A stretch of DNA of 33,678 bases, from positions 1 to 33,678 of IMG/VR virus record IMGVR_UViG_3300037458_001098; one strand, given 5' to 3'. The position numbers were made by a program, and so were the translations under genes. The notes under the pieces were generated by a model. That model saw only the letters and a program-made list of their open reading frames with translations. It did no database searches and was not told the origin of the DNA. Of the stretch, positions 1 through 33,678 are shown one piece after another. Position 1 is the stretch's first letter. Every line of letters starts with the position of its first letter. This DNA comes from a virus (Duplodnaviria; Caudoviricetes).

Positions 1-2
1 TT

Positions 3-1655
3 TGGTGGAGACTGAGAGGCGATTTTTGCTACGTTTGCAGCAGTGGCAACTCCGACCAAAGCAGCAAGTGCAAAGTTGATTGGATAAGGAGTATTTGCTA
101 AAGTCTTTTGCACGGCCATAATGCCGTCAACGGTAGCTGTTGTTACTGCTGCGGCCTTGCCGATTTCAAACAGTTTTCTGTTTGAGCTGCTGGTAAGCGT
201 GGCGATACTGGATAGAGCGTCCCTTGTACCATCTACCCTTTGCTTACTGGTCAATTGTTCGTATTGAGTAAATTGGGTTAGATTTTCTCTCCAAGCTGCG
301 TAGAATAAATCTAGCTGAGTTTTCCTGGCCTCAAGATCTTTTGAATCATTCTTTACTTGATCGGCCCCTGCTTTTTTGAGCGTGTTAGTGTTCGTTGCAG
401 CGGCCTTTTTTATTTCGTTTGATGTTTGTGCTAATACACCTTTAATTAAATCCAGTTTGTCCTGGCCGATAGTTTTTACAAATGAATCGCCAACTGCGGC
501 GAAGCTATCGATTGAACTAGTAGCAAAGTCGGTGGTTGTGGCAAATGCCGTTTCAAGGCCAATGGTTAGCGTTTCGTTAAATGTCGCAAGATTCTCGGCC
601 CATCCCTCTGGAACCAAACTATCAGGAACTAATTCAATGAATTTTTGGAGAGGTAATGTCATCGTCTTAATCATGCCAACGAAAGCAGTAGCAATCAGTG
701 TTGTTACTCCACTAATTACCGCAAGTAACCCATTAAATACCCCTGCGCCAATATTATATATGGCCTTAAATCCTGCAATAACTGGGTTAATAGCATCGAC
801 TAGGAAAATCAATGCTTCAATGACTTTCACGATTCCCTTTGCGGCAAGATCATTGAAGGGTTGAGGGGAGAACTTACCAATTATTGCAGATATTTCATCA
901 AACGCTTTAGAGGCAATATTTATTACTTTGACCACGAGAGGATTTCTAGTAACAAACTCGCCAATTTTCTCCAGCATATCACCGTAAGCATTGTTGGCCT
1001 GATCCAAGGCCCCTTTGTAAGTTTGCACTTTGGACGCCGCGGCCCCTGCAAATTGCGTATTTACTTTATCAATAGCATTAGCAAGAGTTATTGATTCCGT
1101 TGCGCCTTTTTCTACTACGATGCCAAATCGCCTGAGGCCTGTGCCTCCATCGACCGAACTTTTAACTATCTTCTGCATGGCCGAATCAAGACTAATACCC
1201 AGGGCACTAGAAAGATTTGCCGCTGCCAAAGTAGCATCTTTTAATTGTTGGCCTGAAAGCTTACCTAGCGATATTCCTAGGGCCGCAGTTTTTAGAATAA
1301 CCTCGTCGCCAATTGTAGAGTTTTTTTGTAATGAAGAAGAAAAATTTTGTAAATCCTGAGAGGCGGCATTTGTAAAAGTTCCGCTCGCTTTCATAGCTGC
1401 ATTCAAGTCGTTAATTGCTTCTTCTTGTTGAACGCTTGCTTTTACGCCTGCACTGACTACTTTAGAAAAAAAGTTAAATCCCTTACTGACTAACTCTAGA
1501 CCTTGATTAAGAACAACAACAGCACTTCCTAATGTGTCGAATGATGATTTCCCTTGTTTGGCGAGCGTTTCTAGGGATTTAGAAGATTGCTTTTGGAAAT
1601 TATTGATCGAACTTACAGCGTCGTTGATATTTGCTAATACGTCTATTTTGATCAT
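3..1655 (-). CDS. Tail tape measure protein (3'-truncated by the window edge; missing from the ORF track)
   Basis: ATG at 1655 with GAGGT RBS. The parts I translated are in one frame: MIKIDVLANINDAVSSINNFQK... and ...KLFEIGKAAAVTTATVDGIMAVQKTLANTPYPINFALAALVGVATAANVAKIASQSPP. Ala/Gly-rich helical sequence directly after the tail chaperone. Confidence 0.93.
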   Translation of the reverse strand, partial: MIKIDVLANINDAVSSINNFQKQSSKSLETLAKQGKSSFDTLGSAVVVLNQGLELVSKGFNFFSKVVSAGVKASVQQEEAINDLNAAMKASGTFTNAASQDLQNFSSSLQKNSTIGDEVILKTAALGISLGKLSGQQLKDATLAAANLSSALGISLDSAMQKIVKSSVDGGTGLRRFGIVVEKGATESITLANAIDKVNTQFAGAAASKVQTYKGALDQANNAYGDMLEKIGEFVTRNPLVVKVINIASKAFDEISAIIGKFSPQPFNDLAAKGIVKVIEALIFLVDAINPVIAGFKAIYNIGAGVFNGLLAVISGVTTLIATAFVGMIKTMTLPLQKFIELVPDSLVPEGWAENLATFNETLTIGLETAFATTTDFATSSIDSFAAVGDSFVKTIGQDKLDLIKGVLAQTSNEIKKAAATNTNTLKKAGADQVKNDSKDLEARKTQLDLFYAAWRENLTQFTQYEQLTSKQRVDGTRDALSSIATLTSSSNRKLFEIGKAAAVTTATVDGIMAVQKTLANTPYPINFALAALVGVATAANVAKIASQSPP

Positions 1656-1894
1656 CGTCGCTTACCTCTACTTTCATTTTCTAACTTAGCAAATTCCGCT
1701 TCGATGATTGTCAAATATTGCATCTCAAAAATTGTCGGACAATCACTCTTGTACTTAAATCCTAATCTGCCTGCCATTTTCCTGGTTAAGTAGTCTTCGA
1801 GGAAAATGTAACTCTCATCTATCAAATCGCCCAGTAGGGCATTGTGCCAGTAGAGTCTGCACTGGCCTTTAATTTTGTCCTCTAACCGTTTCCC
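1652..1894 (-). CDS. Tail assembly chaperone GT extension (-1 frame after the slippery site)
   Basis: The -1 frame from GGGAAAC is open (RLEDKIKGQCRLYWHNALLGD...AKLENESRGKRR*). Its TGA (1652-1654) overlaps the tape measure ATG (ATGA). Confidence 0.85.
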   Translation of the reverse strand, partial: GKRLEDKIKGQCRLYWHNALLGDLIDESYIFLEDYLTRKMAGRLGFKYKSDCPTIFEMQYLTIIEAEFAKLENESRGKRR

Positions 1895-2247
1895 AATTTA
1901 GGGCCCTGAATGATTTTAGAATAAATGGCCATATAAATATGATCGTTCCCGGCCATAAACTTCAAATCTTCAAGGTTTGCTAGGGGAGCATCGTCGCAAG
2001 TTCGTTTTAAATCAATGGCCACTAGGTATTTATCTACTGTGGCGATAGCGCTTTTCATTTGCACTAGAGGATGAATATTGGTAGCTGGCACAAGCTCATT
2101 TTTTTCATTCAATGTCATTGTCTGAGCTACCATCAAATCAAATTTTTCCTCGATGCTAATCATTTTACATTCCACCTGGCCGTAGAAAGTGATGTCGCTT
2201 TCTAGGTCAGGTGATTTTGTGTCTATGGTAAATTTCCAAGTTTTCAT
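1882..2247 (-). CDS. Tail assembly chaperone G (121 aa)
   Basis: Lies between the tail tube and tape measure genes. Likely start MKTWKF at 2247 with TAGGA RBS. Ends in the slippery site. Confidence 0.85.
   Translation of the reverse strand: MKTWKFTIDTKSPDLESDITFYGQVECKMISIEEKFDLMVAQTMTLNEKNELVPATNIHPLVQMKSAIATVDKYLVAIDLKRTCDDAPLANLEDLKFMAGNDHIYMAIYSKIIQGPKLGNG
1888..1894 (-). other. Programmed -1 frameshift slippery heptamer G GGA AAC
   Basis: X XXY YYZ heptamer ending one codon before the G stop (TTG GGA AAC GGT TAG). Position matches lambda G/GT (GGGAAAG). Confidence 0.88.
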
Positions 2248-2254
2248 TTTTATC

Positions 2255-3796
2255 CTACAAAAAGTTAATATATACGTCCTCAATCGATCCAACGAATGCC
2301 TTCGCTTCTAGGTTGAATACTTGATAGCCGTCTTGGTCGGCGATGGGAGCGCCAGTTAATGAACATTGAGGCAAATAGATATTTATGCATTTACCAGGTT
2401 CCCAGTTCCCAGCTGATTTAGTACCGGCGTTGAACATGATTGCCGTTTCTGCGTTTCGCACTAGGTTATCAAAATACTTTGATTCGTACTTGTCCAGTTT
2501 TACAGTGGCGGAAAAAGTTACCTCCCTAGATAAAACTACCGATTCAGTAATGCCAGATTCAGCACAAATGGATGGTACGTTTGTCTTGGGAGTGGAGATA
2601 GAGAAACTTACCGTAGATGCCTGAACGCAAATGTTATCGGCAAATCCTCCGATAAACAGCTGGTTATTTTTCACAATTAAGTTATCTGATCCATCATAGG
2701 CAGGAGTGAGGGCGGTATCAAAAGAGATTGCATTATCTGAAGTGTAGGTGAGTGCCCCAGTGTCGTCCGCTGCTACTGCAAAGCCCAAAGTCGTACCAAC
2801 TGAATTAGCGGCATTCGTCCCGGTGTTCCACAACAAACTAAAAGTGGCCCCTGCACTTGATAAAGTAAATTTACCAGTAGTGTTTGAATATGCGCAAGAT
2901 ATGACGTTATTTTCTGCAGCTGCAGCGGAAGCGGCCGTGCACTTTGCTGCAATTTCTCTGGCCAGGTCAATTGGCGTCTTGTAAACCTTCTCAGTCAAAA
3001 CTACCGCTAGCGTAGAAGCGTCGTCGGTAATGTCGATATACTTATTCGTCGCTGTGATTCTAATAGGATTGAAATAAAAGTTGATCCCCTCAAACTCGAA
3101 ATTAATCTCAGCAAATCCCAAAGCTGGTAACTGAATGTCCATTGAAGTTGTTCGACATCCGGCCATTGCTTGCTTATAAGCTGATCCAGTTCGTGCCTGC
3201 CAGTGGTGGACTGAGAAAGTAGGATGGGCATTGCCTGGACGAAAAGCAATCGCTTTACCTAGTGCTACTCCCGATGCAGGGGCCGCTGATAAATTAAAGT
3301 TCAAGTCTAGCTGATTGCCTACTGAATCGACATTATAGACGTTACGAATTGAGTAATTGTTAACTCCGTCTTTAATTAAAATCGCCTGGCCTTTGACAAA
3401 GTTATCTTCTGCATCCGCTGCCATTTCAAGTGAGGCCCTTGCGGTTGCTGAACCGGCATTTGATCCGGCCGTTACTGAATATTCCGTTGAGTTGACAGTA
3501 ACCGCTCCCATGGCGCTTTCAATTAATATCGCATACTCTGGCGCCACTCCCTCGGTTCCATGCTTTAAGTACTTAGGGAATGATCCGGTGGGCGCTTCCC
3601 TTGTAACAAAAGACTTAGACGCTCCAATTGAACCAGCTACCAGTACGTCACTGTCAATTGTTTCCACTGCTCCCGAGATAGCGGCCCCTTCTCGTACCTC
3701 AATAAATTGTGATCCGGCCGTAAGCTCTTTTAGTACGCCTTCGGTATCTTCTTTTATCATCCCGACTATTTGTGACTTAGAAACGTAACTGGCCAT
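2255..3796 (-). CDS. Major tail tube protein with inserted beta-rich domains
   Basis: Position upstream of G/GT. Tube-like termini (IVGMIKEDTEGV...; SREVTFSATV...INIYLPQC...FNLEAKA). 513 aa implies extra domains. Confidence 0.8.
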   Translation of the reverse strand: MASYVSKSQIVGMIKEDTEGVLKELTAGSQFIEVREGAAISGAVETIDSDVLVAGSIGASKSFVTREAPTGSFPKYLKHGTEGVAPEYAILIESAMGAVTVNSTEYSVTAGSNAGSATARASLEMAADAEDNFVKGQAILIKDGVNNYSIRNVYNVDSVGNQLDLNFNLSAAPASGVALGKAIAFRPGNAHPTFSVHHWQARTGSAYKQAMAGCRTTSMDIQLPALGFAEINFEFEGINFYFNPIRITATNKYIDITDDASTLAVVLTEKVYKTPIDLAREIAAKCTAASAAAAENNVISCAYSNTTGKFTLSSAGATFSLLWNTGTNAANSVGTTLGFAVAADDTGALTYTSDNAISFDTALTPAYDGSDNLIVKNNQLFIGGFADNICVQASTVSFSISTPKTNVPSICAESGITESVVLSREVTFSATVKLDKYESKYFDNLVRNAETAIMFNAGTKSAGNWEPGKCINIYLPQCSLTGAPIADQDGYQVFNLEAKAFVGSIEDVYINFL

Positions 3797-3805
3797 ATGG
3801 TACTC

Positions 3806-4270
3806 CTAGGTATTCTTTATTGTTTCAGTATATTCTATCGAGAAGCTAATATCAGCATATATTAAATTGTGCTTACCAGCAGCAACAAAGTTGATTCCAC
3901 TGCCTCCGGTGTAGTCAATTTTTTGAATGTTGGCAGCACTAGCAATTTGGTCATGGGCAAGCATATCATCCTTGACCGTGCGAATGTCCTCGAGGAGGTT
4001 TTTACTCTCCGTTACTAAATTAGTGTTATCAACTTCTAGCCGGTAAACCTCTCTTGTGAGGATAACGGTGAATGTCCTGGCCTCGTTGTCCAGGCAGTAC
4101 ACTTGGAATCCTGCCGGCGATCCGTCGCCAATTACCACTCCCCAACCGTTTTTCAGGAATTGGATTGGATTATCTGACAAGCTGTAAGGATTGGGGATTT
4201 CTGTCTTGCCTGTAAGTTTTGAAGCAAGTGCAGTCCTGACAGCATCGTAAATCGTGCTTATTTTTGTCAT
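3806..4270 (-). CDS. Probable tail terminator / tail completion protein
   Basis: 154 aa immediately upstream of the tail tube. N-terminal helix (IYDAVRTALASKL) and C-terminal FSIEY strand typical of gpU-like proteins. Confidence 0.6.
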   Translation of the reverse strand: MTKISTIYDAVRTALASKLTGKTEIPNPYSLSDNPIQFLKNGWGVVIGDGSPAGFQVYCLDNEARTFTVILTREVYRLEVDNTNLVTESKNLLEDIRTVKDDMLAHDQIASAANIQKIDYTGGSGINFVAAGKHNLIYADISFSIEYTETIKNT

Positions 4271-5100
4271 TGGTAAAGGTATCCTTGGCGAAATCTGCCT
4301 TCAGCAAGAGATAGATCGCCATCATTATTTAAGTCAACGCTCAGTATCTGACCGTCAACTCTCCTCATATATTCTTTATTGGCTGCTGCTCGCTGGTCGG
4401 TGTAATCGTCGCCCAGCAAATTATAAATGATCTCGGCAGTTTTTGAGACTGTCATGCTTTCCATTTTGCGTCGGTCGAGAATCTGAGACTGATTGGTAAT
4501 AATCCTCCGCTGTATCAAATCCTCAATTACCAACCTAGAGGCCCTGATAATTTGCTCTTCCCATGTCGTCTTGCCAGATTCAACCGCCCCTAGGAGAGTC
4601 GTAGACTTAAATTCGGGATACTCGGTTTTTAGATCATTGTCGGTAATAAAGCAATGGCCTACCCAGGTAAGCGCAAACGCAGCGTCTCCACTTAATTTTA
4701 GTCTGGTCCAATACTGATCGTAGATATTCACGCCGCCAAGGCCTGTAACTCGCTCGCCTCCGCCACTATGCTTAGTGTCCTCTCTGCTCCAACTGGATTT
4801 GAATCGGTTGACTTGCCAGGTAACGTAACCGCTTTTTTTGAAACCTGTCGTTTCGTCCTGCACTTCAATAGAGGAAACCCACTCGCTGCCATTCCAGTAG
4901 TCAATTGAAGGAGTAACGGTCGTTACGGCCGCTGTTTTTACTTTAAAGTAAATAGAATTGAACGGGTAAGGGGATCCTAAAAACAAATAATCTTCCGCTG
5001 CTACAAAAGCAAAAGAGGAATCACCGCCATAGAGGTTATTAATATCAAGTGAAATATCACTGAGAGTACCATCATCGGAGTAGACTACTCGATAATTCAC
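4267..5100 (-). CDS. Probable head-tail adaptor with an N-terminal beta domain
   Basis: C-terminal half (FITDNDLKTEYP...WEEQIIRASRLVIEDL...VDLNNDG) resembles helical head-tail connectors. Located in the neck region. Confidence 0.55.
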   Translation of the reverse strand: MNYRVVYSDDGTLSDISLDINNLYGGDSSFAFVAAEDYLFLGSPYPFNSIYFKVKTAAVTTVTPSIDYWNGSEWVSSIEVQDETTGFKKSGYVTWQVNRFKSSWSREDTKHSGGGERVTGLGGVNIYDQYWTRLKLSGDAAFALTWVGHCFITDNDLKTEYPEFKSTTLLGAVESGKTTWEEQIIRASRLVIEDLIQRRIITNQSQILDRRKMESMTVSKTAEIIYNLLGDDYTDQRAAANKEYMRRVDGQILSVDLNNDGDLSLAEGRFRQGYLYQ

Positions 5101-5735
5101 GACACCACCTCGCTATGCTGAAAGATTTTAGTTCCCCAGTCGTAAACGTCATCCGGGGAAAATACCTCACGGCCATAGATTTGGGAAGTTTGAATCATAT
5201 CATTGACCGCATTGTTACTAGGAACCAGAAGGGCATAGATAAACTCGCTACAATAAAAAACTTTATTCCCATTATCCAAATCTTGCTCAAAGTCATAGCG
5301 AAAACTCTCCATCTCGGCCTCTATCATTTCAAGACCTTTGTAATATCTCTCAACATCCTGTACTTGATAGGCGACAACGGCAAAATAATCACACTCTTTA
5401 AGAGCATGGAGAATATGTCTTTTAACCAGGCCTGAAGGTTGCATTTCCAATATGTAGTTTGGATCTGCACAAATTACTCCTGCGTGTGTCCACCGACAAC
5501 CAATTGCGCTTATCAACCTCGCTGCTAAACTTTCCTTGTCGGACAATACAAAGAAGTAGACGCATTGCTTGTGATCTTTATTGAAATTCTGAATTGCCCA
5601 GATTATTTCTTGGTATTTCTCGATAGGAAACGTCGGATAACCTTTGATCCTGGTAGTATATACGGCCAGAACTTTACTACAAAACCATATCCAGATTGGC
5701 AACTTTGAGATTATTTTGAATAGTAAGTTCATCAT
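5097..5735 (-). CDS. Permuted papain-like NlpC/P60 enzyme (YiiX/YaeF, Peptidase_C92-like)
   Basis: WTHAGVI (His) precedes RYDF and FYCSEFIY (Cys), with a C-terminal FSPDD. His-before-Cys order is the permuted signature. Hydrophobic N-terminus. Confidence 0.8.
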   Translation of the reverse strand: MMNLLFKIISKLPIWIWFCSKVLAVYTTRIKGYPTFPIEKYQEIIWAIQNFNKDHKQCVYFFVLSDKESLAARLISAIGCRWTHAGVICADPNYILEMQPSGLVKRHILHALKECDYFAVVAYQVQDVERYYKGLEMIEAEMESFRYDFEQDLDNGNKVFYCSEFIYALLVPSNNAVNDMIQTSQIYGREVFSPDDVYDWGTKIFQHSEVVS

Positions 5736-7165
5736 TACTCAAACTCCACCACTGAGATTGCAGAATGAACAACCGACGTACTGGTAAAAGTAAATGCTCT
5801 GACTAAAAATATCTGGGACTTATTTGATGCATAGCTTTGTTTGATTATTAAGTTCTCATCTAAAATATCGAGAGGCTTTTGAGATTCCACGGCCCCTGCT
5901 CTTGCGGATCCGCCTAATCCACCTGCTATCACAATTGAACTATCAAGCAAAGTCTGCCTTGTAGCAGTAATATTGATACCAGTCCCTCTCGCTACTTCGC
6001 AGGCCGAACGATCATTAACTGAAGTCCAAGTGCTAGTATCAGCACTATAATCTGTTACTTTGTAAATCTCGAAATATGTATTCTCTGAAACAGAAAAATT
6101 ACTTACCTCTGCAAGTAGCGCTGTTTTGCGATTTGGAGAGAGCAGAAAAGAATCTTTTAACTTAATCGCCATCACATTAACGCCAGCAGTAGTGGCCGTG
6201 ATGGTCGTGCCCCTGGTATTGGCGTGAAAAATTAGACCTGTAGGTTTTGATCCTGCTTCGTTTGCACATGAACAACAAATTTCTCGTAAGGTGAATGGCC
6301 CATTGGCGACCAGTGACCTTGCCTCTACGAACAACCCATCGCTATCATCGAAATAACCGATCCTTCCGTAAGCATACGTTCCATCACTGACTAATTCGTA
6401 CCGCATGGGTAAGCTAGGAGTTCTCATATAAGGAACAGTGTCGCTGTTTGGGTTTTCTATTTCATGTATCTCTATCAAATTACCCTTTGAGCACATTATA
6501 GCATGGCGTGAGTTACCCAGTGCCAACCACTGAAAGTCAATATGAAATATTTGTGCCTTATTAAAATCTACAACTACGTTACAACGGTTCGTGGGAGAGT
6601 CTACCGCATCTACCGTATTTCTATTCCATTCTGACTGAGGTGTCTTATAATCAACCACTATGCCGCTAACAGAACTCCTCCTCACAACGGCCACTTGATT
6701 AATTGGTTTATCAAGAAGGAAACCGGTCATCTCTATCAATTGCGATTTACCAGGAATGTAAGTTAGATATTTTGTTTGCCTGAGTGCCCTGTCGCCATTT
6801 GCTCCGGAAATTACCAGGTCAACGGATGCCTTCGTACGGTCAAATGTAATACTTGCCGTACCGGATACTACTTCATCGAAAAGATCTTCGCTTTTTGATG
6901 ATATGTTTTTGTTGTCAAAAATATCTATAGGCAAAGAAGTTCTAAGACGACCGAAAGCATCCAAAGATTGAGATCTCCCATATGCTGTCTTGAGCATCTT
7001 TTGGATATTGCTGCCCGATTCATGAACAGCAATACCCTCAAAATCGTCCTGTGTTCTTTTTCTTACCAGGCCATTACTGTCAATTTTATGACAATATTTT
7101 TCTAAAGAGCTAATATGGGAAGCACTGACAGTTTGATCCTGAATAGATTCGTCAAATGGTGTCAT
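5735..7165 (-). CDS. Conserved phage virion-associated beta-sandwich protein
   Basis: Motifs DAFGRLRTS, YIPGKSQ, KAQIFHIDFQWL and YMRTPSLPMRYE recognised from a widespread uncharacterised phage family. Located in the structural operon. Confidence 0.55.
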   Translation of the reverse strand: MTPFDESIQDQTVSASHISSLEKYCHKIDSNGLVRKRTQDDFEGIAVHESGSNIQKMLKTAYGRSQSLDAFGRLRTSLPIDIFDNKNISSKSEDLFDEVVSGTASITFDRTKASVDLVISGANGDRALRQTKYLTYIPGKSQLIEMTGFLLDKPINQVAVVRRSSVSGIVVDYKTPQSEWNRNTVDAVDSPTNRCNVVVDFNKAQIFHIDFQWLALGNSRHAIMCSKGNLIEIHEIENPNSDTVPYMRTPSLPMRYELVSDGTYAYGRIGYFDDSDGLFVEARSLVANGPFTLREICCSCANEAGSKPTGLIFHANTRGTTITATTAGVNVMAIKLKDSFLLSPNRKTALLAEVSNFSVSENTYFEIYKVTDYSADTSTWTSVNDRSACEVARGTGINITATRQTLLDSSIVIAGGLGGSARAGAVESQKPLDILDENLIIKQSYASNKSQIFLVRAFTFTSTSVVHSAISVVEFE

Positions 7166-7255
7166 GTAGACCTTTTTTTGTTCATAAAAGCATCACCAAT
7201 ACGGTTTATTTTACATCAAATTTGAGGTATGTCGAGACTATACCGGAGGTGGAAA

Positions 7256-7972
7256 ATGGACGAAGTCTGGAAAGATTGCATATGCTACGAAAATAGCTAT
7301 GAAATTAGTAATTATGGAAGGGTAAGGAGTAAGGACAGATATGTCCCGTGTAACACCGGAATCAAATTTGTGCCATCTGTTTTATTAAAACCCTCAGCGG
7401 GGAATGGTGGTTATCTTGCAACTACTCTTTACGGATGGGGTTTAAAAATAGGCTATTATACTCATCGCCTAGTCTGGGAAACATTTCAGGGAGGTATCCC
7501 TTGTGATATGGAGATAAACCACATAGACGGCGACAAGAAAAATAATTTTATTGGGAATCTTGAGGTGGTAACACCTTCTGAAAATCAGATTCATGCTCAT
7601 AAGATAGGACTGGCCAAAGGGCAGACAGGTCACAGAGGTAGCGGTATTGACGAAGGTGATATTATTCGCATATTTGCCCTTTCAAAGAAAGGTATTACAA
7701 ATAAAGAGATATCAGAAATTTACAAAGTTTCGCCCTCATATATCTCGCAAATAATCACAGGAAGCGCCTGGCAGCATCTTATACGCCCCAGTCAATATGA
7801 ATATAAGCGAAAAAATAGAATGCCATTAGACCAGAGCGTTGTTATGCAAATAAAAAGAAAGTTGAAGAATGGTCAATCTATAAAAGAAATATCGCTAGAA
7901 TGCAACGTTCCCATAACTACTATTAGTAAAATAAAGCAAGGTAAACGGCATTCTAGCGTAAAAATTGATTAA
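7256..7972 (+). CDS. NUMOD4-HNH homing endonuclease with C-terminal HTH domains (free-standing, antisense to the late operon)
   Basis: EVWKDC..YENSYEISNYGRVRS (NUMOD4) and HRLVWETF...INHIDGDKKNN..NLE (HNH), then two HTH-like segments. GGAGGT RBS before ATG 7256 (alternative start 7229). Confidence 0.92.
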   Translation: MDEVWKDCICYENSYEISNYGRVRSKDRYVPCNTGIKFVPSVLLKPSAGNGGYLATTLYGWGLKIGYYTHRLVWETFQGGIPCDMEINHIDGDKKNNFIGNLEVVTPSENQIHAHKIGLAKGQTGHRGSGIDEGDIIRIFALSKKGITNKEISEIYKVSPSYISQIITGSAWQHLIRPSQYEYKRKNRMPLDQSVVMQIKRKLKNGQSIKEISLECNVPITTISKIKQGKRHSSVKID

Positions 7973-8374
7973 TTAAACTCTTGCATACACTCTAAAAGTA
8001 AACGTAATTTTTCCTGCTGTCGCAGCGAAGGCCTCAATGCCCATTACAATCTTTTCGCCATCAGCAAGCTCCACAATTTTACCAGCGGTTTCTGAGGATA
8101 CTTGAGCGTCGAGAGTGAGCGTCCCCTTTACAACGTCTGTCCAAAACTCACCTCCGCCATCTCCCTTTCCGAGGTCAAATAGAATGGCATCGGCACTAGT
8201 CACAGCGGCCTTTACGTCTGCATTAACTAGTTCAACAAGCAAGTTTCCGCTAGCTTCTAAAAGGTCATAGTCTTTGATGGCCCCGCCATCGACTGCAAAG
8301 TCGTACGTCACTCGAACTAGTTCGCTCGCATTGCCAAAGGGCGCTCCAACTATTTTTTTATCTGCAACTGACAT
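7973..8374 (-). CDS. Probable capsid decoration / minor head protein
   Basis: 133 aa, beta-rich and acidic (VRVTYDFAVDGGA...TAGKITFTFRVY), two genes after the major capsid. Confidence 0.5.
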   Translation of the reverse strand: MSVADKKIVGAPFGNASELVRVTYDFAVDGGAIKDYDLLEASGNLLVELVNADVKAAVTSADAILFDLGKGDGGGEFWTDVVKGTLTLDAQVSSETAGKIVELADGEKIVMGIEAFAATAGKITFTFRVYARV

Positions 8375-8377
8375 GAT

Positions 8378-8617
8378 TTACTCCTTATTCAATTCTTTTG
8401 TTATTTGTTCCAAACTTTTCGCTTTCTTTTTACTGTTGTTCTCCAGTCTCATATCCATTGGGCGATCAAACCTTAACCAAGCATAGTGACGGCCATTAAC
8501 TCCGTATAATGCAATGATGTCGAACATCTCTGTGAAAGCTCGGATTCTTTCCATCAGTTTTTCAGGGTCAGAATCCGAGATTACTTGCATACGTCTATAC
8601 TTGTTAAGCATTACCAC
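8378..8617 (-). CDS. Small hypothetical protein downstream of the capsid gene
   Basis: 79 aa, tightly packed in the operon, AGGTGAG RBS. Confidence 0.6.
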   Translation of the reverse strand: MVMLNKYRRMQVISDSDPEKLMERIRAFTEMFDIIALYGVNGRHYAWLRFDRPMDMRLENNSKKKAKSLEQITKELNKE

Positions 8618-8624
8618 TCACCTA

Positions 8625-9506
8625 TTAGGTATTGAAAACTACTTGGTGTAAGTTTGCAAAGTCATGCCCTTCTTTTACACCACAAACCATAGATGCAACA
8701 AGCAAGTATCCAAATTGCTTATTAGATGCAAGGCTAGCAATTTCAAAAACTGGTTGTTGTTGAGTTACCAGGTGTAAAAAGTCAGGATGAAATGCTACTG
8801 CCACGTCCTCAGAATCAGTGCCGCCTTCTTTTGCGATAACTGAAAGGAGGCCGTCTGAGTTATCTTCATAAATCATAAAGCCATATCTTTGCTGCGCCAG
8901 GATTCCAGATGGAACAGATTGTTCGCCTACGAAATCATTGCTAACCACAGTTTGACTTTGGATTAAGTCAGAGTAGTAGGAAGGATCTGCAACAACGTAG
9001 AAGGGTTTATTTTTCATCCACTTTTTCTGGCCTGCGAATTTTTTCAGTTTGGCCAATTGAGAGGCGTTGAAATCGGTAACGGTTTCATAAGGAGTAGTTG
9101 CATTTACCTTTGAGTAGATTAGGCCGTTTAATTTAATGCTCATGGCCTGCAGTAAATTTGCCCGAATCAATGATTCATTCTTTTCAAGCTCGGTTTGAAG
9201 CTGAACCAGGCTTGAAAATTCATATGCCGCAGATATCACATTGTCCGCCACGATAGCAATTCTTGAAGTGGTCAGTTTCTCGGTTGAAAAGTATGCGGCC
9301 TCTGCGCTTGAAGTAGAAGCAATGGAGGCGGTCGGTCTGCTGACCTGAGATGAATAAACAGTATCTCCGCCTTGTCGGATTACTCCGTCGTAGCTTTTGT
9401 CAACCAAACTGGCCATGATATTAGTTTCTAGTAGCTCGCCCTTCCATGTAGGGGCCCAAAATTTATTAACTTGTTCGCTTAGGTCGCTTAAAAGTGTAAC
9501 GCTCAT
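8625..9506 (-). CDS. Major capsid protein (HK97 fold, P22-coat-like)
   Basis: Follows the scaffold. Motifs FWAPTW, YDGVIRQGGDTV, YVVADPSYYSDLI, YGFMIYEDN and VAFHPD. AGGAG RBS. Confidence 0.88.
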   Translation of the reverse strand: MSVTLLSDLSEQVNKFWAPTWKGELLETNIMASLVDKSYDGVIRQGGDTVYSSQVSRPTASIASTSSAEAAYFSTEKLTTSRIAIVADNVISAAYEFSSLVQLQTELEKNESLIRANLLQAMSIKLNGLIYSKVNATTPYETVTDFNASQLAKLKKFAGQKKWMKNKPFYVVADPSYYSDLIQSQTVVSNDFVGEQSVPSGILAQQRYGFMIYEDNSDGLLSVIAKEGGTDSEDVAVAFHPDFLHLVTQQQPVFEIASLASNKQFGYLLVASMVCGVKEGHDFANLHQVVFNT

Positions 9507-9522
9507 TTTTTATCTCCTGTGT

Positions 9523-10146
9523 TCATTTTTTACGCCAATTATCCATTACTTCTTTTCGTCTAGCTTTTTGTTCTTTTAGTGGTAGCTTCAACCACTGTTC
9601 ATAAGTCAATTCCGAGTGGCCTGTTCCGGGAGCGTTGTAGGGCAAATCTCTTGTCCCTTGCCGCTCGATCAAAAAACCATGCTCTTTCACAAATCCGTCT
9701 ACCACTTCCACTACGCTTCGATCGTCTACTATCCCTGTTTCTGGATCAATCACAACTTTCGAAACGTCGATAAAACTATAATACTCAGGCCGCTTGATTT
9801 TGCCAGGTAGGCGCTCTCTAACGGCATTGAGCTTGTGAGCGTCTAGCAAATCTCTTTCGTACTGCTGGCGCTTACCTTCTTCTTCCATTCGCTTTTTTCG
9901 TTCAAGCTCTAGAAGTTTTTTGTATTCGCCTTGCTCCGATAAACGCTTTTCCTCTAGCTCACGTTCTTTGCGCCTATACGCTTCAAGTTCTGCTGCCAAC
10001 TGTTCATTTTCTGATTTAGTTTTCTTGTGTTGGGACAAAACTCTACTATAAGTCTCATACTGGACAAAATCTTTCTTTTCGCCAGCATCTTCTGTCCCAC
10101 TAGGACGTTTTTGGTTGTTGACACTATCAACATTCTCAGTTTCCAT
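9523..10146 (-). CDS. Capsid scaffolding protein
   Basis: Charged coiled coil with EQGEYKKL motif, between portal and capsid. Likely start 10146 with GGGG RBS. Confidence 0.85.
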   Translation of the reverse strand: METENVDSVNNQKRPSGTEDAGEKKDFVQYETYSRVLSQHKKTKSENEQLAAELEAYRRKERELEEKRLSEQGEYKKLLELERKKRMEEEGKRQQYERDLLDAHKLNAVRERLPGKIKRPEYYSFIDVSKVVIDPETGIVDDRSVVEVVDGFVKEHGFLIERQGTRDLPYNAPGTGHSELTYEQWLKLPLKEQKARRKEVMDNWRKK

Positions 10147-10177
10147 GATAAACCCCATTTGTTTGATTTGCAATATG

Positions 10178-10702
10178 TTATTTTTTACTGAAAGCTTGCC
10201 TGATTTCCTCTACTAATACTTTTTCTATTTTTTGATTCAGTCGTTTGAACTCCAAATCTGATATGGCCATAAAGTTACGGCCCTTTTCGGCATTCCAGAC
10301 TGCCAGGTCGTTATTGCCGAAGGATCGCTTCTGATTCTTGGTCGGTTTGCGTTCGTCCTTTAACCATACCTCACCCTGATATTTACCCTTGCTTGATCCT
10401 CTCAGTGCGTCCAGCATCTGCCCGGTGTATGTGAGGTTAGATTTTCTGGCACTAGTAGCAGCTGATAACTCTCCGTGCTTATCTTTCTTCCTATATTCGA
10501 TGTACTTCTCACTAAGATATTTCAATTTCTCTTTGCTCGCATAATCCTTTTCTACGCCATAACCTAGCCGTGTCCGCTTCTTAATGTCGTCAGCAGTCTC
10601 TTGCATCCACTGGGCCATATTAGCAGCGGCAAATACTTTATCAAGTACGGCCTTGAGCTTTTTCTCGTAGTCCTCTGATTTGAAGCTAAGCTTTAATTTC
10701 AT
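10178..10702 (-). CDS. Virion morphogenesis protein (Mu gpG / tail-completion-like)
   Basis: LSEKYIEYRKK...NLTYTGQMLDAL...GRNFMAIS pattern. Confidence 0.6.
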   Translation of the reverse strand: MKLKLSFKSEDYEKKLKAVLDKVFAAANMAQWMQETADDIKKRTRLGYGVEKDYASKEKLKYLSEKYIEYRKKDKHGELSAATSARKSNLTYTGQMLDALRGSSKGKYQGEVWLKDERKPTKNQKRSFGNNDLAVWNAEKGRNFMAISDLEFKRLNQKIEKVLVEEIRQAFSKK

Positions 10703-11241
10703 TAGTCCATCTCCTCGTCAAAGGTAATTTCGCCGGCCAGATTATTTATTGCGTCCTCTCTTGATTCTACCATCTCACGACGTTTTTCCTCATCGTCCAG
10801 GGGATAGTTTTTTAATATTTTCTTTGCAAGTTCTTCCGGTGTTACTTTGATAAATGGCCTTGCGAGGGATCTGTTCCCGGTGGGCTTACCGTAGCTGCCA
10901 ATGATATTACCTTCCGCTTTGCCATGCTGAGATGATCCTTCTGCATAGCCAATCACTATTTTACCCTTATCGCTTTCTAGTAAACTCAGCTCTGTGAGCA
11001 TATCACCGGAGAGTTGTTGATTAATCAGACCTCTGCTTTTACCAGCGTTCTTGAAATCAAGCGACTTGGAATAACCTTTGGAATATTTACCTGACCATTT
11101 TTTCCCATCAGGCCCTTTGCCCTCAGAAGATCGTTGGCGAATGTACTCGATAACATCCGCAGCGATAGCATACCGCTCTTCCTCGGTGTACTTTCTACTC
11201 AGCTTGATCTGGTAGGCCGCTTTGTTCTTCTCGTCGCTCAT
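10702..11241 (-). CDS. Second virion morphogenesis protein (paralogue-like)
   Basis: YSKGYSKS...NQQLSGDMLTEL...ARPFIKV pattern. Start MSDEKN at 11241 with GGAG RBS, overlapping the portal 3' end. Confidence 0.55.
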   Translation of the reverse strand: MSDEKNKAAYQIKLSRKYTEEERYAIAADVIEYIRQRSSEGKGPDGKKWSGKYSKGYSKSLDFKNAGKSRGLINQQLSGDMLTELSLLESDKGKIVIGYAEGSSQHGKAEGNIIGSYGKPTGNRSLARPFIKVTPEELAKKILKNYPLDDEEKRREMVESREDAINNLAGEITFDEEMD

Positions 11242-12577
11242 CTGTGGGCGCTCCAAATTCTTCGATGATTTCGGTTTCTAGTATTTCTAATTGCTCGCTA
11301 TCTAGGTCTTTGTGAATGATCTGCCTGGCACGTTTGCGAGAAGTAAGGGCCTCACGCACTAGCTTGATTTGGTTATCTACCACGGAAGTTAAATCTTCGT
11401 TGGGCTTCAAGTCTTGGAACTCGATTGACGGTTCAAACTCATCGGAGAAGCGAGGCATATTAAGCAGCTTGCCAGAATTTACCCATTCATTGTGAACAAG
11501 ATGCAACCTATGCCAGAAATCTTTTTCTACCTTTTGGAAATATTCTGTTTGCTTTGCGTAGTCTACTGATATGTCCATTTCCTTAATCATCATGGCGATA
11601 CCAGAAAGCGAGTTTTGATTCCCGGCCGCTTCCCCTGGGCGAAGGCCTCTAGTCTCAAACCACATATTAAGCAAGCCGAAAATGTAATTTTGTACTTCGG
11701 CAATATCCACTTGTGGCTTGATGGTTCCGATCTCTGGTTTGTTGCCGCTAATGTCTGACTTGAAGGAGACAAAACTATCTGGATTAAATTCTAAATTGCT
11801 CGAATCTACGTCAATCCCAAATATGATCGAATGGGTTTGCATTTTAATTGCAAAATTTAAATGAGTGAGCATTGATGGCGCCAGTAATCCCATTTTCAGC
11901 AAATCGCTGTCAGGTTTCGGTAGCAACAAGTTTTTTGTTTTCCTGGCATACGTTTGTGGGATAATCTCAAAAGGATTTAGTCCAGCGTTCTCGGTCATAT
12001 ACTCGCTTAATGTCTCGCCTTCCCCATCAATCGCTAAAAACTCATTGTCAGTATAGACAAAATAAATCGGAACTTGTTGGCCGTTTTTATTTCGAGTACC
12101 GACAAACTTGATAAATGTTGTAACCTCTAGTGGATTAATTACGTCGTCGGAGTAGGGCAAAAACTGATGGCCTGATAGAGGCCTTATCATTGGTTCGTTT
12201 TTCTTGGTGAGGAATGGTTCTACTGCTCCAACCTTTTGCGAATTGTAGAAGCGATTGCACTCCTCCATCGAGGCGTTGACGTTAGCGAAATTGACGTAGT
12301 AATCAATTAGTAGCTGGTCGCTAGGCTTAGTTGCCGTGCGCACTGGTGGCAACGTGTAGATTTGTGTGAGTTTTTCGGTCAATCGCTTGATGATATTTAT
12401 TGGAGGGATTAGCTTTTGAGCAACGGCAAACGATCGGTCGGAGAGTAATTGATTTCTAACCTCACGAACAAGGCGAGGAAACAAGTCTCCCTCCAATATC
12501 TCGAATATTTCAAAGTTATGCGCCAGGAAGGGCTGATTGGCCTTGACGTAGTCGGTGATTGCTTTTATGTCGATCAT
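11195..12577 (-). CDS. Portal protein (SPP1-like)
   Basis: 460 aa directly after terL (ATGA overlap). PINIIKRLTEKL, NPFEIIP and SLSGIAM motifs. Confidence 0.88.
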   Translation of the reverse strand: MIDIKAITDYVKANQPFLAHNFEIFEILEGDLFPRLVREVRNQLLSDRSFAVAQKLIPPINIIKRLTEKLTQIYTLPPVRTATKPSDQLLIDYYVNFANVNASMEECNRFYNSQKVGAVEPFLTKKNEPMIRPLSGHQFLPYSDDVINPLEVTTFIKFVGTRNKNGQQVPIYFVYTDNEFLAIDGEGETLSEYMTENAGLNPFEIIPQTYARKTKNLLLPKPDSDLLKMGLLAPSMLTHLNFAIKMQTHSIIFGIDVDSSNLEFNPDSFVSFKSDISGNKPEIGTIKPQVDIAEVQNYIFGLLNMWFETRGLRPGEAAGNQNSLSGIAMMIKEMDISVDYAKQTEYFQKVEKDFWHRLHLVHNEWVNSGKLLNMPRFSDEFEPSIEFQDLKPNEDLTSVVDNQIKLVREALTSRKRARQIIHKDLDSEQLEILETEIIEEFGAPTDERREEQSGLPDQAE

Positions 12578-13827
12578 AGTAAGAAGCTCCTTGATTCCTT
12601 CTGGAATATATCTAGCGGATGCTCAAAATCACAAACATAATCTGCGCCATCCGAAAAGTGGGAAAGTTTTTTGTCCTTACCCTCATCTTTTGTAAAGTCA
12701 GGCTTTTGTTTGCACTTATCAAAATCCCTAATTAAATTTTTACAGCTAGGATTTATTATAATACGGCCATGGTGTAGTAGGCCATTCATTTGCACTTGTC
12801 GTCGTCTTAACCTAGCATTTTGCTTTCTGGCCCTCACTTGAAAGCCAGCATCCTCCAGAATTGCAATGTCAGTCAGCGCCTGCTCAAGAGCGGAACTTTT
12901 TCTACTGGCCCCTGAAGCATCACAAGTAATTAGCATCATATCTAATGGGTAAGTGTTTTTCAATGCCCTTGCCATGGTATAGGTATTACTATTACCCTCA
13001 AGAAGTATTTCGTCAAAGAAAACCTGCTTGTCGCCTATTTTGTGAGAAAATGAAGCGGCCATGTAACCGACGTTGAAGTCAAGGCCAACGTGAATTAGTA
13101 GTTTTGGATCATACTTGGCGGAAGATGTAACATTTATTTCTTTCTTGAAGGAGTAATAAAAAAAATCACCACCCAGCCTAGCTATTTTCCCATCTCTAAA
13201 AACTTCCAACGATCTCGGATCAAGCATAGATTCCAAATCAGCAGCGTAGTCATTTACAATATGAGTGTTTTCGGAAGTTGAACCATGATAGAGGGCAAAT
13301 TTTTCCTGGCCTCTTGCTTCTTGCTTTTCAATAAATTCTTCTAACCATCCGTGAACGTCCTCCGGTGTGCCAACAAGTATTCGTTGCATATTGGGAGCTT
13401 TCCCGATCCTTACCCGTCGGAGCATTTCGTTTACTCTGTCGAAGGTAATAAGTGAAAACTCATTGATACCACAATATGCCAAGTTGGGGCCTGCAATCGG
13501 TTTCTCAGCAGTGAAGGCATAAAGTGGCGCTCTTGTCCAGGGGAAGCGGAATACCTTATCTGTTTTATGATACCTGTACTTGATCCGATTATTATCTAGA
13601 ATGGATTCGAAAGTTGGTAAAATGTCTTTCTTGAAATCGGGATAACTAGGAGAAAGCACTCCTCCGGGGAAATGCTTATTGAGATAACTGAGCTTAAGTA
13701 GCTTCATTACAAGGGAATAAGTTTTGCCGCCACCAAGGCCCATTGACTGCATGATAGTCAGAGATATGTCGTTATTGAAAACGCTTTCCTGCGTAGGTAG
13801 CTTATTGTATTTTATTTTGAAGGCCAC
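12574..13827 (-). CDS. terL: Terminase large subunit
   Basis: Walker A GLGGGKT, Walker B-like CGINE, coupling motif VGTP, and RNase H-like nuclease motifs GLDFN and HFSDGADY. Confidence 0.95.
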   Translation of the reverse strand: MAFKIKYNKLPTQESVFNNDISLTIMQSMGLGGGKTYSLVMKLLKLSYLNKHFPGGVLSPSYPDFKKDILPTFESILDNNRIKYRYHKTDKVFRFPWTRAPLYAFTAEKPIAGPNLAYCGINEFSLITFDRVNEMLRRVRIGKAPNMQRILVGTPEDVHGWLEEFIEKQEARGQEKFALYHGSTSENTHIVNDYAADLESMLDPRSLEVFRDGKIARLGGDFFYYSFKKEINVTSSAKYDPKLLIHVGLDFNVGYMAASFSHKIGDKQVFFDEILLEGNSNTYTMARALKNTYPLDMMLITCDASGASRKSSALEQALTDIAILEDAGFQVRARKQNARLRRRQVQMNGLLHHGRIIINPSCKNLIRDFDKCKQKPDFTKDEGKDKKLSHFSDGADYVCDFEHPLDIFQKESRSFLL

Positions 13828-14156
13828 TAGGCAAACTCTAGTTCTTCGTATTGTGATTGGAGCGGTTCGGGATTATCTGACCATCCTCCAATATTCTTGA
13901 GGACGAAAATCAGGCATACGTTATCGCCATCAAGTGCTTTCTGAATCATTTTTTGTTTGAGCTTTAATACTATTTTCTCGGATCGCCTGGCCCTGTACTC
14001 AGTGAACCCGCACTTGTATTTTTTTTTGATTTCTCTTTCGATTGTATCTTCACTAACCCCAAGTTCGGTACTGCAAAGGAATTTGCCAGCTTGAAACATA
14101 AGCATGGTGTCTAGCTTTTCCCAATTGAATTTCTCTGTGCGTTTCTTATAGGCCAT
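13827..14156 (-). CDS. terS: Terminase small subunit
   Basis: HTH (ELGVSEDTIER) and ALDGDNVCLIFVLKNIGGWSD motif, immediately upstream of terL. Confidence 0.85.
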   Translation of the reverse strand: MAYKKRTEKFNWEKLDTMLMFQAGKFLCSTELGVSEDTIEREIKKKYKCGFTEYRARRSEKIVLKLKQKMIQKALDGDNVCLIFVLKNIGGWSDNPEPLQSQYEELEFA

Positions 14157-14275
14157 TACTTTTTATCTCCTTTCTCCGCAAGATGGAGATATGGAGCATT
14201 TGACCTAACCTGCAAAGGCGCTTCCATGAAAACCTCACGAAGGTAATTTTAGTAAATCACAAATCTACTGATTTT

Positions 14276-14304
14276 AATTTACAGTGTTTTTTGTTTTGGC
14301 GCAA
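14276..14304 (-). promoter_or_regulatory. Putative sigma70 promoter for terS / late operon
   Basis: TTGCGC (14299-14304), 17 bp spacer, TAAATT (14276-14281). Confidence 0.45.
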
Positions 14305-14308
14305 GTGC

Positions 14309-15232
14309 CTATTTCTTTTTGTGATAGTTGGCGACTGCCTTAAATGCAAGCTGATTACAATACAAATTCTCTGTTGCAGAAGTTGCGCTTCCGCCGGCCA
14401 TGGATGATTTTACTTTTTTACTCCAAACTTTGACAAATCTTTTATCAGGCATGGAATACTCCGAGATAAAAACAGGCAAACTTAATCCTGCTGCCCAATC
14501 GTAAAATTGTTTGTGATCGAAGTTTTTGTTTTTGTCATATTCCCCTGTACCCAGGTACGGAATGTCACAATAGACGATGGAGTTTGGCAGCAAGTGAACT
14601 TTCCGGTAATCTAGATTGTAAAAGTTCAACCGCTCCAACTGCTGCAACCGCTCCAACTGCTGCAACCGCTCCAACTGCTGCAACTGCTGCAACTGCTCCA
14701 ACCGCTGCAACTCGCATCTTTTATTTTCTAGAATAACTAATCTATTTTTCAAAAATAAGCGACGGTCTTTTATTTTATATTCATCCCTAAATTTATCTAT
14801 TCCCAATATCTTTCTTGCTAACTGATCAAACTCATTAAAGACAATTGCATTGTGCAAACTTTTTTTTACTGGTTCAACGTCTACTCCGAAGAGGTAAGTT
14901 CTTCCATTGTTCCCAAATGACCAAAAGTTTTTTGTATAAAAACAAGAGTCCTTCTTCTCAATAAACTCTTCCCTGCTCACAAATTGCGGAAGAAATTGCT
15001 CATAACTATACTTGCCGGTAATCGCATCCTGTATAATCTCAGTCACGCCTTTCCTAATCTCATTGAAATGGAAGTGCTTATAATCCCTGCTCAGATGCTT
15101 GATCATGTAATGAGTAATTGCAAACCCTCCGCCAAATAAATCATAGAAGTTTTCTGCTGGAGGAAAGATATGACATAGCTCTTTTACTATTTTTGACTTT
15201 GATCCCATGTAGGGAATGCCGTAATTACTCAT
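14309..15232 (-). CDS. DNA adenine methyltransferase (D12/Dam class)
   Basis: PYMGSK, FYDLFGGG (SAM binding), VYCDIPY (catalytic motif IV), FDHKQF and FISEY. Confidence 0.93.
   Translation of the reverse strand: MSNYGIPYMGSKSKIVKELCHIFPPAENFYDLFGGGFAITHYMIKHLSRDYKHFHFNEIRKGVTEIIQDAITGKYSYEQFLPQFVSREEFIEKKDSCFYTKNFWSFGNNGRTYLFGVDVEPVKKSLHNAIVFNEFDQLARKILGIDKFRDEYKIKDRRLFLKNRLVILENKRCELQRLEQLQQLQQLERLQQLERLQQLERLNFYNLDYRKVHLLPNSIVYCDIPYLGTGEYDKNKNFDHKQFYDWAAGLSLPVFISEYSMPDKRFVKVWSKKVKSSMAGGSATSATENLYCNQLAFKAVANYHKKK
14627..14713. repeat. In-frame 9-bp tandem repeat (9 units plus a partial) inside the methylase
   Basis: CAAC(C/T)GCT(C/G) units encoding ELQRLEQLQQLQQLERLQQLERLQQLERL. Confidence 0.95.
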
Positions 15233-15786
15233 TTTTTCTCTTTCACTAGATAGCCACGAGACATCATCTCGTCGTAAATATCTCTTAATTCCATTTCATT
15301 CGGCAATTGAATTTCAAGTAACCATTTTCGATTAAGCTCATCTGCCAAGCTAGTGTCGTTTTCCTCGTCGTCCTCACCAGGAGGAACGATCTCGATTGGT
15401 GGTATCTTGATATCCATGTCCAACGATTCAATCAGCTCGATTTCGAACAGGTTGGCCAGTACGTCCATTGACCATTCGCCGTAGTGCCCATTATCTAGCA
15501 ATATCACCGCCTGCTTCTCACGCTCAGTCAACGGACGATTAGGTACGGACACCCAAACTTCATAGTCGCCAGGGAACTTTTTGAGTAACGTCCGCTGTCT
15601 CTGATTCCCTCCGAGAATCGTTAGATCAAAATCACAAAGTATCGGTTTAAAAATACCGTACTCGTCCATTGATTTTTCAAGTGACTCTAATTTTGACTTA
15701 GTAATTGTCCGGGGATTGTTTGCATTGGGGATCAGGGACGAGATTGCGATTTTCCTAACGTCCCAAATGAGTTTTTCTAATTCCAT
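15229..15786 (-). CDS. ParB/Srx-like N-terminal domain protein
   Basis: LIPNANNPR...SMDEYGIFKPI...ILGGNQR...LLDN..GEW. Start MELEKL at 15786 with GGAGG RBS. Coupled to the methylase by ATGA. Confidence 0.88.
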   Translation of the reverse strand: MELEKLIWDVRKIAISSLIPNANNPRTITKSKLESLEKSMDEYGIFKPILCDFDLTILGGNQRQRTLLKKFPGDYEVWVSVPNRPLTEREKQAVILLDNGHYGEWSMDVLANLFEIELIESLDMDIKIPPIEIVPPGEDDEENDTSLADELNRKWLLEIQLPNEMELRDIYDEMMSRGYLVKEKK

Positions 15787-15864
15787 GATGGGCCTCCGTA
15801 AAGGCAGGATGATCAGTTTTTTTCGGGTTGTCAATTAGTACTGATTTTATGCTGCTGCTTTTTT

Positions 15865-16135
15865 TTAGGGTTAGTTCTCCCTCTTACCCTATTACAGGGC
15901 AATATATCCTCGTAGCGTTTAGTGTGTGTGCACTTTTTCTTAAGCGATCGGTCGCTTATTTACGCTAGTCCATCCTTAGCAGGTATCTTCCACCGTAGGC
16001 ATATATATTGCCGCTAAAGGCGAGCTGCTTCCCCTTGAGGGCCGAGCATCCCAGTGCGTCTTCCCGTGTTCGTTCCGGCACAAATTATCGGTATAGGTAC
16101 ACCAAACCCCCTCCGGAAGGTTTCATTTTGAAATG
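15865..16135. ncRNA. Candidate structured non-coding RNA or ssDNA element
   Basis: No ORF. Nested stems GGCAATATAT 15898-15907/16003-16012, TAGCGT 15913-15918/15962-15967 and TAAGCGA 15941-15947/15952-15958, plus further hairpins. Confidence 0.45.
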
Positions 16136-16186
16136 TATTTTTTAAAAAATAAAGAAATAGAAAATTACATTTGAAGAATTTAATTA

Positions 16187-16231
16187 TTCAAACAATTCAA
16201 ACAATTCAAACAATTCAAACAATTCAAACAA
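16187..16231. repeat. 5 x TTCAAACAA perfect tandem repeat
   Basis: Read directly. Non-coding and next to an AT-rich tract (16135-16186). Confidence 0.97.
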
Positions 16232-16233
16232 TA

Positions 16234-16280
16234 GTGTCAAAATTTTGACATTAACCAAAACGGTGTCAAAATTTTGACAC
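16234..16280. promoter_or_regulatory. Two copies of the perfect palindrome TGTCAAAATTTTGACA (operator-like)
   Basis: 16235-16250 and 16264-16279 (second extends to 18 bp, 16263-16280). 29-bp period. Each contains TTGACA on both strands. Confidence 0.75.
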
Positions 16281-16340
16281 TAGCTTTACTCTAGAAGCCA
16301 GAGGCATTGCTAATAGCATTACTTGAATGGAGTTGTTCTT

Positions 16341-16820
16341 TTAGCGTAGGTTTGGTCTGACATTTACAAAAATAGGTCTAGGCCTTGTTTGTCTTGTTAT
16401 CCCAAAAAATCTCGCATTGATCTCTGGCAACGAGGTATTCCAATTCCAGTTGACCTTCCCTTTATTCGTCGGAGTAAATCCAGCGGACAGCATTAGCAGC
16501 TTCCCCTCGTCGTTAGTAAAATACTGATACCCTTTCACTACCCTGCTGACGTAATCTTCAAAAATGTGCTTTAGCTTGTAGCTATCCATTGCGTGAGATT
16601 TAAACTTTGGCACTTGAACTAATAAATTATAAATTACTTTTGTGTTCCATGCTTTCGTCTCGTTGTCCTGTTTCATCATAATTTGCTCAATCGTAACCGG
16701 CAAACTAAATTCCCTGATCGATCGCCCGAAGCAATCTTCGTCGTAGAAATAATACTGATCATTCAGCATGAATATTTCACGGCCGCAAGTTGGGATTGGT
16801 CTGTCAAAATATTTAGGCAT
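16341..16820 (-). CDS. Hypothetical phage protein (SYxLKH motif family)
   Basis: DSYKLKHIFE...YFTN..GKLLMLSAGF motif recurrent in phage proteins. Start 16820 with GAGGA RBS. Confidence 0.65.
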   Translation of the reverse strand: MPKYFDRPIPTCGREIFMLNDQYYFYDEDCFGRSIREFSLPVTIEQIMMKQDNETKAWNTKVIYNLLVQVPKFKSHAMDSYKLKHIFEDYVSRVVKGYQYFTNDEGKLLMLSAGFTPTNKGKVNWNWNTSLPEINARFFGITRQTRPRPIFVNVRPNLR

Positions 16821-16995
16821 CTTCCTCTCTCCACTCCAGGCCTGCAGGACAATCACAATTTTCCGCTCGATAGCTCATCCCCAAGTCCTCGCACTTTTCG
16901 ACAATGTTATTTGCGATATGGTATGATGTCATGTTTTCTAGCGGCAGCATTTCGATGTAGTCTGCGAGGAGTTGAATAAAGGTTATCTTTTTCAT
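16813..16995 (-). CDS. Small hypothetical protein (60 aa, Cys-containing)
   Basis: Overlaps both neighbours (ATGA at its start). Confidence 0.6.
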   Translation of the reverse strand: MKKITFIQLLADYIEMLPLENMTSYHIANNIVEKCEDLGMSYRAENCDCPAGLEWREEDA

Positions 16996-17399
16996 AGCAG
17001 AGATAGGCCTTCTACTCCCCGTTCTTCTCTGTCTTTTGTTCTTCTCTCCAGGGCAAATAAAGCCTCACCTAGTGCGATTATGGCCAATGAGTTTTCTCGA
17101 CAAGGGAACTTTTTATCAAGTTTCTCTATCATAATTTTTGCCGCTGTAATCAAAGTCGAAACTTGACAACCATTCACTCCAGCTTGACCGATAGGCCCAT
17201 TTTGAATAGTGAATGACAGACTATTTTTATCATGCCGAACGTAGATAAAGTGGTTTGGACGGATTTCGTTTTCGAACCAAACTGCATCCATGGCGCCAGA
17301 TTCGTTAAATTTTTCTGGGCACTCCTTCCTTAATTCGTCCATGTCAATTACTGAAAATCCATCAATTAAGTTAACACCTTTCAAAGTTTCTAATGCCAT
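16992..17399 (-). CDS. Tad1/Acb2-hairpin family anti-defence sponge-like protein
   Basis: IQNGPIGQAGVNGCQ...FPCRENSLAI..LGEAL..LERRTKDREERGVEG resembles the Tad1 C-terminal signature (F..REN..A....EA.....R...R..R.V.G). GAGGGG RBS. Confidence 0.75.
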   Translation of the reverse strand: MALETLKGVNLIDGFSVIDMDELRKECPEKFNESGAMDAVWFENEIRPNHFIYVRHDKNSLSFTIQNGPIGQAGVNGCQVSTLITAAKIMIEKLDKKFPCRENSLAIIALGEALFALERRTKDREERGVEGLSLL

Positions 17400-17413
17400 A
17401 AAATCCCCTCTTT

Positions 17414-17881
17414 TTAATTTTTTCCACCGTTGTAATATTTAACGATCACCTCAGAAACATCAGTTCCCATTTTCTCTAAGTAAGTCATAAAGTAATCTAG
17501 ATGCTGTCGCTTTGGCGTATAGTGTCCGCTGTACGAGTTTACCGCTATTAATCTACCATCTGTCGCAACGATACCACCAGCGCAAAGAACAGCCTGCCCT
17601 CCTGCTAACGTCGAGTGATGAACGATATCATGCTGTGAATACCCTGCTACTATTTTGTAATCTCTGGTAAAAACGTAAATCATGCCAGGTAATTTTGTCG
17701 TTAGCAGTTTTTTCTTATAGAAAAGCAATCCGTTATGGACAGTTATTTTATTCTCTTCCATTTCTCGTTTAGAATAATATTTTAGCTCTTTATCTCTATC
17801 ACGCAAAACCATTTTCTCGGTCATGCTGAGACAATCCGCTAAAGCTGTCTTCAAGAATGTCAGTAGAAAAAAGAAGCTCAT
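17414..17881 (-). CDS. Signal-peptide-bearing protein with a HHS...AG...SGHYxP toxin-like domain
   Basis: N-terminal MSFFFLLTFLKTALA/D, then IYVF...HHSTLAGGQAVLCAGGI...G.LIAVNSYSGHYTP. Confidence 0.6.
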   Translation of the reverse strand: MSFFFLLTFLKTALADCLSMTEKMVLRDRDKELKYYSKREMEENKITVHNGLLFYKKKLLTTKLPGMIYVFTRDYKIVAGYSQHDIVHHSTLAGGQAVLCAGGIVATDGRLIAVNSYSGHYTPKRQHLDYFMTYLEKMGTDVSEVIVKYYNGGKN

Positions 17882-18195
17882 AGGAGAGTTTTGATCCTTT
17901 CAATTTTCGATTGTCTCGCTTGTAATATTTCTTGCCCACAATGGAAATGGTAAAACTGATCTATCAAAATCTGCACGTCCGCAATCTCTTCGCAAAAATT
18001 GCTCATATCGATTTCACGCCCTGGAGCTTGGTCTTGATCCATAACGATGCGGCAGCAAGCACGGGCAAGCTCGCTGCACTCTTCGGCTAGTTTCAGTAAT
18101 TGATTACGATGTCCGTATTTGTGATAGATTGCTTCGAGGATTTTAGTTTCCGCATCAAAATGGTTTATGATTTGGTCGATATCTTTTATTTTCAT
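17878..18195 (-). CDS. MazG-like NTP pyrophosphohydrolase
   Basis: KLAEECSELARA...EEIADVQI acidic motifs of all-alpha NTP-PPases. Confidence 0.85.
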   Translation of the reverse strand: MKIKDIDQIINHFDAETKILEAIYHKYGHRNQLLKLAEECSELARACCRIVMDQDQAPGREIDMSNFCEEIADVQILIDQFYHFHCGQEILQARQSKIERIKTLL

Positions 18196-18584
18196 TTATT
18201 TTTTTCGCTTAATATAATTTGATAACAACATTCTCTCTCATTGTAGTGCATTTCCCTTATCGCACAGTCTTTGTTTTCTATATAGTATCTTGCTCCAATA
18301 CAAAATCTAAAATCAATTAGTCGATCACTAACAAGCGACTCTTTCTCTATTAAAATTTCATAATCTCCATTGGGGAACTTTCTAGGCGATAGTTCATCTA
18401 GCGAAAGCGTCGGCCTAGTTGGAGGGTTTATCAAATCATCCTCCGTGTAAATCGTCTTCGTAAATTCTCGTAGCTGCTTTTTTTCCTCTTGTCGTTTTTG
18501 CGTCAACTCGAAAATAAAATAAGCAAACACAATTCCGGCCAAAAAAGACGGGATCGCGGTCATTACAAGCGTAAGCATTTCCAT
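18192..18584 (-). CDS. Hypothetical protein with an N-terminal membrane anchor
   Basis: MEMLTLVMTAIPSFLAGIVFAYFIF transmembrane helix. TAATG coupling with the upstream gene. Confidence 0.65.
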   Translation of the reverse strand: MEMLTLVMTAIPSFLAGIVFAYFIFELTQKRQEEKKQLREFTKTIYTEDDLINPPTRPTLSLDELSPRKFPNGDYEILIEKESLVSDRLIDFRFCIGARYYIENKDCAIREMHYNERECCYQIILSEKNK

Positions 18585-18880
18585 TATTTTTTCTCCTGGT
18601 AGGGACGAATCTCCCAAAGGCTACATTGGCGAACCGTGCAGTGAGTAATTTCTTCCTTTTGCCAACTGCAGCAATCCAAGCACTTCATTTTTATTGACCT
18701 AGTCCAAGACACTTCGCCCGAGCAATGCACTTCTAAATAAAGGCGTTGGTATGCCCTGGGAACACTCTTAAAATCATTCTTTACTTTTGGGTGGTGGTTT
18801 TCCAGCTTGGCAAGTAACTCATCGAATCGCTTGTCGGCAATTTCTTTCATTTCGTCTCTTGGTAGCATTTTCCTTGCCAT
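18584..18880 (-). CDS. Small Cys-rich (zinc-binding) phage protein
   Basis: IKMKCLDCC....EITHCTVRQCSLWEIRPY motif. AAGGA RBS. Confidence 0.7.
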   Translation of the reverse strand: MARKMLPRDEMKEIADKRFDELLAKLENHHPKVKNDFKSVPRAYQRLYLEVHCSGEVSWTRSIKMKCLDCCSWQKEEITHCTVRQCSLWEIRPYQEKK

Positions 18881-18909
18881 GTAACTTCCTTGGTTGATGT
18901 GGAATGTAG

Positions 18910-18936
18910 ATTATAGGTCAACCGTTAACCTGTCCA
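18910..18936 (-). promoter_or_regulatory. Putative promoter of the accessory operon
   Basis: TGGACA, 15 bp spacer, TATAAT. The spacer is short. GTTAAC motifs flank the -35. Confidence 0.4.
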
Positions 18937-19097
18937 CTGTTTTGTTAAAATAAGTTAACCGTTTTCACGTCGACGGATAACGTGGGAGATTTTCCAAAGC
19001 TAGAACCCATATATCGGGTAGGGTTCGTGCATTTAGACGACCGTCACTCACGGGATGCCCGAAGCAAATTTATTTCCGGGCCTGTTCTGCGTGGGGA

Positions 19098-19286
19098 TCA
19101 AACGAAATTTTCATTGCGCAGCGCTTTCAATCTTTTCTCAATGTAGTCTCCGCAGGCCTCGCAAGTATCAAATGTGGCCAGCATGACAAATCCATTTGCT
19201 GGCCGTGATAAGTATTCGCTAAGTAGCTCCCTATGGAAGCATCCCTGCTGTTCGCTGTATGTGACAATCCATCGCTCGGTTTCCAT
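19098..19286 (-). CDS. Small hypothetical protein (62 aa)
   Basis: Starts immediately after the helicase stop. Contains YSEQQGCFH and CEAC. Confidence 0.6.
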   Translation of the reverse strand: METERWIVTYSEQQGCFHRELLSEYLSRPANGFVMLATFDTCEACGDYIEKRLKALRNENFV

Positions 19287-20129
19287 TTATTTTTTCCTTT
19301 TGCCGTCCAGGCGTTGCCTATCTTCAAAATTTAATCGGAAGCTTTCAAAATCTCGTTTTTCTATTCTGTCGAAACATCTTATCTTGCTATTGTACCCCAG
19401 GAAGAAAAACCCAGGATCGTAATCGTACCCTCTCCCTTTATGGCCCTTGACATATTGGAAGCGGTGTTTTTCCACGTCTATGACCTGTAGTGTGTAGAGG
19501 CACTCGGCCAGGTTAGCGGTTGTTTTGCATCCTCGAATATCCTCCGGCCCAGTTATCTTGTTGTGATTTACAGTTATTTCGGCCCTGGTATGAGCAACTA
19601 TCACGAATGGAATATCATAAACATGGCACAATTTTGACTTGAGACTTTTAACAAATCTTTCTTGTTCGCCAAGTTTTTCTATTGGGTAGAATTTTGATGT
19701 TGTTAAGTTGTCATAAAAAACTATACTAATATTTTCTTTTTCAACAATTTCTGAAATGCTTTGCAAATAGACTTCGACGTCACTCCCCTCGTATATCTTG
19801 TCTTCCGTCGTAACTCTAAGATTGCCCCACTTCAATGTAGATGGCATCTTCGTCATGGAAATGTAAAAGTCCTTGACCCTTTCCTCTGAGAGAATTAATA
19901 ACGCCTTTCTTTTACCCAAGTGAATGACAAGATCAAATAACATCGTCTTAACTAGCGTTGATTTCCCTCCGCTTGTAGGCCCCAGCAAAACGTGCATAAG
20001 ACCTGGGCGATAACCGCAATGGGCCTTGAGAAATTCGATTTGAGTGTCGAAGTGGTAAGTTGTTCTTTCAATTTCTAATTCTTCTTTTTCGCCGTCTGTC
20101 AGGTAAGCTGTCTCTAATCTTTCGTCCAT
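19287..20129 (-). CDS. DnaB/RecA-like P-loop helicase
   Basis: Walker A GPTSGGKST, ILSEE, Walker B VFYDNL, VIVAHTR and DIRG (SF4-like). Follows the replication initiator. Confidence 0.82.
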   Translation of the reverse strand: MDERLETAYLTDGEKEELEIERTTYHFDTQIEFLKAHCGYRPGLMHVLLGPTSGGKSTLVKTMLFDLVIHLGKRKALLILSEERVKDFYISMTKMPSTLKWGNLRVTTEDKIYEGSDVEVYLQSISEIVEKENISIVFYDNLTTSKFYPIEKLGEQERFVKSLKSKLCHVYDIPFVIVAHTRAEITVNHNKITGPEDIRGCKTTANLAECLYTLQVIDVEKHRFQYVKGHKGRGYDYDPGFFFLGYNSKIRCFDRIEKRDFESFRLNFEDRQRLDGKRKK

Positions 20130-20932
20130 GTTTCCTCCGCTAATTTTATGGCCCCAGTAAAATCTATGGCCGGTTTTTCCTCAGTTGACTGAGCGTCTCT
20201 TATGAACCATTCTTTGATTTGCTCCATCTTCTCGTCAGGATCAATCCTTTCTTTGTCGTACCCCAGTCCCCTTTCTACCCATCGACTAATTGCTGATCCA
20301 TAGTTCTGGTAAGTTTCTCCATTTTCAACGTGAACTCGGAATTTCTCTAAATGCCTAACCAATACGGACTCGCTCTTACATTTCTTAAGTAACTCCTTCT
20401 GCAGCTTGTGAGTTACCGTTGAAAAGGCAAACTGGTAAAATTCTGACTCATTGCTAGGTAAAAAATCATAAATAAGACCTTTTGGGTTTTTGGGCGGCTT
20501 GGCCCTATTACTTCTTTCATTCTTTTCATTCTTATGTTCTTGTATGTGTCCGATCGTTGTCCGATCGTTGTCCGATCGTTGTCCGATTCGTTGTTCGATT
20601 TTATCGTCAACTATCTGGTATTCTATCCAGTTTACGATGGTAATTACTCTATATTGTCGGTTAGACCGTTGTTCGATTTGATGTTCGATTTTCAGCTTTT
20701 TTAGAAATCTTTCGCACTTGCTCTCACTGATCTTACATTCCTTAGATAACGCTTTTCGCCCAGTGACAAATTGTCCCGGGGCCAGTGTTTCTCCGTGAGA
20801 ATGGTATCCGTCCTTATGATTTGCCTTTAGCAGCAAAACTGTCCAAAATCCTAATAACTCCATATCGTCAGCATATTTCCATTCAAGTAGCTTTCTGTGC
20901 AGCTTGATCCATCCCTCCAAAACGCCCTCCAT
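20114..20932 (-). CDS. Replication initiator (lambda O / replisome-organiser-like)
   Basis: GWIKLHRKLLEW...LLLKANH...GQFVTGRKALS...ITIVNW..YQ winged-helix N-terminus with internal iterons. Start may be TTG 20920 (GGAGGG RBS). Confidence 0.88.
   Translation of the reverse strand: MEGVLEGWIKLHRKLLEWKYADDMELLGFWTVLLLKANHKDGYHSHGETLAPGQFVTGRKALSKECKISESKCERFLKKLKIEHQIEQRSNRQYRVITIVNWIEYQIVDDKIEQRIGQRSDNDRTTIGHIQEHKNEKNERSNRAKPPKNPKGLIYDFLPSNESEFYQFAFSTVTHKLQKELLKKCKSESVLVRHLEKFRVHVENGETYQNYGSAISRWVERGLGYDKERIDPDEKMEQIKEWFIRDAQSTEEKPAIDFTGAIKLAEETWTKD
20547..20600. repeat. Iteron array, probable replication origin
   Basis: 3 perfect TGTCCGATCGT (20547-20579) plus 2 degenerate copies, next to a strand-asymmetric AT-rich tract (~20505-20545), inside the initiator gene as in lambda ori. 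Confidence 0.8.
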
Positions 20933-21060
20933 GTTTGAATTTTTAGTAGCTTAAGCATTTTGGCCCATTAAGTAAAAAAGAAAAACCTTACATTTAGAGA
21001 AATATGTTTACATTATACAGTCCAGGATATATCAAAGTAAAAAAATAAGGGAGGTGAGCA
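20933..21060. promoter_or_regulatory. Divergent early promoter region
   Basis: AT-rich gap between divergent operons. Leftward TATAAT (21012-21017), rightward TTTACA (21007-21012), repeated AAGTAAAAAA and TTACATT, and a GGGAGGT RBS. Confidence 0.6.
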
Positions 21061-21297
21061 ATGAAAAAAAAGAAAGTAGATGATCGACCAGTATTTAGTT
21101 GTCGTTTGGGAAAAGAACAGCAGGCCTTCATATTAGCATTTGACCGGTTGGCCAAAGTTTCAGGGCGCAGGCCTTCTATTGCAAGAGCACTGGAGCAGAT
21201 GATGGCCGATCTTGGATTCGGGGCAAGTGGTTACGGTGATAACGACATCAGCGAAAAATCTAATACTAAAAACAGTCTAAGCCGTAGGTTAAAGTGA
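21061..21297 (+). CDS. Small basic putative DNA-binding regulator (RHH-like)
   Basis: First gene after the divergent promoter, strong RBS. Strand-helix-helix pattern PVFSCRL / EQQAFILAFDRLA / SIARALEQMM. Confidence 0.5.
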   Translation: MKKKKVDDRPVFSCRLGKEQQAFILAFDRLAKVSGRRPSIARALEQMMADLGFGASGYGDNDISEKSNTKNSLSRRLK

Positions 21298-21974
21298 ACA
21301 AAAAATTTCTAACGTCCATAAAACGTATTATCAAGTTGATAAGAAACAACGAAGATATCCTAATGAAGTGTTCCGAGATATATGAAGAACTCGATAGTGA
21401 AATACGATCTATGGACGACGCATTTCCAGGCAAGTATGATTTATTTAGTTATGTGAGGCTTACTAATTACTATGAACCAAGAGAGGAAAGAGAGAAGTGG
21501 ATAAAAAAGATTGAGGAAAAGTACCCAAACAATAAGGGCCGCGATTGGCCTATTGGACAATACAATTTTACTGTTGGGGATGGATCTGCCATCCCGCACG
21601 CCCTTACCGCATTAATTGCGAGTGTACGTGCTATAGATTTTAATGGTGATTTGTGGTCAGAAGATCAAGACGAATATAATACCTCAGTCATTACTCCATT
21701 TAAACTCTTGGAAGAAGTGGATGCCCTGGAAAATCATTTTTTCCCCAAAAAATTTGACTACTACGACGAAGACTTTCGCAAACTTCGCCTCCAAGTCTTT
21801 CTCCGTGACGGTGAAGTTTGTGCCACTTGCGGGGCTAGGCCCGAACCAGGTCTTTCGCTTACTATCGATCACATAAAGCCCGTTTCAAAATACCCGCATC
21901 TAGTAAAAGACATTAGCAACTTACAAGTGCTATGCTGGGACTGTAATCAAACTAAATCTGACAAAATTATATAA
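21294..21974 (+). CDS. HNH endonuclease with an uncharacterised N-terminal domain
   Basis: LRLQVFLRDGEVCATCG...TIDHIKP...NLQVLCWDCNQTKSD. GTGA overlap with the upstream gene. Confidence 0.9.
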   Translation: MNKKFLTSIKRIIKLIRNNEDILMKCSEIYEELDSEIRSMDDAFPGKYDLFSYVRLTNYYEPREEREKWIKKIEEKYPNNKGRDWPIGQYNFTVGDGSAIPHALTALIASVRAIDFNGDLWSEDQDEYNTSVITPFKLLEEVDALENHFFPKKFDYYDEDFRKLRLQVFLRDGEVCATCGARPEPGLSLTIDHIKPVSKYPHLVKDISNLQVLCWDCNQTKSDKII

Positions 21975-21990
21975 AAAAGGAGCGCATCTA

Positions 21991-22590
21991 ATGATTAGTC
22001 TATTTACAAAAATCCCCAAATTCCACCCACACCAAGAAATTAAAACGATCGGCATTATTGTTGGCCATACGTCTAAATCGCCTGGTGCAGTAGTGATACC
22101 CTCAGGTAGCGGCAAAAAAACTTCCGAGTATTTTTACAATTTAGAAGTAGCTAATGAGTTACTCAAGCGCAGGGCGTGCGATACTGTGGTAACTCGTGAC
22201 TATAAAGGCATCTCCGGAGCTACTAGCGAAATCATCAAATCAGGCGTGGATTTGTCAATAGAGCTACACTGTAATGCTGCCAACACTCGTGCGCACGGTG
22301 TAGAAGCACTCTACTACAATGATCCGTCTCGCACTTTTGCAACATACTTCTGTGACCAACTAGCTGCTCGTTTCAATCGTCGTAATCGAGGCGCAAAGTA
22401 TGTAGTAACAAACGGCCGTGGCGTTTCCAATCTACAATTACTCGCTGACATTCCTTATGCAATAATCGCAGAGCCTTTTTTCGGCGATAATGTAAATGAC
22501 TATATTCCACAGCTAGACTATACTAATTTCCTCTCTGAACTACTGGCAAAAGTAAAAATTGCGTCTCAACAATGGGGTAAAAATGCTTAA
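21991..22590 (+). CDS. N-acetylmuramoyl-L-alanine amidase (Amidase_3), probable endolysin
   Basis: IVGH, SEYFYN, SIELHCNA and IIAEPFFGDN zinc-amidase motifs. AAGGAG RBS. Confidence 0.9.
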   Translation: MISLFTKIPKFHPHQEIKTIGIIVGHTSKSPGAVVIPSGSGKKTSEYFYNLEVANELLKRRACDTVVTRDYKGISGATSEIIKSGVDLSIELHCNAANTRAHGVEALYYNDPSRTFATYFCDQLAARFNRRNRGAKYVVTNGRGVSNLQLLADIPYAIIAEPFFGDNVNDYIPQLDYTNFLSELLAKVKIASQQWGKNA

Positions 22591-22999
22591 TAAAATTTTT
22601 CTACTGGGCAGGCTAGGTAAAGATCCTGAATCAAAAAAAATTGGCGACAAACAAACTCACATGATCACGCTGCCACTCGCAGTCCAAAAAACAAAAAAGG
22701 ATGCTGACGGTAACTACGAAACGACGTGGGTAACGTGCAAAGCATTCGACAAAACCGCTGATCTCATTGCAAAATACTGTAAGAAAGGGAGTCAGGTTTT
22801 AGTTGAAGGAGAGTTAAACATTAACAAGTGGAAAAATCAAACGGGAGAGTTTGCCTACTTTACCGAAGTCTTGATTGGCAAAATAACTTTTCTCTCCAAA
22901 TCTAATACTGAAGAGAAAAAAGAAGAACCAATAATGACAGCGCAACCGAATGATTTGTTTGATGAAGATGGGTACGTTAGGGATGATATACCATTTTAG
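22583..22999 (+). CDS. ssb: Single-stranded DNA-binding protein
   Basis: MLNKIFLLGRLGKDPE...KKGSQVLVEG, acidic C-terminus DDIPF. Confidence 0.96.
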   Translation: MLNKIFLLGRLGKDPESKKIGDKQTHMITLPLAVQKTKKDADGNYETTWVTCKAFDKTADLIAKYCKKGSQVLVEGELNINKWKNQTGEFAYFTEVLIGKITFLSKSNTEEKKEEPIMTAQPNDLFDEDGYVRDDIPF

Positions 23000-23011
23000 G
23001 GGAGGTAAAAA

Positions 23012-23224
23012 ATGAGAATGCATTACTTAACTAAGGATATACAAGAATCAACTTTTTACCGAAGCCCCATACCTGAAACGAAAGAAGATCGTCTATTATT
23101 TTTCGCAAAAAGGATAGCAGAGCTTGAAGATAAAATTGCATCGATGTCTCAACCCTCGCACTTGATACAAGACACTCTCAAGCTCAACAAAAAACTGTTC
23201 GAAATTGTTAAAGCAGGAAGATAA
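23012..23224 (+). CDS. Hypothetical protein (70 aa)
   Basis: GGAGGT RBS, coiled-coil character. Confidence 0.7.
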   Translation: MRMHYLTKDIQESTFYRSPIPETKEDRLLFFAKRIAELEDKIASMSQPSHLIQDTLKLNKKLFEIVKAGR

Positions 23225-23230
23225 ATCCAG

Positions 23231-23629
23231 CTACCAGCGGGAAGGTTTACAGTGGACAACGTATTTTTTAATCACGTCGATTGCTTCGAGAGCAGAATAG
23301 CAAGTAGTAACGTATGCTCCACCAGCAATCAAAAATTGCATAAATTGTTGTTGCTCTGTCGTGGGCTTGTTCTTCCCGTGCTTCATTTCGATAAAAAGTT
23401 GAGTATAGTCGAGAGCGCGAAATGGTAGGCAAATGTCTGGTACACCTCTGCGCATTCCTGCTAACTTCGCTTTTTGTGCTTGGCCGATGCTTAAACGAAC
23501 CCCGTTCAATGACGAATGGAGATAGGCAAGATGTGGATAGATAGCGGTATGATGAGCGGCCCATTGGAAAACGTGGCATTGCTCTTGATACTCGTTTTGA
23601 TTGTTCTTTTTTTTACTAATGACTCTCAT
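23231..23629 (-). CDS. VRR-NUC (PD-(D/E)XK) nuclease, resolvase-like
   Basis: EYQEQ...NG...AGMRRGVPDI...LFIEMK..KNKPTTEQ. Start taken at MRVISK (23629). Confidence 0.9.
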   Translation of the reverse strand: MRVISKKKNNQNEYQEQCHVFQWAAHHTAIYPHLAYLHSSLNGVRLSIGQAQKAKLAGMRRGVPDICLPFRALDYTQLFIEMKHGKNKPTTEQQQFMQFLIAGGAYVTTCYSALEAIDVIKKYVVHCKPSRW

Positions 23630-23646
23630 AAATAAAGGATAACAAA

Positions 23647-23814
23647 ATGGACGATAAAAGAAAAAAAGATTTGGAGGAAAAACAAATGGATGAATATTGG
23701 GATGAATGGAAATCATCCAATCGACGTAGCTTAGTTGAAAAATACGGGCAGGAAACGATAGACCAATGGAAAAAAGAACTTGAAAAAGTTAGAAAGAATT
23801 TACAAAAAGCGTAA
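23647..23814 (+). CDS. Small hypothetical protein (55 aa, not in the ORF track)
   Basis: MDDKRKKDLEEKQMDEYWDEWKSSNRRSLVEKYGQETIDQWKKELEKVRKNLQKA*, AAGGA RBS. Confidence 0.6.
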   Translation: MDDKRKKDLEEKQMDEYWDEWKSSNRRSLVEKYGQETIDQWKKELEKVRKNLQKA

Positions 23815-23827
23815 TCCTTGCTATATG
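23799..23827 (+). promoter_or_regulatory. Putative sigma70 promoter for the recT operon
   Basis: TTTACA, 17 bp spacer, TATATG with an upstream TG. Bracketed by a TACAAAA/TTTTGTA inverted repeat. Confidence 0.5.
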
Positions 23828-23882
23828 TTTTGTAGGCAAAGTGGATGATTTTCATTCACAAAATTAAAAATGGAGTTCAAAC

Positions 23883-24050
23883 ATGACATTCTACGACGAC
23901 GACGGAAATTCTAGTTCTCTCACCCAAGTTTTGCAAAACGAAGTTACATTTCTGAGATCACAGATCGTTGAGTTAGCAAGTGAAATTGATCGACTAAAGC
24001 AGCTGCTAAGCGAAGCATCTGTAAGCCAAAATTTTCCTCTTGAAAATTAA
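23883..24050 (+). CDS. Small coiled-coil protein (55 aa, not in the ORF track)
   Basis: MTFYDDDGNSSSLTQVLQNEVTFLRSQIVELASEIDRLKQLLSEASVSQNFPLEN*, GGAG RBS. Confidence 0.65.
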   Translation: MTFYDDDGNSSSLTQVLQNEVTFLRSQIVELASEIDRLKQLLSEASVSQNFPLEN

Positions 24051-24071
24051 TTAAAACTTGGAGTAGTAAAA

Positions 24072-24911
24072 ATGAATGACTTAGTCAAAGAGTCCCATCC
24101 CTTATGGACTCCCGAACAAGTAGATCTTATCAAAAGTCAGATTTGCCAAAACATCACAACCGATGAATTAAAATTATTCATGCACGTTTGCAATCGGTCA
24201 GGACTTGATCCGTTTGCTCGACAAATCTATGCAGTTAAAAGATTTGACAGTCGGTCAGGTAAAGAAAAAATGACAATTCAAACCAGCATTGATGGGTTTC
24301 GAGTAATTGCCGAAAGATCTGGCAGGTATGCTGGCCAGTTAGGCCCATTTTGGTGTGGTTCTGACGGCAAATGGATTGACTGTTGGATCGATAAAGCATT
24401 TCCGGCGGCCGCTAAAGTTGGAGTGCTTCGACGTGACTTTAACGAACCTTTATGGGCCACTGCAAGATTATCTAGTTATGTGCAGACAGGTAAAAGTGGG
24501 CCAATCGGGCTGTGGGTAAAAATGCCGGAAGTAATGATTGCAAAATGTGCGGAAGCACTAGCGCTAAGAAAAGCATTTCCTCAAGAGCTTTCGGGACTTT
24601 ACTCAGAAGATGAAATGGCACAAGCGGAATCAACTGAATCAGGGAAATTACCTGCGCAGATAGTCCAGCCTCCACTTACCGCACAACCAGAACAATCAGA
24701 TGATCCAAAGAAAGAAGTCATGTCCAGAATAAATAGATTATCTGCTATCATCACAAAGGATTTTGACAAGGATCAGAAAAAAGAATGGGTAAAAAGATAT
24801 TTCAAGGTTGATAGCTACGGGGAGATTTCAAATTTTTCAATAGATATTCTTCGTCAAATTGTCAATAAACTGGAGAAAGACGCTCAAGATAAGAAAGATT
24901 TTCAAGATTGA
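24072..24911 (+). CDS. bet: Bet/RecT-family single-strand annealing protein
   Basis: ELKLFMHVC..SGLDPFARQIYAVKR...SIDGFRVIAERSG...W.KMPEVMIAKCAEALALRKAFP..LSGLY. Confidence 0.93.
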   Translation: MNDLVKESHPLWTPEQVDLIKSQICQNITTDELKLFMHVCNRSGLDPFARQIYAVKRFDSRSGKEKMTIQTSIDGFRVIAERSGRYAGQLGPFWCGSDGKWIDCWIDKAFPAAAKVGVLRRDFNEPLWATARLSSYVQTGKSGPIGLWVKMPEVMIAKCAEALALRKAFPQELSGLYSEDEMAQAESTESGKLPAQIVQPPLTAQPEQSDDPKKEVMSRINRLSAIITKDFDKDQKKEWVKRYFKVDSYGEISNFSIDILRQIVNKLEKDAQDKKDFQD

Positions 24912-24922
24912 TTTAATCTGAT

Positions 24923-25018
24923 GGCCGGTGTAGCTTTGAACTATGCCGGCCTTAAACGGGTTTAGATTGAACTCCTTTTCCCGGAAGATTGCCGTCTTTT
25001 GAGGCCTGGCATTTTTTT
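24923..25018 (+). terminator. Hairpin plus probable intrinsic terminator after bet
   Basis: 11-bp stem GGCCGGTGTAG/CTATGCCGGCC (two G-U pairs; 24923-24951), then a TGCC...GGCA stem followed by a T7 run. Confidence 0.5.
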
Positions 25019-25032
25019 AAAGGAATAACAGC

Positions 25033-25356
25033 ATGAAGCTGAATATTTTTGGTAAAGAATACCGGATAGCTTTTGGCGAACTTCAATCAAACGACGTTGG
25101 TACTTGCAATCATATCACTGGCGAAATCATCTTAGACCGATCAAAAACAACTCACGATTCTATCGAGCAAGTTGCTTTCCACGAGATACTACACGCTATT
25201 TTTGACCGCATTGGAGCGAGGCAATTTATCGAACCTCAGGCGGAAGAAATGCTTTGTGATTCAATTTCAAAATGCTTGATGGATAATTTCAAACTTAGTT
25301 TCTATCTTGAAAACCACTCTCAGCCGCAGGAATCGGAACAATCTCCCCAGGTTTAG
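25033..25356 (+). CDS. Zincin-like metallopeptidase (HExxH; ImmA/IrrE-like)
   Basis: LNIFGKEYRI...G.C....GEIILD...AFHEILHAI...EEMLC. AAGGA RBS. Confidence 0.75.
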   Translation: MKLNIFGKEYRIAFGELQSNDVGTCNHITGEIILDRSKTTHDSIEQVAFHEILHAIFDRIGARQFIEPQAEEMLCDSISKCLMDNFKLSFYLENHSQPQESEQSPQV

Positions 25357-25624
25357 AACTTCTCTCAGCTAATCGCCTTAATGCCTCGTACATTTTCACC
25401 CAGTCGCTCGGCGAAACTCCTACCAGCTTATCGCAATCATCAAGATGATAAACGCTTGTATCCGAAACTCTCCCAACCGCCACTTGTCCGATGCGATAAA
25501 TGTGACAGTAACATTCCTTATCAATTACGTTGATAGTACATCTCTCCACTCGCTCATCGAAAACAGTGCAGCTACTAAGGGAGATTATTAAAAGCATCAA
25601 TTCTATCAATTTTCGCCAAAGCAT
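25295..25624 (-). CDS. Lipoprotein, o-spanin-like
   Basis: MLWRKLIELMLLIISLSS/C lipobox, Cys-rich, overlapping the 3' end of the upstream small gene at the end of the late operon. Confidence 0.6.
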   Translation of the reverse strand: MLWRKLIELMLLIISLSSCTVFDERVERCTINVIDKECYCHIYRIGQVAVGRVSDTSVYHLDDCDKLVGVSPSDWVKMYEALRRLAERSSKPGEIVPIPAAESGFQDRN

Positions 25625-25856
25625 CCTTGTATTTCTCCACAGCTTTCTTTACTGCTATTACGTCGATCGCAATCATGCTTTCTTTCCACGTCCACACAAT
25701 TACCGGGGAAACGATCCTATCGAAAAGATATTCTGCAATCGTTTTCACTATGAAAACTTTCACGCCACTCGCAGCTTCACCTAATAATTGGGCGATTGCG
25801 TACTTAATCAGTTGATCTTTCAGCAATCGCAGAAACGATCGTTCAGCAATATTCAT
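25575..25856 (-). CDS. Small amphipathic protein, possible lysis accessory
   Basis: 93 aa with hydrophobic stretches. Overlaps the lipoprotein gene as in Rz/Rz1 pairs. Confidence 0.45.
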   Translation of the reverse strand: MNIAERSFLRLLKDQLIKYAIAQLLGEAASGVKVFIVKTIAEYLFDRIVSPVIVWTWKESMIAIDVIAVKKAVEKYKDALAKIDRIDAFNNLP

Positions 25857-25859
25857 TTT

Positions 25860-26111
25860 CTACAAATCTACCTTGCCATTGATTTTATCAATCTGAGCGA
25901 CAATCAACTTGTCAATTTGAGGGCCAATCACTAGATAAAGATCGTCAAAGCTATTATCTGTAGCTTTCACATATCGTTGTAAACCTGCATTGATCTCTTT
26001 CCAAATCAAAAGCAAAGTTTCTTCGGCTACCATTAGGCCTTTTTCTTTCAACGATTGAAGTACAACGTCTAACTCTTGCTTAACTAAATTGTCTTTTTCT
26101 GCTGCTTCCAT
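25860..26111 (-). CDS. Hypothetical protein (83 aa) in the lysis region
   Basis: GAGGA RBS. LKEKGL.VAEE...DN.FDD...IDKING motif. Confidence 0.7.
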   Translation of the reverse strand: MEAAEKDNLVKQELDVVLQSLKEKGLMVAEETLLLIWKEINAGLQRYVKATDNSFDDLYLVIGPQIDKLIVAQIDKINGKVDL

Positions 26112-26118
26112 GCTTTCC

Positions 26119-26283
26119 TCATTTGTTAAAAATTATATTAGTAATATATCCTGCGACTGTTGCTACCGCTCCGGCAACTGCGTAAATCGAAGATAGACGA
26201 TTATCTACCCTCGATAACTTTTTCTCTAATTCGTCTATTCGACTGATGAGGTATTTTTCAAATTCGCTCATCCCTGGCGGCAT
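26119..26283 (-). CDS. XhlA-like small membrane protein / holin candidate (54 aa, not in the ORF track)
   Basis: MPPGMSEFEKYLISRIDELEKKLSRVDNRLSSIYAVAGAVATVAGYITNIIFNK*: coiled coil plus a C-terminal TM helix. GGAG RBS. Confidence 0.65.
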   Translation of the reverse strand: MPPGMSEFEKYLISRIDELEKKLSRVDNRLSSIYAVAGAVATVAGYITNIIFNK

Positions 26284-26303
26284 TTTTTACTCTCCGGTTA
26301 AAA

Positions 26304-26810
26304 TTAGATCCCTGTCCTACCAGGCCCAGTGATTGGGATTGCTGGCGCACTCTCTGGTAAATCAAGAGGATTAGTTTTCAGAATGTAATCATTGATAAAG
26401 TTTTCGATTTTGCTAATGTAAGTATCGAAACGAATTGAATCATGAGAAACAAGTCCAGTAGAGCGTCGGGCGGATTGAGAATTAACAATTTCTTGTTCGA
26501 TCAAATTAAACATTTGCAGGATAACGGCCAAATCGTCATTCTCTAACTGGCCCATGTCGGGCATAGATCCAAGATCAATTGTGAGAGGTGAGGTCTCGGG
26601 TAGGTCTAAAATCGGCTGTGATACCATCCAACTTTTAAATGCTTTGAGAGCTTCTAGGTAGGTAACCAATCTTTTAAGATCATGGCCATTTAACTCTGCC
26701 ACGTTTGATGAAATCGATTTTACAACTTCTTCTTTGAAACGTCGAAGTCTCCGAACTAAACTAGCAATGTCGTGATTTAAAACTTGTACTGCGCTCGAAT
26801 TTGTCGCCAT
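26304..26810 (-). CDS. Hypothetical all-helical protein with an internal tandem duplication
   Basis: Two ~70-aa repeats sharing N.D, E.V.S.S, HD..R..TY and LDLPE..P. AAGGAGG RBS. Confidence 0.8.
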   Translation of the reverse strand: MATNSSAVQVLNHDIASLVRRLRRFKEEVVKSISSNVAELNGHDLKRLVTYLEALKAFKSWMVSQPILDLPETSPLTIDLGSMPDMGQLENDDLAVILQMFNLIEQEIVNSQSARRSTGLVSHDSIRFDTYISKIENFINDYILKTNPLDLPESAPAIPITGPGRTGI

Positions 26811-26869
26811 TGATTTTCCTCCTTAAAATAAATGATCTCTGTCAGAAAATATTTTTTCTATCTTTGCAG

Positions 26870-26898
26870 ATTTTACTTGGAATCGGGACAATAGTAAA
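26870..26898 (-). promoter_or_regulatory. Putative sigma70 promoter for the 168-aa gene
   Basis: TTTACT (26893-26898), 17 bp spacer, TAAAAT (26870-26875). Confidence 0.5.
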
Positions 26899-27002
26899 TG
26901 ACTTACGAATCACGAGTTATTTTGTCAGCTTTTAGTGGATAGTATTAGCACAAAGTAACTGATAAAATTAATCGCACGGATGCAGCGAAGGCCATGGAAG
27001 GT

Positions 27003-27575
27003 CTAAACTAGCTTACGATATTTGTATGCCTCTAGAACCCTATGGCCTTTAGGGAAGTAAATTTCAAAGGCGTTGGGGTAACCGCCAATTGAAGCATTTA
27101 CTCTAGGCCTCATCACTTTGTTGTAAAATATCTCGTCCTTCAGGCCATATCGAACCATGAAGTAGTGGAGCAGTTTCGTGCTAGTGGGAATTTCGACGTT
27201 GCCATGATTCGTGACATACGTTGCCTTGTCACACTCTAAAGCTATGTCTAGATAGAGTAATGGGAGTAATGGAACGAACCACTCTCGCTTCATTCTCTGG
27301 AAGAAAATCCATCGCAGAGGATGGAGAGCGTGATGCCCTCGTGCTGGCAGCTTGCTTATCCCCTGTTTGTCAAAGGTAGCAAACCAGCAGAAAATACCAG
27401 TCCAATTGTCATGGGAAAAATTCTGTTGAGCTTTGCCCTCGTCGCCTCTATGTTCAAAATAAGATGATACAAATTGGTGAACTTGTATGATAGAAATTGG
27501 TGAATTAAGAAGCAAATCACGCTGACAGTCAAAAAGGATTTCATTCGTGGATAAATTAACTTTGGAAAAAGACAT
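27003..27575 (-). CDS. Hypothetical protein (190 aa; SHDN motif)
   Basis: Start MSFSKVNLSTNE at 27575 is supported by protein-level conservation of residues 7-24 in a second copy. The upstream extension in the track is the antisense shadow of the + ORF. Confidence 0.7.
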   Translation of the reverse strand: MSFSKVNLSTNEILFDCQRDLLLNSPISIIQVHQFVSSYFEHRGDEGKAQQNFSHDNWTGIFCWFATFDKQGISKLPARGHHALHPLRWIFFQRMKREWFVPLLPLLYLDIALECDKATYVTNHGNVEIPTSTKLLHYFMVRYGLKDEIFYNKVMRPRVNASIGGYPNAFEIYFPKGHRVLEAYKYRKLV

Positions 27576-27876
27576 TGTGCCTGCCCTTAATGAAGCTATG
27601 AGAACAATTCTTATCGCCATTGGCAAGGAAGTCAATGAAAACGAAAATCTCCCATATGATTCGGTGGGCATTTCGCCAGAGGGCGACGTTTTAGCGATAG
27701 GGTTTCAGCAAAATAGTAGTGCGTCCGTTTTAGCGATGATTGCCAAGGATAGTGAATCGCTTGATTTTTCCTTTAATGAACAAGTCGGAGCGTTTGAGGC
27801 ACTAACCTTTTTCATGGAAATTATTGAGAAAGTACCCTGCCGATGCAACATTATCCCGAATTTCAAGATCCAATAA
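27547..27876 (+). CDS. Acidic hypothetical protein, antisense to the late operon
   Basis: GTG start with AAGGA RBS (alternative ATG 27598). Fills a gap where no minus-strand gene is evident. Confidence 0.55.
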   Translation: MDKLTLEKDIVPALNEAMRTILIAIGKEVNENENLPYDSVGISPEGDVLAIGFQQNSSASVLAMIAKDSESLDFSFNEQVGAFEALTFFMEIIEKVPCRCNIIPNFKIQ

Positions 27877-29011
27877 CCTGAACATGGTACTCAGCTATTC
27901 CCTTTAACTTCGCAATCCAGTTTACCCAAAGCCAATCGCCGGTACTGACGTTTTGTGATCCGTCGCTTTTGATGACGGCCGCTGCTTCTACGAATTGAAC
28001 CCCTGCCTCTGTTATTGTTGCTGGCGTGGTTAATATTGAAATGTCGCCAGTTCCTGCGTTCAAATGAGCTAAACTTCCTTTTCTAATATCAAGAGTGGCG
28101 GTTGATCCGGTAGTTCCAACTGATAGCTTAGTTAAGTTTACAGTGGTGATTGTGAAACTGGCCGGACATTTAAACAGAAAGCGGCCGTTTGCCCAAGTCT
28201 GTGCTTTTTTGAATATTAAGTTAAGCAAGATTGCTTTTGGCGAAGTTTCTGAATCACCTCCACCGTTTATTACTAATGAATGTGAGTGTACAAATGTGTG
28301 GTTATGTCCTGAGCCGACTGAAGATAGTTGAGCATTTGCCCCGGAAGTGTGGTAGTCGCTGGGAATAGTATAAATGTTAGTTCCACCTGCAGGCGAGCCA
28401 GAAAAAACTCTGGAATGTCCAATTCCCACCCATTGCCCAGACGTTTTCCACGATCCACTGCTTGCTGCTAGTGTTGTTGCTGCTCCATCTATGTCGTAAG
28501 ACTGGTCGGCCGTTGTTGCGTTTTCTTTTTTATACCACTGATGGCTATGGTAACCACTGGTCGAGGTATTTATCAATCCACTCAAACTAGGCGTCACGCC
28601 TGTAAATTGATTCACTGGCAGTTTAGTCTGATCTTCCGTAGTGATTACTGTACTAGTAAAAGGCCCATATGTTAGCGCCATTCTCAAAAATCTGCTTCTA
28701 GCGTTTGGTGTTGCTCTTGAATATCCTCCACCATCTACCCATGTGCCTGTTCCGTCTGCTCTGATCCATGTCGCCGACATACCTTGAATATAGGCCTGAT
28801 CTTCTGTTTCCCATGTCCAGATAGCGCTACCAACTGGTATTTCAGAGAAACGGATAATGTCATTAAATACTACCGTTTGATTCACTCCACCAGCAAGCTG
28901 AGATATTCTCGCTTCGTGATCGTCTAGATTATTTTTGATCCTCGTCATTAAACTTTCTTTGACTGGTTTTCCTGCTTGCACTTCCGCTAAATTGATAGGT
29001 GTATATGCCAC
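27863..29011 (-). CDS. Tail fibre / collar-like protein
   Basis: N-terminal anchor-type helix (AGKPVKESLMTRIKNNLDDHEARI), collar-like PVGSAI...WIRADG...PNARSRFLR, HSH/HNH repeats and GDSETSPK. Confidence 0.75.
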   Translation of the reverse strand: MAYTPINLAEVQAGKPVKESLMTRIKNNLDDHEARISQLAGGVNQTVVFNDIIRFSEIPVGSAIWTWETEDQAYIQGMSATWIRADGTGTWVDGGGYSRATPNARSRFLRMALTYGPFTSTVITTEDQTKLPVNQFTGVTPSLSGLINTSTSGYHSHQWYKKENATTADQSYDIDGAATTLAASSGSWKTSGQWVGIGHSRVFSGSPAGGTNIYTIPSDYHTSGANAQLSSVGSGHNHTFVHSHSLVINGGGDSETSPKAILLNLIFKKAQTWANGRFLFKCPASFTITTVNLTKLSVGTTGSTATLDIRKGSLAHLNAGTGDISILTTPATITEAGVQFVEAAAVIKSDGSQNVSTGDWLWVNWIAKLKGIAEYHVQVIGS

Positions 29012-29022
29012 AAAACTCTCCT

Positions 29023-31599
29023 CTAAAATATTAAGTTCTTGCCCTTGCTTAGTCCGTCAGTCTCAGTGACGCCCAAATCGTCCGTGATGAAACTATAATC
29101 TAGAATATCATCGTCGTTCGAAACTGAATACTCGCCTGCTGTATCTGGAGTAATGATGGCCCTTCGTGCGAACGTGTTACCCAGATCAGCTAGCACAAGA
29201 CCTATTTCCTCACCTGACTTTTTAAGTTCTATCACTAGCATAAATCTAGAATTATCGGTTACGTCTAGGAATGTTCTAGGTAGATTTTTAAATGTCACTT
29301 TAACAACGTCCAGTAGGTTTAAATTATAGTACCTGTTATCCACTCGGCACTGCAAAACAGTATTTAGGTACTGCGACATTAATAATTTTCTATTTGCTAC
29401 GGCCCTAGCATCGTCCAGATTCAAAAAGCTAGATTTCATCTCGTAAGTAGCAGAGCTATCAAGTAGAATATTAAAATCATCTGCCCGGAAAAATACTTGT
29501 TTCGAATCAGTATTTACGGCCGCATCTAATTGCCTGTGGTCGTAGCTAACGTTTACTTCTCGATAGAGGGAATTACGTTCAATTTTTGATCCCCAACTAA
29601 TAACGTCGTAGTCAGTGAGGTAAATTGGCATGACCTCGAAGTCTCTCGACAGATCAAATATTTTATAGCTGAATTTAAAATCATTTTTTACAAACAAAGT
29701 ACCACTTAAGCTCTCATTAACTTCATTGAGGAGAGTTAAAAGTTTAGGCATATTCTTTTGTGCTGGTGAAATTGGGGCAACGAGGGAAACAATTTGTCTA
29801 TTTTCACTGGCCAGTAGATCGAAGCTATTATCAATATTACCGCCAAATCCAGCCTCTAATAACTGCTGCTTGATAAACTGCATTCCTGTATTAATCCAAA
29901 CACCACTTGATAGGCCATTTTCCGTCTCGCCAATCACGTCTGCTGACAAATAAACATCATTAGTAATGGGAGTAATTTTTATCAACCGAATACCAGGCGA
30001 CGAAACTCCCACGGCCAGATTAGTTACTAAACGGATTCTTGTAGACGTTGTGTCTGACGTTACGCTTGCCACTTCGTATTTTTGACCACCAAATATCAAG
30101 TAATCTCTTGGTGAAACCAATTCAAGCAATAGGTCATCGATGGCGCTTCTTGTGACGACATTAGTTCCCGATGTGCCATTCCATGTTGCGCCTAAATCGA
30201 TTGTAACGGGATTTCTGCCCACCGATTCAAATTGCCTATTAACTGTTACATAGCATCCATGATCGTCACTGTTTTCTATAAGGTAATTGTTTCTATCGAG
30301 GGGAATTTCTTTCGATAAGAAAAACATTTTGCTAATTGGTGGCCGTATGACTTGGTTAGTCGTTGCAAGGGCAATTGGTACTGACTGATTCAAAGAAATA
30401 TTATTAGCAAAAATTGAAGTTATCGTTCTAGTGTAGTAGACTGAGTCAATTCGCACTTCTACAATGTCGCCAACTAGTAAATCTCTAACACTGTCCACTT
30501 CGTAAATAGTCGCCGCCGGTTGAAGAATAATCGTACAAATTGTTTGGCGCAGAGGCCTCGCGGAAACATTATGTACCCGATTAAATATAGGACTAATGCT
30601 TTTATAAACGCACTCACTCGATCCAGTTTCATTTGACGCTGCGTTTTCCTCAACTTTGAGAGAAGTGTTGCTGATTACCTCAACCACTAAATGCTCGACG
30701 CCTTTATTAATGATTAATGTGTCGCCGGAGCTAATCTCACTTAGATAGTTCGTGCTGGTACCGGTTACAGTGTTACCTCCAAGCGTGATTGAGGAGGTAC
30801 CTGACAAGGTGTACCTGTCAGATTCAAGAGCAGAAATATTTACCAATCGTAGGCCATTTACCCTGCCCCATAGACGAGATTTGTAGATCCCAAGATTCCC
30901 TGTCACAAGGCCTGTTACGTTGTAGCTAGTGGCCGTGAGTGTTTCAGATTGGATATTCCTGTTTAGTAGATTTAGGTTGTTGCTGATTTTAAAATTGATC
31001 GTGTCGTTATCCCAGTCTTTTCCCGATACCACTCCATCGTAAATTAGCATTGCTTCTGTTTCGGGTAAATCTCTGGCCCATGAATATAGTTGGCATTTTT
31101 GCCCCTCGAAAATTAGATTAGCGAATGAATCGTTAAAGTATCCGTCTAAATTTTGCAAGCGAAATGCCCCTGCGCCAATGATTGCTACGCCTGAGCTTCC
31201 TTCTACTTTTGAATTGAAGGCGCTGCCTAGAATTAGTCGGTTAATATACTCAAATACTATCCCGTCGTCGGTTAAATCCCAGGATAACTCACAGGGAGAA
31301 GTTGAAAATAAATGGCGAGTGGTGGCGACGTACTCGTTTGAGGTAATTGAATCATCATTGACGTAAAGTTTTTTGGCAGAAATGTCGTAATAAAATTGGG
31401 AAGTGGAGAGGCCTACCATGGTAGAGGAAGCGGTTAGTGCTGTGTAGTTTTTGTGTAATTCTGTTACGATATCTGGGATAACTGCACTGTAAATGTCACC
31501 GCCTTCGTCAGTCCACCCAAACACAAATCGCTTCGAGTTTAAGTGGCATAACGTGATTTTCTCGCTCGATCGTCGCAATCCAAAGTTACCATAACTCAT
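29023..31599 (-). CDS. Large tail tip / baseplate hub-like protein (858 aa)
   Basis: LQNLDGYF...IYDGVV...INFKI hub-like N-terminus, beta-rich middle, C-terminal LNLLDVVKV. Located in the tail region. Confidence 0.65.
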   Translation of the reverse strand: MSYGNFGLRRSSEKITLCHLNSKRFVFGWTDEGGDIYSAVIPDIVTELHKNYTALTASSTMVGLSTSQFYYDISAKKLYVNDDSITSNEYVATTRHLFSTSPCELSWDLTDDGIVFEYINRLILGSAFNSKVEGSSGVAIIGAGAFRLQNLDGYFNDSFANLIFEGQKCQLYSWARDLPETEAMLIYDGVVSGKDWDNDTINFKISNNLNLLNRNIQSETLTATSYNVTGLVTGNLGIYKSRLWGRVNGLRLVNISALESDRYTLSGTSSITLGGNTVTGTSTNYLSEISSGDTLIINKGVEHLVVEVISNTSLKVEENAASNETGSSECVYKSISPIFNRVHNVSARPLRQTICTIILQPAATIYEVDSVRDLLVGDIVEVRIDSVYYTRTITSIFANNISLNQSVPIALATTNQVIRPPISKMFFLSKEIPLDRNNYLIENSDDHGCYVTVNRQFESVGRNPVTIDLGATWNGTSGTNVVTRSAIDDLLLELVSPRDYLIFGGQKYEVASVTSDTTSTRIRLVTNLAVGVSSPGIRLIKITPITNDVYLSADVIGETENGLSSGVWINTGMQFIKQQLLEAGFGGNIDNSFDLLASENRQIVSLVAPISPAQKNMPKLLTLLNEVNESLSGTLFVKNDFKFSYKIFDLSRDFEVMPIYLTDYDVISWGSKIERNSLYREVNVSYDHRQLDAAVNTDSKQVFFRADDFNILLDSSATYEMKSSFLNLDDARAVANRKLLMSQYLNTVLQCRVDNRYYNLNLLDVVKVTFKNLPRTFLDVTDNSRFMLVIELKKSGEEIGLVLADLGNTFARRAIITPDTAGEYSVSNDDDILDYSFITDDLGVTETDGLSKGKNLIF

Positions 31600-31673
31600 T
31601 CAGTCGCCCCCGGCGCATTAAGCAGTAAATCACGTTGACAGTCAAAAAGAATCTCGTTGGTGGAGAGGTTCAT
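31596..31673 (-). CDS. 25-aa mini-ORF MNLSTNEILFDCQRDLLLNAPGATE (copy of the N-terminus of 27003..27575)
   Basis: Starts 1 nt after the fibre stop and its TGA overlaps the hub ATG. 18 residues identical to those encoded at 27504-27557. Confidence 0.65.
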   Translation of the reverse strand: MNLSTNEILFDCQRDLLLNAPGATE

Positions 31674-31674
31674 G

Positions 31675-33678
31675 CTAGAACTCCGCCGATGCTGTCCACT
31701 TCGCAGCGTCGAAGTAGCCGTTAGCATTATGTGTCCCTGCAAGTACAAAACTTTCGGCCGTTACGCCTGTAGCTCCTGCCGCATAGAAAGAATCCGTTTG
31801 TGCCCCACCGTAAACGCCTGCGTTAAAGTTGGATGTAACCCTGTTAGCTGTTCCTGCTACATATGAATTTATCGTAATAGTTGTGGGCGCAACTCTCATG
31901 GTAACAGGAAACGGGATGTAACTAAATGTTCTGTACGCCCCACCTCCGTCTGCCGTCGGCTGCACCAGCGCAAAAGACTCACCTTTTACATAATACCTCT
32001 GCGCCATCGCCAGTTCCCCGGCGATATTTCCACCAGCTAAGGAAAATGGTGTTGCCACCGAACCGATTTCTAGCTTCACTTCCGCAATGTCGAAAGTGCC
32101 GGATTGTTGACCGAGGGACGCGGTTCGGGCGTTGAAGTCGGAGCCTGCGTCGAACCAGAAATCTAAGCTAAAGCGTGTTGTATGGATTCCGTCTGTCCCC
32201 AGTGTTTTACCAATAATACTTGGTATGGCAACCGTAATCACTTTTTTTTGCCAAGTTGTAGTCAAAGCAATCTTCTGTGCCCCAATTCCGCTTACTGATG
32301 AGGAGGGGGAACCACCAGTCCCAAAAACTTGAAAAAATTCGACTGCGATATTTTTCGAGGCATCAGCTTTCGCCCAAAACGATAGCGTGACTGTCTTTCC
32401 TGCGGTGATTGCAACATTTTCAAAGTTGTGTATCTTCTGACAATTGTTTGTAACACCCGCCACGGTGCTAACAATAGTCCTTGAGTAGTAAGGAGCGTTG
32501 AAAAAAACTCTCTCTGTGTCGGTTGATGTTTGCCTTGAGTGTGTTTTAGTAGTACCTCCGTGAATATTACTCCACCTATCATCACTACCATACCCACTCG
32601 TCGTCTGCGATGTTCCCCTCTGCCACAAATCAAACCCACCGTTGATAATCAAATTAGGATTCGATACCGCACTCACCTTCTGCAATACCGTCTCCTCAAG
32701 GCCTATCGTCTGATTGCCTGTGTTGAGCTTCGCGAGGGAGAAACGTTGAGAGTTAAACGAACCAATTATGGTATTATTGTCAGAGTCTATATTGTATTGT
32801 CGTGTGTAGATAGCAATCACGTCCCCTTTGACGAAATGATGAGCGGCCATAGACAAATCAGGCGTTGCGTTTTGCCCTGGATTGTTAAAATTAGTTCCAT
32901 CAAAGCATTGATAAAGTATAGAGCCATTTTTCCAAATTTGAATATTCCCTCTGTAAACATCGTGATCGGGGTCGCTGTTGTATCTAACTTGCGCCGAAAG
33001 AGAGTAATACCCACTCTCAGGGATAGTTAGCTGACTATTAGCTGCGTCCCAGATATTCGCAGGATTTTTTACCACCGCCCAGTTAGTGACTTTTGTGTCA
33101 ACTTCATGCGGAATACTCTGCGTACTCCCATTCCCCTCCAGAACCAGAACCACGTCCCTACCAGGCATCGTCTCGCTCATCACGACGTTGCTGCTCCAGC
33201 CGGCGATGGGGGGGGTGATGATAGTTCCCCTTATTGTAGAGCCTGCCAAGACGTCTTGACCGGAAAGTATATACGCTTGGTTGATCTTATACATGCCTAT
33301 TCCATTAAAGCTGGCAGTCGCAGCAAGGACAACTCCGCCGAAGGCAGAAATTGTATTGTACGACGTTCCATAGCTTATTAATGTCCCCGGAGATATTGAA
33401 TGTCCGTTAGGCAGCGAGAAGGTAACTGCATCGGTACCGATACCATTCGTTCCGTCTTTAACAAAACTGATAGTTATTTCCATTGAATCCCCAACTCTCC
33501 GCCAGGCGCCTGCTAGAGTAGTCGCGCCACCGGCCCCCAAGCCACTAACCGTCGGCGTGTACGCTACCCAGTCCGTGATGGGGGAGCCGATCGCCATGCC
33601 ACTATCGGTTATTTTTGCCAGTAATTTAATAGTGTAAGCATCCGCATTTGTAGTAGCACAATGAAATATTAAACGGTA
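31675..33678 (-). CDS. Mosaic tail fibre / receptor-binding protein (5'-truncated by the window edge)
   Basis: Frame is open to the edge (YRLIFHCATTNADAYTIK...). Modules: TDWVAYTPT/WRRVGD, C1q-like TIPESGYY, CBM-like NLIINGGFDLWQRG, and ELAMAQRYY...FPVTMRVAPT...ASAEF. Confidence 0.85.
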   Translation of the reverse strand, partial: YRLIFHCATTNADAYTIKLLAKITDSGMAIGSPITDWVAYTPTVSGLGAGGATTLAGAWRRVGDSMEITISFVKDGTNGIGTDAVTFSLPNGHSISPGTLISYGTSYNTISAFGGVVLAATASFNGIGMYKINQAYILSGQDVLAGSTIRGTIITPPIAGWSSNVVMSETMPGRDVVLVLEGNGSTQSIPHEVDTKVTNWAVVKNPANIWDAANSQLTIPESGYYSLSAQVRYNSDPDHDVYRGNIQIWKNGSILYQCFDGTNFNNPGQNATPDLSMAAHHFVKGDVIAIYTRQYNIDSDNNTIIGSFNSQRFSLAKLNTGNQTIGLEETVLQKVSAVSNPNLIINGGFDLWQRGTSQTTSGYGSDDRWSNIHGGTTKTHSRQTSTDTERVFFNAPYYSRTIVSTVAGVTNNCQKIHNFENVAITAGKTVTLSFWAKADASKNIAVEFFQVFGTGGSPSSSVSGIGAQKIALTTTWQKKVITVAIPSIIGKTLGTDGIHTTRFSLDFWFDAGSDFNARTASLGQQSGTFDIAEVKLEIGSVATPFSLAGGNIAGELAMAQRYYVKGESFALVQPTADGGGAYRTFSYIPFPVTMRVAPTTITINSYVAGTANRVTSNFNAGVYGGAQTDSFYAAGATGVTAESFVLAGTHNANGYFDAAKWTASAEF

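Follow-up and report, generated by a model that had tools for sequence, protein, structure and literature searches.

A short copy of a gene start before the baseplate hub gene of a siphophage-like virus is best read as a recombination remnant, likely reused in tail fibre exchange

The fibre-hub junction and its mini-ORF

The window, as we call the whole stretch of DNA analysed here, is a 33,678-nt siphophage-like fragment with terminase, major head, tape measure, RecT and fibre genes. The tail fibre gene (31675..33678, minus strand) has lost its 5′ end at the contig end and forms a variable cassette ending in ...KWTASAEF and a stop codon. Its product matches PHROG 4492 tail fiber (E 1.5e-60), and tail fiber matches were found in 66 phage records. 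Fibre residues 1-231 and 1-95 match the pre-hub fibres of two distant loci (L010 and L018), and the pre-hub fibre of a third (L009) also matches. Within 32647-33604 the fibre gene has two co-existing alleles in each of the runs X1 and X2, seen as assembly bubbles with replaced segments of 125 and ~364 nt.

The next gene (29023..31599, minus strand) encodes the 858-aa siphophage baseplate hub, or tail-tip protein. Its model is of low confidence (pLDDT 55.5) and matches the T5 and DT57C tail-tip chains (E ~1e-7); these matches and the conserved position of the gene in 17 distant loci identify the predicted product as the hub. It is followed by a 382-aa post-hub tail protein gene (27863..29011, minus strand) with tblastn matches in 12 of the 17 distant loci. 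Homologues of this protein have ~170 aa; the extra middle part of the window version contains HxH motifs, which we take to be reminiscent of a fibre tip. A RecT single-strand annealing recombinase is encoded on the plus strand at 24072..24911 (PF03837, E 2.8e-34; PHROG 2780). With the hub and the fibre of the window as single queries, no viral contig was matched.

Between fibre and hub lies a mini-ORF (31596..31673, minus strand) of 25 codons, 21 from the 5′ end of a 190-aa gene and four that constitute the hub ribosome-binding site; we refer to it as the stub. Read from 31673 to 31596 it translates as MNLSTNEILFDCQRDLLLNAPGATE and a stop, an allele of the type MNLS...NAP. The original prediction described it as exactly bridging the fibre stop and the hub start, and this is the case: a single nucleotide separates its ATG from the stop of the fibre gene (TAG-C-ATG), and at the other end its TGA shares bases with the hub ATG. 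Codon comparison likewise confirmed the predicted silent duplication. The 54-nt core common to stub and intact gene (31617..31670, minus strand), whose first 29 nt equal those of a second stub described below, and the segment 27504-27557, at an offset of 4113 nt, code for an identical string of 18 residues; the two differ at 10 nucleotides, distributed over nine codons. Nine of these differences are at third positions and one is a first-position Leu change, all silent. When 10 changes were placed at random 300,000 times, under uniform and transition-biased models, the result was never all silent. The 18 residues are also the longest exact six-frame peptide repeat more than 300 nt apart in the window; codon shuffles gave 6-8 aa (20/20). 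The GC-richer third positions noted in the original prediction amount to 8/18 against 6/18 codons and carry no evidential weight.

A Shine-Dalgarno-like GGAG (31681..31684, minus strand) is located 7 nt before the stub ATG (duplex −6.1 kcal/mol) and probably derives from the donor gene, as its native start signal. Since the ATG is preceded by this site, the stub peptide is probably made in the window phage. A second Shine-Dalgarno-like site, that of the hub (31607..31611, minus strand), reads GGGGG in the window and AGGAG in locus L003 and stands 7 nt before the hub ATG, with duplex energies of −8.6 and −6.6 kcal/mol; in both phages the last four stub codons are this site and its spacer. Read-through or frameshift from upstream genes into the stub was discarded on inspection by eye. 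We found no description of this element within the limited literature searched.

Elsewhere in the window, three repeat arrays were observed. A 9-nt tandem repeat at 14609-14720 lies in a Dam-like methylase gene and encodes (LE/LQ)(Q/R)-type repeats (LEQLQQLQQLERL...), and 11-nt iteron-like repeats at 20547-20703 lie within a DnaD-like initiator gene. At 16186-16282 an intergenic 9-nt tandem array is followed by a perfect 19-bp inverted repeat with near-palindromic arms, a possible operator or origin.

The intact 190-aa gene and an overlooked antisense gene

The intact gene, encoding MSFSKVNLSTNE..., occupies 27003..27575 on the minus strand, with the shared core at 27557-27504, and belongs to an all-helical phage family without a name. 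The family has 161 clusters and the all-helical model of the window protein reaches pLDDT 90, so the gene is real. Its conserved motifs, NFSHDN, P..GHH and TSGK, all lie outside the part present in the stub; within that part an N-terminal N and the I/L-F positions are conserved, and the model has a helix at residues 12-23. Neither Pfam nor PHROG yielded a match for the protein or for 41 of 42 homologues, the one match among the homologues being a cadherin false positive. There was no PDB sequence match and no Foldseek PDB match, and the BFVD matches were only to uncharacterised phage proteins (TM ~0.63). The best VIA hits were assorted helical toroids that did not reach significance (best Z 6.4); the protein thus weakly resembles half an alpha/alpha toroid. 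The NgoFVII B3-like fold is a beta fold, and an atlas match to such domains was discarded for low recognition and for the helical model. With the 190-aa gene as query, no match was obtained in GTDB or GenBank phages. Family members in L001, L004 and L027 sit among non-structural genes.

Head to head with the 190-aa gene, with a 29-nt overlap, lies an antisense gene of 109 aa (27547..27876, plus strand), a conserved gene in a cluster of four members that the original prediction overlooked; it has no atlas match. Its GTG start (27547) and its Shine-Dalgarno site (AAGGA, 27534-27538) fall inside the second repeat copy, and locus L002 retains the same site and frame. Predicted pairing at this site is −5.4 kcal/mol in the cis copy against −0.9 kcal/mol at the homologous site of the stub. 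Because the stub site has almost no such pairing, some of the silent differences need no selection on the peptide. Wherever the 109-aa gene is present, the start of the 190-aa gene is extended (MSFSKV/MSSSRV). A public gene caller cut the 190-aa gene down to 96 aa (P0005). A 168-aa gene at 26304-26810 (minus strand) forms a one-member cluster, has no cover in run X4 and is possibly an accessory insert in the window lineage.

Two gene orders share the stub sequence

The stub sequence occurs in two arrangements. In arrangement A, present in the window, in L003 and in one contig of run X4, the stub stands in front of the hub; the window has its intact copy of the gene beyond the hub and the 382-aa gene. 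In arrangement B, present in P0001, P0008, P0009 and another X4 contig, this start is continued as the full gene. The sequence is placed between genes in arrangement A and is a coding 5′ end in arrangement B. According to the original prediction, relatives in which the fibre is directly followed by a full-length MNLSTNE gene, and never by a separate short copy, would indicate a recombination remnant. We found the direct junction, and we also found that separate stubs are kept (L003 and X4). In P0001, P0008, P0009 and one lake-metagenome contig the fibre end leads straight into a full-length MNLSTNE...NAP gene. The called extensions of P0001, P0008 and P0009 end in SSSM, the residues that the window fibre end gives in that frame, and continue with NLSTNE...NAPIS through 185 residues; P0007 begins at the Met of SSSM. 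Equal 5,594-nt contigs suggest that P0008 and P0009 adjoin homologues of the 54- and 93-aa genes of the window.

The stub matches the full-length B-type allele and not the cis copy 4.1 kb away: NAP, as in the stub, occurs in five of eight close full-length proteins, while the cis copy reads NSP. Among close homologues the conserved NLSTNE is preceded by six different starts. The B-type genes are identical to the cis copy at only 9-10 of 20 residues in block 21-40, just past the repeat; in the C-terminal half those of P0001 and P0008 agree with it at 18-20 of 20 residues. Divergence past the repeat combined with the C-terminal match indicates that the B alleles are a separate lineage that recombines with that of the window rather than a fresh deletion.

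Two X4 contigs carry the two continuations. In the depth-62 contig 31611 is joined to 27442; an adjacent loose end encodes residues specific to P0001/P0007 (translated by hand); we read this joint as coming from another organism, as joints at low likeness often derive from other organisms or repeats. The depth-30 contig leads from the stub into a hub that is ~14% diverged (132/921 letters). Both contigs begin at 31665, and with contig overlaps of 30 nt this common start implies that they would carry the same exact 30-mer.

These junctions bear on one rival explanation, a deletion switch in which recombination between the two copies removes the hub, 382-aa and 109-aa genes, with arrangement B as the product. 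In its favour, the two copies form a direct repeat with an offset of 4113 nt and 83% likeness, the X4 joint skips exactly the hub-to-109-aa stretch, the depth-62 form is without the hub at 80% or more, and P0001 has the C-terminus of the cis gene. Against this, the B-type genes diverge right after the repeat as a separate allele does, the hub is a conserved tail gene, and the runs X1-X3, which contain the window sequence and of which X1 and X2 may be its source, have only the window arrangement and no such joint, with the proviso that rare variants drop from contigs. We regard such a switch as very improbable.

A second stub in front of a related hub

In L003 the fibre end is of another type; after it come a 75-aa gene and then NLSTNEILFDCQRDLLLSAPGATK and a stop, abutting the hub ATGA. 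This stub has no in-frame ATG, GTG or TTG, so the start codon is kept in one of the two readable stubs. Its residues KQNLS match, at the protein level, the start of the full-length P0010 protein (MKQNLS). Upstream of the stubs the window and L003 are unrelated (19/60 nt alike). Within the stubs the first 29 nt are identical (29/30 nt), while the hubs differ at 83 of 525 nt (15.8%). An equal identical run occurs once in the 525 nt of hub (1/166 in-frame windows; Fisher P 0.058), and the stub identity is thus suggestive, though not significant alone. Over 24 codons the two stubs differ by seven silent and two replacement nucleotides, a silent excess over the neutral expectation (P 0.001-0.011) that counts against the preferred reading given below, as does a stop codon kept in frame with the ATGA of the hub in both. 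The hub Shine-Dalgarno site contains two of the silent changes; read after the fact, the seven would comprise five donor-inherited differences and these two. The two replacements, at core codons 18 and 24 (small numbers), are both in the 3′ part, which may be where intact donors could least overwrite the stub.

The identity of the 29 nt between window and L003 would also fit a regulatory site at the DNA or RNA level (promoter, protein-binding site or structure), a reading that has hardly any probability since folding of three sequences gave nothing beyond shuffles (z +0.7 to +1.5, 3/3), none of 18 promoter-like sites and no terminator in the window scan lies over the stub, and the pattern of change relative to the cis copy follows codons.

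Distant hub loci

We compared 17 distant hub loci, three pairs of which are near-duplicates. Tail gene order is kept around the hub, with a variable slot before the hub. Two homologous small genes (E 8e-46 to 3e-22) lie between fibre and hub in L010 (4338-5614) and L014 (8671-10000) and after the hub in L016 (13905-15319); that this block stands on either side of the hub shows that block relocation around the hub occurs in this phage family. By reading, these genes are lysis-like and are candidate lysis genes. The 190-aa gene or a stub was found in 0 of the 17 loci, and an HMM scan for stubs found none in these loci and in L001 and L004. A degenerate stub pattern had no hits in viral contigs or in GTDB genomes, and there were no proteins of 30-103 aa with the stub motif, a range below which a 25-mer falls. 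These scans may have excluded records that are nearly identical. Internal 9-residue repeats were absent from 19 of 21 loci, the others having a Gly-rich repeat (L020) and one 9-mer (L023).

Probable origin and reuse of the stub

The feature is real and is best read as a recombination remnant, likely reused or, with much lower probability, inert. Our preferred explanation, at a probability of about 0.6, is that the stub combines the 5′ end of the 190-aa gene with the ribosome-binding site of the hub and acts as a downstream homology patch when fibre cassettes recombine between phage lineages that differ in gene order. Its reuse seems likely from the two cassette types and the common assembly-graph node. 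In a first step, a block headed by the 190-aa gene, originally in front of the hub, would have been relocated to behind it; codon 21 would have been joined without homology to the hub Shine-Dalgarno site, leaving the stub. In a second step, RecT-type annealing would cross over in the stub and import a B-type fibre end together with the first codons, a crossover that is possible because the intact gene of the B phages still begins with the stub sequence. Fibre imports of this kind would refresh the 5′ part of the stub with codons selected in intact genes. In a third step, the silent differences would arise from selection in intact genes and from the constraint that the antisense gene places on the cis copy. 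RecT is a candidate catalyst of the fibre swaps, and the stub peptide, if made in the window phage, would be a by-product. Of the options offered in the original prediction, a scar of fibre-cassette import and a recombination repeat both agree with the data. Its statement that selection acted on the peptide is right as to selection, which most likely acted in the intact donor genes.

Another account, which we consider unlikely, is a one-off scar, left by a single non-homologous event and kept only for the hub ribosome-binding site, perhaps with coupling, and not reused. It agrees with the hub Shine-Dalgarno site within the stub tail of both phages, with the retained in-frame ATGA overlap and with a 29-nt identity that is not significant by itself. 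It does not easily give the common X4 node, nor two stubs that follow unrelated fibre cassettes and whose starts each match a different full-length allele, and the ~50 nt before the Shine-Dalgarno site would have been free to decay while the hubs diverged by 15.8%. There is no need to suppose that the stub was kept for translational coupling, given that the hub gene is provided with a Shine-Dalgarno site of its own and that L003 lacks an upstream start.

The remaining option of the original prediction, a functional micro-peptide, does not fit, and a peptide function of the stub is improbable. Under this reading the 25-mer, carrying the first helix of the 190-aa protein, would titrate that protein or a partner. 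The window ATG and the GGAG 7 nt before it, the helix at residues 12-23 and the conserved N-terminal positions agree with it, as does the silent excess between the two stubs, though donor inheritance and change in the Shine-Dalgarno site would yield such an excess as well. The L003 stub is without an in-frame start, both replacement changes lie in the 3′ part, the most conserved family motifs are outside the stub, stubs are absent from the 17 distant loci and from two pattern scans, and no 30-103-aa protein has the motif, though a 25-mer is below that range. We give as little credence to a combined form, in which the stub of ATG-keeping lineages would be a selected 25-residue helix mimic that tunes the 190-aa protein during tail assembly or lysis and also a fibre-exchange adapter; if true, one 75-nt element would be peptide gene, ribosome-binding site and swap site.

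If the stub is reused as a homology patch, phages that have rearranged their tail operon need not leave the common pool of fibre exchange: 60 nt retained from a relocated gene leave the former neighbourhood accessible to RecT. Where intact donors circulate, the silent-only divergence of a short duplicate does not argue for a micro-peptide. The 190-aa family, with its many clusters, confident model and lack of a Pfam or PHROG name, is a separate target.

Comparison with known systems

Gene-restoring duplications at attP are known from e14 and phage 21 in icd, and resemble the present case in that one end of a gene is duplicated with synonymous recoding. Here the segment between the copies consists of the conserved hub and post-hub genes and is not an integrated element, and no integrase was found among the 41 proteins scanned from a fragmentary record. 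An attP-type duplication was discarded because the enclosed segment is a conserved hub module. Fibre-switching systems include Gin/Cin inversion and diversity-generating retroelements, which share a repeat adjoining a variable tail fibre. The window repeats, unlike theirs, are direct and outside the fibre, with changes that are silent and not adenine-specific: an A is present at two of the 10 differing sites in either copy and at no more than four of 10 on the other strand. No invertase was found, and no reverse transcriptase among the same 41 proteins. An invertible cassette was discarded since the repeat is direct (family D3) and not inverted, and a diversity-generating retroelement since the differences are not confined to template adenines.

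Closer is the relaxed recombination of Red-beta, RecT and Erf. As far as the available text of the two sources goes, Rad52-like recombinases (Red, RecT) recombine ~22%-diverged DNA (PMC2327257, PMC3945230), with homology regions of hundreds of bp in PMC3945230. RecT, diverged partners and the mosaic 190-aa alleles and fibre are alike here; the stub homology differs in being only ~60 nt. In recombineering, ~60 bp of homology suffices.

Mosaicism at boundary sequences has lambdoid examples. The stub appears to work like a boundary sequence for homologous module exchange; crossovers within it would fit the X4 node and the 29-nt run (P 0.058). Unrelated DNA on the module side, two fibre types, two continuations (hub and full gene) and RecT were all seen, and the element is a clear example of known phage mosaicism. 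The boundary-sequence model is set out in PMC3233612, and the likeness lies in a short common edge sequence, unrelated upstream cassettes and an annealing recombinase in the phage. The present boundary differs in bridging two gene orders, since one lineage has it as the 5′ coding part of an intact gene and the other lineage as a stub.
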